Part shown: positions 1-64,000 of the stretch, piece by piece
How the letters are laid out: the number at the start of each line of letters is the position of its first letter
Numbering within the stretch: the first letter of the stretch is position 1
Source of the DNA: a virus
Direction: 5' to 3' (one strand)
Virus record (IMG/VR): IMGVR_UViG_3300037336_000053
Coordinates: 32,001-96,000 of that record
Length of the DNA: 64,000 bases
Notes under the pieces: generated by a model
The model's input: only the letters and a program-made list of their open reading frames with translations
Told to the model about the DNA's origin: nothing
Databases searched by the model: none
Program-made: the position numbers and the translations under genes

Positions 1-328
1 CTGGAGTAAGCGACAGTATATGTTCTACAACTTCGTCGATAGTCTTGTCCATTACAAGATGTTTGAACTCAGGATAGATACTTGCGTAAGTGTCGCAGCC
101 AGTAAACACCAGCGGCAAGTCTTCAAATACTTTTGCAGTTAGATGCACACCGGAGTCAATAAGTTTTTTAACTTCTGGATTATATTTAGCTTTAGGAGTA
201 CCACGAGGAAGTCCAAAGTTTTGACAACGGAAGTTGCAACCATATGTACGTAGGAATACACTAGGTACACCTACATATGCACCTTCGCCTTGTATACTGT
301 AAAAGGCTTCGCTATATCTCAATTTCAT
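1..328 (-). CDS. queE: 7-carboxy-7-deazaguanine synthase (radical SAM), 5' part only; runs off the window edge
   Basis: Hand translation [35 protein letters not shown]...FTGCDTYAS gives the typical QueE N-terminus (F-S-I-Q-G-E-G, F-L-R-T-x-G-C-N). ATG overlaps the folE stop (ATGA). Not in the supplied ORF track. Confidence 0.9.
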
Positions 329-1017
329 CGTGCAAACTCCTGTTGCAGTTTAATATTGTCAAAGAATTCTTTCTTTGTACCAGCATCGTGTTTAAAGCTA
401 CCTTCAAGTACAGTAGTTTGTGTAAGACTACTATTTGCCATGATGCCGCGATTCTCACAGCATCCGTGTGTTGCTTGAATATACACTCCTAAGTTACTAG
501 TACCTGTAGCAGCTTTAATCTCACGTGCGATGTCATTACACAGTTCTTCTTGTAATGTACCACGTCTAGCACACCACTGTGCAATACGAGTATATTTGCT
601 AAGACCAATTAACTTTTGAGAAGCAATAATGCCAATATAAGCAATGCCACTAACGGGCTGGTGATGATGACTGCACATGCTACGCAACTCACTGCGAACA
701 ACCAACATGCCTTCATATCTATCCTTGCTGTCATTTGGGAACGCCGTTGCACTAGGCATAGGATCATAACGTCCGCTCATAATCTCATTGTAGTACATTT
801 TAGCAAGGCGCTTTGCAGTACCTTTGCTGTTAGGATCATTTTCACGATCAATTAGCAGTGTGTCAAGTACACTTTCAAATGCTTGTGCAGCTTCGTTGAT
901 AAGGATGTCTTTTGTATCATTGGAAATATATTCGCTGATGTTATCGCCTGCCCAAAAGCGTTTATTTTCCGAGTGCATCTTCTCACGAAGCACTTGAGAT
1001 AAGTTTTTTTCTGTCAT
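325..1017 (-). CDS. folE: GTP cyclohydrolase I
   Basis: [33 protein letters not shown] and HGCCENRGI motifs of FolE. Confidence 0.95.
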
Positions 1018-1060
1018 TTATTTCTCCGAGTTATTGACGTGGATGTCTTATATACTATTA

Positions 1061-1089
1061 AGTATACACTGTTATTTAGGCTTTGTCAA
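1061..1089 (-). promoter_or_regulatory. sigma70-type promoter for folE-queE, with a TAAATA motif inside the spacer
   Basis: TTGACA-17 nt-TATACT (1089-1084 and 1066-1061). TAAATA at 1079-1074. Confidence 0.8.
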
Positions 1090-1432
1090 GTAGTTTCTTA
1101 TAATTTCCTTTTTCAGGAATTACGTGCCTTACGCCACCTCGAGGATCCGCCATGTCCTCTTTGCGTCGTGGAATCAAATGTACATGAGCATATTCTACAG
1201 TTTGTCCTGCCGCTTCGCCTACATTCTGTCCTATGTTAAACGCTTCACAATATCCACGTTCTGTCCAATCGTATCCCCACTTGTATGCTGCTTCCCAGCA
1301 TTTTACAAGATGTTGCCAATCTTCTACTTTAGGAACAAAAAGAACGTGACCTTCTGTTACCGGAAAGTCGTCCTTATATACTGTAAAGTCTTTTGTATCT
1401 ACTAATACTTCAGTCCAAGGTTTAGTATTCAT
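1076..1432 (-). CDS. HIT-family nucleotide hydrolase
   Basis: FPVTEGHVLFVPK, FNIGQNVGEAAGQTV and YAHVHLIPR (first triad His replaced by Tyr). Confidence 0.9.
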   Translation of the reverse strand: MNTKPWTEVLVDTKDFTVYKDDFPVTEGHVLFVPKVEDWQHLVKCWEAAYKWGYDWTERGYCEAFNIGQNVGEAAGQTVEYAHVHLIPRRKEDMADPRGGVRHVIPEKGNYKKLLDKA

Positions 1433-1979
1433 TAACAGTTTCCCAAGGATAAACTAACCAAACGTCATCTTCTGCTTTGTTAATTTCGTGACAAGTATAA
1501 TCTACGGTGCCGTTAAACCCACTTGCTAGATTATCTGTAAGTGTAGCAAAGCGAACATTCTTATGCCAAACTGTATTCCAAGTTTCTTCATCGGGCAAAC
1601 AACTGCTCTGCCAATCTTCTTTGATCCAGTTAAATGTAGCACCGCTATCGTTGATATCATCTACAATAAGAATATTCTTACGTAGTGACAGGTCCCATCT
1701 TGCACCAGTAATGCCGGTTTCTTCAGCATTATTATATCCAAACGCTTCCTCGCTCATCCAAAGATTACTCTCAGGTCCGCATTCACTATCGCGCAAACTA
1801 ACTTTAAGTGCTTCGCAGCGAACTTTAAGCATGTTACTAATGATAGTAGCAGGAATATTGCCGCCACGAGTAATTCCTACAATATAATCAGGACGCCAGT
1901 TGTCTGCATACATGCTAGTAACAATCTGTACGCACATCTTTTCAATGTCTTGCCAACTGTAATAATGTTTCTTAATCAT
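1422..1979 (-). CDS. Type I phosphoribosyltransferase (purine PRT-like)
   Basis: IVGITRGG and the PRPP-binding loop ILIVDDINDSGATF; C-terminal WLVYPWE. Confidence 0.9.
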   Translation of the reverse strand: MIKKHYYSWQDIEKMCVQIVTSMYADNWRPDYIVGITRGGNIPATIISNMLKVRCEALKVSLRDSECGPESNLWMSEEAFGYNNAEETGITGARWDLSLRKNILIVDDINDSGATFNWIKEDWQSSCLPDEETWNTVWHKNVRFATLTDNLASGFNGTVDYTCHEINKAEDDVWLVYPWETVNEY

Positions 1980-2275
1980 TTCATGCTCTCCAGTGTTGCA
2001 ATTTTAGCAATCTTATCACCAAAATCATCGTCCTTGTGAATAATGTAAGTAGTTGTATTAGTACGATCTTTTACCCGATCATATGTTCGAAACTCTACCA
2101 CACGTCCGCCTATTGCACTAAACACTCTAAAGTTTAGTATAGGGTCAGCATCGCACACAGTTGCTTCAGTATCACGCGAACATGTTACCGTGACACGACC
2201 AACTGTGCATTTTTCTTCTTCATAATCGCTACCTTGCCTTGCCCAGCTAGCTACTAGTTTTTTAAACCATCTCAT
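1976..2275 (-). CDS. hypothetical protein
   Basis: ORF overlaps both neighbours by ATGA coupling. Confidence 0.7.
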   Translation of the reverse strand: MRWFKKLVASWARQGSDYEEEKCTVGRVTVTCSRDTEATVCDADPILNFRVFSAIGGRVVEFRTYDRVKDRTNTTTYIIHKDDDFGDKIAKIATLESMK

Positions 2276-2655
2276 TTAGATTCCTTAATTGCATCAAATG
2301 TTTTATACTTTGCAAGTTGCGACTCATACGCATCTTTTAGTTCTTTTAGCTTAGGATACTTTGCTTCCATATCTACGTGTTGCTTTAATAATAACACAGA
2401 GTCACGCAGTTCGTCAAGTTCTTTCATAACATCTCTGCCTTGAACAACAAGAGGAATATCAATCTGCACCGTATTAGGATCTAACGAGTCTCTTATAGTC
2501 AGATTACCAGTAATAGCACTAGCACTACTATACGTTCCGGTTAACACACCAGTATTAGTACAACTAATATACCCGCTCAGAGCAGACATTTTTTGTGCTG
2601 CTGATCCGGACAAGAGTCCAATGGTGTTAGAACTGGAATTAGTGTTCGAGCTCAT
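2272..2655 (-). CDS. hypothetical protein (Ser-rich N-terminus, C-terminal coiled coil)
   Basis: ORF track; coupled to neighbouring genes. Confidence 0.65.
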   Translation of the reverse strand: MSSNTNSSSNTIGLLSGSAAQKMSALSGYISCTNTGVLTGTYSSASAITGNLTIRDSLDPNTVQIDIPLVVQGRDVMKELDELRDSVLLLKQHVDMEAKYPKLKELKDAYESQLAKYKTFDAIKESK

Positions 2656-3118
2656 ATTTTTCCTTCAAGTATTGTTCATGTTGTACCCAAGCACCGTCTT
2701 TGACAAAGCCCCATTCTCTTAGTTTAGGACCAGGTACAAACAAAGTCCAAGGCTCAATACCAGGCTCAAGTTCAATGCTATGAAGAGACTTAGGACTGCT
2801 AAACCTAAAATGCCCCGGTCGTCTCCACAATTTACCTGCTGGAGTATGTTCCCAATACCCGCCGCTAAGAATAAAAGTAAAGTAAGGCCAAGGATGATCA
2901 TGTAAGTCATCTAAATCTCCTTTATGAAAGTTATGTAAAAAGACATTAAACGGAAACCATGTACGCTCTTTTAAGAAAAGATAATAGCGTGTTAAGTACG
3001 GCTCGTTGTGGTAACGGTCCATAATCACACGCTTGCGATCTACACGTTCTAGCAGTTTAAGAAAGATTGTGCCAATAGATATATTATCCTTTAATTGTGT
3101 CATACAATGCTGCTCCAC
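2639..3118 (-). CDS. cupin-fold metalloprotein (cysteine-dioxygenase-like)
   Basis: FLHNFHKGDLDDLHDHPW...ILSGGYWEH...LHSIEL carries the cupin H-x-H/E/H metal motif. Confidence 0.65.
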   Translation of the reverse strand: MEQHCMTQLKDNISIGTIFLKLLERVDRKRVIMDRYHNEPYLTRYYLFLKERTWFPFNVFLHNFHKGDLDDLHDHPWPYFTFILSGGYWEHTPAGKLWRRPGHFRFSSPKSLHSIELEPGIEPWTLFVPGPKLREWGFVKDGAWVQHEQYLKEKYELEH

Positions 3119-4181
3119 TAAAAAATTCTTTGTTTAGTTTAGTAACTTGTTTAGCTAGACTAACTGCAAAGTCATCGTAATTTTCCATGTACTCTACAAT
3201 ACGTGCAATTACTTTGTCTTTGTGATACAAGTAAGCGTCATAGTCTTCAGTCCATTCGCTTGGGTATAAGAATTCTGGAACAGCCATTTCACTGTAGCTT
3301 AGTCTATTCGGCACCATAGGAATAGCATTTACTAATGCACCTTCATACCAACTAATACCTAGTGTTTCTTGTAGGTTAGCACTAAACACAAGTTTAGCTT
3401 CCCCTAGCAAGTTATGATATTCATTCTTTGTAAGCTGTTGCTCTTGACAAACAACAAACTCATATTGTGGCAGGAGCTGTGCCAAGTCTCTAAAAATATC
3501 AACTTGCTTCTCAGGAGCAACACGATGTGGAAACAAGATCAAGTCTCGCTTCTCCATACCTTTATATTGTGTTAAGCTATCTTTAAGATACTCCATAGGC
3601 CATCCTACACGAACAATTTTACCACCGTCGTAGATTTCTTCCCAGTCATCGTCGTACCAAGGATTCTCTACCATCATGCCGCCGTGCAGTAATTCATCAA
3701 AGAACATCCGAACATGGAACTCTGTAGCAAAGAAGTTATTGTCGTACACATGATACATACTCTTCTCAGCATGTCTTACCCAGGGCTTATTGCCAATTAG
3801 CCTACCAAGAAAATCATGAGGATCATAACTACCAGCATGCCATAAGCCACCGATTCTGATATCAACGCCCAAGAGCTCAGCCATGTAACGAAGCTGGATA
3901 ACAGTTGGGTTCCAAGCATCCGTATATAGAAAATAGTCTCCATTCTTTACCTCACCTTTGCAAAACATTTCACCAATGATTTCTAATTGCTTACTCTTAT
4001 AAACATTAGTACCACCAAAATTAAGAAACGCCCCAGGCGTAGTTGCCTGAGGAGTATTTCCGCCGCTAATAACTTTAACATCTTCATTAGTAGCATGCCG
4101 CATTTGCTTAGGCAAATACTCTTTCCACTGTTTAGTGTAGCGGGTATCTACTGCTTCAATGTCTACTATGAAGATTGTCAT
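3084..4181 (-). CDS. GT-B fold glycosyltransferase
   Basis: 365 aa; ILFPHRVAPEKQ and LVFSANLQETLGISWYEGALVNAIPMVP resemble the GT4 E-x7-E region. Confidence 0.8.
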   Translation of the reverse strand: MTIFIVDIEAVDTRYTKQWKEYLPKQMRHATNEDVKVISGGNTPQATTPGAFLNFGGTNVYKSKQLEIIGEMFCKGEVKNGDYFLYTDAWNPTVIQLRYMAELLGVDIRIGGLWHAGSYDPHDFLGRLIGNKPWVRHAEKSMYHVYDNNFFATEFHVRMFFDELLHGGMMVENPWYDDDWEEIYDGGKIVRVGWPMEYLKDSLTQYKGMEKRDLILFPHRVAPEKQVDIFRDLAQLLPQYEFVVCQEQQLTKNEYHNLLGEAKLVFSANLQETLGISWYEGALVNAIPMVPNRLSYSEMAVPEFLYPSEWTEDYDAYLYHKDKVIARIVEYMENYDDFAVSLAKQVTKLNKEFFSGAALYDTIKG

Positions 4182-4496
4182 TTAGTTACCTCGATTGCTT
4201 TCAAACCTTGGGTTAGGACGGCGTGTGCGACGATTGGGATCGTAGCTTGCGCCTGCACGAGATTTTGCTCGCAGCCAACCTTGGTGTTTGTTGTACGCAA
4301 TCCAAGTTGGTGACTCGTTGCTATACATGTCTTTTTCATCAAAGACTTTTGCTTCAAAGCGACAGTAGTCACGGAATTTATCCAAGTCGTCAAATACCTT
4401 GCGGATAATAGGATTCTCAATTGACATAGTTTTTACCTTTTTAATTCTTAGGATAAAAGTTTGAACAGCCGTTTTCGCCATCTTCGGCAACATCAA
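4182..4496 (-). CDS. hypothetical protein (real start probably MSIENP near 4427)
   Basis: ORF track; basic C-terminus. Confidence 0.65.
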   Translation of the reverse strand: MMLPKMAKTAVQTFILRIKKVKTMSIENPIIRKVFDDLDKFRDYCRFEAKVFDEKDMYSNESPTWIAYNKHQGWLRAKSRAGASYDPNRRTRRPNPRFESNRGN

Positions 4497-4920
4497 TCTC
4501 TACAAATCGGCCGGGATACTTTGTAGAAATTTCTCTGTACAAGTCATCTGCGATCATTTCGCAGCTCTTGTGATTTAGTTGTAGTACAGATGTAGAGCTA
4601 TCTACTTCAGCATACAACCGTTCCATCCAACGTTTAAATTGGATAAACTCAATATCGCGATCGTTATGGAACACTTCGATGCGAACTTTAAAATGGAAAA
4701 TATGGCGATGCGGAACGCCAAGGAATGATACATCATCCCATCCGCCTGTTGCTAGTTTAGGATTAGTGTCTGCACCAGGGTACATATGTACCCCCTCTTT
4801 AGAGAACGTGACCCAGATACTACGATCTGCTTTATTCATTGCGTTTTCTGTTGCCATTTTTGCGTCTTCTTCCTTCATTCTGCGTCCCATATAATTATGA
4901 TACGATTCGTGTTGTGTCAT
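4441..4920 (-). CDS. QueD-paralogue T-fold protein, DpdL-like (candidate 7-carboxy-7-deazaguanine decarboxylase)
   Basis: FLGVPHRHIFHF matches LxxxHRHxF; DRDIEFIQFKR, SCEMIA and V-A-EDGENG are T-fold features. Distinct from the canonical queD at 63386. Confidence 0.7.
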   Translation of the reverse strand: MTQHESYHNYMGRRMKEEDAKMATENAMNKADRSIWVTFSKEGVHMYPGADTNPKLATGGWDDVSFLGVPHRHIFHFKVRIEVFHNDRDIEFIQFKRWMERLYAEVDSSTSVLQLNHKSCEMIADDLYREISTKYPGRFVEIDVAEDGENGCSNFYPKN

Positions 4921-4926
4921 AGTATT

Positions 4927-4955
4927 ATTATACTTTCTTTAGTTAGTGTTGTCAA
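4927..4955 (-). promoter_or_regulatory. consensus sigma70 promoter, probably giving a leaderless mRNA
   Basis: TTGACA(4955-4950)-17-TATAAT(4932-4927); the ATG at 4920 follows after only 6 nt. Confidence 0.8.
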
Positions 4956-5616
4956 GTGTTTTTTTTGAACAGTTGTCAAAATGCCATCTTTTCATAGGAC
5001 TATTGCCACCTGTTTTACCACAGTGCGGGCAAGTTACAGTATCTTGTGCAATACCTTTTAGAGCATCTGAACGTTTTTGATTAGATACAGGATCTTGTGT
5101 TTTACCCTGCTTTGCTTTAGAAATCTTTAGTTTAGTTGCTTCACTATGATGCTTACCTTCCATACCAGATTTTACAGAACCATATCGTTCAATCTTTGTC
5201 TGAATAATCTTTCGTTTAGTTTCTTCGCTTAACACTTTACCTGTATGTGCTTCAGATAGACGCTGTCTGTGTTCTTTTGATTTCGTTTTGCCTTTATGCG
5301 AAGGAGGACGACAGTCTGTGAGTATATTCATAAGTATTCCAGACTCGTCAATACGCCTACCATACTTTGCAATAAGTGTTTCTTCTAAAGTGTAAGCAGA
5401 TTCTTCGTCCATATCTTTCTGTATGATTTCAATAGCAGGTATTAAACCGTTGTCAAGTATACTTTTGATTTTCATATCCTTCATATGATTATCTGTAGAA
5501 CGACCATTCTTTACAGCACGGAGATGATCCAAATGCCTTTTGTTGTCCCACTTACCTTTACCTATATAAAACGGTTCCATTGTTTCTGGGTCTTTATAGC
5601 AATAAACATAATACAT
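4939..5616 (-). mobile_element. free-standing GIY-YIG homing endonuclease with NUMOD3 repeats
   Basis: YYVYCY...FYIGKG...LEETLIAKYG; HSEETKRKI-type repeats; C-terminal CPHCGK. Start moved to the ATG at 5616. Confidence 0.85.
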
Positions 5617-5661
5617 ATGTTTATTTAGCAAAACTTACCCTTATTATTCTAAAACTGACTC

Positions 5662-5904
5662 TTATAATCCTAAACCTGCAAGGAATGCTCGTAGCTTCTT
5701 ACCTGTATCGTGTTCGTCGCCTTCACGATAACCATCTTCCATATAACGAAGAAACTCTTGATGCGTCATACCTGTGTCCTGCACTTTCTTGCCGTCGTAT
5801 TCTTTGCGGAATGTAACCCAAATACTTTTAGTAGGTTCTGTCATAGTTCTTTCTTCTCTTATTTTGCGTAGTATGTAGTTGTGATAGTTTTCTTGCTCAT
5901 ACAT
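5662..5904 (-). CDS. chimeric or remnant ORF whose N-terminus duplicates the DpdL-like gene
   Basis: YHNY..R...EE..M.....SIWVTFRKE versus YHNY..R..KEE...SIWVTFSKE in 4441..4920. Confidence 0.6.
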   Translation of the reverse strand: MYEQENYHNYILRKIREERTMTEPTKSIWVTFRKEYDGKKVQDTGMTHQEFLRYMEDGYREGDEHDTGKKLRAFLAGLGL

Positions 5905-5906
5905 TA

Positions 5907-5935
5907 ATTATACGCTCACTTTAACACTTTGTCAA
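5907..5935 (-). promoter_or_regulatory. consensus sigma70 promoter
   Basis: TTGACA(5935-5930)-17-TATAAT(5912-5907). Confidence 0.8.
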
Positions 5936-6455
5936 GGCCATATTCGCGCCAGTCAGTAAATTTATCACGGTCCATCAAATTATGCAGGTTATGGCACCAA
6001 ACGCCCGGATTAGTTGCACGAAACCCTTTGTCGTCAATCTTGACCATTGTGTTGTAGTTCCATTGTTTAACGTAAGGAACAACTACACGAAGCTGCGGAA
6101 TAAAATAATTGTTCTCAATCAGCCCGCCGTCCATAAACCATTCTAAGTTAATAGTGCTCGGAATATCTAGACTACAAAAGATACCTTCATCTAAAAACAG
6201 TTGAATTAATTTATCCCATGCTTCAAAGTCTTCCGCCGCAACAGGATTGTAACTGTGATTAGCACCAAAAAAGATATGCTCGCATTGTTCTTCTTTGTAG
6301 TACTTCATAACTTCATTGTAGTCTTGAATACCAGTAACAAACAATGTCTTCATTCCAAATGCAGGAGTCTTTTCAACTTCTACACCTGTAAAGAATGTAA
6401 TACTGTCTGCTGTGCCTGTGTCGTAATCACGTTTCATATTACGCTCTGAACTCAA
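5916..6455 (-). CDS. uncharacterised protein within the deazaguanine cluster (candidate accessory modifying enzyme)
   Basis: FFTGVEVEKTPAFGMKTLFV, HIFFGANHS, KIDDKGF.ATNPGVWCH; no fold recognised. Confidence 0.55.
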   Translation of the reverse strand: MSSERNMKRDYDTGTADSITFFTGVEVEKTPAFGMKTLFVTGIQDYNEVMKYYKEEQCEHIFFGANHSYNPVAAEDFEAWDKLIQLFLDEGIFCSLDIPSTINLEWFMDGGLIENNYFIPQLRVVVPYVKQWNYNTMVKIDDKGFRATNPGVWCHNLHNLMDRDKFTDWREYGLDKVLK

Positions 6456-7029
6456 AAAGTCGGTTGCTTGTATTAGTTGAAAGTTTTTTTATATGTTTCA
6501 TTGCTCCTTCGGTAATACGATATTGGTATTGTCCACTGGTTTGCCTCTCAAAATAGCCCAAATGATTGTTGTAACGAATGTATTTAGGCATATTCTTTGG
6601 ATTGCTAGATTTAAGCATAGATTGTCCGTACTCCCATGCTTCTTTAAGTTTAGATTGTATTTCGTTACATGTAAAATCATAAACTTTTGCTTCAGTAACT
6701 ACGTTGTCACCAGTAAGTATATTTTCATCATATTCAACACGGTATTGCCGTTGAATCTTATTTCTAATATTACTATATTCCCAAGAAGTATTTATAATAT
6801 CTACAGGTAGCATAGCACCTACTGTATGACCGCTTGTGCTACTTCTCAAACGGCTTTTAATTTCTAGTCCATACTTGGGAAGATCTATACCTTTTCCTCG
6901 ATTAACTTTGTAACCTTTATCTTCAAGATCGTTTTCAATCCATCTTCCAATATTACCATTATACTGTTTCATTGGAATAACTGTTCCGGGTTTTATTGCA
7001 CTATTAAGTGATATTACTTTTATCATCAT
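6439..7029 (-). CDS. PD-(D/E)xK restriction-endonuclease-like protein (MutH/Sau3AI-like core)
   Basis: GNIGRWIE...GIDLPKYGLEIKSR gives G-x-x-x-E / D / E-x-K spacing. Confidence 0.55.
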   Translation of the reverse strand: MMIKVISLNSAIKPGTVIPMKQYNGNIGRWIENDLEDKGYKVNRGKGIDLPKYGLEIKSRLRSSTSGHTVGAMLPVDIINTSWEYSNIRNKIQRQYRVEYDENILTGDNVVTEAKVYDFTCNEIQSKLKEAWEYGQSMLKSSNPKNMPKYIRYNNHLGYFERQTSGQYQYRITEGAMKHIKKLSTNTSNRLFEFRA

Positions 7030-7235
7030 TCTAAACCTTTTTGTATCAAATATGCATTAATACAATGCATCTCATCTTTAAGCCAAAGTTTCATAGTTTT
7101 CATTCTACGAATTTCGTCTTGTTTTGTAACATCAGTATAACTTGCTTCTATTTCGTTGTCAAGTTCTCTATGCCTAATTTTTAGTTCTTCGTAATGCTGC
7201 TTGAGTCTATCTTCGTCATTTTCATAATTGTCCAT
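7026..7235 (-). CDS. DUF465/YdcH-like small coiled-coil protein
   Basis: LKIRHRELDNEI...IRRMKTMKLWLKDEM. Confidence 0.7.
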   Translation of the reverse strand: MDNYENDEDRLKQHYEELKIRHRELDNEIEASYTDVTKQDEIRRMKTMKLWLKDEMHCINAYLIQKGLE

Positions 7236-8781
7236 TTTCCAAGTCCTCTAACAAGTGTGTTTGATCTTCAGTAAAACAACCATCTTCTAGTTCTTCTACT
7301 TCTGGTTCAACAACATCAAACAATGCTCCAAAGTAAGTACTAGAGTTTACAGTCTTTTTACCAATGGCTCCGCGAGTGCCCGGAATTGACATCCAAAACT
7401 TAGAGTTATTGTCAATTAAGGCGTTTGCTTCTTCTCTTGTAGTTGCTGCAAATATTGTTTCAACAACGTCTCTAAAAAAGACCCTGTCAAATTGCTCTTG
7501 TACAAGCATTCTCGGTACAACTCCAGCATCGTATTGTCTATTGGCTTCTTGAACTGCATTGATGTGACTCCAAACATTATGACCCATTTGAATGGCATAT
7601 GAAAAACTATCCCAAGATGTTCTTCCTTCTTTGCCAATCTTATTTAAGTCGCCCGGCTTGTAAATGCATACATCACTGACTTTCATTTCTGCTGTAATAG
7701 GACTATCTTCAAAGTTTTTAAAGATGCCATCTTGCAATACTGCTTGTTTAAAAGTTCTAGTATCGATTGAATACTTCTTATCATCAATGCTAGGCACCAT
7801 TCGGTAAGTCCACTTACCTCTATCAGGAGTTTCATTTTGAACGTAGATCTGTCCATTAGCTGTTGCTAAGAACGGACTTGCACAGTCAAATGTAAGCATC
7901 ATAGTGGGGTTATAGTACTTGCGTATAGCCCGCTGTACGTCCGTAAGCAAACATGCCCACTCTAGCTTGCTTGTGCCTAGAAAGTGCATTACATCGTGTA
8001 TACCGCTTTGTAACAAGCCATCAAAGTGCATAGAAACAATGCGTTTAAGAACCAAGTGTACGTCACACATGTTTTGACCGCCCATCGACCACCCATTAAA
8101 GTGATTGTCCGGATACTTGGCTGGATCGCAATAGTCTTTCATTTGCTCGTACCAGTCATCTGCATCTGCATGATTCTCACCTTGTAGTACGTTTAAGAAC
8201 TTACAAGCACCAGTGCGGTGTTTCATCCAGTAGTCGTTATTAATACGTGTTGCTTTAACTGCTTCGTTGTATGTGCTAATGCCAGTAGCTTTTGCACCTT
8301 CAGGGCTACGAGCAACCCAAGCCGGGATATCAAGTACCATGCCATAGTCCATGTAAGCGTCCATCCAACGCAATACACCGTCTCGTTTCTTTTGAGCTTT
8401 AGGACAATTAGGATCTTTCCAATCACCTTCCCAAACACCCTTACCAATCTGGAATCCACCTGAATCGCCCAGCAACCAAGTGTTTTCACGGTCCCTATTA
8501 CGTACCATATCTTCTTTAGCTACAAACTTAGTCGTATCTAAATCAGCATGTCCTGCAGAGTAAAGCGTCCACTTGTATGTGAACGCTCCTTCTTGTGCGT
8601 TTAGATAGTTAAGACTTTCTATACCGTTAGCAAAATTAGCAGGGATACGGTCATCAGGAACATACGGACCTTTAACAGGATCAGGATGACGTTGTTTGCC
8701 TACATAAGTCGCATAGAAGCCACTAAGTGCAGGTAAGAAATGTGCGTAATCGTTTTGTGTCGCAGTTAAGTCTTTATTCAT
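7222..8781 (-). CDS. dpdA: DNA 7-deazaguanine transglycosylase, TGT/DpdA family (long, DpdA2-like)
   Basis: LGDSGGFQ, MVLDIP, LNVLQG, GWSMGG, HFLGTS and TFDCASPF follow the TGT-barrel motif order. No C-x-C-x-x-C zinc motif of tRNA TGT. Start probably MNKDL at 8781. Confidence 0.75.
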   Translation of the reverse strand: MNKDLTATQNDYAHFLPALSGFYATYVGKQRHPDPVKGPYVPDDRIPANFANGIESLNYLNAQEGAFTYKWTLYSAGHADLDTTKFVAKEDMVRNRDRENTWLLGDSGGFQIGKGVWEGDWKDPNCPKAQKKRDGVLRWMDAYMDYGMVLDIPAWVARSPEGAKATGISTYNEAVKATRINNDYWMKHRTGACKFLNVLQGENHADADDWYEQMKDYCDPAKYPDNHFNGWSMGGQNMCDVHLVLKRIVSMHFDGLLQSGIHDVMHFLGTSKLEWACLLTDVQRAIRKYYNPTMMLTFDCASPFLATANGQIYVQNETPDRGKWTYRMVPSIDDKKYSIDTRTFKQAVLQDGIFKNFEDSPITAEMKVSDVCIYKPGDLNKIGKEGRTSWDSFSYAIQMGHNVWSHINAVQEANRQYDAGVVPRMLVQEQFDRVFFRDVVETIFAATTREEANALIDNNSKFWMSIPGTRGAIGKKTVNSSTYFGALFDVVEPEVEELEDGCFTEDQTHLLEDLENGQL

Positions 8782-8783
8782 TT

Positions 8784-9125
8784 TTAAACAATGTTCCTTA
8801 TTATTACTATGGAACTTATAGCAATCCATAGGGTATTGAATGCAACTAGCGTTGGCAATAGTTTTCTTTCGCTAGCCCAAATCAACATTACTGATGTTAG
8901 TAGTGTTACAAAATGTAACTGCCATATCTCTAAATTGAACACTAGACTCGGAATAATCACTAATGTTTTTGCTAACCAGGATACTGCTTCAACAATATTG
9001 TAACTTGACCAGTATCCTGGTTTAAACCAGTAACTGTAACATTCTTTAATATTTTTCCAACCTACACGGTGATAAGTTGTAAGCGTTATAGCTAAAAATG
9101 TTACAATTATTAAAAGTTCTAGCAT
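8784..9125 (-). CDS. small multi-pass membrane protein
   Basis: Four hydrophobic segments. Confidence 0.65.
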   Translation of the reverse strand: MLELLIIVTFLAITLTTYHRVGWKNIKECYSYWFKPGYWSSYNIVEAVSWLAKTLVIIPSLVFNLEIWQLHFVTLLTSVMLIWASERKLLPTLVAFNTLWIAISSIVIIRNIV

Positions 9126-9868
9126 TATTTGCTCTGCGCTGGAAGGATGTAGTTGTATTTTGCCATACCTGAATCAACACTAATCATCATAGCACCCTGA
9201 TCACTAATGCTCATAGTAGTAGTACCGCTTAGATTTAAAATACTTTGAACAGCGGCAACTGGCCAACTCCAAGTGTGCGACAGTTTACCTTTTATTGCAT
9301 TTTGAAATACAAACTCACCTGCGTGTGTGCTTGCATCGCCAAAGCTAAACACCAAGTCAGTTGCACTGCCTGTTGCAGTAGTCTTAACATTAAATGTAGG
9401 TTCCTCACTATGAGCAGCACTCTGTAACTTCATACGTCCAATTGCTGCTACGCTAGGCTGAAATTCAACTTGCCATGTTGCACCTTTAAATGTAACCGTC
9501 TTAAGTTTTTCGTCAATGATTGCTCGGTTCATAAAGCGATAATCATTTTCAAAGTCACCAGTTGAGTTTTCAAAGTGAATATGTGTAGGAATAGTTTCGC
9601 CATTGCGTACTGCTTTGACTACTTCAATCTTTGCATCTTTTTGATACTCGGGATTTTTTAAGTGTAGTGCAAGTTTGTCCAAATTGGGCATACCAAATAT
9701 ACCATCAAATTCTGTTACTGGTGTATGTGCCGTTGCAGTCATAATAACTGAACGATCATCTGCCATACTTTCAACGACTGTGCTAGTAGTATCAGCAGTT
9801 ACTTTAACTAATGATAAAGACCCTAGTGCGTGTGTATGTGCTACTACGTCTTGTAAAATATCTTTCAT
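9125..9868 (-). CDS. DNA sliding clamp (gp45/PCNA-like)
   Basis: 247 aa with a two-domain beta pattern ending YNYILPAQSK; near polB, and a clamp loader is present at 42277. Confidence 0.7.
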   Translation of the reverse strand: MKDILQDVVAHTHALGSLSLVKVTADTTSTVVESMADDRSVIMTATAHTPVTEFDGIFGMPNLDKLALHLKNPEYQKDAKIEVVKAVRNGETIPTHIHFENSTGDFENDYRFMNRAIIDEKLKTVTFKGATWQVEFQPSVAAIGRMKLQSAAHSEEPTFNVKTTATGSATDLVFSFGDASTHAGEFVFQNAIKGKLSHTWSWPVAAVQSILNLSGTTTMSISDQGAMMISVDSGMAKYNYILPAQSK

Positions 9869-10626
9869 GCGATTTCTCCTGTGTTAAGTTTTATTATAGT
9901 GCCTAATTCTTTGTTTGTCAAGAACTCTTTTATCATATATTTAGGTTTATATCCTAAGGCTTTCATTTTTTCTAAATTTGCACATGTAAATGTTCTTTCA
10001 TGTAGAGTATTTAGGCGGATAGGCAAGCCAGGAGCCAAGTCCTGAACTCTAATTGGATCACCTGAACCAATATCTATTATACCATTAACGTGCGTCTTTT
10101 TAATCAGTATTTCAATTGCATCGCAAATATCGTTAATGTGTACAAAATCTCTGTGGTGTTGAGTTACGTATTCTAATGTACCATTAAATAGTTTATCAAA
10201 GAACATGTTCTTTCTAGGTAAGTCGGAATACACAGTGTGGAATCGCATACCTAAAGTATCAGTATACCGTGTTGCTAATTTTTCCAGTATGTACTTAGAT
10301 GCCGCATAAGGGTTCAAATCGGGCTCGTACGCACTGCTTGAGCTTGCATACAATATGCGAGCGTTACTATAGCGTTCAAACAGTCTACGGCTTGCTTCTA
10401 CATTGTTTAACCAATAAGCACCCGGGTCATTTAGGCTTTCACGAACACCGCTTTTTCCTGCTAGATGTATTACAAGATCGACATGATTCGGAAAGTCACA
10501 AGTAAGCAAGTTGGTACCTGCTTGCAAGTCTATACAGTGTATAACTTCTACATCATTGTTATTTGTTAATCGTGCAAGTAATGCAGTACCTATAAAGCCC
10601 CTGTGACCCGTTAGCAAAATTTTCAT
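9865..10626 (-). CDS. NAD-dependent epimerase/dehydratase (extended SDR)
   Basis: ILLTGHRGFIG, VIHLAG, ASSSS and YAASK. Confidence 0.9.
   Translation of the reverse strand: MKILLTGHRGFIGTALLARLTNNNDVEVIHCIDLQAGTNLLTCDFPNHVDLVIHLAGKSGVRESLNDPGAYWLNNVEASRRLFERYSNARILYASSSSAYEPDLNPYAASKYILEKLATRYTDTLGMRFHTVYSDLPRKNMFFDKLFNGTLEYVTQHHRDFVHINDICDAIEILIKKTHVNGIIDIGSGDPIRVQDLAPGLPIRLNTLHERTFTCANLEKMKALGYKPKYMIKEFLTNKELGTIIKLNTGEIA
9893..9921 (-). promoter_or_regulatory. consensus sigma70 promoter for the clamp operon, embedded in the end of the epimerase gene
   Basis: TTGACA(9921-9916)-17-TATAAT(9898-9893). Confidence 0.8.
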
Positions 10627-11336
10627 TTCGCTGCTACCTTTGCTTCTTGAAAATATTGTAACAGTTCAAATGTTTCTTGCCAGCGTTTTACAGGCTTTGC
10701 TACGTCTACTTCTAACGACAGCGGATAATCATTACCAGCAGGATCCATTCTATCACCAAAGAAGTAAAGTTTATCTTCAACTTCAAAGTCCTCAACAATT
10801 TGTGCTTTGTCCGCACCTAGTGGAGCAATATCAATACCAGTTTCGCCTCCTACCGTTGCTTGTAGTGTAGGAAATAATCCATTAAACTCTTGAGCAATAA
10901 TATTACGTTCGTCGAATAGAACATCATATATAACGTAATCTGCTCGTTGTTCTTTGTCAGCGCTACGTCCAACTATGCTAAAGTTAACAAGCCCAGGGCG
11001 ATGTTCGAAGTGTAATCCTGTACGAGTACAATAGGTACTTTCGGTTAGCTTATTAGATAACCATTCGTGTGCATCTTCGGGAAGTGTCCAATCATTAGTA
11101 TGAATATTCACACCTTTCTCCCAAACATCATTGCCGTTACAGTTATAAATCCTCATCACAGCATCACAAACATCAGGACCAACCTGTTCTAATGTTTTAG
11201 CATAGTCGCTACCTGTAACTAGATAAACTTCGTTTGCATAACAAAAGTCTATAAAGTATCCTTGAAACTCACTATTCATACCACTGCGACTTGGCGTTAA
11301 TGTTCCGTCAACATCAAATATAAACTTATTACCCAC
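10623..11336 (-). CDS. HAD-family phosphomannomutase (PMM2/Sec53-like)
   Basis: FIFDVDGTLTPSR, VTGSD, FEHRPGLVNFSIVGR, GGETGIDI and FFGDRMDPAGNDYP. Confidence 0.85.
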   Translation of the reverse strand: MGNKFIFDVDGTLTPSRSGMNSEFQGYFIDFCYANEVYLVTGSDYAKTLEQVGPDVCDAVMRIYNCNGNDVWEKGVNIHTNDWTLPEDAHEWLSNKLTESTYCTRTGLHFEHRPGLVNFSIVGRSADKEQRADYVIYDVLFDERNIIAQEFNGLFPTLQATVGGETGIDIAPLGADKAQIVEDFEVEDKLYFFGDRMDPAGNDYPLSLEVDVAKPVKRWQETFELLQYFQEAKVAAK

Positions 11337-11739
11337 GATCAGCTACTCTCTTTCTTAAATCACTTGAACTAAAACGATGATCTCGTTTATTAAAGTATAA
11401 TTTAATATCTCTTTTACGGCAAATGTCTTTACCAGTAAAATCCTTATCTCTATACTCCTCTCCTAATATTCTAACATGAATATGATACATTGTCAAGATA
11501 TCTTCTAGGTCTTGTTCGGTGCCATAAGGAATAATTTCATTTACATATCCTACTGCTTTAAGTTGCGTATAGCGCTCGACAATAGTCTGTATAGGGGAAT
11601 TTTTATCTAGACGATCAACGCTAGGATCCACTTGTAATCCGCAGATCAAATAATCGCACTGTTCTTTTGCTTCACGTAACATTTGTACATGCCCGGCGTG
11701 AAGTAAATCAAAAGTTGATGCGGTGAAACCTACCTTCAT
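11329..11739 (-). CDS. cytidylyltransferase (glycerol-3-phosphate CT/TagD-like)
   Basis: STFDLLHAGHVQML (HxGH), ERYTQL and FSSSDLRKR. Confidence 0.9.
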   Translation of the reverse strand: MKVGFTASTFDLLHAGHVQMLREAKEQCDYLICGLQVDPSVDRLDKNSPIQTIVERYTQLKAVGYVNEIIPYGTEQDLEDILTMYHIHVRILGEEYRDKDFTGKDICRKRDIKLYFNKRDHRFSSSDLRKRVADRG

Positions 11740-11843
11740 TGCATCTGCTCCACTAGTCCTTTTAACATTTCGATTAGCTCTTCAATAGTATTTAGGTCCT
11801 GATCGCTCTCGGTATCAATTTCTATTTCTAATTTTATTTTCAT
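11736..11843 (-). CDS. 35-aa hypothetical protein
   Basis: Hand translation MKIKLEIEIDTESDQDLNTIEELIEMLKGLVEQMQ; fills the gap exactly, with an ATGA overlap to the next gene. Confidence 0.6.
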   Translation of the reverse strand: MKIKLEIEIDTESDQDLNTIEELIEMLKGLVEQMQ

Positions 11844-11844
11844 T

Positions 11845-12837
11845 TTAGTCTCCAAAGTCAAACAAACTATTGAACGTGTTATGACTCTTAGTATCCTCTA
11901 ATGGATAGTTAAGCACACCGATCAAATTATCTAACTTATTATCAATAATTGTTTCTGCCATTGCTGCATCATCAAACGGAAGTTCTTTAAACCATTCAGG
12001 CATACGCAGCTCGTCTGTCGGATAAGCAACACTAGTGTACCCTAATGGATTCTGCTTGAGCTTACAAACAATAACTTTCATACCATCAACAATCTCCTGC
12101 GAGTATTTGTCACCATTCATACGCTTGAGTGTATTCCAGTTAATACTTGCCCTAACGTGTCCAGGCATATTAGCCTTGCCGGCTTTTTCTTCTAAGCGAC
12201 GATAATGTCCAACTTTGTTTGCACGTTTCGGACTACCTTTCTCCCAACCTGGCCGTTCACTAAATGCTAAACGAAATTGAGTAATACGTTCTAGCACATC
12301 AGTTTGCGGCTTATCTGTAAGTACCATAAGCAACAGCTCGCTTAAAAACTCTTGCATAAACACAGGAGTATCACTTCTACGTAAGTCTAAGCCCATGGCT
12401 TTTACTTTACCAGCTTTACCGTCTACGTCACTGCGGAAACCTTCTGTATCAATTACTAGAGCTGCATAACGCTTCTTAGTAATAAACAATCCGCTTTCTG
12501 CAACAATTTCACGACCTGCTGCAATAACAACACTTCGACTCTTTGGGCAATGGAATGATTTTGCCATCATATCTGGGAAGGTTATATTAGCTGCTTCTGA
12601 TACTTGATCGTAAAGTGTAATAACATTCTCTTTAGTCCAAGGAATATTGCCTGCCTTAATTTCATTTTGTAAAGTAGGCCAAGCACTAAAGTAGACCGAA
12701 TCTGTGTTATGAACCAAATGTCCATTTGCAAAGAAAAACGGATCGTCTTCGGCAATGCTTATATCATATACGTACTGGTCGCCTGTGTTTGGTATCTTTT
12801 CTACGCTTGCTACTCGTTGTCTTATTACTTCAGCCAT
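11845..12837 (-). CDS. polB: DNA polymerase B C-terminal half preceded by the 44-aa C-intein of a split intein
   Basis: MAEVIRQR...VYDISI...FFFANGHLVHN|TDSVYF; then FITKKRYA, KVKAMGLDLRRSDTP and PGHVRASINWN. Confidence 0.92.
   Translation of the reverse strand: MAEVIRQRVASVEKIPNTGDQYVYDISIAEDDPFFFANGHLVHNTDSVYFSAWPTLQNEIKAGNIPWTKENVITLYDQVSEAANITFPDMMAKSFHCPKSRSVVIAAGREIVAESGLFITKKRYAALVIDTEGFRSDVDGKAGKVKAMGLDLRRSDTPVFMQEFLSELLLMVLTDKPQTDVLERITQFRLAFSERPGWEKGSPKRANKVGHYRRLEEKAGKANMPGHVRASINWNTLKRMNGDKYSQEIVDGMKVIVCKLKQNPLGYTSVAYPTDELRMPEWFKELPFDDAAMAETIIDNKLDNLIGVLNYPLEDTKSHNTFNSLFDFGD
12706..12837 (-). mobile_element. split intein C-fragment (IntC, 44 aa)
   Basis: Block F VYDISI, block G HLVHN, +1 residue Thr. 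Confidence 0.9.
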
Positions 12838-13769
12838 GTTATGCACCTTTGAATTATTGTTTTAGGATCAGCCAAATACTCTGACTCCCATATGATTAGT
12901 GTGTCTATGTTACGCTTATCTTTTAATGCTTGAATCTTCTTTGCATCTTTTTCCCATACGTGTCTTGCTAATAACTCAGATTGTGGATGATACCAGTTTT
13001 CAGCGTATTTGTTAGGATTGCAATGCCAGTAGTCGCCATTAAATTCTATTGCTTTGTCATTGTGTACAATGTCATAAAAGTTCGGCTTGTCATTTGCCCA
13101 AATGCAATATTGTTTCGTTTTGTAATAATAGCGCAATTCTTCTTCCAGTGCAGACATTATTTCATCAGCAAACTGCTTTTCTAAATTACTTGAATATTTT
13201 TCTGACTGTTTATAATTAGCAATTATATCTAGTGCTACTGCTTCATCACAGTTGTTTCTTTCCATTACTACATCTAGTGAGTGTGACTTTATTCTACACA
13301 CTTCATTGTACATGTCTGTACCAGTTGTAGTACCAAACTTTTCTATGAAATATTCCTTTGTGTTTGTGTATGCCTGTCTATCGCAATATGATTGCCATTT
13401 AATAGCACCTGTCACTTCACCGTGCCGTTCTATTAAGTTTTTTAATGTAACAGCTCTTGATTTATTATATTCATCAAAGTCGGCTTCGGTCCATCCATGT
13501 TTCTCTTGTTTGTATTGCAGCGTATTAGAATACGCTTGTTTTCTTTTATAATCATCCCATGCAGCTTGACCCTGCACTGTTCCGTATTTCTTTTGCATAT
13601 TAACCAGTGTGCAGGCTGTTGACTTAGCAAACTCATCGTCTACTAGTTTAGCATGGGGATATGCGATTTTGTATTCTTTACCGTTCTTAAACTTTCCAGT
13701 ACATTTATAAAAAAAATGTGTCCACTGTAATCTTTTTGCGACTGTGCCGCACTCTATACATTTTGGCAT
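12825..13769 (-). mobile_element. free-standing Vsr/DUF559-like (PD-(D/E)xK) homing endonuclease between the polB halves
   Basis: C-terminal SNLEKQF...YDIVHNDKAIEFNGDYWHCNP...WEKDAKK...LIIWESEY; N-terminal CxxC and repeated KYG/KHG helical units. Own AGGAG and an upstream TAAATA. Confidence 0.85.
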
Positions 13770-13834
13770 GACTATGGTGATACTCCTATCGTTGTATGCT
13801 TGCTATACTTATTTAACATCATAGTCAAAAAACC

Positions 13835-14194
13835 CTACTTAGCAAGAGTAATAACTAAATCATTTTCTTGTAAATCTGTTGCCTTTATTTCCAGTAAGAA
13901 CCCATCTCGGTCTATCATTAAACTGTGATCTTCTGTTACTGTAACCGACGTTCCGTCTTCCATTGTTACCTTGTATAATTGCTTAGAAGTTTTATGACGC
14001 ATAACATAGTTCATTTTAGAAATAGTAATTTTATCATTTAATGCATGGAATCCAAGTGTTGTAATGTCCGAGTCGTTAAACATTGCATATTCCTTTCCAC
14101 TAGGATGTAATACTTTATCCTCAACTGCATCAAACAAATCTTCAATTGCAATCATGCCATTTGATGTGTTAATCATCGAATCACCGGTAACGCT
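13835..14194 (-). mobile_element. split intein N-fragment (IntN, 119 aa)
   Basis: Starts SVTGDSMI directly after YGD; block B VTVTEDHSLMI; ends IKATDLQENDLVITLAK-stop. Confidence 0.9.
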
Positions 14195-16006
14195 ATCACC
14201 ATAGATAACAGCATCACCAACGTGATCGTAAACTCCAGTAATAACTTTATTAACTTCTGCACTCATATGCTTAACAATAGTACGACCAGTAAGTGTAGTT
14301 GACTGTCCAATACGCTTATCAAAGAAGCGGCAACCAGGGTTAAGAATAGCACCATACAAACTGTTAAGCAAAATCTTCTTAACTAGCTGACGTTTATCCC
14401 AATACTCAATCTCTGCCTTATTACCTGCATCCTTAGCTTTCTTCAGCTTTGCTTGTAACTCTTTACGTTCACCATACCAACGCTTTAGAATACCTGGAAT
14501 AACACCTTCAAACTCTTGTGTAAAGATTGTACCATTGCTACTAAGCATCCATGGATTATTACTGTCAAATACTAGTTTGTAAATCTCTGCTCCGCTCATT
14601 ACTTCAGACTGGCCGTTTTCAAACTCAATAGTAAGTGCAACATCTTTACGTTTGGCCATAACAGCATCGTATTCTTCTGTTGCAAAGCGACCTTCCCAAC
14701 TACCGGCGAAGCTCTGTTTCTTAAGACCCATGTCTTCTGCTACACGAGCTTCTGATATGTCTGGACGAATTTGTCCTACAAGAGTTTCTGGAGCCATATT
14801 TAACGCACGAATCACTGAAGGGTACAGTGAGTTCAAGTCCATTGACCCAATCCACTTGTGCAAGCCCTTCTTAGGGAACGCAACATATGCGCCAGCAGCT
14901 TGTGTATTTTCTTCGTCGTCTCTATTCTTACGATTAGGAACTTGCAAGCCCCTGTGATGCGCTTCGTTAATAATACCCTGTTCAGTAACAGCAACGGCAC
15001 CCATTGTAGTTTGAATAAGCACTGTATTCTCGTGTGCAATAGTATTGCTTAATTCAATAAAGCGCAGTTTCCTATCCAGCTTGTCCAGCAGCGCAGTATC
15101 TTGAATGTTATATTCAATAAACTTTTTAAAGTCATTGTTATAAAGTTGATCCAATGTACCTTCGTATGCTGTCTTGTTTTCACCTACTTCAATTTCACCA
15201 ATAGCATCTAGTCGATAGCTGTGGCGTTCTTCATAGGTATACTTACGATACAAGTTTAAACTGTCCAAGTGTACACGACCAATCAAGTCATATGTTTCGC
15301 TTTCTTTACCAAACTTTTCGTAAATGCGCTTCTTAGGCAACTGACCCCACAAGCAAAACCGTCTTGTGTCATCTTTACTTAATACACGAGCTACACGATT
15401 GACAGTGTAGGGAATATCATAGCCTTCGCTGTTCCAACCACTTATTACGTCGCTGTCTTCAATAATTGTTAAGAACGTGTCTAACATGTCCTTTTCTTTA
15501 GCAAACAGCATTACGTTAGGAATATCTTTAAGCAACTCAGTCGCAGCTTCCATTGTAAGTGTTTTAGGAGGCACTGCTAAACACACCATTGTTTCTAGCC
15601 ACTGCAAATAAACGGAGATAGACGTAATGCCCATAAACGGATCGCTAGGATCTGCAAAGCCGCGCTCTGGGTCAAAGTCTGTCTCAATGTCGAAAAATGC
15701 AATATTTAGTTTAGGTGCGTCTTGGTTAAGGTAGTTTTCACTTAGACACTGAAAGATTGGATTAATGTCGCTTTCAAACAGCGTTTTGTCTCGATTGATT
15801 GCAATTTCCTTGCGGAAGTCTTTTGTATTCTTAGATACAATACGACTCAACGGATCACCGTACACGCTCTTGTACTTGCCCTTTTGATCCTTATAGTAAA
15901 ATGTATATTTTACAGGTTGTTCACGGAATATTCTAGCTCCGTCTTTTCGTTCAACTATCTTGATCAGATCATGATCACGGTCGAAAAATGCGTCTACATA
16001 ACTCAA
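13835..16006 (-). CDS. polB: DNA polymerase B N-terminal half (3'-5' exonuclease plus motifs A/B) fused to IntN
   Basis: FFDIETD, GWNSEGYDIPY, YNIQD, SMDLNSLYPS, KILLNSLYG, VIYGD|S. Confidence 0.95.
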   Translation of the reverse strand: MSYVDAFFDRDHDLIKIVERKDGARIFREQPVKYTFYYKDQKGKYKSVYGDPLSRIVSKNTKDFRKEIAINRDKTLFESDINPIFQCLSENYLNQDAPKLNIAFFDIETDFDPERGFADPSDPFMGITSISVYLQWLETMVCLAVPPKTLTMEAATELLKDIPNVMLFAKEKDMLDTFLTIIEDSDVISGWNSEGYDIPYTVNRVARVLSKDDTRRFCLWGQLPKKRIYEKFGKESETYDLIGRVHLDSLNLYRKYTYEERHSYRLDAIGEIEVGENKTAYEGTLDQLYNNDFKKFIEYNIQDTALLDKLDRKLRFIELSNTIAHENTVLIQTTMGAVAVTEQGIINEAHHRGLQVPNRKNRDDEENTQAAGAYVAFPKKGLHKWIGSMDLNSLYPSVIRALNMAPETLVGQIRPDISEARVAEDMGLKKQSFAGSWEGRFATEEYDAVMAKRKDVALTIEFENGQSEVMSGAEIYKLVFDSNNPWMLSSNGTIFTQEFEGVIPGILKRWYGERKELQAKLKKAKDAGNKAEIEYWDKRQLVKKILLNSLYGAILNPGCRFFDKRIGQSTTLTGRTIVKHMSAEVNKVITGVYDHVGDAVIYGDSVTGDSMINTSNGMIAIEDLFDAVEDKVLHPSGKEYAMFNDSDITTLGFHALNDKITISKMNYVMRHKTSKQLYKVTMEDGTSVTVTEDHSLMIDRDGFLLEIKATDLQENDLVITLAK

Positions 16007-16068
16007 TTAAATGCCTCCTGTTGCTTGTGGCCAACTAACCTTAAACCTGTTCTTAAAGTGAACGACTC

Positions 16069-16290
16069 TTATAATATTAAGCCTATAACATATATAGCAG
16101 TTAAGCCTATATTAAACCATAGGAGTGAATTTTCTTTCCATAAGTATCCGACTACAATCCATAGTGCATTACCTACAATAAAGAAGTAATGATGTAGATA
16201 TAGTTCAGGTACAAAACTGGCAAGGCAAGCTGCAATCAATACGATTACAGTGCTTACCCAAGCCAGCCACTGGTAAGGCTTTACCACCAT
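16069..16290 (-). CDS. small membrane protein
   Basis: Three hydrophobic segments. Confidence 0.65.
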   Translation of the reverse strand: MVVKPYQWLAWVSTVIVLIAACLASFVPELYLHHYFFIVGNALWIVVGYLWKENSLLWFNIGLTAIYVIGLIL

Positions 16291-16562
16291 GTTGCTGCTA
16301 CTCCGTATCCAAATATGTTAACTATTGCAAAGTACCCTGTTAGTAGCATCACCCACGCTGCACCTCTACGTACTGCTGCATAGCATTGAGTAATACTACC
16401 AACAAAGAATCCTGGGTATACCATCATCATATTAGGATCTTTAGCATTAACCGCAAGAGTTAAACTTGCACCTACAGTAAAGATAAAACTTACAAGTTCA
16501 AAATAGAACGCAGTTTTGTCACTAGTATAACTGGATATCCAAAATTCTTTTATTTTCTGCAT
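16281..16562 (-). CDS. small membrane protein
   Basis: Three hydrophobic segments. Confidence 0.65.
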   Translation of the reverse strand: MQKIKEFWISSYTSDKTAFYFELVSFIFTVGASLTLAVNAKDPNMMMVYPGFFVGSITQCYAAVRRGAAWVMLLTGYFAIVNIFGYGVAATWW

Positions 16563-16822
16563 TACTTGTCAACACCGACTGTAGCAACAAGTGTTTCAAG
16601 GTCTTCAAAATAGTCTGCATGCTTTTCCCAGTCACGTTTCTGTGCAACTTTAATTGCTTTATTAATTAATGCTGGTTTGATGTTTAGTTCTTCTGCTACT
16701 GCTTTAACAGTATCTTTAAGACCTTCTTGTAAGTCTTCAATTTCTTGTAGCACTGTTACGCCTTCTTGAACAAGACGCTCAAGTTTTGCTTTTTCTTCTG
16801 CACCATAGGTACGATCACTCAT
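16562..16822 (-). CDS. T4 DsbA/DUF2312-like double-stranded DNA-binding protein
   Basis: KLERLVQE...IEDLQEGLKDTVKAVAEELNIKPALINKAIKVA pattern. Confidence 0.7.
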   Translation of the reverse strand: MSDRTYGAEEKAKLERLVQEGVTVLQEIEDLQEGLKDTVKAVAEELNIKPALINKAIKVAQKRDWEKHADYFEDLETLVATVGVDK

Positions 16823-16855
16823 AGATTACTCCTAAATAAATGTTATTACTTGTTA

Positions 16856-16884
16856 AGTATACAGGATTATTTAGGCGTTGTCAA
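16856..16884 (-). promoter_or_regulatory. sigma70 promoter with TAAATA in the spacer (near copy of the folE promoter)
   Basis: TTGACA(16884-16879)-17-TATACT(16861-16856). Confidence 0.8.
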
Positions 16885-16888
16885 GTGT

Positions 16889-17488
16889 TTATTTTATAAA
16901 AGCGCCGATTCTGCCATGGACATCTGGATATTCACGATATGTGTATCCGTCGGGCGGTGTTGTGTCTTCGCCCTTCCAGACTGGAATAAAATGTTCAGTG
17001 TGTTCGTCGAAGTCTTCGTTGCGTCTAAGATGCACTTCGATTAGTTTGCCGCCTATAAATTCACAGTTGATCCATTTGTGTGGGTGAGATATAGAGTGCA
17101 ACATCTTGGGGAAAGGAATCACGTCATCTGTTCGAATCCATTCGTCCCAATGAGTAAATGTATCATCACTCTTTCGACCTTCTACACATAATTCTTGTGT
17201 ACCGTAAAAGTAGTCTATGCTGAGATGTCTACCTTCAAACCACTCACACCAGAAGTAACCGTAGGGCAAATTGCAAGTGTCTTTCTCAAGCCACATTTTT
17301 TCTGCACCCAGGCCTAGTCCCAGCATATTAACACAAGGGCGAACAATATAAAAGCCCGGATGCGGAACATCAAGACCCACTGGTCCACAGTTATATCGCA
17401 TTTTTCTACTTACAATTAGTTTGTCCATTACCCAAATTAAATCTGGGTCAATAGTCTGCCAAACAAAATCTTCGGCACTGTCTTCCAT
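16889..17488 (-). CDS. ATP-grasp-like protein
   Basis: YIVRPCVNMLGLG, FWCEWFEGRHLSID and NCEFIGGKLIEVHLR resemble the ATP-grasp E-x-N-x-R region. Confidence 0.5.
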   Translation of the reverse strand: MEDSAEDFVWQTIDPDLIWVMDKLIVSRKMRYNCGPVGLDVPHPGFYIVRPCVNMLGLGLGAEKMWLEKDTCNLPYGYFWCEWFEGRHLSIDYFYGTQELCVEGRKSDDTFTHWDEWIRTDDVIPFPKMLHSISHPHKWINCEFIGGKLIEVHLRRNEDFDEHTEHFIPVWKGEDTTPPDGYTYREYPDVHGRIGAFIK

Positions 17489-17489
17489 A

Positions 17490-19448
17490 CTACATCTTAA
17501 CGCAGTTGTCTACAGTCTTGCCGTCCTTTTGTTTAGTGCCCATACGCTTGTAGCCCTTCCAGCATACCTTGCCGTCAACACCTTTTTGTTTTTCTTCGTC
17601 TAGCGTAGTATAACTAGGATTTCCGCATTCGCTACATGTTACATTAGTTCTTTTTTTTAAAGTTTTGTAAACACGTTCTGCAAGTTTTGCTGTGTAGTTT
17701 GATTCAACTACATCTTTTGCTCTAGTTAGAACGTTTGCTGTTGAGTTTGATTCTGCAAACTTCATATCATAATCTAGTGCATGATATACACTACTGATAT
17801 AGTCTGCTGCTTTAGTAATCTTTGCCTGCTGCCATCCTTCGATGCCTTCTGCTTCAGATACTGTTTTAAGCATATCGTGTAATTTAATAGCGTACTTTGC
17901 TAGTTTATATAGATCAGCACGAGCCATTTGCACTTCGTGATCACGCTCTGCTGCACTTGCTAAATCGCCTAGGCCTTCTTTAACTGTTTTCTTTTTCTTG
18001 TCAGCAACTGCCTTCTTCTCGATCTTGTATGTGCGGGGATTGACACGATATTGACTCATGTCCTCACCTTCAGCATCACGCTGTCTTAATTCCTTGTGAG
18101 CTGCATCAAGGTTCTGTTCGTGTGCTTCTTTTGCACGGCGATTGCGAGCTGAGTCGCTTTGGTCACCCTCCGCCATACCTTGCCCACTAGACATTGCATA
18201 GTCTATGTCGTCGGGATGTAAATATCCGCTTTTTAAATCAGACATAATTTGCGCTTTTTCTTCTTCTCGGCGTTTTGTAAGCATGTGCCTTGCACCAAGC
18301 CAATCTAAATAATCTTCTACCATGTCATCAACTGGGTTATTTGTATTTCTGCCCCCCACCACACCTTGCTCGTCATTGCTTTGCCAAACTACATTATCGG
18401 TTGAGTCTTTGACTTCAATAGTGGCATACACATACTGCGGAAAGTCTTCTAACCAGTCTTCGCTCCAGAGTATGGCATCATCCTCACGACGGAATTTTTT
18501 AGTTTTGGTTCTTGATTTAGGACGCTCACCAGTGTTGACCACTGCGGTGAACGGACCGTTGAATCCACTACCAAACGAACCTTCCGCCACACCCTGTGAT
18601 TCCTCTAGTTCCCATACCACGCCACCGTTGTCATCTTTTATTTCCATCTGGAGGGTTGGATATTGGTCGTGTGTGTCAGCATAGTCTTCTGCCCAGGCCA
18701 CAGCATCATCTTCACGCTTAAACTTTTTGGTCTTGGTCTTGGTTGGTGGCTTCTCGCCGGTGTTGACATATAGAGTAAACACCCTGCCATATCCTGAACC
18801 AAACGAACCTTTCGCCACACCTGTCTTTGGCTCAAATACTGTAGGGTAATTAGTCTTGCGATTGAATACGCCCACTGTATCACCTTGACTATTTTTAGCA
18901 ATAATACTGTCTACTGCTCCGCTGCCTTCTTGACGATTTCTAAATTTGACATCGGCACCGTGATCTTTGCGAACTTGATTGGCCCATTGTCTGACTCCAC
19001 CACCAACGCCGCCCTCTGCCACTTTATCAGTATATGCGCCGCCTTTAAACTTACTAACACTTTTAGCATCGTGCTCTTTAGCTTGACGTCTGGCATCAGC
19101 ATCATCCTTAGCAGTAAACTTCATCTTTGAACCATCTGAATGTGTCATTTGATACTTGTGTTTCACACCTTTGTGTTCCGCCACACCATCTAAAGCACTG
19201 GTAATTTTGTTTATCTGCTCAGGAGTTGCTCTATTGCCCACAGTAGTAAACTGATCGTGGGTTGTTTCCCAATCCGAGCCTTCTTTGACTTCTTCGGAAT
19301 ACTTGTCGTATTTTTTTCTAATAGGATCAAGACTTTTACCTTCTTTACCAGCTTTAGCTAGTGCTTGCATGCCTTCTTTGCCATACTTCTCATGGCCCTT
19401 AGCAGCACGGCTCATAGTCTTATCAGCTTCTTTAACTTGTTTTATCAT
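17490..19448 (-). CDS. modular 652-aa protein, putative internal head polyprotein
   Basis: Charged modules separated by VKEG/VAEG/MAEG; tandem 76-aa duplication; terminal CWKGYKRMGTK...DNCVK module. Confidence 0.6.
   Translation of the reverse strand: MIKQVKEADKTMSRAAKGHEKYGKEGMQALAKAGKEGKSLDPIRKKYDKYSEEVKEGSDWETTHDQFTTVGNRATPEQINKITSALDGVAEHKGVKHKYQMTHSDGSKMKFTAKDDADARRQAKEHDAKSVSKFKGGAYTDKVAEGGVGGGVRQWANQVRKDHGADVKFRNRQEGSGAVDSIIAKNSQGDTVGVFNRKTNYPTVFEPKTGVAKGSFGSGYGRVFTLYVNTGEKPPTKTKTKKFKREDDAVAWAEDYADTHDQYPTLQMEIKDDNGGVVWELEESQGVAEGSFGSGFNGPFTAVVNTGERPKSRTKTKKFRREDDAILWSEDWLEDFPQYVYATIEVKDSTDNVVWQSNDEQGVVGGRNTNNPVDDMVEDYLDWLGARHMLTKRREEEKAQIMSDLKSGYLHPDDIDYAMSSGQGMAEGDQSDSARNRRAKEAHEQNLDAAHKELRQRDAEGEDMSQYRVNPRTYKIEKKAVADKKKKTVKEGLGDLASAAERDHEVQMARADLYKLAKYAIKLHDMLKTVSEAEGIEGWQQAKITKAADYISSVYHALDYDMKFAESNSTANVLTRAKDVVESNYTAKLAERVYKTLKKRTNVTCSECGNPSYTTLDEEKQKGVDGKVCWKGYKRMGTKQKDGKTVDNCVKM
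18370..18826. repeat. tandem duplication of a 228-nt (76-aa) module; boundaries approximate
   Basis: ccaaacgaacct(t/c)cgccacacc at 18571 and 18799; GSFGSG...VNTGE.P...KTKKF.REDDA..W.ED occurs twice. Confidence 0.85.
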
Positions 19449-19478
19449 TGTAATCTCCAGAATACTTATTATGTATAT

Positions 19479-19697
19479 TTATCGTTTGATGGTCGAGCCA
19501 CCCATTAAATTGTTTGATAGCTCAAGTGCATTTTTAGCAGTACCGTCTGCATTTTTCTTTTGTGGAGCTTCTGGAGTACCATTTTTACCAGTTTTAATCT
19601 TCTGACGTGCGGCAGGAGGGTTAGCAACTGTTGCTATAGCACCTGCACTTGTAGCGCCTGCTGTTGTTGTTTCATTTACGATATCTGATATTTTCAT
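19479..19697 (-). CDS. hypothetical protein with MKISDIVNE leader
   Basis: ORF track; TTAGATSAGAIATV motif. Confidence 0.7.
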   Translation of the reverse strand: MKISDIVNETTTAGATSAGAIATVANPPAARQKIKTGKNGTPEAPQKKNADGTAKNALELSNNLMGGSTIKR

Positions 19698-20410
19698 TTC
19701 TTTTTAGCCCTGCCAGCTTTCATATTAGCAAGCCAATGTGCCATCTTTTGCTTTTCGCCACTGCTGTTCTTAGCAGTCTTTCTTAAACTGCTAACACTTG
19801 CTTTAGTATTTACACCACTACGCTTGGCCAATCCCTTACGTCCTGGCTTCTTGCCATCTGCAAAGTTTTCATTGTGTGCCGCTTCTGCATAGTATTCGTT
19901 ATCAGGAGATGCATCATCAGTGCTGTCGGGCCACCAGTCTAATTCAAACTGTTCTCCAGCATCAAACATGTCGTGCATAGAGTTAATACGGTTTTCGTAT
20001 TCTAGTTTTGACGGCTCAACGTTGCCTTCTACTACATCAATAACATATTGTATTGTTACTGCATTGGCAGTCAATGTAGCACAGCGTCCGCCTACTTCAC
20101 CTTTGAGGTGATCTACTAAAATGCTTTCACTACTTCTTGCTAGATCATCTGTTAGATTATGAGGCACTTTCATGTCAACATATGAATAAACATAATCGTA
20201 ATGTGGCGATGGAGATGTGTGTAATATAAATTCATCTAATACCACAACTCTTTTAAATCCATCCTTGTTATACCAAACAGCTCTTTTAAAAGTTAACTCG
20301 TCTGGTGCTCCAAAGAACTTTGTAAGATGTTTTACATAGTCAACTGGTTCATCATTTTTCCATTGCGATAACGCAGTCGGCGATTCGGCTAAAATTTCAT
20401 GTATTTTCAT
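19694..20410 (-). CDS. two-module hypothetical protein (MKIHEILAE leader, basic C-terminal module)
   Basis: C-terminal NENFADGKKPGRKGLAKRSG...AHWLANMKAG module. Confidence 0.7.
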   Translation of the reverse strand: MKIHEILAESPTALSQWKNDEPVDYVKHLTKFFGAPDELTFKRAVWYNKDGFKRVVVLDEFILHTSPSPHYDYVYSYVDMKVPHNLTDDLARSSESILVDHLKGEVGGRCATLTANAVTIQYVIDVVEGNVEPSKLEYENRINSMHDMFDAGEQFELDWWPDSTDDASPDNEYYAEAAHNENFADGKKPGRKGLAKRSGVNTKASVSSLRKTAKNSSGEKQKMAHWLANMKAGRAKKK

Positions 20411-21576
20411 AAACTTGCTACAATTGTTTTATAATCGTCAAAGTTACTTTCACGATCTTCTAGGCCGCGCAAGCCCGGATTAATAGGCTTAGTAACATCT
20501 CTAACATTACTAAAGTCATCAACATTCGGTTGTACTCTAAGTTTCCAGTACCAAATAGCAATTTTTGCAGCAACAGACGGTTTTTCTGCTAGCTTAGGAT
20601 TATTCACTAGATCTATGCCAATTGCGTTTCCGGCAATACCGTAGTTATATCTGCCGGTGATTTGAATGTATCCGCGACCTTTGTACTTTGCGCCATCACC
20701 TGCTTTAGTATTACCTAATATTTTGGCTTTCCTAGGAGCATACTTAGGATCATACTTGCGGAAGTCTAAACTGCCACCATATTCTACCATGCTCTTAAAG
20801 TCGTGACTTTCATGAGCAACTTGCGATAAGAATGCAGCAAGTTCTGTACCTTTAATTCCAGCAGCGGTAGCAGTTTTAATTAAAAACTTTTCGTGTGCAT
20901 TGATCGTAATAGGTTCATCTTTTTTAACTTGAGGCTTTTTGGCCTGTGGGGTTTCTTCTTCAGCAGTATCCGGAACTTTTACCATTTGACCTAATTGCAG
21001 TTTGGTATTTTGATCAAACCCATTTAGCTTGTATAGTACTGCTGGAGTAGTATCATTTTGTCTAGCAATAGAATAAACAGTATCACCTTTCTCAACAGGT
21101 TGTTGGACAATGTTGCCAGCATTGGCGCCTAAGGTGGCAGCTCCTAGTGTAGCTCCTGCTACCCAATCTTTCCATCCTTCCTCTACATCAAATTCTTTGC
21201 CTTTAAGTTTAGTACCTGTATATTGTTGTACAATTTTCCAAACTTCTTTGTCTTTCTTTTGCTTAATCAGTTGTTTAACTTGTGTAACTAAATCACTAGG
21301 CGCAGTTGAGAAAAATTTCATCAACTCCATTATACCTATGTTACCTTCATAAGACGCTTCTAGTTGTCTTATACGACTTTCACTAAGTCCTAGATTAAAT
21401 AGCACATTAGTTGACTTGCCTTTTACCTTTTTGCTTAGTGTAGGCGGACGTCCGTCTTTGTCTACGGTGTTGCCAAACTTAGCTGCTTGAGTTTTGATTT
21501 CACCAGAGCCCACATCTACAGTAGTGTTAACACCTTTTACAATTCTGCCATCTTCAAATATTTCACGTAATCTCAT
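20407..21576 (-). CDS. LysM plus glycoside hydrolase family 19 (lysozyme/chitinase) protein, putative virion-associated
   Basis: LysM VEKGDTVYSIARQN...LNG...LQLGQMVKVP; GH19 AFLSQVAHES, YKGRGYIQITGRYNY, AIWYW, INPGLRGLEDR. Confidence 0.9.
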   Translation of the reverse strand: MRLREIFEDGRIVKGVNTTVDVGSGEIKTQAAKFGNTVDKDGRPPTLSKKVKGKSTNVLFNLGLSESRIRQLEASYEGNIGIMELMKFFSTAPSDLVTQVKQLIKQKKDKEVWKIVQQYTGTKLKGKEFDVEEGWKDWVAGATLGAATLGANAGNIVQQPVEKGDTVYSIARQNDTTPAVLYKLNGFDQNTKLQLGQMVKVPDTAEEETPQAKKPQVKKDEPITINAHEKFLIKTATAAGIKGTELAAFLSQVAHESHDFKSMVEYGGSLDFRKYDPKYAPRKAKILGNTKAGDGAKYKGRGYIQITGRYNYGIAGNAIGIDLVNNPKLAEKPSVAAKIAIWYWKLRVQPNVDDFSNVRDVTKPINPGLRGLEDRESNFDDYKTIVASL

Positions 21577-21782
21577 TTCTTGCGTCCTCTAAATTGCTCA
21601 CCTGTTAGGTAGGGTTTGGAGAACCAAAGTTGAAACCATTCTTTATCACCTGGGCGTATATTTTCTTTGCGTTGTATCTCAGCTTTTTCGGTTCCAGTAA
21701 TACTTATGTTACTGCCACCGTATGGAGTTAGCCCTTTGAACTCGTTGATGCCGGCAAGTTTTTTAAGGGTATCTAAATCCAT
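21573..21782 (-). CDS. hypothetical protein
   Basis: ORF track; coupled to neighbours. Confidence 0.7.
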   Translation of the reverse strand: MDLDTLKKLAGINEFKGLTPYGGSNISITGTEKAEIQRKENIRPGDKEWFQLWFSKPYLTGEQFRGRKK

Positions 21783-22375
21783 TACTTCTTGACCACACCT
21801 TCCGCTGGTACTGCATCTCTAATACCCATACCTTGTCTAACAGCAGCATACATTTCATCTGCAACTTCTTGTTGTGGCACACCTTGTTTAAATGATTCTA
21901 AATCACCTTCAGCAGCCGCAGCTCGCATCTTACTTGCACTCATGCCCTCGGCACCATCTGCATCTGGATCACGTTCGCCTGCACTTACTACTTTAATTGA
22001 TTTAAAATTATATTCTTTACCGTTGTAATCGTTTAATAGTTTTTCAAAACTTGCAACACGATCGCTACCTGCAACATAGATTAAATTATCATAACCTAGT
22101 GCGTCAATTTTTTGTAGTGCTTGTATAATAGTTTTAACTTCAGGATTACCAATTGTAACCTCTGGAAAGAAAAACTTTGCATAGCGTAGTTTATCCTCAA
22201 ATGCTAGTGGATCTGTTTTAGGCTTTTGACTTTGGCTTAAAAAAATATAAGGATCACCACCTTGTGATACAACCGCATCTACTAGTTTAGCATGCCCGAT
22301 AGTAGGTGGGTTCATACGACCAAATGCCATTACCGCAGTTGTTTCGGGTGCTTCAAATATTTCTCTTAATCTCAT
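21782..22375 (-). CDS. HxGH nucleotidyltransferase (cytidylyl/NMN-adenylyltransferase-like)
   Basis: FGRMNPPTIGHAKL, YVAGSDRV and MSASKMR. Confidence 0.85.
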   Translation of the reverse strand: MRLREIFEAPETTAVMAFGRMNPPTIGHAKLVDAVVSQGGDPYIFLSQSQKPKTDPLAFEDKLRYAKFFFPEVTIGNPEVKTIIQALQKIDALGYDNLIYVAGSDRVASFEKLLNDYNGKEYNFKSIKVVSAGERDPDADGAEGMSASKMRAAAAEGDLESFKQGVPQQEVADEMYAAVRQGMGIRDAVPAEGVVKK

Positions 22376-22716
22376 TTGTAGTCACCTTGTTTAATTTCGT
22401 CTATACCTTCACCAAATAGTTTGTCAAGTAGTGCATCTCTGTCTGCTTGACTAAACACATCCTCTGGTGAATGTCCTAGATCATATTCTGCACAGTAGCG
22501 ATTAATACCTTTTTCAACTACTGGACCTAAATGCTTTTTACGATCAATGTCTTTGCCTGCACGGTGTAGATCAGCAATACGACTCATTACAGGAAAAAGT
22601 TCTTTGCGATAAAACTGTGGATCATTACGCATCCAAACACTAGTGTCATCGACTAGATCATAACCTAGGTCTTTATCGTCTTTTTGATCTATCTCAGTCA
22701 CTTCAAATATTTTCAT
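22372..22716 (-). CDS. hypothetical protein with MKIFEVTE leader
   Basis: ORF track. Confidence 0.7.
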   Translation of the reverse strand: MKIFEVTEIDQKDDKDLGYDLVDDTSVWMRNDPQFYRKELFPVMSRIADLHRAGKDIDRKKHLGPVVEKGINRYCAEYDLGHSPEDVFSQADRDALLDKLFGEGIDEIKQGDYK

Positions 22717-22717
22717 G

Positions 22718-22900
22718 TTATTCTCCTACAACATCTGCTGTTGCAATAATCTCTTTAGTAAAGTTTTCAACGCCATACTTATTGATGGCATTTTTAATAC
22801 CTATACCCATATAGGAATCATTTACATTTTTAGTAGCGTGTCTACTAATGTAATATTTTCCATTTATATGGTTAGTTATTTTATAGATAGTGTAATGCAT
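22718..22900 (-). pseudogene. truncated GIY-YIG homing endonuclease remnant
   Basis: YTIYKITNHINGKYYISRH...YMG.GIKNAINKYGVENFTKEII then stop; G->S in YIG and the catalytic Glu region is missing. Confidence 0.75.
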
Positions 22901-23463
22901 TACCAAGCCCTACAACTCCAATATCTCGCAGATGTACGTGGCCCAGGATTATCGCAATTATGTCTAGCACGGAAACTTCTTCTACGTGCTGGGTTTGATT
23001 TCTTAATACGCATATTAGGATCACCAAAGTTAACTTTAACTATGTTGCCCTTAGGATTCTTTACGTATACTTTAAACTTCTTAACATCGCCTTGCATAGG
23101 TTTACCTAGCGAAACTTTACGGCCTTGATATTCTGCTTCGTCTAGCTCGTCATCTTCGTTAAACCACATGTCACCAAATTCTTCATAGAAGTCATTGCCA
23201 TCTAGAGTAATTTCTTCTACAACTTCTTCATCAACGGGAAATTCAATATCAAAGTCGTCACATCCACATTCAAACATATAGTTTGCTAGGTTGTGTGCAT
23301 ACTCGTCTGCTTCTTCGTTTGTTAATTGTCTTGGCAATGGAATTTGATATACACTTGCACCCTGTGCAGTTTCGTATAATTCGCTACCTGGGAAAATACT
23401 TTCATCTAAACTTTCGTTTAAACTATTATTTTTTTCCATTACTATATATACAAAATGTTTCAT
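22900..23463 (-). CDS. hypothetical protein with acidic N-half and strongly basic C-terminal module
   Basis: AEYQGRKVSLGKP...VNFGDPNMRIKKSNPARRRSFRARHNC...YWSCRAW. Confidence 0.75.
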   Translation of the reverse strand: MKHFVYIVMEKNNSLNESLDESIFPGSELYETAQGASVYQIPLPRQLTNEEADEYAHNLANYMFECGCDDFDIEFPVDEEVVEEITLDGNDFYEEFGDMWFNEDDELDEAEYQGRKVSLGKPMQGDVKKFKVYVKNPKGNIVKVNFGDPNMRIKKSNPARRRSFRARHNCDNPGPRTSARYWSCRAW

Positions 23464-23465
23464 AA

Positions 23466-24896
23466 TTAAATTCCTGTATTACCGTTAAGCGCATATATTG
23501 CGGCAGCAAGTCTATTTATTGCATCAGTTATATCTGCAGGATTAGGATCGGCCCAATGTGCATCTGTGCTTACTGCAAAATCTTGTGTATATGATGCTAA
23601 TCTATCTAGCGCAACATCTACTGTTGAAGGCGTACTGCCGTCCCATACTACTCCTGCGTTTGCAGGATATGGTATTGACGCATTGTGTGTAATCTCGCCT
23701 GTTCCAGCATCATAACCAAGTATGGTTGTACCAACTGCACTTCTAATTGGTTTAACTACAAAACTATCTTCTTGGGTATTGTTTAATATTGAACCTGTTG
23801 CGTTTATTATAATACTATTATCTGCTTGACTAGTCTGGCCTGCATAGAAGCCAATTGCTATTGCGCGAGCACCTTGCCCAGTTTGACCTGCATAGAAGCC
23901 AATTGCTATTGCGTGAGCATCTTGCCCAGTTTGACCTGCATTTGCACCTATGGCTACAGTTGCAGCACCTTGATCTGTTTTTCCTGCCAGATCACCAACT
24001 GCTACCGCTTGTCCGCCTTGATTAGAATTACCTGAGCTCCTACCAACGGCAATGCTATATATACCTTGTGATGTTTCGCCTGCGGCTGTACCGATGGCAA
24101 TTGCACCAGCATTCTGACCAGTTAAACCGGCTTGTGTGCCAATTGCAACGGCTTCAGCAAGTTGATCAGTCATACCTGCTTGGTAACCGATGGCTACACC
24201 GTTTGTCCCTTGACTAGTATTTCCTGAACTGATGCCAATTGCTATTGCACTTGCACCTTGAGTTGTTTGCCCTGCCGTGTAGCCAATTCCGATTGCCGCA
24301 ATGCCCTGGTTAGTATCGCCTGCACCAAATCCAAGTGCAATGCCATATGTACCTTGGTTAGTAAAACCTGCACTATTGCCTAATGCTATATTATTGTCGC
24401 TTGTTCTTAAACTTGCTGTTTCAATGTCGCCAACAATCTTACTATTAACACCGTCAACTAGTAATGTACTATCATCTCCAAACACACTACCTGTAACATC
24501 GCCATCAACGTTGCCAGCTAAGGTTCCGTTAAATATTTTGTTAGTTGCATCTACTATTTGTGTGCTGCTATCGTTTGAGAATACACTACCCACATGGTCG
24601 CCTTGCGTATTACCTACAAAAAGATTACCGCTGAGTGCAGACAAGTCTGGCTTGTTAGTTAAGTCGTCGTAGTCCCCGCTAAACTGTGTGTCGTCTAAGT
24701 ACGCAGACAAGTCTACACTATTACCGTCACTAATACTAAGCATGTCGCCTACTAGAGCAAGTGTTTGTGCGTCTGTGTTTAAATTTCTTGCGTATACTTC
24801 ATCAAAGTTGTCATTAACTTTGTCAAACGCAGAACGAATACTTTCACCGTCTCCAGTTAATTCACCTGTTCCTAAATTGATCGTTTGCTTTGTCAT
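23466..24896 (-). CDS. tail fibre/adhesin with gp9/gp10-like N-terminal anchor and YadA-like beta-roll repeats
   Basis: MTKQTINLG...DGESIRSAFDKVNDNFDEVY; about 12 repeats of xxAIAIGxxAGxTxQG. Confidence 0.75.
   Translation of the reverse strand: MTKQTINLGTGELTGDGESIRSAFDKVNDNFDEVYARNLNTDAQTLALVGDMLSISDGNSVDLSAYLDDTQFSGDYDDLTNKPDLSALSGNLFVGNTQGDHVGSVFSNDSSTQIVDATNKIFNGTLAGNVDGDVTGSVFGDDSTLLVDGVNSKIVGDIETASLRTSDNNIALGNSAGFTNQGTYGIALGFGAGDTNQGIAAIGIGYTAGQTTQGASAIAIGISSGNTSQGTNGVAIGYQAGMTDQLAEAVAIGTQAGLTGQNAGAIAIGTAAGETSQGIYSIAVGRSSGNSNQGGQAVAVGDLAGKTDQGAATVAIGANAGQTGQDAHAIAIGFYAGQTGQGARAIAIGFYAGQTSQADNSIIINATGSILNNTQEDSFVVKPIRSAVGTTILGYDAGTGEITHNASIPYPANAGVVWDGSTPSTVDVALDRLASYTQDFAVSTDAHWADPNPADITDAINRLAAAIYALNGNTGI
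23826..24395 (-). repeat. 16-aa (48-nt) tandem repeat array
   Basis: cctgcatagaagccaattgctattgcg at 23839 and 23887 (offset 48). Confidence 0.85.
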
Positions 24897-24907
24897 CTAT
24901 TACGCCC

Positions 24908-25312
24908 TTAATGGTTTAATCTTATACTGTTAACTGTGCCGTCGGTCCAATTACTAACATATGCTCTTACCCAAACATAGTTTCCAGTAAAATTATAGTT
25001 TTTAGTATTAGTTGTAACACTAGTATATTCTATAGATGTAATACTTTGAGTTGCAACTAAACCAGTAGTGTCAACACTTTGTCTACCGGAGTCTAAAACT
25101 AAAGTAAACCAGTCAGCTTCTACTGGGTTAGTTGCAAGTGTTCCTTGCATAGCCACTTTCCCAATAAACCCTGCTAGGTCTACTTGTACTGTATGGAAAC
25201 CATCACTACGTCCGTAGTAACCGTCGCCTTTGAATTTCTCCCCAGTGATGACAGTATTTGCACTGTCTCCTGGGTGCGTATTTGCTGATAAGATTGTTTC
25301 ACTGTTTGCCAT
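24908..25312 (-). CDS. hypothetical virion-associated protein (start revised to MANSETIL)
   Basis: TAAATA-N5-ATG at 25323-25312; beta-rich sequence. Confidence 0.65.
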   Translation of the reverse strand: MANSETILSANTHPGDSANTVITGEKFKGDGYYGRSDGFHTVQVDLAGFIGKVAMQGTLATNPVEADWFTLVLDSGRQSVDTTGLVATQSITSIEYTSVTTNTKNYNFTGNYVWVRAYVSNWTDGTVNSIRLNH

Positions 25313-25316
25313 ATAA

Positions 25317-26018
25317 CTATTTATCAATATTTGTATTGTATACTAATTTGTCTATTCGCGACAGTTTACCAACAAATAAATTTAATAGTTGTATTATCTT
25401 ATCATCTCTAGCATAAAAATACATACCTCGAACGTAACCTCCGCGTTCGATAGTTTCTAAACACGTATTACCTGCTTTAACTTTGTCAGAATTATTTCTA
25501 ATCCAGTTGGCTAAATTTTTATCACAAGAATACCCCAATGTAACTTTATATAGATAGTCGGCAGGGCGATTAACTAAAATAATATTTTTATCCAGTATAG
25601 ATACGTTACCAGCTTTGGGTTCCCATAGTTCTTTAGAAGATTTAATCTTTAAAGCTAGCATCGCTAACCAATCGTAATTATGTGAGTATATTTGCATATA
25701 TGGATTAGATATACGAAGTTTAAAATCACGTTGTTTACAAAACTCTATGTAAATATTTTTAGCTTCAAAGAATGTATCAAGGTCAACTGGATACTTATAT
25801 CCATACGAGCCCCTAACAAGGGGCTCGTTTGAATCGTATTTTTGTTGTAATACATCTAGTTCTTCTTTCGCATTTGAAAGATTTTTATCTCTAAACAAAT
25901 ACGAAAGTCCGTTTACTACAACTAGTTTATATAGATACTCGTCATAAAACAGTTTAGTAGTTTCACACTTGATCAACAGTTTCATTAACTTCCACCTTGA
26001 GTACAATAGCATTGTCAA
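25317..26018 (-). CDS. hypothetical protein (start probably MKLLIKCE)
   Basis: ORF track. Confidence 0.7.
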   Translation of the reverse strand: MTMLLYSRWKLMKLLIKCETTKLFYDEYLYKLVVVNGLSYLFRDKNLSNAKEELDVLQQKYDSNEPLVRGSYGYKYPVDLDTFFEAKNIYIEFCKQRDFKLRISNPYMQIYSHNYDWLAMLALKIKSSKELWEPKAGNVSILDKNIILVNRPADYLYKVTLGYSCDKNLANWIRNNSDKVKAGNTCLETIERGGYVRGMYFYARDDKIIQLLNLFVGKLSRIDKLVYNTNIDK

Positions 26019-28209
26019 CTACATCAATAGTCAAATTGCCTCCGTCTTTAAGTTTTCCAAACAGTAGTTCTCTTGCAAGTGGCATTTTAATTTCTTTATC
26101 AATAACACGTTGCAACGGACGAGCACCCATCTTAGGATCAAATCCTTTGTCTACTAAGTAGTCAAGTGTTTCGTCAGTAATAGAGATTTTAACACGTTTG
26201 TCTTTAACTTGGTCTTTAAGTTCAACAAGGAACTTACCAACAATTTTAAGCATGATCTCTTTACCAAGTTTAGCAAATGTAATCACACCGTCTAAACGAT
26301 TGCGGAACTCTGGACTAAAGAATTTCTTAAGAGCTTTATCTTCGTAAGAATTATCTTGGAAGTCTCCGCCGAAGCCGATGCTATTCTTCTCTGAATCAGC
26401 AGCACCTAAGTTAGTAGTAAGGATTAGTACACAGTTACGTGCGTCTGCTTCTTTACCATTAGATCCTGTGATCTTACCATTGTCCATAATTTGCAACAAA
26501 ATTTGACTAACATCAGGGTGTGCTTTTTCAATCTCGTCTAGTAGTAATACACAGTTAGGATTTTCTTGCAACTTAACAATAAGTTGTCCTGCACTATCTT
26601 CGTGACCAACATATCCTGGAGGCGACCCAATCAGCTTACTTACACTGTGTTTCTCTTGATATTCACTCATATCAAAGCGTACAAGTTTAACACCTAGGTT
26701 AGTAGCAAGTGCTTTTGCAGTTTCAGTTTTACCTGTACCAGTTGGACCCATAAACACAAAACTACCAATAGGCTTGTCTGCTGATTTTAACCCTGCTTGT
26801 GCAACAAGAATCTTATCAACAATACTTTCAACTGCCTTATCTTGCCCGTATACTTGACGTTTGATGTTACGTTCAAGATTAGCAAGATTTTCAGTTTCTC
26901 TTTCGCTTACTTGTTCTTCAGGCAAGTTAACTGCTTTAGCAAGTTCGTATTGGATCTCAAATGCATCCACAATTTTATCACCGATTACTTCTTTCAGATT
27001 AAAACGTGAACATGCTTGGTCTATTAAATCAATTGCTTTATCAGGCAGCTTCTTATCTGCTTGATATTTTACTGAAAGTTTAATTGCTTCGTCAATCGCT
27101 GCTTCAGTAATAGTAGTTTTATGATAGTCTTCGTAATACTTTTTAAGACCAAGCAAGATATCTTTAGTCACACTTGCTGTAGGCTCATCAACTGTAACAC
27201 GTTGGAATCGACGCATCAATGCACGATCCTTTTCAAAGTACTTGCGATATTCTTCCCAAGTGGTAGATGCAACAACTTTAATGTTACCTTTGCTCAATGC
27301 AGGTTTTAACATGTTAGCAAGGTCATTAGCACTATTACCTCCGCCCGCGCCTGCTCCGCTAATCATGTGTGCTTCGTCAATAAACATAATAGTTTTGCCT
27401 TTTTTCTTTAAGGCTTGAAGGACTAGTTTAAAACGTTCTTCAAAGTCACCACGATATTTACTACCAGCAAGCATACTACCAATGTCTAGATTATAAACAT
27501 TGTAGTCTTGTAGGAATGCAGGAACAGTTTTCTGTTCAATATTAAATGCTAGGCCTTCTGCAATAGCAGTTTTACCTACACCCGGATCACCAACTAGCAA
27601 TACGTTGTTTTTATTACGACGACCTAATGCAAGAGCAATTGCATCCAATTCTTCTTTACGTCCAATAACTGGATCAATAGTTTTCTTTTTAACTTCGTCG
27701 TTGAGATTAGTTGTAAATGATCGCAGAGCTTTAGCTGCTGCACCGCTCATTTCTTCTTCTTCTTCGACTTCCACTTCGCTACTTAGATAGCTAGCAAACT
27801 TATCCTTGACAATACCTGCTTGATCACAGTAGAATGCTGCGTGGGATTTCTTCTCACTGATAATGCTTAACATCACATCGCTTAGTTCAATATGACTACG
27901 ACCATTAAACAGCGTCTGTGTAAACGCACGATTCAAACAGCGTTCGACAGTTTGTGTCTTCTTAGGTTTAAATTTTTCAACTTCTGTTTTAATGTCGTCG
28001 CAACTATTTTTTAGATAATGTTCTAGATTAGATTTTAGATAATCAGGATCAGCACCGAACCCTTTAACTAGATTGTAAAAGTTTTCACTGCACAACATTG
28101 AGAACAACAAATGCTCTAGTGTAACATATTCATGTTTTAATTTCTGAGCATCTTTGACAGCCTTATCAAATACTAGTTGTAGATCTTTACTTGGTTCAAC
28201 CATTTGCAT
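25963..28209 (-). CDS. clpA: ATP-dependent Clp protease ATP-binding subunit ClpA
   Basis: HEYVTLEHLL N-domain; GDPGVGKT and GPTGTGKT Walker A; IDEAH, LLLDEIEKAHPDV and GARPLQR. Confidence 0.95.
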   Translation of the reverse strand: MQMVEPSKDLQLVFDKAVKDAQKLKHEYVTLEHLLFSMLCSENFYNLVKGFGADPDYLKSNLEHYLKNSCDDIKTEVEKFKPKKTQTVERCLNRAFTQTLFNGRSHIELSDVMLSIISEKKSHAAFYCDQAGIVKDKFASYLSSEVEVEEEEEMSGAAAKALRSFTTNLNDEVKKKTIDPVIGRKEELDAIALALGRRNKNNVLLVGDPGVGKTAIAEGLAFNIEQKTVPAFLQDYNVYNLDIGSMLAGSKYRGDFEERFKLVLQALKKKGKTIMFIDEAHMISGAGAGGGNSANDLANMLKPALSKGNIKVVASTTWEEYRKYFEKDRALMRRFQRVTVDEPTASVTKDILLGLKKYYEDYHKTTITEAAIDEAIKLSVKYQADKKLPDKAIDLIDQACSRFNLKEVIGDKIVDAFEIQYELAKAVNLPEEQVSERETENLANLERNIKRQVYGQDKAVESIVDKILVAQAGLKSADKPIGSFVFMGPTGTGKTETAKALATNLGVKLVRFDMSEYQEKHSVSKLIGSPPGYVGHEDSAGQLIVKLQENPNCVLLLDEIEKAHPDVSQILLQIMDNGKITGSNGKEADARNCVLILTTNLGAADSEKNSIGFGGDFQDNSYEDKALKKFFSPEFRNRLDGVITFAKLGKEIMLKIVGKFLVELKDQVKDKRVKISITDETLDYLVDKGFDPKMGARPLQRVIDKEIKMPLARELLFGKLKDGGNLTIDVVDNAIVLKVEVNETVDQV

Positions 28210-28705
28210 GTTCCTTTATTAATTTCTTTTGTTTCTTTTTAGCCATTGATAATTTTAATTTACTTGTTCTATCAGTAAATTCAATTCCTTGAAGATGATC
28301 ATATTCGTGTAAGAAGCAACGTGCATCTATCCCACTAAACTGTAGTATACACTCTTTTGCATCAATGTCAAGAAACTGCGCCACCAAACGTTTAGGTCTA
28401 TTAACATTTAATATTAATCCTATGTGACTTAAACATCCTTCTTTCCCTGTAACTGTGTCTTCGCTAATTTCTAATATAACAGGATTAATTACTGCAAAAG
28501 GTTTAGTAACTTCTGCATGTTCAACGGGTCTCATAACAAAAATCTGTGCATCTAATCCAACTTGATTAGCAGCAAGCCCGAGGCCATTCTTTGCCATCAT
28601 TATTTGACACATCTCTCCGGTAATTTGTTTAGCATCCATTGTTTCAAATTCAAAAGGTTTTACAGCCTTGTTTAAAAAATCATTAGGAGAGCTTATTAAT
28701 TTCAT
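28196..28705 (-). CDS. def: peptide deformylase
   Basis: [15 protein letters not shown] and HEYDHLQG. Confidence 0.95.
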
Positions 28706-29525
28706 CTTTTATATCCTTTAGTCTTTGTAATATTTCTTCGTCTTTTATTTTTGGAATGTCTGCTTCAACTTTGATATGTGCATTACCTGGCCTTCTTGTA
28801 TTTACATTAGGCACACCTTGTCCTGATATACTAAAGACTGTTCCGGGCTTAGTTCCTTTTGGTATAGTTAAACTAAAATGCTTATTTGCAGGGGTTGATA
28901 TTTCTATGTTAGTTCCTAACATTAAATCAAATACAGAAATGTTTTCTGTTGTAATAATATTATCATTATCTCTAGTCCACTTTGGATGAGGTTGAACTTT
29001 AATATTAAGAACTAAGTTTCCTCTTGGCACTTGCGGGAAACTATCATCTCCCATACCACCAAATCGAACACTATCATTTTGTTTCACGCCTGGCGGAACA
29101 GCAGCATCTAGTATTTCTGTTTTTCCGCTAGGAAGTCTATATTGTATGTTAACAGCTTTTCCAGTAAACAATTCTTCAAATGTCAGTCTATATTCTATTG
29201 TAACATCTCTATTGCGGGGTTGTCTACTCTGTTGGCCACCAAACCCAGGATTTGTGCTATATTGACGGAACAAATCTTCAAACGAACCTGTATTACCCCC
29301 AGCATTAAATCCTCGACTATTATTAAATTTAGGTTGAGGATTGTCGTATTCTGAACGTTTTTGCAGATCACTTAGTGTAGCATACGCTTCTTGAATTTGT
29401 TTGAACTTAGTATCATCACCGCCATTGCGATCAGGATGGTGCTGCATCGCAAGTTTGCGATATGCTTTTTTTATTTCTTCTGGAGTAGCGTTGCGAGCAA
29501 CACCTAAAAGTTTGTAATAGTCCAT
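28683..29525 (-). CDS. DnaJ class II (CbpA-like) co-chaperone
   Basis: DYYKLLGV...HHPDRN J-domain, G/F region, C-terminal substrate domain, no Zn finger. Confidence 0.92.
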
Positions 29526-29568
29526 GCAATTACTTATCGTACGGACTATTACATTTAGTTAGTAATGA

Positions 29569-29904
29569 TTACTTGTTTGTCATTGCTTCTTTAGCATAGA
29601 ACGCTGCTACAATTGCCGCAACAGATACAAAGTAAGTAGGTGCCATTGACCCTAGTACTGTTGCAGCCTGATCTAAGCCTGCAAATACTGCTGCTACAAC
29701 TGCAAACGGGTATAGTAGCATACCAAATAATGCAAACCATGCCATGTTACGCTGTGCATCACGCATAGCATCTTGATCTTCTAAACGCTTGCGTTTAAAC
29801 TCTAGATCCATTGCTGCTTTAGCTTTGGTAATATGTCCATCACCGTTTGCATCCATAGTGGTTGCAACTTCACTGTCTATTGTAATTGTTTTCTTCTCAG
29901 CCAT
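29569..29904 (-). CDS. holin-like membrane protein with an EF-hand-like loop
   Basis: DANGDGHITKA loop followed by two C-terminal TM segments. Confidence 0.5.
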   Translation of the reverse strand: MAEKKTITIDSEVATTMDANGDGHITKAKAAMDLEFKRKRLEDQDAMRDAQRNMAWFALFGMLLYPFAVVAAVFAGLDQAATVLGSMAPTYFVSVAAIVAAFYAKEAMTNK

Positions 29905-30185
29905 TATTTCTTTTCCTCGAGTTTGTTAAGACGTGCTTCGAGCTCGTCGATCTTTTTAGTAACATGAGGATATTTTTGACGCCACGCATCTTCAGGTTGG
30001 TCAAACCAAGTCAAACCGTATCGATCTCTTAAGAAATCTAATAGTTGATCAAACTTAGCATAGCACCATAAGCCTGCTCTAGTGTCTTTAAAATAAGCTA
30101 AGAATGCCGCTCCAAGAAGTGATCCTAGTATTGCTGTGTATATCCAGAGAGTATCTCCAAATATCCTATCGATCATTTCAATCAT
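29904..30185 (-). CDS. hypothetical protein (N-terminal TM, C-terminal coiled coil)
   Basis: ORF track. Confidence 0.65.
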   Translation of the reverse strand: MIEMIDRIFGDTLWIYTAILGSLLGAAFLAYFKDTRAGLWCYAKFDQLLDFLRDRYGLTWFDQPEDAWRQKYPHVTKKIDELEARLNKLEEKK

Positions 30186-30266
30186 TAATCGCCCCCATTG
30201 CTAACGTATAACGCCCTCACGTTATATGCTATTATTTAGTTGTTATTATACTCTAAAACTTTTACC

Positions 30267-30857
30267 TTAGCTGATCAATTCATATCGTGCAGTTGCTTTA
30301 TTAAACATCACCAACCCCTGTTTCACTAGGGCAAAGACAATACTCTCAGATTCGGCATGTAGTTTATTGTGTTCTGCTACGCTGGTCAGAAACAAATTTT
30401 CTATTTTATTATTTTTTTTATCGCCATCGATGTGATGTACTATTTCTCCGCGGGCGAGTCCTCGTTCTAGATAACATTCCATTACAAACAAGTGTTCCCG
30501 TATACACCTATATCCACCTTTTCTATAGGGATAATCTTTGCCTATATAAACTTCTGGATATCCATCTTTACCATTAACCACCTTCCCTAAGTTAGGTATA
30601 AATTTATTCACAACTTTTGAATCGTATCCTGCAACACTAGCGAGTTTATTTAATCCCACTTTGCTAATACAGGTTTTACAATATGCTTTCACATTGGTAT
30701 CATACTTTCCATTTCGTGCTTTGGAAAATTCTATAGTACAATTATCACACTTCCAATGCGTTAAAGTTTTAGTTCGAGTATATTCTGTAAGTTTGGCAAA
30801 CTTACTTTTTTTTGTATAGGCATTAGTTTCTGTGGTTTCAAATAGGAACATGTACAT
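30267..30857 (-). mobile_element. HNH homing endonuclease
   Basis: IREHLFVME...EIVHHIDGDKKNNKIENLFL...EHNKLH; N-terminal CDNC/CKTC zinc ribbon. Confidence 0.85.
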
Positions 30858-30918
30858 TCTCCTTCATTTTATTTAGCCTTACGAAGGAAAAACATAACTT
30901 TTATCTTTCATTCGGCTT

Positions 30919-31245
30919 TTAAATACGAAAGCTACTACCACAACCACAACGATCGCGTTCGTTTGGGTTTGAGAAATCAAACCCTTCATTTAATCCATTA
31001 CGTATCCAATCTACTGTCATACCATCTAAGTATGCTAGTCCTTTGGCATCTATTAACACTACAAATTCAGGCTGAGCAAAATTGGTTACGCCTGCTTCTG
31101 CTTCATACACATCTACATACTCAAAAGTATACGCCAACCCACTACATCCTGTAGTTTTAACACCTAGTCTAACTCCGTCACCGTGTCCACGATGTTTAAG
31201 AAGCTGTGTTATTTTTTGCTTAGCCTTGTCTGTTAAGGTAATCAT
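30919..31245 (-). CDS. iscA: A-type Fe-S carrier IscA
   Basis: GVKTTGCSGLAY, F-S-NPN and CGCGSSF. Confidence 0.92.
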   Translation of the reverse strand: MITLTDKAKQKITQLLKHRGHGDGVRLGVKTTGCSGLAYTFEYVDVYEAEAGVTNFAQPEFVVLIDAKGLAYLDGMTVDWIRNGLNEGFDFSNPNERDRCGCGSSFRI

Positions 31246-31272
31246 TCACGGCTGCCTTATGCGTTAGTGTTA

Positions 31273-32664
31273 TCAATGCTTGGCTCGGTAATCTGCCACC
31301 GCTGCTTTGATAGCGTCTTCTGCAAGAATACTACAGTGTATCTTAACAGGAGGCAGTGATAGCTCTTCTGCCAGTTCGCTGTTCTTGATCGCGCCTGCCT
31401 GATCTAGAGTCATACCTTTGACCATTTCAGTAATCAAACTGCTGGAGGCAATGGCTGAACCACAATTATGTGAACCTACTCGTTCTGAGAAAAACACATG
31501 AGCGCCGTCTTCCAATTTAAGATCGTATACCACAACCTTCTTATCATCCCGTTCGCACCCTCTTAGTTGATTGTGATGAGTAACCGCTGACACTGACACA
31601 ATTTTCATGCCATTGTGGATAAAGTTTTGTACCTGTTTCAACGAGGTATCAATTTCTTCTACAGCTAAAAATAAGGAGTCATATCCGGCTGAAGCTAATT
31701 GTTGCTTACGATTTACCACATAATCGGATTCATCAGATCGATCCTGCATAAATTTTGGCATATTTTTAGTGTATACTTCGATGCATTTTTTCTTGCCAGG
31801 AACAACAAAGTCTGGACTAACTGGCCCAGTACTTGATTGTATCCATACTTTACCTGAACACCATTTTGCAGCTACGTTATTTTTTTCAAACAAGTTAATA
31901 TATTTTTGTTCTATGCTAGTTGGGACGGAACGGTCTATATTCGCCATACCTTGTCTCCATTTATCCACATATACAGGATTTCCCCAATTTTTTCTGGAGG
32001 CTTCTGCCGATCGTTGTTTTTTTAACGGCAAATCCTTGCACACATATCCTGGCTGATTTTGCGGTAACACAGAGTGGTCAAACTGTGTATTCCACTCTGT
32101 CATTCTTTTGCTGTTTTTTTCTTTCAAATCAACTCTGTGTCGATTGTTAGTGAGAATCCTTAACTCATGTTCAGTGATTTCATACAGTTCTTGCCCAGCC
32201 ACTAGTTGTTGTGCTTCAACTGGAGTGTTATCAGCGTTCCAAAAAATATGTTCTTTAGTACATATTAGACTAAAAGTTTTAGATTTAATATTTTTTCTAC
32301 TTGTTTCTCTTTGAAACGTTACTACTAATAAATCATCAATTGTAACTGAATGTTTGAGTACCGCTCGAATCTTTTGATTAACGATGTTAGTTCCGTTCCA
32401 CGCTAATACTTCGTCACCAATGATTAGGTCACTTATTTTTTTTGATTTGGTTGGAGTATTGATTAGTGCATTACTAGTAAGGCAGCCATACGTTTTAAAA
32501 CGCGCATCAATGATAACATCGTCTACGACTTTGATTTGCAACTTCATCACGTCACCACAAGCTGGCGCGCCGACCATTCCAGTACCAACGGTTTCGTCTA
32601 TTTCAAACTTTCCCACATTGCGTGGATTTTCGTAGTGCTCGACTACTGCTGCTGAATATGCCAT
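31273..32664 (-). CDS. iscU: Fe-S scaffold IscU interrupted by an intein
   Basis: MAYS..V.EHYENPRNVG, GAPACGDVMKLQIKV, FKTYG|...|CGSAIASSSL, LSLPPVKIHCSILAEDAIKAA. Confidence 0.95.
   Translation of the reverse strand: MAYSAAVVEHYENPRNVGKFEIDETVGTGMVGAPACGDVMKLQIKVVDDVIIDARFKTYGCLTSNALINTPTKSKKISDLIIGDEVLAWNGTNIVNQKIRAVLKHSVTIDDLLVVTFQRETSRKNIKSKTFSLICTKEHIFWNADNTPVEAQQLVAGQELYEITEHELRILTNNRHRVDLKEKNSKRMTEWNTQFDHSVLPQNQPGYVCKDLPLKKQRSAEASRKNWGNPVYVDKWRQGMANIDRSVPTSIEQKYINLFEKNNVAAKWCSGKVWIQSSTGPVSPDFVVPGKKKCIEVYTKNMPKFMQDRSDESDYVVNRKQQLASAGYDSLFLAVEEIDTSLKQVQNFIHNGMKIVSVSAVTHHNQLRGCERDDKKVVVYDLKLEDGAHVFFSERVGSHNCGSAIASSSLITEMVKGMTLDQAGAIKNSELAEELSLPPVKIHCSILAEDAIKAAVADYRAKH
31465..32484 (-). 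mobile_element. 340-aa intein in IscU with a Vsr-like endonuclease domain
   Basis: C1 = CLTSNALI; block B ICTKEHIF; block F VYDLKL; terminal SHN; +1 Cys. Internal PTSIEQ...SPDFVVPGKKKCIEVY. Confidence 0.92.
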
Positions 32665-32681
32665 TATGTTATCCTCTTATA

Positions 32682-33011
32682 TTAAACTGAAAAACTGCTG
32701 CCGCACCCACATGTACTTGTAGCACCTGGATTAGAAATACTGAAGCTGCTGCCTTGCAAGTCTTCTTTATAATCTACGACCGATCCAACTAAATATTGCA
32801 TACTCATAGCATCAATTAGAACAGTAACATTCTCGCGTTCTATTGTGAAGTCGTCATCATTCTGCACTTCATCTAATGTAAATCCATAAGTGAACCCGCT
32901 GCATCCACCACCTTGAACAAACGTTCTAAGTTTAATTTCAGGATTATTTTCTTCAGCAAGAAGATCTTGTATTTTTACAAATGCTGCTTCGGTTATTGTT
33001 AATTGATCCAT
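32682..33011 (-). CDS. erpA: A-type Fe-S carrier, ErpA-like
   Basis: [25 protein letters not shown] and TCGCGSSF. Confidence 0.88.
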
Positions 33012-33305
33012 TATATCAGAGTCTTTTGCATAATAGTATTTCCGTTGGTTAAGGTGACATTTTTACATAGGTGATATCAGCAGTGTACAGTGTAAGTATT
33101 TAGTCATTCCCTATTTGCTTTCATCAATCATGATGGATTCATCCATTGAAAAATCGTAAAGGTTCTTGTATCAATCCAGATAATAGACCAATACCAATAA
33201 TACCGATTATACTATAAACAACTGTAATAAATACCGTGACTAATACTGATAATACTTTACTGGACATTCTCTCGTATCCATTTCCAATATTCTTCGTTAG
33301 ACATA

Positions 33306-33701
33306 TTATTTTTTAGGTTGTTGTAGTGTTTCGGGTTTAACTGCTTCTTCGTAGTAAACAATAATTTGTTTTTGCTGTTCGATATAACGCTTTAGTTCAG
33401 CAAAGTTTAAACTAAGGTTTTCGTAGTCTTTAATACTAATAGCAATGTATGCAAGCTCACCGTTCTTTGCTGAAAACCTTTCAACAAATTCGTCGTAGTT
33501 TTCTGCTGTAACAACATATATCTTAATGTTATTAATTTGCGCACCCTTAGGATGAGCAACAATTGGTACAGTTGTTTTTACAGTATTAGTTACTGTTACT
33601 ATTTTGGGTTCCTGGCGGAACACTGAGCACCCCATTAGGGTCAGTGATGCCGCGAAGATCGTCCCATAGCTTATTAGTTGCATCTTGCATCCTATTTTCA
33701 A
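33306..33701 (-). CDS. o-spanin (Rz1-like lipoprotein)
   Basis: Signal peptide with lipobox LMGC; overlaps the Rz-like gene in another frame. Confidence 0.75.
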   Translation of the reverse strand: MKIGCKMQLISYGTIFAASLTLMGCSVFRQEPKIVTVTNTVKTTVPIVAHPKGAQINNIKIYVVTAENYDEFVERFSAKNGELAYIAISIKDYENLSLNFAELKRYIEQQKQIIVYYEEAVKPETLQQPKK

Positions 33702-34008
33702 TCAAGCCTGGCTTTTTCTGGGCCAGTGCCGTTAAGTTGTGTTTTTGCAAAGTAGCACGAAGTTCATCTCCGTACTTTTCTGCTGTTTGTAGTTCTTTTT
33801 GCAAGTTCGCACTTAGTTCTGCATTGCGAACTACGTCTCTTTGTAAAGTAGCAATACTAGCTTCGCTAATTTGTACTGCTACTTCCATTTTTGCAACATT
33901 TTCTCGTGCTGTTTCTAAATCACCCTGCAGTTTTTTAACATAAAGAAACCCCATACTTGCTGTTGCAAGTACAGTCATTACCATAGCAATTTTAATAGCA
34001 CCAAACAT
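33586..34008 (-). CDS. i-spanin (Rz-like)
   Basis: N-terminal TM followed by a long coiled coil; lies between the endolysin and the lipoprotein. Confidence 0.75.
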   Translation of the reverse strand: MFGAIKIAMVMTVLATASMGFLYVKKLQGDLETARENVAKMEVAVQISEASIATLQRDVVRNAELSANLQKELQTAEKYGDELRATLQKHNLTALAQKKPGLIENRMQDATNKLWDDLRGITDPNGVLSVPPGTQNSNSN

Positions 34009-34011
34009 AGG

Positions 34012-34887
34012 TTATCCTAATAGTTTACCTAGTGTTGCAGGTCCTGCAATACCGTCAGCAGTTAAGCCGTTCTTAGTTTGCCACGCTTTTAGCGCACGTT
34101 CTGTACCCGGACCAAACGCACCGTCGTCATTAATGCCCAATGCATCCTGCATCATCTTAACGCCGTCGCCTTTAGAACCTTTGCGCAGTGTACCAATGTC
34201 ACTTACATCCATATCGTTGTCACCATCGTCATTTGCTTCTGCAATACTAACGGGGCTACCAAACACCTGCATAGCTTTAGCATAACGTGTCTGACGATCA
34301 GCAAGACCAATGTTACCACCGTTGATCTTTTTAGTCATCTTGGTAACATCATCTGTATCAGCAATGTCGTTTAGTTTGTTTGCACCCCAAAACCAACACG
34401 CTGATTCTACCGCACCCTTTGGTGTTGCTACATATGTTGCTGCTTGTTCTGCTGTCATATCCACACTTTTACCAAAGCGTGTGTAGTTGTCGCGTCCAGT
34501 AAGTTGTTTTAGTCCACGGCCACGGAACAACCATCCGTCACCTGCTTTGGTATTTCCCATTTTAGAACTACGGAACTCATCTTGGTAAACATAGTTAGCA
34601 ATCATTTCTGGCTTACGTGCATACTCAGCAGCACTGCGCTTTGGTGCTGTACCAAAGTAACGACCAAACACTGCAAGCAACGACTTCTCGCTGTAGTTTA
34701 AGTTTTCTTCTAGTGAGTTAAAGTTATTTGACTCATGAGCGCATTGACTAACAAAGTGTGCCATGCGTCTCTCAGTAGTGATACCGTATTTAGGTAGTAC
34801 ATCTACTAATGCTGCATGCCAGGCATCAACATTTTTGTTACCTGGAATAAGTGCAGCTAAGTTCTCTTTCTTTAATTCAAAGCTCAT
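34012..34887 (-). CDS. endolysin: GH19 catalytic domain plus C-terminal peptidoglycan-binding domain
   Basis: AHFVSQCAHES, FRGRGLKQLTGRDNY, SACWFW, KINGGNIGLADR; LRKGSKG..VKMMQ..LG..DG.FG..TE.A..WQ..GL.ADGIAG. Confidence 0.92.
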   Translation of the reverse strand: MSFELKKENLAALIPGNKNVDAWHAALVDVLPKYGITTERRMAHFVSQCAHESNNFNSLEENLNYSEKSLLAVFGRYFGTAPKRSAAEYARKPEMIANYVYQDEFRSSKMGNTKAGDGWLFRGRGLKQLTGRDNYTRFGKSVDMTAEQAATYVATPKGAVESACWFWGANKLNDIADTDDVTKMTKKINGGNIGLADRQTRYAKAMQVFGSPVSIAEANDDGDNDMDVSDIGTLRKGSKGDGVKMMQDALGINDDGAFGPGTERALKAWQTKNGLTADGIAGPATLGKLLG

Positions 34888-35041
34888 TTTCTATATCCTT
34901 TTTTTCTATTTGGCAAGCATCACAAATGCAATGTTTGCATACTTCTACATCACTTGAGTAGACCGTATCACCGTTGTAAAAATCTTTACGAAGGGAAGAT
35001 CCGCAATGTGATTCATGTCCGCAAGTTCTACAGTGTGCCAT
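34877..35041 (-). CDS. 54-aa Cys/His-rich putative metal-binding protein
   Basis: Hand translation MAHCRTCGHESHCG...VCKHCICDAC...; preceded by TAAATA-N5-ATG. Confidence 0.65.
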   Translation of the reverse strand: MAHCRTCGHESHCGSSLRKDFYNGDTVYSSDVEVCKHCICDACQIEKKDIENEL

Positions 35042-35052
35042 GCAAGTATTTA

Positions 35053-35769
35053 TTATAGTCTTTTAAGGACCAATACACATTCTGAGTTTTCAAACACAAG
35101 TTTATCGCCATATTTGCAAATATTATAATCACCTAAGTATTTTGTAAGAAATAGTATCTCTGGATATGAATCCATTATATCTAACGATTCATTAATCCGC
35201 TTAACTGTTTTTAATGTTTCGCCAAAGTCTACAAATTCAAACATTAACTTATCAGAATATGCTTTCTTAATAGATATAATGTTATCTTCCATAACAATTT
35301 TTTCTACGTAGCTGTTACTAAAGAAGTTTTTATAGTTATTAAGATTACTTTCAGATACTGTAATACCGTAGTTATCAGGATCTAATGGAACTTCGCGATC
35401 TAAATTTTCTATTGTAACATCGTGGCTTCTAAAGCCTTTGTAGTAACGAAATTTAAAGTCTTCAACATCTGCTAATTTTGTAACTCCGTCTACAATTTCT
35501 ATGATGTTTTGGTTTGCAGATTTATCTCTTTCAATTTCGACAAATACTCTATAGTTACCGTCGCTTTGCTCTCCAGCAGTTACGTCACTATCGAGAATGA
35601 AGCTATATCCACCTTCTAAAAACTTTACTAAATCATCAGCTGGTGGTTTATCTTTAACAGTAAAACTAAGAGTAATAATGTTTTTATCGTCGCCCATTTT
35701 ACTAGCATATGCATCTATCTCAAAGATATGATATACTAAATCTTTTAAATCGCCTTGTCTAAGTCCCAT
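35053..35769 (-). CDS. hypothetical protein
   Basis: ORF track. Confidence 0.75.
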   Translation of the reverse strand: MGLRQGDLKDLVYHIFEIDAYASKMGDDKNIITLSFTVKDKPPADDLVKFLEGGYSFILDSDVTAGEQSDGNYRVFVEIERDKSANQNIIEIVDGVTKLADVEDFKFRYYKGFRSHDVTIENLDREVPLDPDNYGITVSESNLNNYKNFFSNSYVEKIVMEDNIISIKKAYSDKLMFEFVDFGETLKTVKRINESLDIMDSYPEILFLTKYLGDYNICKYGDKLVFENSECVLVLKRL

Positions 35770-36278
35770 TATACTGCCCCCGGTGTTACTGGAGCTGCCA
35801 TTGCTGCTTGATCCGCTGCTTGCGGTTGTTCTTGTGCAGTAATATTATCTAATTCTTCGACCTTATTATATCCGCCATAGATGTCTGCAATTAATTTCTT
35901 AGGCATTTGAATTTTAACTAACCAAATAGGATGACGGTCGAGTTTGCCTTTTTTAGATCCTGGACGAACATCACTAGGATCACGTATTTTACGAGGCTTA
36001 ATAACATAATCTTTGCCCATAAACACTTTACAATCATAATCTAATAGACGTTGTCCGCCCATTGGATCTGGCATCTTGTTACGATCCCACATGAATGTAC
36101 ATGTAATCCAATGACGATCAATAATTGGCCCTTCGGCTACCTCGCCATCCTGCCAATTAGCATAGACGTAAATATCTAATTCGTCTAAGACTCTTTCAAA
36201 ATCTTTTAGTACTTGAAACGAAGTATTACTATCGTAAATGCCTTCGATGTTTTTAACAATGTCATAGATATCTTGCAT
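35769..36278 (-). CDS. hypothetical protein
   Basis: ORF track; preceded by TAAATA and AGGA. Confidence 0.75.
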   Translation of the reverse strand: MQDIYDIVKNIEGIYDSNTSFQVLKDFERVLDELDIYVYANWQDGEVAEGPIIDRHWITCTFMWDRNKMPDPMGGQRLLDYDCKVFMGKDYVIKPRKIRDPSDVRPGSKKGKLDRHPIWLVKIQMPKKLIADIYGGYNKVEELDNITAQEQPQAADQAAMAAPVTPGAV

Positions 36279-36429
36279 GGGTCATCCTATTTCTTACATA
36301 CTTATTTATCGCAGTTTCAGAGTTAACAACTATTTTTACTCAGCGTTCTCGATGCTAAATATCTTTGTAGGGCTAGTGCTTTACTCGAAAGCATACAGTC
36401 TTACTCCATTACTCATAGGAGGAAAATTA

Positions 36430-37173
36430 ATGGGTGCAAAGCGCAAAGTGGCTGTTAAATCTAGACAGCATATTAATACTAATTACGATAACGTAATTAA
36501 CATTAAACCAATGGGACATTCAGTCCAAAAGAAGACGCAAGTCACAATACTTCCCCGTAATAGAAACCAAGAAACATACGTGTTAGCATTGCTAGATCCA
36601 AAGAAAGACATAGTCTTCGGAGTGGGTCCGGCAGGAACAGGCAAAACCATGTTGGCTGTGCAAGTAGCGGTTAAACTATTTAAAGAAGGTGTAGTTGATA
36701 AGATTATCGTTACTAGACCGGCTGTGTCTGTTGACGAAGATCTAGGCTTTTTACCAGGTACATTAGAAGAAAAAATGGCACCATGGACTCGACCGATATT
36801 CGATGTATTGAGAGAGTATTTTCATGCAAAAGAGATAGAAGGGATGATTGCAGAAGGAGTGATTGAAATTGCACCGTTAGCATATATGCGCGGCCGCACA
36901 TTTAAAGATGCGTTTATTTTAGCAGACGAGATGCAAAACGCAACACCAAGTCAGATGAAAATGTTGCTTACACGCTTAGGCACAGGTTCAATGATGGCAG
37001 TAACAGGCGATCTAAATCAGGCAGATAGGCTTAAGGATAATGGTCTATTAGATTTTACTAGACTATTAGAAGCACGTAACTCAGAACGTTTGGACGTAGT
37101 CCAGTTTGCAACAGGAGATATCGAAAGACACCAAGCAGTTAGAGAAGTCCTCAGAGTATATGGAGACGAATAA
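36430..37173 (+). CDS. phoH: PhoH-family ATPase
   Basis: GPAGTGKT, IIVTRPAV, GFLPGTLEEKMAPW, APLAYMRGRTF, DEMQN and LTRLG; start after AGGAGG at 36430. Confidence 0.95.
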   Translation: MGAKRKVAVKSRQHINTNYDNVINIKPMGHSVQKKTQVTILPRNRNQETYVLALLDPKKDIVFGVGPAGTGKTMLAVQVAVKLFKEGVVDKIIVTRPAVSVDEDLGFLPGTLEEKMAPWTRPIFDVLREYFHAKEIEGMIAEGVIEIAPLAYMRGRTFKDAFILADEMQNATPSQMKMLLTRLGTGSMMAVTGDLNQADRLKDNGLLDFTRLLEARNSERLDVVQFATGDIERHQAVREVLRVYGDE

Positions 37174-37186
37174 TTAAAGACTAGTA

Positions 37187-37212
37187 ATAGGGGACTTTAA
37201 TTAGTCCCCTAT
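37187..37212. terminator. probable bidirectional intrinsic terminator between convergent phoH and dCMP deaminase
   Basis: Perfect 10-bp stem ATAGGGGACT/AGTCCCCTAT with loop TTAATT. Confidence 0.75.
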
Positions 37213-37635
37213 CTTTATGACCTCAACGTCAGACTTTGCTAGAAAGTCAATACCGTCTGTGTTACGATAAGCATTACGATAGTATACAGTAACTATTCCA
37301 CTTTGATATATCAGTTTGGCACAATCCATACAAGGAGCATGCGTAATAAACATAGTTGCACCCGCCCCACTTTCACTACTTTTAGCTAACTTTGTAATTG
37401 CATTACTTTCTGCGTGAATTACTTCAGGTTTAGTTTTTAATACCGGCTCGTTTTTATGTACACCAATTATATTTTCACAATTATTATCCCATCCACTAGG
37501 CATTCCATTATATCCAATACTTGAAATACGATCATCTTTAACAACAATAGCACCAACTTGTAAACGTGTTGCTGAACTTAGCTGTGCAAACCGTTCTGCA
37601 ACATCCATAAATGCCGCGATAAATTTAGTTTTCAT
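37201..37635 (-). CDS. dCMP deaminase
   Basis: GYNGMPSG, HAESNAI and PCMDCAKLI. Confidence 0.93.
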   Translation of the reverse strand: MKTKFIAAFMDVAERFAQLSSATRLQVGAIVVKDDRISSIGYNGMPSGWDNNCENIIGVHKNEPVLKTKPEVIHAESNAITKLAKSSESGAGATMFITHAPCMDCAKLIYQSGIVTVYYRNAYRNTDGIDFLAKSDVEVIKIGD

Positions 37636-37862
37636 TTAATGTATTTGTCCACTAGTTTCTTGCCAATGTATAAAACTGCTATTACTGTCATTAAAATTCC
37701 TGCCTCTAGGTATAAGTTTCCTGTACTGCTGTCTACTGCAATGCCGTCTGTGCTTATTTCTATGCGACAGTCTTCACATGCTCCTGCTGCTATTTTTTCT
37801 AATCGTTCACTCATTTTAATAATTCCAGTAGATATTCGTTCTTTGTAAAAATATAATCCCAA
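37632..37862 (-). CDS. small membrane protein (start probably MSERLEK)
   Basis: C-terminal TM segment. Confidence 0.5.
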   Translation of the reverse strand: MGLYFYKERISTGIIKMSERLEKIAAGACEDCRIEISTDGIAVDSSTGNLYLEAGILMTVIAVLYIGKKLVDKYIK

Positions 37863-38035
37863 TTAAGCCTGTATATAGGAGGCTTACCGTTATCGTCGTG
37901 GTATGTACGTCTAATGTAATAATATGTTAGCCACACCCGCTTCTTACTACTAGATACTACAGGCATCCAAGCAAACTTCTTTTCAATTCTATATTGGTCA
38001 GGAAGGTTGCTGCCGTTTTTACCGTGCCCCATCAT
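37811..38035 (-). CDS. hypothetical protein
   Basis: KFAWMPV...VWLTYYY motif. Confidence 0.6.
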   Translation of the reverse strand: MMGHGKNGSNLPDQYRIEKKFAWMPVVSSSKKRVWLTYYYIRRTYHDDNGKPPIYRLNWDYIFTKNEYLLELLK

Positions 38036-39174
38036 TTTAGGATATCAACAATAGTGTATGCAAGTTGACGGAACCAATGTTCATCGTGACCACGAGTAGT
38101 TTCTGCGGCTGTGCCAATTCGGATACCGCTGGTCTCTACAAAGCTGCGAGGATCATTTGGAATACCGTTCTTGTTCACTGTGATATCATTTGCTTCCAAT
38201 AAGTCAGCAGCAGCCCGACCACTGTGCTTGCTGTTACTCAAATCCATCAGAATAACGTGCGAATCAGTGCCACCTGTTTGTACACTACAGCCTTCTTTAA
38301 CAAACACATCACACATTGCTTGTGCGTTGCGTACAACAGCATGTGCATAGTCTTTGAACTCTTGCGTATCGGCTTCGATAAAGCACTGTGCTTTAGCTGC
38401 AATGATATGCATTAGTGGGCCGCCTTGTGTACCTGGGAATATAGCACTATTAATCTTCTTAGTAAGTGTTTCATTATTCCAAAGTATAATGCCGCCGCGT
38501 GGGCCACGCAGTGTCTTGTGTGTAGTTGATGTAACTACATCGGCAAATGGCACAGGATTAGGATACGCACCGCCGGCAATGAGTCCACTGTAGTGTGCCA
38601 TATCAATCACAAGGTAAGCACCTACACTGTCTGCGATCTCACGGAACTTTGCCCAATCAATTACTCTAGGATACGCACTAGCCCCGGCTACAATAACATG
38701 CGGACGCACATCAAACGCTTGTGCTTGAACAGCATCATAGTCTAGGTATCCGTTAGCACCAACACCGTAAGCATAGCAGTCGTATATCTTGCCTGAGATA
38801 TTAGGTTTGCTACCGTGCGATAAGTGTCCACCACTGGCTAAGTCCATACCCAGTAAACGATCGCCGGGATGCATCAATGCTTGATATACTGCTGTGTTGG
38901 CATTAGCACCGCTGTGCGGTTGCACGTTAGCAAATTTTGCACCGTATAGCTTGCACAGTGTATCAATAGCAAGTTGCTCAACTTCGTCCATGTTATCGCA
39001 GCCGTTATAATAACGCTTGCCCGGATAACCTTCTGCATACTTGTTGGTTAGTATGCTGCCACACAACTGCATTACTTCATCGCTGGCAAAGTTTTCACTT
39101 GCAATAAGTTCTACTGTTGAGTTTTGTCGAATCTCTTCATTCAACAAAATATTTTTAATTCGTGTGTCAATCAT
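38032..39174 (-). CDS. glyA: serine hydroxymethyltransferase
   Basis: LIASEN, NKYAEGYPGKRYY, GGHLSHG, TTTHKTLRGPRGG and FPGTQGGP. Confidence 0.97.
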   Translation of the reverse strand: MIDTRIKNILLNEEIRQNSTVELIASENFASDEVMQLCGSILTNKYAEGYPGKRYYNGCDNMDEVEQLAIDTLCKLYGAKFANVQPHSGANANTAVYQALMHPGDRLLGMDLASGGHLSHGSKPNISGKIYDCYAYGVGANGYLDYDAVQAQAFDVRPHVIVAGASAYPRVIDWAKFREIADSVGAYLVIDMAHYSGLIAGGAYPNPVPFADVVTSTTHKTLRGPRGGIILWNNETLTKKINSAIFPGTQGGPLMHIIAAKAQCFIEADTQEFKDYAHAVVRNAQAMCDVFVKEGCSVQTGGTDSHVILMDLSNSKHSGRAAADLLEANDITVNKNGIPNDPRSFVETSGIRIGTAAETTRGHDEHWFRQLAYTIVDILK

Positions 39175-40427
39175 CTGTAATCCTTAATTAATTTAGTTAG
39201 TCTCACAGCAGTTGCAGGACTCAGTGTCCAACCTAAGTGGCCATGTCCAGTGTGGTAAAACACTCTGGGGTTATTCTTACTCCGCTCTACAATAGGCATC
39301 ATGTCTGGTGTCATAGGACGTAGACACGCCCACGGGGAATAGTCATGTGTATTAATCTTGGGAAAGTTAGTATGCACCCAATCCAACAGCGGTTTAATAC
39401 GATCATGCCGTATATCATAGTTCTCACCAGTTAGTTCGGCAGTTCCAGCAACACGGAATCTTCTACCCAATGTACTGGTCACAATCTTTGCTTGATCGTC
39501 TAACAAACTGGTTTGTGGTGTGTGTGCATAACTTTCGTCATCTAAATTGATTGTGATGCTGTATCCTTTTACTGGATAGACATCGATTGTGTCTCCTGCC
39601 GTTTTAGCAAGTTCTACACTTCCTACACCACTACTAATCACAATAACATCATAGTGTGATAAGGTATTCACATGTTTAACTTTATCACCAAACTCGAACC
39701 TAACTCCGTATTTGGTTTTCAATACTTTAGACAGTTCAGTACAGAACTTGTGTATATCTCCTACCCAGTCATCTTTGGTCCAAACACCGCCAACTAACTC
39801 GCCATCATTTTGTAATGTAGGTTCAAGCTCGTGCATCTTGTATGGAGATACTATCTGCCACTGACAACCATTTGCTTCATACAGTTCTGTTACAGATTCA
39901 GCGTCTGCAAAATATTTGTCGTCTTTGTAGAAGTGTAGGATACCCCGGAAACTCTGATCAAACTCTATACCTTCTTCAGCAATGATCTCTCTATATAGAT
40001 CACGTGAACGCATACCCATCTGGATAGTTTCGGCAGTGTTCCTTTCATACTGGTTGGTGATGGTGTTCCACATGAACTTTGCCATCCAACGGATTTTCGC
40101 CCATTCAAACGTCGGGCGAATCAACAGTGGAGCATCCTTCTTGAACATCCACTTGATGCCTTTGGCCACGTTACCCCACGTTGTCCAGACTTCGCTATTG
40201 CTAACACTTACTTGTCCACCATTGGCAAAACTGGTCTTCATTGCAGGATAACGCTCTTGTTCGTAAACAGTTACTTTATGCCCTGCCTTGGCAAGATAAT
40301 ATGCTGCCAACACTCCGCTGATACCAGCGCCGACTACTACAATATTTTTAACCACTATATTACTCTCAGGTGTATTCCAAATGTCTCGATTATTATCTAT
40401 ACGAGATCGTTCTATCAAATTTATCAT
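39171..40427 (-). CDS. dadA: FAD-dependent D-amino acid dehydrogenase (DadA-like)
   Basis: GAGISG, TSFANGGQ, PVKGYS, RVAGTAE, WACLRPMTPD and TGHGHLGWT. Confidence 0.85.
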   Translation of the reverse strand: MINLIERSRIDNNRDIWNTPESNIVVKNIVVVGAGISGVLAAYYLAKAGHKVTVYEQERYPAMKTSFANGGQVSVSNSEVWTTWGNVAKGIKWMFKKDAPLLIRPTFEWAKIRWMAKFMWNTITNQYERNTAETIQMGMRSRDLYREIIAEEGIEFDQSFRGILHFYKDDKYFADAESVTELYEANGCQWQIVSPYKMHELEPTLQNDGELVGGVWTKDDWVGDIHKFCTELSKVLKTKYGVRFEFGDKVKHVNTLSHYDVIVISSGVGSVELAKTAGDTIDVYPVKGYSITINLDDESYAHTPQTSLLDDQAKIVTSTLGRRFRVAGTAELTGENYDIRHDRIKPLLDWVHTNFPKINTHDYSPWACLRPMTPDMMPIVERSKNNPRVFYHTGHGHLGWTLSPATAVRLTKLIKDYR

Positions 40428-40458
40428 GCAACGATAAGTTTACTGTCTATAATGTTAC

Positions 40459-41301
40459 TTATATCGCCATCGGAGCCTTAATTGAATCCATTGGCGTATA
40501 GTTAATTAACTTATACCCACTTGTGTTAGTAGCAAGCAATTCATCCAATGTATTAAATGCAGGCATAAGCAAATGCGGTTCCTGCATTGGCGTGCGAGTA
40601 AGTTGTTGATTGACTTGTTCCATATGATTTTTATAGATATGACAATCTCCACCGCTCCATACAAAATCGCCTACTTGTAGTTCGCAAATTTGTGCAAGCA
40701 TGTGTGTAAGCAAACTGTAGCTGGCAATATTAAACGGTACGCCAAGGAACATGTCTGCACTACGCTGATACATCTGGCAGTGTAGTTTGCCATTCATTAC
40801 GCGGAACTGACTTAGTGTGTGACAAGGAGGAAGTGCCATACGATCAATTTCACTAGCATTCCACGCACTGAGAATTAAACGCCTGCTGTTAGGATTTGTT
40901 TTAATGTCTTTGATAAGCCCAGCAATTTGATCTACACCATTAAAGTTGCGCCATTGGTAACCATATACTGGTCCAAGTTCGCCGTCTGCATAACCTAGTG
41001 CTTTACCTTGTGCATTAGCATTAGCAGTCCAAATAGTTGTCTTATCTGTAAGTTCCTCACGGGGCTTTTCAAACGTGCGTTCAGCAAGCCTTCGCTCGTC
41101 TGTGCTACCTTCCAAGAACCATAGCAACTCGCCGACTACACTACGCCAGGCAAGTTTCTTTGTAGTAACAGCAGGAAATCCATCCTGCAAATTAAAACGC
41201 ATCTGATAACCAAACACACTGCGTGTACCTATTCCTGTGCGATCACTAACATTTTCACCGTTAGCTAAAATGTATTCAAGAGCGTCTAAATATTGTTTCA
41301 T
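40459..41301 (-). CDS. thyA: thymidylate synthase
   Basis: DRTGIGT, ELLWFLEG, GPVYGYQWR, ALPPCH, YQRSADMFLGVPFNIASY. Confidence 0.97.
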   Translation of the reverse strand: MKQYLDALEYILANGENVSDRTGIGTRSVFGYQMRFNLQDGFPAVTTKKLAWRSVVGELLWFLEGSTDERRLAERTFEKPREELTDKTTIWTANANAQGKALGYADGELGPVYGYQWRNFNGVDQIAGLIKDIKTNPNSRRLILSAWNASEIDRMALPPCHTLSQFRVMNGKLHCQMYQRSADMFLGVPFNIASYSLLTHMLAQICELQVGDFVWSGGDCHIYKNHMEQVNQQLTRTPMQEPHLLMPAFNTLDELLATNTSGYKLINYTPMDSIKAPMAI

Positions 41302-41765
41302 TTTCTAACCCATTTCTCAACATAAATGTCAGTTTCTGGGCTTACGCTGTCAAGATCAAACTGTTCTAAAATTTTAGTACCTGGAAGGCTAACGTCACAA
41401 TCGTATTCGCCTTCAATACGGCTAAGCCATAGCTCGTCAATGATATCCAAACAGTGTTCAATTAACTGCCCCCCACCAATGATCCAAACTGGATGCTCAA
41501 GGTTTAAGTCTACAATTTGTTGTTTAACCCCTTGTCCAAATGTATATGTTGCACCTTCCACTTTAGTAGAACTTACAACTATGTTTTGTCGACCCGGCAA
41601 CGGTTTAACAGGCAAACTATTCCAAGTATTACGCCCCATAACAATTGCTTGTCCGTAGGTCATTTTCTTAAACCATTGTAGGTCTGCACGATTATGCAGC
41701 CACGGCATATCACCGTTCTTGCCAATGCCCCAATTTTCGTCACATGCTAGAATTGCTCTAATCAT
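41298..41765 (-). CDS. folA: dihydrofolate reductase
   Basis: GIGKNGDMPW, DLQWFK, VMGRNTW, PLPGRQNIV and IIGGG. Confidence 0.93.
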   Translation of the reverse strand: MIRAILACDENWGIGKNGDMPWLHNRADLQWFKKMTYGQAIVMGRNTWNSLPVKPLPGRQNIVVSSTKVEGATYTFGQGVKQQIVDLNLEHPVWIIGGGQLIEHCLDIIDELWLSRIEGEYDCDVSLPGTKILEQFDLDSVSPETDIYVEKWVRK

Positions 41766-41766
41766 A

Positions 41767-41994
41767 TTAATTTCCTTTTAAATCTTCTATTCTTTGTTGC
41801 AACCAACTAATAGTAGTATGTATATGACCGGTATCATGCGGCTGCAATTGAGATTTAGCGTATTCAACTTCGCTCTCTAGAATTTCTATTCGCATTAAAC
41901 TGTGAATTAAATCCTTATTAGACATTACCTTTACCTGGTGTTTCACTAAAGTGATTTTCAAACTTGTTTCCAATGCCGTTCCATTCAGCAGCAT
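41767..41994 (-). CDS. hypothetical coiled-coil protein (start probably MSNKDL)
   Basis: ORF track. Confidence 0.55.
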
Positions 41995-42277
41995 CTAAAG
42001 GAACATCTTCAGGACGTACTTGGGTAATTACGGGCCAAAGATTACTATACTTACGATTAATTTCTTCCCATTTAAACTGTTCGCCTACATCTCTAAAAGT
42101 ATTATCGGCTACAATTGCATCAACCGGGCATTCAGGTTCACAAACACCGCAGTCGATGCATTCGTCTGGATTGATAACCAACATGTTTTCACCTTCGTAG
42201 AAACAATCTACTGGACATACACTTACACAATCCATGTGTTTACATTTAATACAATTGTCAGTAACTAAATATGTCAT
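41918..42277 (-). CDS. fdxA: 7Fe ferredoxin, FdxA type
   Basis: [21 protein letters not shown]...[12 protein letters not shown]. Confidence 0.92.
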
Positions 42278-43191
42278 TATAGTCGTCCTAACCTTATGAG
42301 CGTGGCTGCAAGATTTATCTCTGCATCAGCAACCAATGCATGATCTACAAGACCTTGCTTAATAGTTAGCACGGCATTATCTTGTTGTTCATCGTTTCCG
42401 AACAGTTCAACATTGTCATACAGCCAACGATAAATCTCTTCCATTTCTTCTGGTCGAACTGCACCACAAAGTAATTTACGTGCATCATTAATCTTACCTT
42501 GTTTAAATAACTCAACCATATCTAGTTTCCAGTCACTATTTCCAGTATCACCTTCATTAGGACGAAGTAAACTACCTTCTTGTACATTCATCTGTACCAT
42601 ATTGATACATTTGCGCAAGTCTGGATATGTTGCCTTTACATAAGTGTCTAAGATATCCAAATCTGGAATAACACCTTCTGTAATAAGAATCTCTGCTACG
42701 CGAGCAGTAAACTCAGTCTGGTCAATTTTAGCAATATGAAAGCCCTGGCAACGACTATGGATAGCTGGAATAATTCTGTTAGGATAGTTACAAGTTAAAA
42801 TAAACCTTGCTGTGCTGTGATATTCTTCCATAACACCACGCAATGCTGCTTGTGCGCCAGGACTCAAATAATCAGCCTCGTCAAGTAGCACAACTTTAAA
42901 GTCACCAAACGGAATCATTTGTACAAAGTTGACAATCTTATTACGAACATCATCTACTGAGTTAGTACGCGATGCGTTAATTTCTAATACGTCTAAGTCA
43001 TTCAGATCAAGTTCGTTAAACAGCAGTTTGGCAAGTGTAGTTTTACCAATACCTGCGTTACCGCTGAATAGCAAATGCGGAATAGTTTTATCTTTAATCC
43101 AAGTGTTTACTTGCTTACGTTGTGCCTCATCTCGAAACACATAACCGTCAACTGTTTTAGGACGGTATTTTTCTACCCATAGTTCTTTCAT
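42277..43191 (-). CDS. clamp loader AAA+ subunit (gp44/RFC small subunit-like)
   Basis: [29 protein letters not shown] and DLRK. Confidence 0.92.
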
Positions 43192-43463
43192 TTGATTAAC
43201 TCACTCCATATCTTTAATTTGTTACGCTTAGTATCTATTCTAGCATCAATCTCGGCTTTTGTCAAGAGTCCACTTTCAATCATTAGATTTATCATACACT
43301 GAACATCGCCAACTTCTTCAAGTAGTAGCACACGCTGTTCTTCTGTAACTTCTTCGAGTGTTTCGAACTTACGAATAATCTTGCTACAGCGTTGTGCGAG
43401 TTCACCACATTCTTCCATAGTAAGAACCATAAGCTCTTGTAGTTTGTTTAGTGTACCTGGCAT
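43188..43463 (-). CDS. MazG-like nucleotide pyrophosphohydrolase
   Basis: MEECGEL and EEVGDV. Confidence 0.75.
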   Translation of the reverse strand: MPGTLNKLQELMVLTMEECGELAQRCSKIIRKFETLEEVTEEQRVLLLEEVGDVQCMINLMIESGLLTKAEIDARIDTKRNKLKIWSELIK

Positions 43464-43999
43464 TAGCGTTTTAGTCCTAATTCTTTGTAAGCAATTTGAA
43501 TTGCTTTAGATTGAAAGTATGCATCTGCTAATGCATTATGCAGATCAGTCTGCATGCTTTTACGTGGATCCTGTTGGCAACAGCCAAAAAGCGTTCTAGA
43601 ATCCCGTATAATCCAGAAGTTCCACGGAATCGGCTTTGCAGCGCGGCGGAACATGTCTTCCAGTATGGTATAGTCAAAACCGTAACCTTGTCCCCATAAT
43701 GTATCAACACCAACGACCCACTTGTTAACTTGACGTAAAGCCTCATCTACGCTAACTGCACCAGTCTGATCAAATGCTTCTTCCATAATCTTAGGATCTT
43801 GTTTGCCCCACCACTCAATAGTGCTGTCACTAGCAGTACGCCCAAGAGTATCTTGCTCGTCAATGCTAATTTTTAGGTAAAGTTCTGAGTGAGGTTCGCT
43901 GTCATCTAGCGGATTAAACTTAACTGCACCTAGCGACAGGACAGTTGCAGTTGGACTAGTATCAATAGTCTCTAGGTCGATAGTGCCGTGTGTAGCCAA
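43463..43999 (-). CDS. 3'-5' exonuclease (DEDDh, DexA-like)
   Basis: IDLET, WGQGYGFDYTIL and HNALADA. Confidence 0.85.
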   Translation of the reverse strand: MATHGTIDLETIDTSPTATVLSLGAVKFNPLDDSEPHSELYLKISIDEQDTLGRTASDSTIEWWGKQDPKIMEEAFDQTGAVSVDEALRQVNKWVVGVDTLWGQGYGFDYTILEDMFRRAAKPIPWNFWIIRDSRTLFGCCQQDPRKSMQTDLHNALADAYFQSKAIQIAYKELGLKR

Positions 44000-44025
44000 A
44001 AGAAAACTCCTTAATTATTATATAC

Positions 44026-44054
44026 ATTATAGCATATAGCAACTAAGGAGTCAA
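44026..44054 (-). promoter_or_regulatory. sigma70 promoter
   Basis: TTGACT(44054-44049)-17-TATAAT(44031-44026). Confidence 0.75.
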
Positions 44055-44057
44055 GTA

Positions 44058-44414
44058 TTATTTTACAAATTGTGCAAGGTTTGGCGGCACCCAATCCGGG
44101 CCTTTTAATACTTTCCCGTCTGCACGTTTGATTACTTTGCCTGTTGTAGGGTCTACTTTAGCAAAGTTAGTACGCATTACTTCGTTCCAAGCTGCTTCGC
44201 CATCCCACCCTGCTGCTCTAATAGCACCAATAGTAACAACTAGTATATCTACAAGTGCATCAAGTTGTTCTACGCTATCACCTGCAATAATGGCATCTTT
44301 TAGTTCGCCTGTTTCTTCTGAAATCAAATCAAGATACATGACATAGTTGTCAATGCTAGGTGTTTGATCACATGCGGTTTGAAATAAGTCAACGTCTTTA
44401 AATGGATTTGTCAA
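44058..44414 (-). CDS. all-alpha NTP pyrophosphohydrolase (MazG/PRA-PH-like)
   Basis: LISEETGEL, DALVDILVV, EVMRTNFAK and DGKVLKG. Confidence 0.8.
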   Translation of the reverse strand: MTNPFKDVDLFQTACDQTPSIDNYVMYLDLISEETGELKDAIIAGDSVEQLDALVDILVVTIGAIRAAGWDGEAAWNEVMRTNFAKVDPTTGKVIKRADGKVLKGPDWVPPNLAQFVK

Positions 44415-44423
44415 TTTTAACTC

Positions 44424-44834
44424 TTAATATTGTGGATTTATAAATGAACCGGGGTCCACAGTAGCATGGGCGCCGTCTGTATATTCTGCTCCAATATAGA
44501 TGTCGTTTGGTTTCTCTTCAGAATACCCAATAACACTTTCGGTTTCTACCATACGTAATTCTACTTCGCCGTCTGGGGTTTCTACGGTAAAGGCTCTAGT
44601 CCAACGACCGTGTTCGATTAGAATCCAATGACCGATATTATAATCATCTTTATTACGTGGTCCCTTTGAATAAACTTTAGCCCAACGTGGATAAATTCCA
44701 CGTGTAGTGCCGTCGTCGTCTTTAATGATTAGTCCACCTGTAGTCTTTTGTTCACCAAAATACATATCTGATACAATTACACGATTGCCCACTGCAAGCG
44801 GCGTGCCTTTAATTTTGCTTAATTGAATAGCCAT
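44424..44834 (-). CDS. groES: GroES-like co-chaperonin
   Basis: GNRVIV, mobile loop EQKTTGGLII, V...GP and IGHWIL. Confidence 0.8.
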   Translation of the reverse strand: MAIQLSKIKGTPLAVGNRVIVSDMYFGEQKTTGGLIIKDDDGTTRGIYPRWAKVYSKGPRNKDDYNIGHWILIEHGRWTRAFTVETPDGEVELRMVETESVIGYSEEKPNDIYIGAEYTDGAHATVDPGSFINPQY

Positions 44835-45142
44835 TATTTACCTTTTTGTACAAAGTTGCCTGCGCTATCTTCTTCCCAATCGGCCGCTTCTGCTGCCGTG
44901 GGTTGATTTTTTGCTACAGATTGTTCTTCTCTTACACCTGGATTAGATTGGTAGTAGTCTTTGAGAAGTTCTTCTTTCTTGCGAACGATTTTACCACCTG
45001 TACCAAGCTGATCGCCGCGTGCATTTACACGAGCATTACCTACTGCTGGTATTAGTTCATTGCGTTGACGTAGCATATCCATGTCAACAATTTTGCCGTT
45101 AGCGCTTCTGTGGACTTTACGTCCTGGTTGTTTCATTGCCAT
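44834..45142 (-). CDS. hypothetical protein
   Basis: ORF with AGGAGG and a TAAGTA motif upstream. Confidence 0.75.
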   Translation of the reverse strand: MAMKQPGRKVHRSANGKIVDMDMLRQRNELIPAVGNARVNARGDQLGTGGKIVRKKEELLKDYYQSNPGVREEQSVAKNQPTAAEAADWEEDSAGNFVQKGK

Positions 45143-45170
45143 TTTAATAGCCTCCTAGTTATATACTTAC

Positions 45171-45692
45171 TTATCTCAGGAACTCTCTCCAATCCAGGTC
45201 ATATTGGATTGAATCTATTTTATGAACCCCAATAAGAAATAAAACGTAGGAACTGACGCTGCTGCCGCGGCCTACACCCCAAACGATATTATTCTCACGC
45301 ATAAAGTCCACAAGATACTTCATGTAGCATAACAGTGGCAACATTCCACGTTCGTCAAATGCATCAAACTCTTGTGTCAAACGTTTCTTTTTTTCTATAG
45401 TATCGCATTGCGCTAAACAAAAGTCATAGATAGGATATGTTTTATATTCATCAGGCATGAACCATTCCGACTGTAACGCACCGTCAAAAGTCTTTTGGTC
45501 TACATCTAGAGGAATATATTTTGTAAGTTCAGGGAGATATTGTTCACGCATTGCTGCGTTAAACTTTTCTATATCATCTGAAGGATCACATAGTACTACA
45601 TGACACTTGTCAACATGACCACTATAGATCATATCAACGAGGTCGCAATTAGTAAAGCGTGGAATACCTAGTTCATCTGTTTTCATAAGCAT
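45171..45692 (-). CDS. stand-alone fragment homologous to DNA polymerase III alpha (DnaE)
   Basis: YLVDFMRENNIVWGVGRGSSVSSYVLFLIGVHKIDSIQYDL..REFL aligns with DnaE VGPGRGSAAGSLVAY.LGIT.LDP..Y.LLFERFL. Confidence 0.75.
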   Translation of the reverse strand: MLMKTDELGIPRFTNCDLVDMIYSGHVDKCHVVLCDPSDDIEKFNAAMREQYLPELTKYIPLDVDQKTFDGALQSEWFMPDEYKTYPIYDFCLAQCDTIEKKKRLTQEFDAFDERGMLPLLCYMKYLVDFMRENNIVWGVGRGSSVSSYVLFLIGVHKIDSIQYDLDWREFLR

Positions 45693-45698
45693 GTTAAC

Positions 45699-45727
45699 AG
45701 TTTAACTGATATTGATTAAACTGTCAA
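45699..45727 (-). promoter_or_regulatory. sigma70 promoter, probably leaderless
   Basis: TTGACA(45727-45722)-17-TAAACT(45704-45699); ATG 6 nt downstream. Confidence 0.65.
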
Positions 45728-45938
45728 GTCCTGATTTGCCGTTTTGTTGTGTTTGTTGGAGATATTGTTTTGCACGTCTTGCTCGTGACTCTTCTCGATA
45801 CATGTCTAGTATCGCAGAAATTTGCTCCTGTACCTGAGGATTCTGAGTCATAAAATATTTACGCTGGAGGTCGAGCACTTTATTCTCAACCTCAGTGTCA
45901 CTAAGTTGTTCAAAACTATCAACTAGTGGGTTAAACAT
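45702..45938 (-). CDS. hypothetical coiled-coil protein
   Basis: ORF track. Confidence 0.7.
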   Translation of the reverse strand: MFNPLVDSFEQLSDTEVENKVLDLQRKYFMTQNPQVQEQISAILDMYREESRARRAKQYLQQTQQNGKSGLDSLINIS

Positions 45939-46495
45939 TAATCAAATGTTCCGTGGTCTTGTGCAAACACACTAACGCCACCGTTAATAGACCAAAAATC
46001 AATTATAGTTGGATTAGTCTGTGAAGCCAACACAGTTGTTCCGCTAAATGCTCCTGCACCTTTAAAGCTACCACCGCCCGAACTTGCCCAAGTAATTGTT
46101 CTTGGAGTTCCGTCGCTTGTAAGTTGTAGGCGCATTCTGCCCATTACACCACTATCTGGCCAATCAGAAAGAGTAAGTGTAATATCTGAACCAGCTTGTA
46201 GTGTTTGATAGTGACCGTTGGCCCAGCTAACGTTTTGACTTGCACCAACATTACCAGCAGGATATACTGTTTCAGTATTTGCCTTAAGTTTAGCATCGCT
46301 AATTACGCTACCGTTAAAGTCGTTATCTGCATCTAATTTTGCAGTGCTACTTTGTAGTGTTGTAATTTCACTTTCTGCTGCTTCTAGTGCAACCTTAGTC
46401 ACATTGAAGTTTGTACGAAAGCCTTGACTGTCGTTATCTTGACCGGCCACTGGAAAAGCAGCGTTGAATCCTATTGTACTAATTGTACTTGCCAT
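45938..46495 (-). CDS. putative virion structural protein
   Basis: FPVAGQDNDSQGFRTNF followed by a coiled coil and a beta domain; located in the tail module. Confidence 0.6.
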   Translation of the reverse strand: MASTISTIGFNAAFPVAGQDNDSQGFRTNFNVTKVALEAAESEITTLQSSTAKLDADNDFNGSVISDAKLKANTETVYPAGNVGASQNVSWANGHYQTLQAGSDITLTLSDWPDSGVMGRMRLQLTSDGTPRTITWASSGGGSFKGAGAFSGTTVLASQTNPTIIDFWSINGGVSVFAQDHGTFD

Positions 46496-46527
46496 ATTTT
46501 ATATCTCCTACAATATATTTATCGTTG

Positions 46528-49308
46528 TTAAGTGTTAAATTCGTAATTTGCGAACAATATATACTGTTCTTGTGAATTACCTTCAGCGTTGTCTATTACA
46601 TATCTATCAATATCTAACTCGTATTGTTTAAAATCAATTTTATAAAAATCAATGGTATTAGCAATTATGTTTGCAGTACCTGGCTTACAATAGCATAACG
46701 GTATAGCATTAACAAATCCTAACTCCGTTATTGTGTCTACTTGTGATGATCTCATCCAAAGAGGTAGAAAGTTCTTTTCTGTTTCACCTATATTCTTAAT
46801 AGCTGCTCGCATATGTGTCATATTGGATATATAACGTGTTGTACTATTTGCACCGTCTGCAAGTATAGCATTACTATCAGTGGTGATTACATTAGTAGGC
46901 CACGGTCTATATTTGTTACTTTCTATCACGCCAGGTGTAAATGGCACGCTTACAGAATAACCTGCTTGATTTATAATCTCTAACAAACTTGTTACGGGTA
47001 TATTATAGATTTCATCACGCCCGTTAATATTTAATAAATCAATCCAGCTTACTGCAACTTCGCCTTCTTCTCTAGTAGTAATAGTAACCTCAGAAAATTC
47101 ACTTGCATATGTGTCATTAATATCGGTATATTTTGCGCTGTTAACTAAAACTTTGTCATTATTTTTAATCTTAATTTGATTAGCTGTCTTATGATTTCTC
47201 TTAGTAGACTGTTGTGGGTCGATAACTTCTAAATATACTACTTCGTAAACTACATCTTGAGTCCCTGGTGTTTTAGCAATCGCTGTTTTTACGCTACCAA
47301 TTTTAAGATTGCGTCTTTTATGATTTTTTGCAGCCGCAGCTACAAAACTTTCAATAGCCTTTGCTTCTATTCCCGAATAAGCAAGTATTTTAATTTTGGT
47401 TTGTATACCAAAATTAGTATCGTTTGGTCTGTAAAGATATTCTGGAAGGAATATCTCTGCATTGTTTACAAAATTAACGAAAGCTAATCGTTGCACTTGC
47501 GGTAATAGTGGTTGTAAAAAAACATTACTATATTGTTTATTGTCTGGGTCAGATAATTTAACACTAAATGTTCGCTCAATAGCACTAAATCCAAATTGAT
47601 CCTGTGCTTTAATTGTAAAATCATATGTACGATCGAGTGTAGTAGTATTTCCGTCCAGCTGCAACTGTTGACTATCAAATACAGTTAATCCAGGTTGTGA
47701 CTCTGTACCAAAACTATTTACTTTACCAATTAATTCGCCGCTTAATGATAACGTTAACCCTGGAGGAAGTGTACCTAATGTTACAGTATATAATAAATTA
47801 GCATTTGGTACAGTAGTAGTTGCTCTAACATTAAGTGTACTGATATAGTTGGCACTAAACGATCCTAAATTTCTTGGAGTAATCCATGCAATAGTTGAAT
47901 CAACTTCGCCTAATAGCTTTACAACAAATGTTTTTTCACTAACTGTATTTTCTGTTTCAACAATAGCAATTGTGCCAAAATTAATGCTAGTACCACTATT
48001 AAATGCAGTAAGTAAAGCTCTGTTTAGTGTTAACACATCAAATGCGGCATTACCAGTATTAATGCTTATAACAATATAAGTATTCCCTTCTACGGTGAAT
48101 TCTTTATCAATAGCATACTCTGAATATGCATCAAATTTACTAACTTTAATTTGTGCTGTTCCAATATTAGCGGCTTCATACATATATTCAATTAGCTGAA
48201 CACTATCAACATCGTATCCTATACGCTGCGCCGCAATGGTAAATTTATATTCTTGTGTTACAGCAGGCTGATAAGGTACTCTACCAGCAATTTCGCCTGT
48301 AACAGTATCAAGTGTTAGGCCTGGAGGAAGTATACTAGGAGTGCTATCATCATTGAGAGAAGCTTGATAGTAACTAACAACACCTGATAGCGTATTAGGA
48401 TCAATCACATCTAGTATTAGTGTAACATAATTATTAGCTCTTCTATACCCAAAGTCTCTTGGTGTTAACCAAATTGGCACACGAATATGAGTATTGTCGG
48501 CACTAAATACTCCGGTACCTACATTCATAACAGTAGTGTCCGATCTAAAGAAATCGTCGCCTACTACATACAATTTAAATGTACGACTTGCAACGGTATC
48601 TCCGTCACTTACACTAACTGTAAATTCGTAATAGCGATTAAGTTTCTTAGGAGACTGTGTAGGAGTACTTAGATCGTAAATTGTAGTGTCATAATAAAAA
48701 CTGTCAAAGCCGTTAGAACTAGGAACACTCCAGTCGTATGCACTGGTACTTCCTGCATCATATCCTGCATCATCATAATAACCAGCTGCTGATGATTTTT
48801 CTATCGCAAGGATAGGATCAACAACGCCGACTAATCTACCATCGCGTGTTAGTTGTATGCCCGGAGGTAGAGTGCCACCTTTAGCTGGAACAAAATATTC
48901 AAGAACTTGTCCAGCAGCAGTATCAGTATCTATCACTTCTAATTGAAAGTCAACTGGTGCGCTGTCTAAGATATAGTAAACACCGTTATTACCTGCTGCT
49001 AATAAGTCTGCAGGAGTTTGCCAAACTGGTATATCGGCACCTTGTACTGTTATTTTAAATGTTCTGTCACTTATTTGTGAATTATATGTTGCTCTAAGTA
49101 CAAATGTACTAACAGTTTCTCTTGCAACCTCTATTGGAGTTCCTGCTATTGTATTATTAGTTAATCTTAATCCTGCCGGCAAACTTCCACTTATTAGTTT
49201 AACAGTTGCACTCGGTTGTGAAAGTAGTAGTGATAACGGAGCAATCGTCACCTGCTCTTCGAGAGTGCCAAGACTATCACCGTTATTGCTTGTCCAAAAG
49301 TTTGCCAT
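46528..49308 (-). CDS. baseplate wedge-like protein with repeated putative Ig (He_PIG) domains
   Basis: Repeated G(S/T)LP(A/P)GL.L...G.I.G.P...Y.FT(I/V) units. Confidence 0.7.
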   Translation of the reverse strand: MANFWTSNNGDSLGTLEEQVTIAPLSLLLSQPSATVKLISGSLPAGLRLTNNTIAGTPIEVARETVSTFVLRATYNSQISDRTFKITVQGADIPVWQTPADLLAAGNNGVYYILDSAPVDFQLEVIDTDTAAGQVLEYFVPAKGGTLPPGIQLTRDGRLVGVVDPILAIEKSSAAGYYDDAGYDAGSTSAYDWSVPSSNGFDSFYYDTTIYDLSTPTQSPKKLNRYYEFTVSVSDGDTVASRTFKLYVVGDDFFRSDTTVMNVGTGVFSADNTHIRVPIWLTPRDFGYRRANNYVTLILDVIDPNTLSGVVSYYQASLNDDSTPSILPPGLTLDTVTGEIAGRVPYQPAVTQEYKFTIAAQRIGYDVDSVQLIEYMYEAANIGTAQIKVSKFDAYSEYAIDKEFTVEGNTYIVISINTGNAAFDVLTLNRALLTAFNSGTSINFGTIAIVETENTVSEKTFVVKLLGEVDSTIAWITPRNLGSFSANYISTLNVRATTTVPNANLLYTVTLGTLPPGLTLSLSGELIGKVNSFGTESQPGLTVFDSQQLQLDGNTTTLDRTYDFTIKAQDQFGFSAIERTFSVKLSDPDNKQYSNVFLQPLLPQVQRLAFVNFVNNAEIFLPEYLYRPNDTNFGIQTKIKILAYSGIEAKAIESFVAAAAKNHKRRNLKIGSVKTAIAKTPGTQDVVYEVVYLEVIDPQQSTKRNHKTANQIKIKNNDKVLVNSAKYTDINDTYASEFSEVTITTREEGEVAVSWIDLLNINGRDEIYNIPVTSLLEIINQAGYSVSVPFTPGVIESNKYRPWPTNVITTDSNAILADGANSTTRYISNMTHMRAAIKNIGETEKNFLPLWMRSSQVDTITELGFVNAIPLCYCKPGTANIIANTIDFYKIDFKQYELDIDRYVIDNAEGNSQEQYILFANYEFNT

Positions 49309-49344
49309 ATATACTATTCCCTATATAGCATATTTATCTAAATT

Positions 49345-50046
49345 TTAGATACTACTGTAATCTGATACTAATGAGCTCGGAGCTGTAATTGAACCGTAGT
49401 CGATTGTAGTAGCTCTAAACAATAATTCTATACTTGTTGTTATATTATCAGATATTAATCCGTAGTCTGCACCTGTAACAATTCTATCTAATTCTTCTAC
49501 ATCAATACCGTTAACTGTACCAGTTAATGCTCCAACCACTGAAGTTGCATTAACAGTTGTTGCAGTTAGTGTACCTACATTATTAATATTAAATGCGTTA
49601 GCATCAAGAGCAGCTCCTAATGCTGGATTTTTATCTTGGAATATCAAATCTGTAGCATTAATTGCAACAGTGATATTACTTCCGGTTAACGAAGTGTCAA
49701 TGTTCTGTCCGCCGTTAATGCCAAATGCTCTACCTACACCTGAAAGACTTAGTGTACTTCCATCAGTTCTAACAGTAATATTACCATTGTTGGTAATTGT
49801 AATACTTGTACCGTCGGAGCTAAGTGACATATTATCACCTGCAATTAGACTTCTAAAGTTTAGTATACTATTTTCTTTAGTATAAAATACTCCAGTACCT
49901 GTACCTAAGTTTGCTGCATTATTTTGCGGCACAACTCTTGCATCAAGTTCGTCAAAGTTGTTGTTAACCTTAACAAATGCCTGGCGGAGATCATCGCCTG
50001 TACCGTCGTTTGCTATATTACCTACATTAATTCTGCTGATTGTCAT
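49345..50046 (-). CDS. baseplate/tail-fibre connector (gp9/gp10-like N-terminus)
   Basis: INVGNIANDGTGDDLRQAFVKVNNNFDEL. Confidence 0.75.
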   Translation of the reverse strand: MTISRINVGNIANDGTGDDLRQAFVKVNNNFDELDARVVPQNNAANLGTGTGVFYTKENSILNFRSLIAGDNMSLSSDGTSITITNNGNITVRTDGSTLSLSGVGRAFGINGGQNIDTSLTGSNITVAINATDLIFQDKNPALGAALDANAFNINNVGTLTATTVNATSVVGALTGTVNGIDVEELDRIVTGADYGLISDNITTSIELLFRATTIDYGSITAPSSLVSDYSSI

Positions 50047-50060
50047 TTGTTATTCTCCGT

Positions 50061-50897
50061 TTATAGTGCTGCTATTCTTGATTGGAAATCTGTAAAGTTT
50101 GTACTTGCTGCAACTTCAGTTTTTAATGTTGCTAGTGTAATTGTTTCACTTATTAATGCGGCCGTAGTTTGAACAGAAGCATCTGGGAATGTTATTGTAC
50201 CGTTTAAATACAAATCTTTAAATTTATGAGTAGGAGCACCTAAATCGTAAACGCCGTTTGCTGCCGGAACTACATTAGTTCTAATAGTGTGATCTAAGTT
50301 AAATGCAGCAAGTACACTATCAATCATCAGTGTCGAATCGTCAGCAAATACACTACCAACTAAATCTCCCGTGTTGTTAACATCAACTGTGATTAATCCA
50401 TTTGATAAATCTGCTGCTGTTAAGTACCCTGAATTATTAAACAGTGTACTAATATTAGCACCTGGTTGTACAGCAGTCGCTGCCAATCCTCCTTGCACAC
50501 TTGTAGCAGCATCAGTAATGCCGTATCCTCCAAGTGTAGTTGGAGTAACAGTTAAATTACCAAACGCAACAGTGGTTAAATAACCAACATTGTTAGTAAG
50601 TTGACCAATATTGTCGCCAGGCACTAGTACATTCATGTCATCTATTAAATCACTAAGTTGCGTAGGACGATTACTTAAATCATTGTAACTGCCTGTTACT
50701 GCAACAGTTGCAATTTCAGTGCCACCTTTTTTAATACTTGCAGCACTTAGTACACCTGCTGCAACAGTGCCACTAGCAGTAACATCAGTTACGCCAATAA
50801 TACCGTTGCTTGTAAGTTGTAGATTATCTCCACTGGGTATTTCTTTTAATTTGTTACCATCAGTTGTGTCAACTATTAGTGGGTATCTATTCGCCAT
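50061..50897 (-). CDS. putative tail fibre/structural protein
   Basis: SYNDLSNRPT, GYGITDA and GDLVGSVFADDST fibre motifs. Confidence 0.65.
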   Translation of the reverse strand: MANRYPLIVDTTDGNKLKEIPSGDNLQLTSNGIIGVTDVTASGTVAAGVLSAASIKKGGTEIATVAVTGSYNDLSNRPTQLSDLIDDMNVLVPGDNIGQLTNNVGYLTTVAFGNLTVTPTTLGGYGITDAATSVQGGLAATAVQPGANISTLFNNSGYLTAADLSNGLITVDVNNTGDLVGSVFADDSTLMIDSVLAAFNLDHTIRTNVVPAANGVYDLGAPTHKFKDLYLNGTITFPDASVQTTAALISETITLATLKTEVAASTNFTDFQSRIAAL

Positions 50898-50936
50898 GTG
50901 TATTTTCCTCGCTTAGTGTATTTATTTGCTTTGCCA

Positions 50937-53900
50937 TTATACTCTACCCACAACTGCTTCAACTGTTCCGCGATCGCTATCAGTCTTAACTCCAACTGCT
51001 TTACCAATAACTGTTCCTACTTTTGGATCATTATCAACAACTGCATAACCTGGTATTGAACTTGCAACTAACATATCACCTTTGGCAACTGTACCAATTA
51101 CATTAACCGGAACACGACCTTGCAATGCTACACAAGTTTTAATACCTGGGCAACCTGCGTTCATGATATAAGCACTTTGATCACTTACTACGCCTGCAAC
51201 TCTTGTTGTACGGTGTGTAGTGCTTTCGGTAACTTCTTTATCACCGCCAAATACCAGTACAGTACCTACAGCATATTCACGATCGCCTTCATAGTACTCT
51301 GCTAAGTCAGCGTATGTTGCTTGCATGCGTGATCCAGCAGTTAAACTCCAGTTACCTGTAATAGTACCTGCTGTTGCTGCTGCACCAGTTGTAAGAGTTG
51401 TAGTAGTTACACTGCCGCCTGTTGTAACAGTTGTAGTTGAACTTGCAGTAGTTGCATTACCGCTCAGTGCCGCTGTAATTGTACCAGCACCAAAGTTACC
51501 ACTTGCATCTCGCAATACAATTGTGCTACCAACGTTTGTTGATGCTGCTGTAATTGTAGCTGAGTTTGCTTGGCTTGTAATTGTACCAGCATTACCAGTT
51601 ACGTTACCAGTTACGTTACCGGTTACATTACCTACAACTGCTCCTGTAAATCCTACTGAACTTATTTTTCCGTAAACAGTACCGCCAGTAACAAATGTAA
51701 TAACGTCTGCACCACCACCAGCAAATCCAGTACCAGCACCTAGTCCAATACCTGTACCTGCTGCATCTTTCTCACCTGGCGCCTCAATAAAGCTACTGTA
51801 AATCCAGCGTGATGATATTGCACTAGTTTCAGCACCTGCACCACCACCTATGCTACCATACGCACTGTTTGCCTGGAAAGTACTCTCAGTAGGAGCAACT
51901 GCCATATCGCCAACTTTAATATTACCGCCAGTGTTTATTTGTGGTTTACTTGCTCCACTTGCTGTTAAAATAACTCCTTGTGCAGGAGTTTTAAACGACA
52001 GTGTACCCGAGCTTTCTGCTAGTATTTCGTATGTACTTGTACCACCAATAACATATGCAGTAGCTTGTAGTCTACCCGTATTATCACGTTTTGCAATACT
52101 GGTGTTTTCGTTGTCGTATGATATTTCACTAGTAGTATATGCTCCGGTTGCAGTTTTTACAAGTACTTGACCCGGATCATTTCTTGGTGAACCATAAGCA
52201 ATAACTGATGCAAAGTCGCCATCTGCTAAGCCGCCGCCTTCGTCGATTACTGTACTAAATGCAACTGCACTCGGATCACCTGTTCCAGCAGCACTGCGAC
52301 CAATAACAGTGTCAGTAGCAATTTCCGGTAACTCGGCAAATCCAACACCTTGGTCTTTAATACCAACCCAGCCGCTAGTAATTTCAAAGTTTGCACTATC
52401 AAAACTTGCAAGTCCTAAATCAACTTGTGCAATACCAGTAGCATTAGCTCTAGTAGTAGCAGCACTCATTGCTAGTTTGCTTTGAGCAATTGCCGCTGTA
52501 TCATTAACATCGCTGTTGATAATTGCTTGCGGCTCAATTTGTAAATTAACTTCAGTATTTGTACTACTACGAGTTACAGTAATATTAATATCACTAGTAG
52601 TTGATTCTACTGCGTTAGTAAATTCATCTACAGGATTTTCTAATACAACTGCTGTTGTTGCACCTGACGAGCCAACAACTCCGTTATTAATTGGACTTGC
52701 TGTGGTATTAAACTCGCTTGCAGTAGTTAATGTATATGTAATAACTCTTACATTTTTGTTTAACACTTTATCAAATCTAGACTCAAGTGCTACTACTGTA
52801 CCTTGTGCAGTACCGTTGGTAATAGTTCCTCCAACGGTAAACAATCCTGGAGTTTCTGGATCTGTTAGCAATCTACGCTTGCCTGTTGGAACAAATAGTT
52901 GTTTAGCAACATTACCGGCTGCAACTGCATGTATTGTAACGTTTCTTAAATCGTCTAATTCGTCGTAGCTACTAACCGCTTGAACAACGTAGTCTTTAGT
53001 AGTTGCATCATTATCATCTGTAGGATCTAGCAAGTTTTTAATTTGCTTGCTGTTAGCATTTAAGTTAGCTTCTAAAGGTGTTGATCCGTCTAGTGCTAAG
53101 AAGCCTGGAGCAAATCTACTTGTACCAGTTAGTTGCGCACTGCCATTATGACCCAGTCTACGACTTACATAGTTAGCAACGGCTTTTTCTGTAGGAACAG
53201 CAGTGTCAGATAAGTCAATAAACAATTCGTCATTGGAGAACTCGCTAATTGTAACACCTTCCTTAAAGCCCAATGATGCTGCTCTTGAAATACCAACATC
53301 TCCAGCAAATGTAACACTACCAGTTGATTGGTCAACGACAAAGTACTTACCTACACGGAAGAATCCGTCGTTATCACTACTGATAAAGAATACTCTACCT
53401 TTACGTCTTTCCCATACTTGCGCAGATGTTGCGTTATCTTCGTTAGTATATGCTCCTGCTTTTGCCGCTGCGCCACCAACTGGTGCACCTAACAGTACGT
53501 TAGGATAGTTACTAGTGTTAAATCCGCCAGTACCAATTTCAGTAAAATCATGTCCTGTTGCACGGAGTAACGATATAGCAACTGTAATCTCAGCAGTTGA
53601 TCCTGCTACTAGACCACAGTAAATATTTCTTTCAGCAACTGGAACTAGTCTAATACCAGCAGCTCCTGAACCATTAACATCTGTACTTGAAACTAATTGT
53701 GTATTAATATACCATACACTGTCAGTAGGAATCCAACGTCCACCAGTAGTATATGCTGTAAATTGTGTACCATCTAGAGGATTTGATAATACATCATCAG
53801 TAAACAATGCAAATGTATTTGTAGTTACATTACCTACATAATAACTATTGCCGTTTAATTCAGTTGTGCCACCAATTGATTCAAATTCTATTTTGTCACT

Positions 53901-56900
53901 GTTACTTAACCCGTGACTTGCACTTGTAACTACCACTGGAGTTGCACTGGTTATACCAGTAATATCACCGGTAGTAATTGGATTATACTCAATTACTTGT
54001 AATGTTCTACCGCCATATGCAAAAACCATACCACCATTATATCCAAGGTCTCCTGGATTTAATATTGTTTGATTTGATGCATCTGTCGCATCTTGAACAA
54101 TTCGTGTAGCATTTATTGAAGTTAACTTCTCAACTGCAAGATACGTATCAGATACTGCGTTACCAAGTGTGCCACCGCCGGCTGGAGCAGCAGTACTAAT
54201 GTTTATATAATTGATAGTAGCAACAACATAACTATAATCAATGTCAAATGTAGCTTTAATTTGATTAGCATCTAAGTCTTGATTTTGATCATCTTTTGTA
54301 GTAAAACCTGTACTTCTATAGGTAACAGTATCGCTTTCATCAAAGTTAATAGCAGTACTTGGACGTGAAGTAATGTCACTAGTATCTACATTACCAAGTA
54401 TAACATTTTCTCCGTGTCTATATTCAAATATAGAACTGTGACTTAGTCCGTCTTGCAAGTCTGGATAGAAATCTGTATTTGATCCTGCTTCTTGAACAGT
54501 GAGTCTATAAACTTCATTACTAAATTGTCCTGGCGTAGCAGTGTATACTAACAGTACTGGAATAGTTAAGTCGTTAGTTACATCTACTCCGCCGATATTA
54601 GCACCTGATATTGTTATTGTGTCTCCAATATTATATCCTTCACCTACATTAGTTACAGTAAATACTGGAGTTCCTGATGTTACTGTAATAGCAAACACTG
54701 CACCTGCACCACTACCACTTGTTGACTTTTGTGCAACAAGAGTATACACACCGTTGGGCCCAGGAGTACCAGTAATACTTGAATTATCAACAGATTCAAT
54801 ACCAGTAACTACAACTGCTCCGCCTACTCCAGTAGTACCGCTGTTAGTAGGGTCTGATAAGTTTTGTATATTAGTAATTCTATAGTTTAATGCACCTACA
54901 ATTCCGCCATGATTGATGTATACAAACGCATTTTTCATTGGTGCTTCTTTAAAGTCATAGACAGTAATTGCAGTATCTCCTGATGCGTTAGTATATCCGC
55001 CATATGTAAATGCTTTAACAGGTTGCACCATATTTCTTGCAATAGTAACCTGATCTGGAATTTCGTTTGGATCAGCACCCTCTGCAACTAAACCAAAGTT
55101 ACCATAACCATTTGAACCGTTGAGCGAACGTATTTCTGAACCGTTTGCAGCATAATATGCAACATGGCAATAGTATGTAAACATACTAACCATCTCAGAA
55201 AACGCACCGTTATTAGTTACAAGTCCGTATGCTAAGTCGTTAATTTGTGTAAAGTCGTTACCGAGTATACTTCTGTTACCTGCACTTTGTAAGAATATGT
55301 CTTGTATAACATCATCTTGATCGTGGCCTACATCACCTATATCATCGGCACCTACAAAGTTCCAACCGTTACCACTATTTGAACCTGGATCAAGATATAT
55401 AACTGCTCTACCTAAGGCACTGTCATAGTTTGATATAGCGTTAACTTGGTAACGCTGGCCTTTGTAGTAGAACGGCGCAGGCAGTTCGGGTAATCTTAAT
55501 TTAAGGCCTTGTGCTTGGCCACCAACATCTTGACTTTCAACATACAGAGTTAATGCATTTAGTCCTATTGAACCGTTTGCATCGGTATAGCTGCCTGAAC
55601 TTTGTTGTACACGCATTGGTATATTACCAGCAAACGCATCAACATACATACCACCACGGAATGCTTTCTTATTTTCACTTCTTGAGAAACTTGATGCTGT
55701 TTGGATATATGGAGATTTAGTTAGAATTTGACCTTCTGGATCAAGGACACACATAAATCCGCCGTGACCTTGTACAGTAACATTTCTAATAATAGTTGCG
55801 TCATCCATCAAGAACACATCCATCTCGTCATTTCGCTTAGGTGGATTATAATTTACATCAAATGCAAATACAACTACGTTAACTAGCTCGCCAACTACAC
55901 TAACACTACTAATAACTGGTGCCCACAGCAGTGTATTTGTTAATTGTCCAAATGTTGCACTTAGATTATCAGTATTTTCGTCGCCGGCTACTGATTTGTG
56001 AGTTCTTAATGCTCTGTAATATAGCGTTCCTTTTTTAACAAATGCTCCTTGCAGGTAGCTAACACCTGCAGCCCAATCTGGTTCAGCTTTTCCTAAACTT
56101 ATATCTGGATCATAATCTGTGCCTAGATTCTTTGTAGGAGCAACTCCTATAAGTAGTTGCGCAGTAAGTGTTGATATGTAATTAATCGCTGCTGCTGTTT
56201 CAATTTCTTGACCTGCAAACCCTGAACTTACATATCCTGACCAATATTGACCTTGATTTTCAAGAGCAAATTCTTTACCGCCCTTTAATAGGTCTTTAAC
56301 AATACCGTCTACAATATATCCAGTATCTCTACGACAGGTTGTTTCGTTATAAACCAGCGAAGGATACGTAGTTTCAATAAAATAAATTACCTCATCTTGT
56401 ATAAATTCTTTGTTACTTTTGACAATTTCACTAGCAGCAAGATATTTTCCTAGATTAGTAAATGTCGGTCCGACATTTGATGGCTTAGTATTATCAGTAA
56501 GGTAGTGTCGACCAAAATAACCTTGTGTTGCACCAGTTTGGTTAACAAATGGTGTGCCGGTTGTTGTTACAGTTAATCCGTCAAATGTTGCATCTCTATA
56601 AAAATATGTATCAGCATACACACTTTGAGACTGTCTGCGCTTCGGACGAATAATTACTCGTCTAAATTCGTCACCTTTTAGTGATATGTTTTTACTAATT
56701 CTGATCGGAAAGTCTTCTTCGTAAATACCTGTTTCAACTCTGATAAGAACCTGTTTAGCTTTAACATAATTACCTAATTCAATTTCTTCACCTGTTTCAA
56801 ACTCTATAGGTGATAATAATTGCATAAAGAAGGTAGTTGAGGCAGTATCTTGTGTATACGTAACAATACGTCCAATTGCTGCTGTGCGTTTACCTCTTAA

Positions 56901-59030
56901 CACTTTACCAGGTATAGCATCAACATTGCCGGTTGATGTTTGATCTAATTCACCAGCAGTACTATTTGTAAGTTCAAGAGCATATCTATTACCAAATGCA
57001 ACGTCTGCCGCTGTAGGTGAGTCAATACCATTAGTAATGATATTTCTTAACAATCCTACATTTGCAGTAATTGATGCTGCTCCGTTTGGCTCAGCTCCGC
57101 CAGCACTGCCATCCCATACAGTTGTTTGACTTATGTCTTGTGCAAATTTAGTTTGATATCTCAGTCCAATATTACCACTTACAAACGGAGTATATGCACT
57201 ATTATCAAAGTTAGTTATTAGGTTAAAGTCTGCATACAATTCAAAACTACTCGCATCAACAACTTTTACATATGCAAATTCACCTTCAATTTCTGTCATG
57301 CCTGAGATAGTATCAAACACTACAATATTTCCATCTTGTAATCCGTGATTAGTAGTAGTAGTAACTAGTGAAGGAACATCTCCAGCCTTGCGAACTATGC
57401 TTTGTATAGTCTTTTGATTGTACAATGTATTTTGTAGAATAGAACTAGTAATTAGTGTTCCCAGGAATGCAAAACTATCACTAGTTTGTTCTAATTGTGA
57501 ACTAACAGCAATTCTACCACTTACACTTGAGTAGTAGCGCTCAGCCGCTGTCCTTGATAGATAGTTAGCGTTGTTACCACGTTCAGCATCAATTCTAAGA
57601 CTATCAATAATTAGCCCTAAATCTCTTTCGCATGTAGCAACAGTATAAACAAAATTTGGATAAGTGTAAGCAAGATATCCAGATACTTCTGAAATTAGAT
57701 ATTTTTTGTTTAGTCTTAGCGTTGCACTTGTAATTATATTTACACCGTTTTCCACACCTGAACTAATTGTTACAGCAGGAGTAGTGAATGCCGAATGTGT
57801 TAATGTTTGGAAATATGGTCCAGGTTCTTCTGGTGCAGTTCTAATTAATTCTGCTGCTTTACGTGCAGCGGCATTAATAGTTCTAAATGCATATGTTGAC
57901 GATGTACCTTCTTTACCATTGGGAACACCTTGCATAGTATCATCACCAATGGTACTAACATTTAATACTTCTGGACTTGAGTATGCAGTGTTATCTACAT
58001 AATACTTTGTTGCTGCTTGTAGGTCTTCTGGACCATTGGGCGCACCATCACCGGCTAAGTCGCCCGGATGATCATGTAAAAACAACGCCCCGGTCATAGT
58101 ATCACCTTGACGTCTAGTGATACTAGTTCTAGGCATTGCAATATCTGCTAAGAAGTTTCCTGTTAGCGTAACATCGTACCCTGCATCTACAACTGTGTGT
58201 AAATCACTTACTGCAATAGTTCCTGATATACTGAGTTTGTTAGTTGCAGCTTCTAACGTACTTTCTGTAGAAGCTTGCTCTGCTGTAGCATATAGAGCAA
58301 GTTGATCATCATTTACATAACGTATGTAGTAAGTTACACCGCTTGTGAGATTGTTAGGATCAGTATTTTCTGCATTAAAAATAAACCCAGTACCGTTAGC
58401 ACCACTATCATAACCGTGACCTGATATAAACAGGTTTCCGTCTATGTAGTTTGTAATTGTTAATGTATATTGTGTATTTGTTGCTGGCTCTGCTGCAACA
58501 CGCACAGGCAAGCCACTAGTGATATAACGTCTATCTGCGTAACCTTTAGTAATAACTAAATCATCAATAGTGTAATTAGTAGTTCTTCCTAGTTGCGAAT
58601 TAAGTGCAGTTGCAGCACTTTCTGAAACAGCAACACCGCCGATAGCAAAGTTTGCAGCTGAAAGATGATTGCCTAGTGTAGGATTAACGTTGTCATCAAC
58701 AAGAGCACTAAATGTTGTTGATAATATAATTTTTCCTGGAACACTAACTACATCAACTGCGATACTATCAGTTGCATTTACATCAAGGTCGCTGTTACTA
58801 CCAATAGTACTGTATACAATTCCAGTACCTGCACTATTTGTTGTGATAATTTGCCCTGATTCAATAGTGTTTGGAGTATCACCTAGTGTAGTAAATCCAA
58901 TCTGGCCACCTTGACCAAATACTGCGTAAATCTCTTGGAAGTTTTCATTTACTTTGCGAAACGACTCACGAATACTATCGCCTGTGCCGTCATTACCTTC
59001 TACACCAATGTTTACATCTTGTTTTGCCAT
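50937..59030 (-). CDS. giant 2697-aa tail/baseplate fibre protein with beta-helix regions and a C-terminal chaperone/peptidase-G2-like domain
   Basis: gp9/10-like N-terminus; VETGIYEE.FP..I..GDEFRR and DATIIRNVT beta-helix motifs; C-terminal ADLAEYYE...VAGVVS...VALQGRVPV...KGDML...VIGKA. Confidence 0.75.
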   Translation of the reverse strand: MAKQDVNIGVEGNDGTGDSIRESFRKVNENFQEIYAVFGQGGQIGFTTLGDTPNTIESGQIITTNSAGTGIVYSTIGSNSDLDVNATDSIAVDVVSVPGKIILSTTFSALVDDNVNPTLGNHLSAANFAIGGVAVSESAATALNSQLGRTTNYTIDDLVITKGYADRRYITSGLPVRVAAEPATNTQYTLTITNYIDGNLFISGHGYDSGANGTGFIFNAENTDPNNLTSGVTYYIRYVNDDQLALYATAEQASTESTLEAATNKLSISGTIAVSDLHTVVDAGYDVTLTGNFLADIAMPRTSITRRQGDTMTGALFLHDHPGDLAGDGAPNGPEDLQAATKYYVDNTAYSSPEVLNVSTIGDDTMQGVPNGKEGTSSTYAFRTINAAARKAAELIRTAPEEPGPYFQTLTHSAFTTPAVTISSGVENGVNIITSATLRLNKKYLISEVSGYLAYTYPNFVYTVATCERDLGLIIDSLRIDAERGNNANYLSRTAAERYYSSVSGRIAVSSQLEQTSDSFAFLGTLITSSILQNTLYNQKTIQSIVRKAGDVPSLVTTTTNHGLQDGNIVVFDTISGMTEIEGEFAYVKVVDASSFELYADFNLITNFDNSAYTPFVSGNIGLRYQTKFAQDISQTTVWDGSAGGAEPNGAASITANVGLLRNIITNGIDSPTAADVAFGNRYALELTNSTAGELDQTSTGNVDAIPGKVLRGKRTAAIGRIVTYTQDTASTTFFMQLLSPIEFETGEEIELGNYVKAKQVLIRVETGIYEEDFPIRISKNISLKGDEFRRVIIRPKRRQSQSVYADTYFYRDATFDGLTVTTTGTPFVNQTGATQGYFGRHYLTDNTKPSNVGPTFTNLGKYLAASEIVKSNKEFIQDEVIYFIETTYPSLVYNETTCRRDTGYIVDGIVKDLLKGGKEFALENQGQYWSGYVSSGFAGQEIETAAAINYISTLTAQLLIGVAPTKNLGTDYDPDISLGKAEPDWAAGVSYLQGAFVKKGTLYYRALRTHKSVAGDENTDNLSATFGQLTNTLLWAPVISSVSVVGELVNVVVFAFDVNYNPPKRNDEMDVFLMDDATIIRNVTVQGHGGFMCVLDPEGQILTKSPYIQTASSFSRSENKKAFRGGMYVDAFAGNIPMRVQQSSGSYTDANGSIGLNALTLYVESQDVGGQAQGLKLRLPELPAPFYYKGQRYQVNAISNYDSALGRAVIYLDPGSNSGNGWNFVGADDIGDVGHDQDDVIQDIFLQSAGNRSILGNDFTQINDLAYGLVTNNGAFSEMVSMFTYYCHVAYYAANGSEIRSLNGSNGYGNFGLVAEGADPNEIPDQVTIARNMVQPVKAFTYGGYTNASGDTAITVYDFKEAPMKNAFVYINHGGIVGALNYRITNIQNLSDPTNSGTTGVGGAVVVTGIESVDNSSITGTPGPNGVYTLVAQKSTSGSGAGAVFAITVTSGTPVFTVTNVGEGYNIGDTITISGANIGGVDVTNDLTIPVLLVYTATPGQFSNEVYRLTVQEAGSNTDFYPDLQDGLSHSSIFEYRHGENVILGNVDTSDITSRPSTAINFDESDTVTYRSTGFTTKDDQNQDLDANQIKATFDIDYSYVVATINYINISTAAPAGGGTLGNAVSDTYLAVEKLTSINATRIVQDATDASNQTILNPGDLGYNGGMVFAYGGRTLQVIEYNPITTGDITGITSATPVVVTSASHGLSNSDKIEFESIGGTTELNGNSYYVGNVTTNTFALFTDDVLSNPLDGTQFTAYTTGGRWIPTDSVWYINTQLVSSTDVNGSGAAGIRLVPVAERNIYCGLVAGSTAEITVAISLLRATGHDFTEIGTGGFNTSNYPNVLLGAPVGGAAAKAGAYTNEDNATSAQVWERRKGRVFFISSDNDGFFRVGKYFVVDQSTGSVTFAGDVGISRAASLGFKEGVTISEFSNDELFIDLSDTAVPTEKAVANYVSRRLGHNGSAQLTGTSRFAPGFLALDGSTPLEANLNANSKQIKNLLDPTDDNDATTKDYVVQAVSSYDELDDLRNVTIHAVAAGNVAKQLFVPTGKRRLLTDPETPGLFTVGGTITNGTAQGTVVALESRFDKVLNKNVRVITYTLTTASEFNTTASPINNGVVGSSGATTAVVLENPVDEFTNAVESTTSDINITVTRSSTNTEVNLQIEPQAIINSDVNDTAAIAQSKLAMSAATTRANATGIAQVDLGLASFDSANFEITSGWVGIKDQGVGFAELPEIATDTVIGRSAAGTGDPSAVAFSTVIDEGGGLADGDFASVIAYGSPRNDPGQVLVKTATGAYTTSEISYDNENTSIAKRDNTGRLQATAYVIGGTSTYEILAESSGTLSFKTPAQGVILTASGASKPQINTGGNIKVGDMAVAPTESTFQANSAYGSIGGGAGAETSAISSRWIYSSFIEAPGEKDAAGTGIGLGAGTGFAGGGADVITFVTGGTVYGKISSVGFTGAVVGNVTGNVTGNVTGNAGTITSQANSATITAASTNVGSTIVLRDASGNFGAGTITAALSGNATTASSTTTVTTGGSVTTTTLTTGAAATAGTITGNWSLTAGSRMQATYADLAEYYEGDREYAVGTVLVFGGDKEVTESTTHRTTRVAGVVSDQSAYIMNAGCPGIKTCVALQGRVPVNVIGTVAKGDMLVASSIPGYAVVDNDPKVGTVIGKAVGVKTDSDRGTVEAVVGRV

Positions 59031-59119
59031 TTTATGCTCCGTTAAATTGCTGGCTGAGCCAGTTTATCCATATGTATGTATTTATTATTTAATTTTATAA
59101 TCTTAATGTAAATATAGTT

Positions 59120-59407
59120 ATGTTTATAAAAGAATTTAAAGAAGAAACTTGGCACATTCGTAAGAGCAAATTAGGAACAGAGCATCCTTATACTCGCATA
59201 TGTACCTATGCTGTATTTAGGTGTGATAGTTGTGATATAGAATTTGTGCGTCCGAGAGGAAGTATGAATCCTAAGAGATTAAGTAATAACTACTTTCACG
59301 TATGTAATACCTGCGATAGTAAGAAATTTGCCCAAAGAAAGGGTGTAGAACGCAAGCAAGTTTGGAATATGAGTGCTAGCAGTTCTAGACCAATTGGGAA
59401 ACTTTAG
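59120..59407 (+). CDS. small zinc-ribbon protein homologous to the N-terminus of the HNH at 30857
   Basis: RKSK...YTR...FRCDSCDIEF...HVCNTCD; TAAATA-N5-ATG. Confidence 0.7.
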   Translation: MFIKEFKEETWHIRKSKLGTEHPYTRICTYAVFRCDSCDIEFVRPRGSMNPKRLSNNYFHVCNTCDSKKFAQRKGVERKQVWNMSASSSRPIGKL

Positions 59408-59564
59408 TCTTCTTTTTTCCAAAGAGTCCAAGCGCCGTAGCCAATAGCAGCATATGCTACTAAACTAGCAATTGGTTTAAAAATGCAATGCCGGCACCAA
59501 TTAATATAGCACCGTCAAGTGTAGTACGTTCTTTAAGTCTAGCAGTAATCCATTTTTGTAACAT
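59404..59564 (-). pseudogene. small two-TM membrane protein gene with an internal frame change
   Basis: Frame 0 MLQKWITARLKERTTLDGAILIGAGIAFL; the -1 frame continues KPIASLVAYAAIGYGAWTLWKKED-stop. Confidence 0.55.
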
Positions 59565-59577
59565 GTTATTCTCCTTG

Positions 59578-59781
59578 TTATTTCTTCAAGCCGTCTGTTG
59601 TTACGTTAGCAACAGTTTTCATAGATTTTAGCGGAACAGGTAACGATGTGTCTGGTTTTACTAGACTTCGAATAGGAGTAGCACGTTGACCTAGATCGTG
59701 TCGAATACCGACTATTTTATCAAGTACTAACTTTCCTGAATAACCCGAACTATTATTTCTTGCCATTTTTGTATCTCCCAT
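59578..59781 (-). CDS. hypothetical protein
   Basis: ORF track; TAAATA upstream. Confidence 0.6.
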   Translation of the reverse strand: MGDTKMARNNSSGYSGKLVLDKIVGIRHDLGQRATPIRSLVKPDTSLPVPLKSMKTVANVTTDGLKK

Positions 59782-59787
59782 TGCAAG

Positions 59788-59800
59788 TATTTATTAAATA
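59788..59800. promoter_or_regulatory. back-to-back divergent TAAATA late-promoter-like motifs
   Basis: tatttattaaata: minus-strand TAAATA at 59793-59788, plus-strand at 59795-59800, between divergent genes. Confidence 0.6.
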
Positions 59801-59822
59801 TTACTCCTAAGGAGAAAATATC

Positions 59823-60143
59823 ATGATTAATTGGATTAAAAATCTATTCACAGGAACTGTAGTTCCTACCCCAGTTGTTGAAGAGCCAGTTGTTGAAGAG
59901 CCAGTTGTTGAAGAGCCAGTTGTTGAAACTCTAGTTACCGAGACACCCTTGACCCCGCAAGCAGCTTGGCCGTTTCCAACTGACTCAGGGTTTATTGCAG
60001 TAGAAGGTATGGGCGTAATTAAAGTAGCTAAACCAAAAACAGCAGACGTAAAAAAAGCAGCACCAAAGACTGCTTCTAAAAAACCTGCTGCAATTAAACC
60101 AACTGCGCCTAAAAAATCTAGACGTAGGCCTAAGAAGGTCTAA
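59823..60143 (+). CDS. Pro/Glu-repeat protein with a Lys/Ala/Pro-rich (histone H1-like) tail
   Basis: PVVEE x3 plus PVVET; KKAAPKTASKKPAAIKPTAPKKSRRRPKK. Confidence 0.75.
   Translation: MINWIKNLFTGTVVPTPVVEEPVVEEPVVEEPVVETLVTETPLTPQAAWPFPTDSGFIAVEGMGVIKVAKPKTADVKKAAPKTASKKPAAIKPTAPKKSRRRPKKV
59871..59927 (+). repeat. 15-nt tandem repeat, 3.8 copies
   Basis: ccagttgttgaagag x3 plus ccagttgttgaa. Confidence 0.95.
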
Positions 60144-60417
60144 TCATACCCTTTAACTGTTCAATTGCAGTTTCACAGCGAGTTAGCTTACGTTCTAGGA
60201 CGGTTATAGCTGCTCGCTGTTTTCTTGACTGCTCTTCCAAACTCTGCACATAGCGTTGTGTAGGAATCTGTTGTTCCATACCATTCTCAGCTATCATAGT
60301 AAAGTGATCACCGCCTTGTGCTTTCAAGCCGCCGCTAACACGATTAGGATTCTTATCAGGTGACTGTGTTAACGCTGATTGTGGCTTGCGCCCGTACATT
60401 TGATTTAAGTAGCTCAT
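60130..60417 (-). CDS. hypothetical protein with C-terminal coiled coil
   Basis: ORF track; TAAATA-N4-ATG. Confidence 0.7.
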   Translation of the reverse strand: MSYLNQMYGRKPQSALTQSPDKNPNRVSGGLKAQGGDHFTMIAENGMEQQIPTQRYVQSLEEQSRKQRAAITVLERKLTRCETAIEQLKGMIRPS

Positions 60418-60424
60418 ATTTTAT

Positions 60425-60664
60425 TTACCTCTTTAATTCGTGTAACAGGAATTCTTTGGGATCGCACCAGTAGGTTTCAAAACAGGCTTCTCCTGGCCCT
60501 GTTACCATACTTGTTACAACTTCACAACGTTTGAACCAAATATATTTCCCAGATAGATAACACTGTCTAGGTAACAACGAGAGCTTCTGCTCTTGATGTA
60601 TTCGTCTCTTGTTGAACATCCATTGATCGGGCAAGCCCATGCTTATTTTTTCTGGTATTGGCAT
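60425..60664 (-). CDS. hypothetical protein
   Basis: ORF track. Confidence 0.55.
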   Translation of the reverse strand: MPIPEKISMGLPDQWMFNKRRIHQEQKLSLLPRQCYLSGKYIWFKRCEVVTSMVTGPGEACFETYWCDPKEFLLHELKR

Positions 60665-61682
60665 AGTTATATAACTCTATTGATGCTAAATTCTTAAATT
60701 TACTCTCCGCCATAATATCTGCGTATTCAAGGAACGATAACGCATACTCATTTACAAGAGGATTAGGATATCTGTCGCTATGCGCTCGCAATTTAGCCTT
60801 CTTATGTCCTGCTTCTAATAGTGCTGGAAAGTTAGGCATAGTATCGTGTGCAAATCCCTCAGGTAGTGCAGTGTCTCTACTATACGAATAATGTATTGCA
60901 GGGCGTACACCTCTCCAAGAATCTACTATGCGTTTAAATCTATCGTCGGTTGGTGAAAGGTACTCTCCTTCACGACACCACGTATGGTGTAAATCAAGTA
61001 CAAGGGCACAATCGTTGACAAGTTCGAGGCTTGAATCAATGCCCCATTTGTTTTCGTCGTTTTCGATTGTGATGCAGTTTCTTGCTTCAGGTGAAAGTCG
61101 GCGTAACGCTTGTCGGATACCCTCGGGGCCTTTTCGACCGGAGATATGCACGTTGCATTTGAAATCTTGGAAGGTCTTGCCGTAGCCCATCCAGCGTACC
61201 ATATCTGCATGATATTCAAACTCCTCTATACTCCGCTCTACTATGCCAGCGTCATCACTAGCAAGTACAGTAAACTGGCCAGGATGCATAGACAAACGTA
61301 CATCAAGCCTACGAGCAGTCTCGCCCACCTTGGCAAACTCTCTTTCACAATAGGCCCTAACGTCTGGTAGTCTCCAATAGTACCGCCAATCCTGCTGAGT
61401 GTAAACAGGAAGACAATCGCTGCCGAGTCTAACCATTCTAAGACCTTCAGGTAAGCTACCAACATATTCAATTAATCTCCCGTAAGCTGCAATGTTGTGT
61501 TGCATAATATCCCACAACCGTTGCTCTGCAACTTCTTTAGTTTGACGGTTAAGCCATTGTACAGTAGTTGACTTAGTATTTAGTGGCCGCTGAATTTCTT
61601 CTAGAAGTTTTTTAGGTTGAGTTTGATCTGGGTGCATGTATTTGCATGCGAATCCTATACGTTTAATAGTCGAATTTGTCAT
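60567..61682 (-). CDS. uvsE: UV-damage endonuclease UvsE/UVDE
   Basis: RIGFACKY, MVRLGSD, RLSMHPGQF.VLAS, ITIENDE, LVLDLHH and AHSD; start revised to MTNSTIK. Confidence 0.9.
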   Translation of the reverse strand: MTNSTIKRIGFACKYMHPDQTQPKKLLEEIQRPLNTKSTTVQWLNRQTKEVAEQRLWDIMQHNIAAYGRLIEYVGSLPEGLRMVRLGSDCLPVYTQQDWRYYWRLPDVRAYCEREFAKVGETARRLDVRLSMHPGQFTVLASDDAGIVERSIEEFEYHADMVRWMGYGKTFQDFKCNVHISGRKGPEGIRQALRRLSPEARNCITIENDENKWGIDSSLELVNDCALVLDLHHTWCREGEYLSPTDDRFKRIVDSWRGVRPAIHYSYSRDTALPEGFAHDTMPNFPALLEAGHKKAKLRAHSDRYPNPLVNEYALSFLEYADIMAESKFKNLASIELYNYANTRKNKHGLARSMDVQQETNTSRAEALVVT

Positions 61683-61860
61683 ATTTTTTGCCTTGTGCCT
61701 TAAGTTCTTGCCAATTAGTAGGATATCTATAATCACCGTTTAGCAAATGTGTGCCTGAATTGTGTAGTGCGTATTGCCAGCTTGCCCACCAACCGTATTT
61801 TGGGCTCAGCTTTTTATACCATCTTACAAATAGTATAACACGCTTTTTAATGTTTGTCAA
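61663..61860 (-). CDS. hypothetical protein (TTG start)
   Basis: ORF track; its start overlaps a TTGACA-17-TATACT promoter, so the start is uncertain. Confidence 0.4.
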   Translation of the reverse strand: MTNIKKRVILFVRWYKKLSPKYGWWASWQYALHNSGTHLLNGDYRYPTNWQELKAQGKKYDKFDY

Positions 61861-62552
61861 CCTACAAACGCCCGCTCTTGTACAAACGTACCCTGTGTCT
61901 TTTTACTGCCTTCACAAAATCCTAATGTACTAAAATGTTCTTTTAGGTCGTTGTTAAATCCTATACTGCCACACAACATCACACGTTGAAAAGACGGATC
62001 GTCAATCTTAACAGTCCCGTCCTCCATAAATTTTTGAATACGTCCTTTTAGTTTGGCATCTTCTTGTGTCACTGTGCTAATATATTTAATAGGCATTTCG
62101 TTTAAAAAGTCTCTGTAACAATCTTGTTCGGCATTTAATCTAGTTGTCCATGTCACTGTTATGTTTTCAAACAAGTCGTATGTTTCAGGATCACGCAGTA
62201 TACTAATAAACGGAGCAATGCCTGTGCCACTTGCCATCATTACTAAGTGCCCGCCTAGTTCTAAGTTAGCAAGCAATAATGTGCCAGTTGGTTTCTCTCC
62301 CACTTCTAGCATATCGCCTACTTGTATATTTTGTAACTTGCTAGTAAGTGGGCCATTTGGTACTTTGATACTGTAAAATTCAATCCAGTCATCGTACGGT
62401 CCGCTTGATATACTGTATGCCCGTTTAGGTGTACCTTCCATACTTATCATTACAAACTCACCTGCTGTAAATCTGTATGTTGACGGCCGTTCAACACGTA
62501 TTCTAAACAGTGTGTCTGTGTAGTGTTTAACATCAATTACGCCTAGTAGCAT
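61857..62552 (-). CDS. fpr: ferredoxin-NADP+ reductase (bacterial subclass I)
   Basis: RAYSISS, FYSIKVPNGPLTSKL, GTGIAPF, VMLCGS and ERAFV. Confidence 0.92.
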   Translation of the reverse strand: MLLGVIDVKHYTDTLFRIRVERPSTYRFTAGEFVMISMEGTPKRAYSISSGPYDDWIEFYSIKVPNGPLTSKLQNIQVGDMLEVGEKPTGTLLLANLELGGHLVMMASGTGIAPFISILRDPETYDLFENITVTWTTRLNAEQDCYRDFLNEMPIKYISTVTQEDAKLKGRIQKFMEDGTVKIDDPSFQRVMLCGSIGFNNDLKEHFSTLGFCEGSKKTQGTFVQERAFVG

Positions 62553-62553
62553 A

Positions 62554-63393
62554 CTATCTCCAATTGTCTACCACCCATGAATCTTCGCAATTATGTGGTT
62601 GAGGATCTCCGTGGAATACTGCTATGCAACATTCTACTCTTGGAGTAACATTTTCAATTGTTTTCAATATACGATTGCCTTTTGTTCCGCCTGGCGAAAA
62701 TTCTTTTGTTTTTCGAACTTCCCATTTCCAACTTAATATCCAACTATCTGGATAAAGCATTGCTTGCTGACTTCTAGTTGCTTCGTACAGCCAATCCTGA
62801 TCACCAAACAGTCTACGCTGAATGTTGACTCTGTCTTTATCAAATTCTTCCCAAACATGACTTAATTGTCCAGTTTTAAATCGTATAACACTGCTGTTAT
62901 ATTTTGGCCATTTAGGCCGCATTGCTCTAGTAAAGTCTCGTATTGTACACCAATGATTTGGTTGATAGGTAAACAGTTTATCTATATTACTTGCAATTAC
63001 AACATCTAGATCAATGTAAAGTATAGTACCCTTTATTGGGAGATCATTTGAAAACATGTAGGGCTTGTACCACCAGCCTGATAATCCCTTGGGCAATGAT
63101 ATTACTTTTATATTTGAATCTAATCCGTTTGCATCTTCAGTCATGCACACAAATTCGTAATCTATTCTACAATTACGTTTAACCATATTGTACAAACGAT
63201 TAACATAATCAGCAGAATACTTTGTGCCATGTTTTAAGCATAGCACAAAGAATTTATTTTCTGTTACCGGAGCAGGAACTGTAACAATTTCAACAGGAAT
63301 AGATTGATGTTTAGCTTCTTTTTCCTGCTTACGTTGTTCTTTTATTCTGCGCCATTCCTCTTTGGAATATTGACTCTTGTCAATCTTAGCCAT
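62554..63393 (-). CDS. GT-A fold glycosyltransferase-like protein
   Basis: CLKHGTKYSADYVNRLY, WWYKP, LYIDLDVVI (DxD), NSSV, GDQDW and FHGDPQP; start revised to MAKIDK. Confidence 0.8.
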   Translation of the reverse strand: MAKIDKSQYSKEEWRRIKEQRKQEKEAKHQSIPVEIVTVPAPVTENKFFVLCLKHGTKYSADYVNRLYNMVKRNCRIDYEFVCMTEDANGLDSNIKVISLPKGLSGWWYKPYMFSNDLPIKGTILYIDLDVVIASNIDKLFTYQPNHWCTIRDFTRAMRPKWPKYNSSVIRFKTGQLSHVWEEFDKDRVNIQRRLFGDQDWLYEATRSQQAMLYPDSWILSWKWEVRKTKEFSPGGTKGNRILKTIENVTPRVECCIAVFHGDPQPHNCEDSWVVDNWR

Positions 63394-63865
63394 TTGCAAA
63401 TAATATCTTTTGAACTTCAAAAGGTGTGTAGATTGCTGAGTTAGCACCATGCTCTGAACACTCTGCTGATTCACACCAGCAACGTCCACCGGACATTTCT
63501 TTAACCAATGCATCTGCAAAACGCCATGCATGTTCTGCAAACTTCTCTACACCTACGCCGTCCATTACTACAACTTCTGCTAATCCCATTGCTTCAAGTT
63601 CTGAAAATTTATACAAGAACGGATCTTCTCGATCAATTACAGTCTTGTGATCAAAACTATTTTCAAGCCAAGCCTTCAAAGGTTTTAGCCCGCCAAAGTC
63701 TACTGCCCAGTTTTTGTTATCTAATTCTTTACAACCAAATGTAAATTTAAATGCCAAACTGTAACCATGTAGCAAATGACAGTGTGAATGTTCTGCGTTA
63801 GGTTGACGGAACACTGCACTAAGCCCGATCTGATGTCCGTATGTTTTTGTTGAATAGTAAGCCAT
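63386..63865 (-). CDS. queD: 6-carboxy-5,6,7,8-tetrahydropterin synthase
   Basis: HCHLLHGYSL, VDFGGLK, FDHKTVID and E..A...W...SEHGANSA. Confidence 0.88.
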   Translation of the reverse strand: MAYYSTKTYGHQIGLSAVFRQPNAEHSHCHLLHGYSLAFKFTFGCKELDNKNWAVDFGGLKPLKAWLENSFDHKTVIDREDPFLYKFSELEAMGLAEVVVMDGVGVEKFAEHAWRFADALVKEMSGGRCWCESAECSEHGANSAIYTPFEVQKILFANG

Positions 63866-63933
63866 TTTATACTCCTAGGTTAATGGAGTGTGCGGAATAT
63901 TTATAGAGGGAACGAACACCAAGTCCTCTTACA
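63866..63933 (-). promoter_or_regulatory. structured 5' leader of queD (two hairpins, one occluding the SD)
   Basis: AGAGG...CCUCU stem, then ACUCC/GGAGU stem covering the SD. Confidence 0.45.
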
Positions 63934-63939
63934 ATATAC

Positions 63940-63968
63940 ATTATATTACAAACTACTTATCTTGTCAA
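63940..63968 (-). promoter_or_regulatory. consensus sigma70 promoter for queD
   Basis: TTGACA(63968-63963)-17-TATAAT(63945-63940). Confidence 0.85.
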
Positions 63969-64000
63969 CCATTACGTTAGAATATTTCCAGGCGTTTGGT

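Follow-up and report, generated by a model that had tools for sequence, protein, structure and literature searches.

A probably mobile fractured-gene cassette, made of a split intein and a Vsr-like endonuclease gene, in motif C of a jumbo phage family-B DNA polymerase

The family-B DNA polymerase (PolB) gene of a jumbo phage is broken between the YGD and TDS of motif C, and the two halves of a split intein at the break flank a free-standing gene for a Vsr-like endonuclease. The gene lies on the minus strand of the 64,000-nt stretch of viral DNA that we analyzed (the window; positions 32,001 to 96,000 of IMG/VR record IMGVR_UViG_3300037336_000053). This is the layout of the fractured genes described by Dassa et al. 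in 2009, in which an enzyme gene is split and an endonuclease gene lies between the intein halves. The original prediction had read the locus in this way, and we find that reading supported, with the break placed exactly to the base. In our view, the locus is very probably a mobile cassette at the pol-c insertion site of the polymerase, with trans-splicing restoring the enzyme and homing spreading the cassette.

The N-terminal half of the polymerase is encoded by an ORF of 723 aa (13835..16006, minus strand, as are all features described here). It consists of a 604-aa N-extein (14195..16006) ending in VIYGD and a 119-aa N-intein (13835..14194) that starts with SVTGDS, ends with LVITLAK, and is closed by a TAG stop at 13835-13837. 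The N-extein contains the exonuclease domain, motif A (DLNSLYPS), motif B (KILLNSLYG), and the first half of motif C, and it matches Pfam DNA_pol_B_exo1 (4.2e-20), DNA_pol_B (1.9e-27), and phrog_262 (4e-146). A 65-nt spacer (13770..13834) with the ribosome-binding site of the endonuclease (GATAGGAGTATC) leads into the middle ORF, the free-standing 314-aa endonuclease gene (12825..13769). The C-half ORF (11845..12846) has a conserved ATG start at 12837, with an SD-like AAGGTG 6 nt 5' of it, and the endonuclease stop codon (12825-12827) lies inside the C-half, giving the 13-nt overlap that had been noted earlier; the ORF coordinates confirm this overlap, and it is kept across the family. The C-half opens with a 44-aa C-intein (12706..12837) comprising block F (beginning VYD) and block G and ending in GHLVHN, which is followed directly by TDSVYFS. 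The C-extein (11845..12705; 286 aa and the stop codon) starts at this TDS, the second half of motif C, and matches phrog_1918 (6.5e-44) and phrog_262 (9e-41). The insertion junctions are at 14195/14194 (YGD/S) and 12706/12705 (HN/T), and the cassette between them is 1489 nt long.

A stop codon and a gap in motif C might have arisen in assembly or sequencing, or the gene might be a decaying pseudogene, and the window does come from a metagenome-assembled viral contig with a CheckV completeness estimate of 35%. Against this, four other IMG/VR contigs, assembled from different samples, have this structure with 99-100% identity, and the arrangement is kept in 80 diverged IMG/VR loci; because these agree, the assembly error that the original prediction had allowed for is excluded. 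The layout also occurs in the isolate genomes of phages KP13-7 and Aes123, and each extein can be aligned over its full length to intact homologues. Reading the break as an artefact or a pseudogene is effectively refuted, and we give it next to no probability.

The two intein pieces cover complementary parts of the Pfam Intein_splicing profile, with residues 642-720 of the N-half aligning to profile positions 15-94 (E 8.7e-9) and residues 5-47 of the C-half to positions 116-155 (E 1.6e-3). Together, they have the features of a class 1 intein, namely Ser1, a Thr-x-x-His block B, an HN end followed by Thr+1, and coverage of the HINT domain by two polypeptides. We compared them with 35 relatives whose identity elsewhere is 38-72%. 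Little or no variation occurs in the N-intein at S1, R-H, and T..DH; Ser1, directly after YGD, and the T, D, and H of block B (T-E-D-H) are strictly invariant, and the R-H corresponds to the "NX" motif typical of Ser1 inteins (PMC10189870). The C-intein shows no variation at V-Y-D, which includes the block F Asp, at its last residue, N44, or at T+1, and almost none at the His before N44. The fragment lengths of 119 and 44 aa are also conserved in the family. The window's intein lacks any cysteine and matches the solved Aes-type PolB intein (PDB 9hth) with an E value of 3.6e-14. The C-intein is predicted to dock on the N-intein: the model scored 0.75 compared to 0.00 for the best control, passing a mark that 58 of 80 solved complexes and two of 110 mismatched pairs attained, with contact agreement between runs of at least 82% and partner pLDDT of at least 68. 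Because split-intein complexes have already been solved, this pass may reflect likeness only.

The conserved residues suggest that the intein is active in splicing. The polymerase would be made as two polypeptides, and the 119-aa N-intein and 44-aa C-intein would associate into one HINT fold. Class-1 trans-splicing would then run through oxyester intermediates, with an acyl shift at Ser1, attack by Thr+1, and cyclization of the terminal Asn, joining YGD to TDS and restoring motif C with its catalytic aspartates. Alternatively, the intein halves may be splicing-dead and serve as a non-covalent clasp holding the two polymerase pieces together, a notion that draws on the gp43A/gp43B split of T4-like Aeromonas phages, which works without an intein (PMC2677866). 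A clasp, however, would leave motif C chain-broken and place about 160 extra residues at the active site, and it sits poorly with class-1 splicing residues that are all present and invariant or nearly so in the 35 relatives. We regard a clasp as very improbable and favor trans-splicing.

In the 314-aa endonuclease, a Cys/His cluster and helical repeats occupy the N-terminal part, and a C-terminal Vsr-like nuclease domain of the EDxHD type (residues ~192-314) follows; the protein matches phrog_22677 (1.4e-58). Its structure model has a pLDDT of 91.6. When residues 192-314 were compared with 48,161 chains by an exhaustive structural aligner, the top three matches were Vsr (1cw0_A; Z 10.6, rmsd 2.8, 110 aligned residues), 3hrl_A (Z 9.6), and I-Bth0305I (3r3p_B; Z 9.3). 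Foldseek with the whole model placed Vsr and I-Bth0305I at ranks 2-4, with weak E values of 0.46-0.6. In a profile alignment, W248-H249 falls on Vsr W68-H69, and E242 falls on Vsr F62, the site of the family's extra Glu (PMC2677866). Among 30 family members, down to 43% identity, C4, C7, H18, C23, D233, E242, D246, W248, H249, and K278 are invariant, D275 is nearly so, and a Pfam scan found MTES_1575 in 19 of the 30 and no NUMOD family. Pfam run on the window's copy alone gave nothing useful, and a single-sequence PDB search returned nothing. Sequence similarity to Vsr being weak (E 0.14), we base the assignment on fold and motif; on both counts, the earlier description of the protein as Vsr-like holds, with the nuclease domain matching Vsr and I-Bth0305I by fold and the active-site residues conserved. 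The N-terminal 190 residues, which the model folds into helical repeats that follow a C-x2-C...H...C cluster, probably bind DNA.

The endonuclease gene had also been credited with its own SD and a TAAATA, and the first of these stands. An AGGAG lies 5' of the middle ORF, at a long spacing of 13 nt, as part of a motif (GATAGGAGTATC..CAT, directly before the ATG) that is conserved in diverged relatives. The TAAATA is there as well, but as a promoter it is unsupported. We reject a T4 late promoter for this genome, as TATAAATA is under-represented, with two occurrences in the window against 7.8 expected. Scans for sigma-70 promoters and terminators were at chance level (15 found, 14.1 expected). 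A hairpin sequestering the ribosome-binding site is not significant in the window (z -0.8); an SD-sequestering hairpin is present in two relatives, L016 (z -3.7) and L078 (z -4.9).

The distribution of the cassette points to mobility. In all 80 IMG/VR loci with the endonuclease that were kept, the gene sits between the N-intein and C-intein halves of PolB. Conversely, 78 of the 80 closest PolB relatives (84-96% amino acid identity) are uninterrupted, with an exact junction and a gap of 0. In L009/L012, the cassette shows five mismatches in 1489 nt (99.7% identity), in exteins that are only 76.4% and 80.2% identical to those of the window, and the identical tract extends beyond the cassette by 24 nt on the upstream and 44 nt on the downstream side. 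Because a nearly identical cassette lies in polymerase flanks of 76-80% identity, comparison of these sequences indicates recent lateral transfer. The identical flanks partly coincide with conserved motif C codons. Ordinary recombination of co-infecting phages would also give the picture of a near-identical cassette in a diverged phage.

We infer that the endonuclease was behind this transfer. The middle gene product would act as a free-standing homing endonuclease of the Vsr-like, EDxHD, I-Bth0305I type. During co-infection, it would presumably cut an uninterrupted polB near the YGD/TDS codons, and repair from the occupied allele would copy into the cut genome the whole cassette, together with a few tens of adjoining bases. 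A different account is that the cassette is an immobile relic, inherited vertically with an inactive or repurposed endonuclease, its patchiness arising from losses and ordinary recombination. The endonuclease tree groups by insertion allele, implying a long association of each endonuclease with its own intein, and this fits vertical descent in part. A relic is hard to square with active-site residues that are invariant over the 30 family members, with exact junctions in the closest relatives that are missing the cassette, or with the L009/L012 copy in its diverged flanks, and we hold it to be improbable. The presence of occupied, empty, and recently converted alleles among close relatives supports the gene-breaking and homing model of 2009, and the locus captures in nature a split intein and a free-standing endonuclease travelling together as one fractured-gene cassette.

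The locus is a further example of an arrangement that is known and has been tested in other phages. The fractured genes of Dassa, London, Stoddard, Schueler-Furman, and Pietrokovski share its layout of a DNA-metabolism gene, a split intein, and a free-standing endonuclease; the Vsr-like endonuclease family is present at roughly half of those loci, and the arrangement is found mainly in phages (PMC2677866). PolB is absent from the enzyme types named there (gp41, IMPDH, DnaE, NrdA, NrdJ, ligase, and terminase), and a split Pol intein is noted for Nanoarchaeum equitans (PMC2677866). No isolate phage matched the locus by Megablast, and relatives appeared at the protein level only.

One of these relatives is Aes123 PolB1 (GenBank JN377899; PMC11923092; structure 9hth), whose intein, from T4-like phages of Aeromonas salmonicida, is naturally split, and trans-splicing of its natural fragments has been published (PMC11923092). 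It too lies in PolB motif C, with an N-intein gene, a "putative VSR endonuclease" gene, and a C-intein gene in the same order and with overlapping ends. Both components are homologous to those of the window (IntN, 28% identity, E 6.5e-18 by BLASTP; endonuclease, 34% over 268 aa, E 8e-49). The fragments are of similar size, 120+39 aa compared to 119+44 aa, and neither intein has cysteine. The Aes123 insertion, however, is two codons downstream (Y-I-D-T-D/S, with Ser1/Ser+1, as opposed to Y-G-D/T-D-S with Ser1/Thr+1), and although the inteins are homologous, the window's does not belong to the Aes123 PolB1 allele, which follows Y-x-D-T-D and has Ser+1. The Aes123 polymerase has an additional intein-less break (gp43A/gp43B1) that the window's lacks, and its host phage is a 160-kb T4-like phage rather than a jumbo phage. 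A literature search for Aes123 PolB1 together with Vsr returned only unrelated papers.

Among isolates, the closest PolB relative is that of the Pseudomonas jumbo phages MIJ3 and PA5oct (49% amino acid identity), for which a split PolB intein has been described (Imam et al. 2019, PMC6892783). Here as well, the break in a jumbo-phage PolB falls in motif C and an endonuclease gene separates the two parts of the split intein, but the insertion is at YGDTD/S with Ser+1, and the 560-aa endonuclease has been called HNH or Hef-like. Klebsiella phage KP13-7 (Alcyoneusvirus, OP617745) has exactly the window's junction (YGD/SVTGDS) and likewise a split intein, and the gene for a 325-aa endonuclease homologous to the window's sits between its two parts and overlaps the start of the C-half; its PolB is 39% and its endonuclease 34% identical to those of the window. 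All three genes of this KP13-7 locus are annotated as hypothetical proteins, and our search found no published description of it.

The insertion point itself, between the YGD and TDS of motif C, is that of the pol-c allele, known from archaeal and Mimivirus PolB (Ogata et al. 2005, PMC549080), where the intein separates YGD (or YID) from TDS (or TDG). Salicola phage SCTP-2 carries a contiguous mini-intein at this site (YGD/SVTHDT...LKN/TDS) in a single continuous ORF. The archaeal, Mimivirus, and SCTP-2 pol-c inteins are all contiguous, whether or not they hold a nested endonuclease domain, whereas the window's is split by a free-standing gene. The endonuclease resembles I-Bth0305I, the prototype EDxHD homing endonuclease (Taylor et al. 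2011, PMC3239194; PDB 3r3p), in having an N-terminal non-catalytic region ahead of a C-terminal Vsr-like nuclease domain (Z 9.3, as above). I-Bth0305I differs in being encoded in a group I intron of recA and in the NUMOD2-like motifs of its N-terminal region, which we did not detect in the window's protein.

The locus reveals no new mechanism. What is new is the linkage to PolB in 80 loci, the uninterrupted state of 78 of 80 close relatives, and the near-identical cassette in a diverged phage. The original prediction had announced a new split intein with a Ser1/Thr+1 pair. The pair is indeed present, but the novelty was overstated, with Aes123 in GenBank and MIJ3 already published. Its suggestion of a replication checkpoint was overstated too, as the sequence speaks neither for it nor against it. 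Cysteine-less split inteins are scarce for protein engineering and are sought after (PMC12707363), and because the window's has no cysteine, the earlier remark on biotechnological use is reasonable. The intein could conceivably become the first characterized mesophilic, naturally split, cysteine-free Ser1/Thr+1 intein, perhaps orthogonal to Aes/CL and LCGC14 and a tool for thiol-independent ligation, and, more speculatively, the rate or conditions of trans-splicing might act as a post-translational control on replication; we consider these prospects unlikely rather than far-fetched. In InBase, 58 inteins have been counted with Ser1 and either Ser+1 or Thr+1 (PMC10189870), and the characterized phage PolB split inteins are all Ser1/Ser+1, in contrast to the window's Ser1/Thr+1. 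The window's intein family comprises at least 40 distinct natural Ser1/Thr+1 pairs, three of which, including the window's own, are entirely without cysteine.

The window derives from a 123-kb IMG/VR viral contig estimated by CheckV to be 35% complete. Judged by their polymerases, the isolates closest to it are jumbo phages, with PA5oct first (49%), followed by Phosso, SCTP-2, Atu_ph07, and Klebsiella Alcyoneusvirus phages. Its family-B DNA polymerase (PolB) is encoded in two pieces on the minus strand. The N-half (13835-16006, 723 aa) comprises a 604-aa extein, carrying the exonuclease domain and motifs A and B and ending in ..VIYGD, and a 119-aa N-intein that starts SVTGDS and terminates at a TAG stop. 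The C-half ORF (11845-12846) has a conserved ATG at 12837, from which 44 aa ending in ..GHLVHN lead into TDSVYFS and the remaining polymerase. Between the halves, in a different frame on the minus side, lies a 314-aa ORF (12825-13769), whose end, with the stop codon, overlaps the C-half start at the downstream ATG by 13 nt. The original prediction of a PolB fractured by a split intein, with a Vsr-like endonuclease between the halves, is confirmed as an observation, all of its coordinates being correct, and supported in its interpretation. An assembly error is contradicted by the same structure at 99-100% identity in four other contigs from different samples (L005-L008). The structure is also kept in dozens of diverged loci, and the split polB is not an artefact.

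The two extra segments cover complementary parts of the Pfam intein splicing model (15-94 and 116-155). Across 35 non-redundant relatives per intein half, Ser1, the T, D, and H of block B (T-x-D-H), the block F Asp, the terminal Asn, and Thr+1 are invariant, and the penultimate His is nearly so. In the 'NX' signature that marks Ser1 inteins (PMC10189870), an R-H pair, the His is invariant and the Arg nearly so. Fragment lengths are tightly conserved, mostly 116 + 42 aa (119 + 44 aa in the window), and the window's fragments lack cysteine, as do only 3 of the 40 distinct intein pairs of the family. Between the N-intein and 9hth, the solved structure of an Aes-type PolB intein, the match has E 3.6e-14 with the Ser1 positions aligned, and in vitro trans-splicing has been shown for the natural Aes123 PolB1 fragments of 120 + 39 aa (PMC11923092). 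When both halves, with ten extein residues each, were docked as alignments, the model scored 0.75 (best control 0.00), passing a mark attained by 58 of the 80 complexes with solved structures and by 2 of the 110 mismatched pairs, with contact agreement of at least 82% and partner pLDDT of at least 68 across runs. Because split-intein complexes are present in the PDB, this predicted association of the halves shows likeness and is not independent proof.

The 314-aa protein hits phrog_22677, whose function is unknown, and belongs to a large family (540 matches, nearly all about 316 aa). An invariant N-terminal C-x2-C...H...C cluster is followed by helical repeats, and D233, E242, D246, W248, H249, and K278 form an invariant C-terminal group. 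The AlphaFold model is confident (pLDDT 91.6), and an exhaustive structural search with residues 192-314 was topped by Vsr (1cw0_A, Z 10.6, rmsd 2.8, 110 aligned), the DUF559-like 3hrl_A (Z 9.6), and the I-Bth0305I catalytic domain (3r3p_B, Z 9.3). A weak Vsr profile alignment (E 0.14) places W248-H249 on Vsr W68-H69 and E242 at Vsr F62, the site of the family's extra glutamate (PMC2677866), and the restriction-endonuclease-like Pfam family MTES_1575 matches 19 of 30 members. Together, these fold, profile, and family matches show that the label 'Vsr-like' was right; the family was later named EDxHD (PMC3239194). Homologues of the endonuclease, 26-35% identical, are encoded by Prevotella Lak megaphages, a Desulfovibrio phage, Tenacibaculum phages PTm1/PTm5, and Vibrio phage VPALA (protein matches H31-H44, H45-H46, and H62-H65).

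The 2009 description of fractured genes, with their split inteins and Vsr-like endonucleases, did not name PolB among the enzyme types (PMC2677866). The YGD/TDS site corresponds to pol-c, a classical intein allele seen in archaea and Mimivirus (PMC549080). The split PolB intein of phage MIJ3 was published in 2019 (PMC6892783), and the characterised PolB split inteins of Aes123, CP21, LCGC14, and GOM-OPS-1 are all Ser1/Ser+1 (PMC11923092, PMC12707363). In the record of Aeromonas phage Aes123 (GenBank JN377899), gp43B1 with its N-intein and gp43B2 with its C-intein are annotated along with a 'putative VSR endonuclease', which shares 34% identity with the window's enzyme (E 8e-49). The junction in Klebsiella phage KP13-7 is identical to the window's and its endonuclease is homologous, but the genes are labelled there only as hypothetical proteins. 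At this insertion site, Salicola phage SCTP-2 carries a mini-intein that is contiguous. The locus joins this known arrangement as a pol-c, Ser1/Thr+1, cysteine-free split intein with an EDxHD endonuclease. It adds a pool of natural Ser1/Thr+1 split inteins and a population picture with empty, occupied, and freshly converted alleles; a replication checkpoint, as also proposed, is pure speculation.

An endonuclease-alignment scan of IMG/VR returned 119 relatives, and in all 80 loci kept, wherever the contig extends far enough, the endonuclease gene lies between PolB N-extein plus N-intein and C-intein plus PolB C-extein. Most have the junction YGD|S...HN|TDS. Nine (L019, L020, L023, L024, L032, L033, L037, L040, and L050) carry homologous split inteins and endonucleases at Y(G/A)DTD|S...HN|S, two codons downstream, as in Aes123 and PA5oct. 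The endonuclease tree separates the two sets of enzymes with one change (modest support, 69/13; YGD|TDS group 89/81), which is compatible, if weakly, with a single shift between the junctions. Nearly all loci keep the overlap between the endonuclease stop and the start of the C-intein; in a few, an additional 600-900 nt separates the two genes instead (L014:4940-5840; L029-L031:4916-5596). The divergent L080 (3576-5480) reads YGD|SVEGDT ... VHN|SSYFS, from which a spliced product would come out without the T-D of motif C, and its reading or junction may differ. Some relatives have a polymerase broken twice, into three parts. In L018 (1-3809; IMGVR_UViG_3300035492_000078, 302 kb), another free-standing ORF (565 aa, Vsr-like motif ..IEYNGVYWHS..) breaks the N-extein upstream of motif B without an intein, matching the Aes123 gp43A/gp43B1 break. 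Similar gaps occur in L013, L021, L027, L042, L066, L078, and L080.

Of the 80 PolB relatives nearest to the window's (84-96% aa identity), two carry the cassette, the unit of N-intein, endonuclease gene, and C-intein, and the other 78 have no interruption. Since the N- and C-extein matches abut with gap 0 in the 78, the cassette is a precise insert of 1489 nt separating the D codon from the T codon. The L009/L012 copy and the window's are mismatched at 5 of the 1489 positions (99.7% identical), while DNA identity in the flanking exteins is only 76.4% and 80.2%, the nearest mismatches falling 25 nt before the intein and 45 nt after it. The codons after the junction are ACA GAT TCG GTC in occupied alleles and mostly ACT GAC TCT GTA in the closest empty ones. 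Recent homing in which co-conversion tracts stayed short predicts just this pattern, although by itself it does not prove a break made by the endonuclease.

Upstream of the endonuclease ATG, the motif GATAGGAGTATC..CAT is found family-wide; TATAAATA is under-represented in the window. In L016 (2640-2695) and L078 (3955-4015), the ribosome-binding site of the endonuclease gene lies inside a perfect 10-bp hairpin, ATACTCCTAT/ATAGGAGTAT, preceded by TAAATA (z -3.7 and -4.9). This hairpin recalls control elements reported for fractured genes (PMC2677866) and is similar to the way a late promoter and hairpin control homing endonuclease genes of the T4 type. In the window the corresponding hairpin is degenerate and not significant. 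Directly downstream of polB (9865-11739, minus strand) are ORFs that, from their translations, we take to be NAD-dependent sugar epimerase-like, HAD/phosphomannomutase-like, and cytidylyltransferase-like. Were the phage DNA modified, the homing endonuclease would need to be able to cleave it in that state.

Follow-up and report, generated by a model that had tools for sequence, protein, structure and literature searches.

The gene described here lies on the minus strand of a 64,000-nt stretch of viral DNA, positions 32,001-96,000 of IMG/VR virus record IMGVR_UViG_3300037336_000053, which we refer to as the window. The parent record is 123 kb long (CheckV completeness estimate 35%) and represents a large uncultured salt-lake phage that carries its own iscU, the gene for the central scaffold of the ISC pathway. 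The iscU ORF runs uninterrupted for 463 codons and has a gene for an A-type carrier on each side. The iscU-iscA pair is conserved in most related phage loci. Within the ORF, an intein separates two extein parts that together correspond to IscU, and the coordinates and boundaries of ORF, exteins and intein given in an earlier note on this DNA proved correct to the base.

Features of the interrupted iscU locus, with positions in the window
Feature	Position	Strand	Basis
IscA/HesB-type A-type carrier gene, upstream neighbour	32682..33011	-	Pfam Fe-S_biosyn 2.4e-18
iscU precursor ORF, 463 aa incl. stop codon	31273..32664	-	NifU_N and TIGR01999 matches, two stretches each
N-extein, residues 1-60, with C36 and D38, ends FKTYG	32485..32664	-	Aligned to E. 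coli IscU 1-63
Intein, residues 61-400, 340 aa, CLTSN...VGSHN	31465..32484	-	Invariant columns, AF2 model, HINT matches
HINT N-terminal part, intein residues 1-105	32170..32484	-	Foldseek gp41-1 6qaz E 3e-5; Z 16-19 to mini-inteins
Helical linker, possibly NUMOD-like DNA-binding, intein residues 106-188	31921..32169	-	Helices 105-181 in model; NUMOD3 in homologues
Vsr-like/EDxHD-related putative nuclease domain, intein residues 189-294	31603..31920	-	Fold matches, homologues, conservation
HINT C-terminal part, blocks F and G, ends SHN	31465..31602	-	Conservation and fold matches
C-extein, residues 401-463, starts CGSAIASSS, with Cys+1, H443 and C444	31276..31464	-	Aligned to E. coli IscU 63-124
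Second IscA/HesB-type carrier gene, downstream neighbour	30919..31245	-	Pfam Fe-S_biosyn 7e-16

A phmmer search against all PDB chains aligned the product with E. coli IscU (2l4x; E 4e-50) in two blocks, residues 1-63 of the bacterial protein with 1-61 of the query and residues 63-124 with 401-462. Since this alignment splits exactly at the gap, the insertion point can be placed immediately before Cys63. With the insert excised, the remaining parts of 60 and 63 residues give a protein of 123 aa, the length that had been predicted for the spliced product, and both parts align to the E. coli sequence. The Pfam NifU_N model (PF01592) likewise matched the ORF in two stretches, with 151 bits against a cut-off of 22. 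The NCBIfam iscU model TIGR01999 reached 185.9 bits, also in two stretches, slightly below its cut-off of 192.4 because the match is split in two. The equivalents of the IscU ligands Cys37, Asp39, Cys63, His105 and Cys106 are all conserved as C36, D38, C401, H443 and C444. Among 121 relatives, C401, H443 and C444 are invariant, and C36 and D38 are kept in 119, the remaining two having gaps. Cys63 is one of the three cluster-ligating cysteines of IscU. In a model of the whole precursor (pLDDT 80.1), both extein parts have IscU-like secondary structure.

The metagenomic origin of the record is the only support for reading the locus as an assembly chimera, in which unrelated DNA has been mis-joined to iscU, or as a dead pseudogene inactivated by the insertion. 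Twenty runs from 20 studies, which covered salt-lake and freshwater metagenomes, contained 71% or more of the words sampled from the locus; one of these runs may be the source sample and the other 19 are apart from it. None of the runs listed was an RNA run. In three of the four runs examined, both junctions were bridged by single contigs (X2, 31442-32549; X15, 31442-32541; X14, 31442-32510); these contigs come from assemblies made independently in several studies. Contigs of 266-353 kb carry close relatives of the protein, and the open frame of 463 codons is common to more than 120 relatives in which the splicing residues and the IscU ligands are conserved. We therefore give a chimera or a pseudogene practically no credence, both being refuted by the bridging contigs and by the conservation in 121 relatives.

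Conservation within the intein was counted on an alignment of 46 homologues (A1) and then on the wider set (n = 121). Its first residue, C1 (C61 in the ORF), is present in 120 of the 121 relatives, with a gap in the other one. Block B, T76-x-x-H79 (T136-K-E-H139 in the ORF), is found in all of them, as are D321 of block F (D381 in the ORF), the H339-N340 pair of block G (H399-N400) and Cys+1 itself, while H329 of block F (H389) is found in 119. In addition, C75, which adjoins block B, is nearly invariant. Because 121 relatives share this architecture with every splicing residue conserved, it lies far beyond chance. In the AlphaFold2 model of the intein (mean pLDDT 84.7), the two ends form a HINT domain similar to many solved mini-inteins (Z 15-19, rmsd ~2 Å over ~130 residues), the best match being the gp41-1 intein 6qaz (Foldseek E 3e-5; sequence profile E 9e-4). 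Pfam searches with the intein alone gave only sub-threshold Hint matches and no nuclease family. As judged from its residues and its predicted fold, the insert is a genuine, canonical class-1 intein with a HINT fold, and it would be expected to splice. The proposal that an intein sits at the ligand Cys63, with this cysteine as the +1 nucleophile, is thus upheld by the alignment and by the conserved splicing residues. Like the IscU intein, gp41-1 and other cyanophage-like metagenomic mini-inteins (6QAZ) come from phages or metagenomes, and no solved HINT domain is closer by sequence profile or Foldseek. However, gp41-1 is a naturally split helicase mini-intein that has no nuclease, whereas the IscU intein is contiguous and contains one.

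A protein search with the precursor returned 757 matches of 254-811 aa. The best 120 of these are all 405-486 aa long and 64-98% identical to the query, which is covered completely in 114 cases and to 87-98% in the other six. In IMG/VR we found at least 599 iscU loci, and the best 80 were kept for comparison; seven of these bear the intein and 73 are intein-free. According to tblastn synteny, iscU adjoins an iscA-type gene in nearly all of these IMG/VR loci. Megablast of the locus against 50,697 phage records gave no match, and tblastn against the same records found only intein-free phage IscU. Both forms of the gene coexist in one metagenome (X15), where in one contig the N-extein runs directly, precisely at 32483, into codons for GSAIASSSL, as in an intein-free allele. 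Since most alleles are intein-free and both forms occur in one sample, the intein is dispensable. The number of loci, the division of the best 80 and the empty allele from the same metagenome agree with the suggestion in the earlier note that iscU is conserved enough among phages to sustain homing. Mini-inteins that have lost the nuclease by clean deletion stand at the same site in P0125 (294 aa), in P0141 (282 aa) and in the gene of L091 (283 aa). The element is thus abundant in large aquatic phages, with the stages expected of homing (empty site, full intein and mini-intein) represented in metagenomes, and it offers a good case for the study of intein population dynamics in phage auxiliary metabolic genes.

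A scan of genome contigs with the intein gave two matches in 'bacterial' MAGs. A 2.1-kb contig binned to Crocinitomicaceae was not taken as evidence of a cellular host; neither was a 24-kb contig binned to Fischerella, which looks phage-derived to judge solely by an iscU-iscA pair and otherwise unfamiliar ORFs. Two observations on the metagenome contigs may be added. A joint from 31465 to 32549, seen in X14 and X15, is supported by just 23 letters on one of its sides and leaves out 63 bases beyond the intein; it is too weak to be used alone, and the loose end of X15 at 32483 indicates an intein-free allele more clearly. The exteins have a greater summed contig depth than the intein, depth being unsuited to ranking parts of a gene.

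In blastn comparisons with intein-free phage iscU alleles, the alignments stop at 32482 on the N-extein side and resume at 31464 (L044 and L054), 31455 (L009) or 31437-31440 (L010, L011 and L031). One of these alleles, L010, is 92.8% identical over iscA and the N-extein up to the point at which its alignment stops, 32482. The exteins of the window share 80-87% nucleotide identity with the closest intein-free alleles (L013 and L010) and 64-74% with intein-bearing loci. In four intein-bearing loci (L002, L003, L004 and L008), pS is 0.55-0.68 for the intein compared with 0.74-0.82 for the exteins, and pN is 0.08-0.11 compared with 0.12-0.20. These inteins are less diverged than the exteins around them and are therefore younger than the alleles in which they sit. 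The intein and exteins of the window itself differ only slightly in divergence, and this difference is saturated. Every part of the full-length intein is under purifying selection (pN 0.12-0.17, pS 0.66-0.77). Averaged over the 121 relatives, identity reaches 79% in the exteins, 76% in the nuclease and 74-77% in the HINT parts; the linker, at 65-66%, is the least conserved part of the intein.

The extein protein tree requires at least eight changes of intein state, only one of which is forced by well-supported branches. We left the tree out as evidence of repeated gain because a single intein-bearing clade is not rejected on it (AU test, p 0.47). The case for repeated gain or loss is made by nucleotide comparisons of short, partly saturated sequences, since the extein tree is not long enough to decide the question. 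Nowhere is iscU more conserved than at the insertion site, D-A-(K/R)-F-K-T-Y-G | C-G-S-A-I-A (the vertical bar marks the insertion point); around it, codon positions 1 and 2 are nearly invariant among intein-free alleles. As a general rule inteins insert at functional residues, because such sites are conserved homing targets. As far as can be read from the sequences compared, the population pattern fits a classical homing cycle, in which an element invades, becomes fixed in some lineages, suffers decay of its nuclease and is lost, and the data fit a selfish element that is acquired, lost and degraded.

The linker that precedes the nuclease domain is modelled as a helical region of ~80 residues. 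It has no Pfam NUMOD match in the intein, and in free-standing homologues NUMOD3 precedes the nuclease. Matches to the Vsr-type fold span intein residues 184-294. The best is I-Bth0305I (3r3p_B; Z 9.8, rmsd 3.0 Å, 94 of 98 residues aligned), followed by 3hrl, which is a DUF559-type protein (Z 8.9), and by Vsr (1cw0, Z 8.3). A phmmer search of the PDB with the nuclease piece gave nothing meaningful, and 3R3P was not matched significantly in sequence; the domain is linked to I-Bth0305I solely through the fold search and the free-standing homologues. An exhaustive phmmer search with the intein alone, against 1.84 billion representatives, yielded 129 matches. Among these are free-standing proteins of 200-320 aa with NUMOD3 and DUF559, aligned over the nuclease region, and related inteins in radical-SAM proteins, NrdD, a DegT-type aminotransferase and a transglutaminase-like protein. 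The residues E192, D225, K233, E236, R259, H290 and N291 of the nuclease domain are invariant in the 121 relatives.

Catalytic residues like those of Vsr define the EDxHD family; among them are an Asp that binds metal and a His that acts as general base, which in I-Bth0305I are D196 and H213 (Taylor et al., 2011; PMC3239194). The IscU intein nuclease resembles this family (3R3P; PMC3239194) in its Vsr-type fold and in its association with phages and metagenomic inteins, and the free-standing relatives have NUMOD motifs ahead of the nuclease. However, the family includes Vsr-like ORFs of 'fractured genes' with split inteins, whereas the IscU nuclease is embedded in a contiguous intein. The residues also differ. 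Where canonical relatives have IEVFGDYWH, IscU inteins have IEVYTKxMPKFMQ, so that the counterpart of H213 and the preceding Asp of GDYWH are replaced in all those examined. Because the His of the composite motif is missing, we call the domain EDxHD-related and Vsr-like rather than a member of the EDxHD family. The phage genome also encodes a canonical EDxHD member, which is located between the two parts of a split-intein polB. No similarity was found when the IscU intein was compared by BLASTP with this polB-associated endonuclease ORF.

Given the absence of the EDxHD general base, the domain may be inactive or may use another mechanism. It could then belong to a fixed or domesticated intein, in which a dead nuclease is kept for HINT folding or for DNA or protein binding and the element spreads by ordinary recombination only. 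The loss of the D-x-x-H part of the motif from every IscU intein examined points in this direction, as does the failure of any Pfam nuclease model to match the domain. Nevertheless, the candidate metal ligands E192, D225 and E236 are among the invariant residues, together with K233 and R259. Many of the free-standing homologues, for which nuclease activity is the only reason to persist, are likewise without the catalytic His, and this suggests a subfamily with a different general base. Furthermore, the domain is cleanly deleted where it is not needed, as the mini-inteins show, and inteins younger than their host alleles indicate recent spread. We hold a dead nuclease to be the less probable state of the domain. 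A His-less Vsr-like nuclease that is active could widen the catalogue of homing nucleases.

Taken together, it seems very likely that the locus holds a genuine, splicing-competent class-1 intein before Cys63 of a phage IscU, made up of a HINT domain and a Vsr-like nuclease and persisting as a selfish element. Once the precursor is translated, Cys1 would undergo an N-S acyl shift, as in standard intein chemistry, and the thioester would be attacked by Cys+1, the future Fe-S ligand. Cyclization of Asn340 and joining of the 60-aa and 63-aa halves would then give the 123-aa IscU, in which Cys+1 has become the ligand Cys63 of the mature scaffold. The ligand set would be united in one fold only after splicing; the unspliced precursor, in which each extein holds a part of the ligands, cannot be a scaffold. 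As DNA, the intein would be a selfish passenger in the most conserved stretch of iscU. It would spread by recombination into intein-free alleles of co-infecting phages, presumably initiated by the nuclease, and would sometimes be lost or decay to a mini-intein. Mechanistically, everything observed is ordinary intein biology.

The genome context does show a need for Fe-S clusters. Immediately upstream of the window, within the 123-kb record, there are at least four radical-SAM genes that score over the Pfam cut-off, and two IscA-type genes flank iscU. No IscS was found in the 123-kb record. Ferredoxin, which the earlier note named as a client of the phage Fe-S supply, was not found either, the 123-kb record giving no Fer2 match. 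The presence of several radical-SAM clients is compatible with conditional splicing, in which the precursor would stay unspliced on oxidation (a Cys1-Cys+1 or other disulfide) or on binding of Zn, Fe or Cu, the supply of scaffold would track the redox or metal state of the infected cell, and the intein would be retained for this advantage. It is improbable, in our judgement, that the IscU intein is retained in this way, and correspondingly doubtful that a gate would release IscU for the radical-SAM enzymes only in a reducing, metal-balanced cell. Both catalytic nucleophiles are cysteines, with the nearly invariant C75 as an additional one, but the Cys1/Cys+1 pair is common to most class-1 inteins and is their commonest arrangement, and nothing in the sequence is specific to gating. 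Inteins sensitive to redox state or metals are known, as in M. tuberculosis SufB and M. smegmatis DnaB (PMC8891592, PMC6195587). Purifying selection on the intein, including its nuclease, is nearly as strong as that on IscU, which would suit an element kept for a benefit; against this, an intein that is absent from 73 of the 80 best loci and that coexists with empty alleles in one sample is dispensable. A selfish life cycle accords with the mini-inteins and with the inteins that are younger than the alleles around them, and the position at a functional residue is usual for inteins. A His-less Vsr-like domain acting as a homing nuclease with a new catalytic arrangement would be a smaller novelty than gating and a likelier one.

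Similar arrangements of an intein and an Fe-S protein are known from cellular hosts. Like that of IscU, the M. tuberculosis SufB (Pps1) intein belongs to class 1, has Cys1 and Cys+1 and lies in a core protein of Fe-S assembly, and there too splicing is required before the assembly machine can work. The SufB intein has a LAGLIDADG-type nuclease and is not known to be inserted at a cluster-ligand residue. It interrupts a SUF scaffold in a cellular host, whereas the present intein interrupts the ISC scaffold IscU in a phage. In Pyrococcus abyssi, the intein of MoaA, an Fe-S-related host protein, is redox-trapped, with Cys1 and Cys+1 able to form a disulfide. MoaA-like inteins share the Cys1/Cys+1 pair and the Fe-S biology with the IscU intein, a likeness that amounts to a generic prerequisite. 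Where stress-sensitive splicing is discussed, the SufB intein serves as the standard example (PMC8891592). In the IscU precursor, the predicted residue of the splicing transesterification is one of the three cysteines that hold the nascent cluster, which makes the protein a small natural model in which interference between the chemistry of inteins and that of Fe-S clusters could be examined.

A full-text literature search for inteins in combination with IscU, NifU or Fe-S cluster assembly in phage found no description of an IscU intein. The IscU intein is less novel than the earlier note took it to be, since the insertion is widespread in metagenomes; as far as the literature shows, it is unpublished but not rare. 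IscU variants with a second intein, at Cys37, also exist.

Within the same genome, the family-B DNA polymerase gene is broken at its catalytic motif (YGD/TDS) by a naturally split intein, and the three ORFs concerned are listed in the table.

Among the proteins that match the iscU intein alone are IscU proteins from metagenomes that contain two inteins each. In P0133 and P0135, one intein occupies the Cys37 site and precedes the first ligand cysteine (GAPA/C...N/CGDV), and the second insertion, directly ahead of Cys63, is a mini-intein. Since the N-termini of both proteins resemble organellar targeting peptides, they may originate from eukaryotes or giant viruses.

The iscU intein of phage type, or a mini version of it, was also present on two contigs binned to bacterial metagenome-assembled genomes (MAGs), L090 and L091 (Crocinitomicaceae, 2.1 kb; Fischerella, 24 kb). 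Both look like phage DNA that has been mis-binned into the MAGs. In L006, a related locus with an intein-containing iscU, the C-extein contains a TGA codon (LVTE*VKG) at a position where all other alleles encode Trp; the codon could stem from a nonsense mutation or from a sequencing error, or TGA could be read as Trp in this context.

Directly downstream of the iscA-iscU-iscA block of the window lies an ORF for a free-standing HNH_3 endonuclease. This ORF was not found in the related loci examined and is therefore a candidate for a second mobile element at the iscU locus. Genes for protein homeostasis also adjoin the Fe-S genes. In the 32 kb of the virus record that precede the window (G000:C1), we obtained seven matches to Radical_SAM, four of them above the Pfam cut-off, a density of Fe-S client enzymes that is unusually high for a phage.

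Coordinates of the features described (window positions unless a locus is named)
Feature	Position	Strand	Details
Split-intein polymerase gene	11845-16006	-	
Polymerase C-part ORF	11845-12846	-	N-terminal IntC (VYDISI...GHLVHN), then TDSVYF
Middle ORF	12825-13769	-	canonical EDxHD/Vsr-like endonuclease, motif IEFNGDYWH
Polymerase N-part ORF	13835-16006	-	C-terminal IntN, begins SVTGDSMI, block-B TEDH
ATP-dependent (Lon-like) protease	within 25963-29525	-	748 aa
Peptide deformylase	within 25963-29525	-	
DnaJ	within 25963-29525	-	full-length
HNH_3 endonuclease ORF	30267-30857	-	
iscU with intein and TGA	L006:4209-5594		
Radical_SAM matches	G000:C1:506-31983
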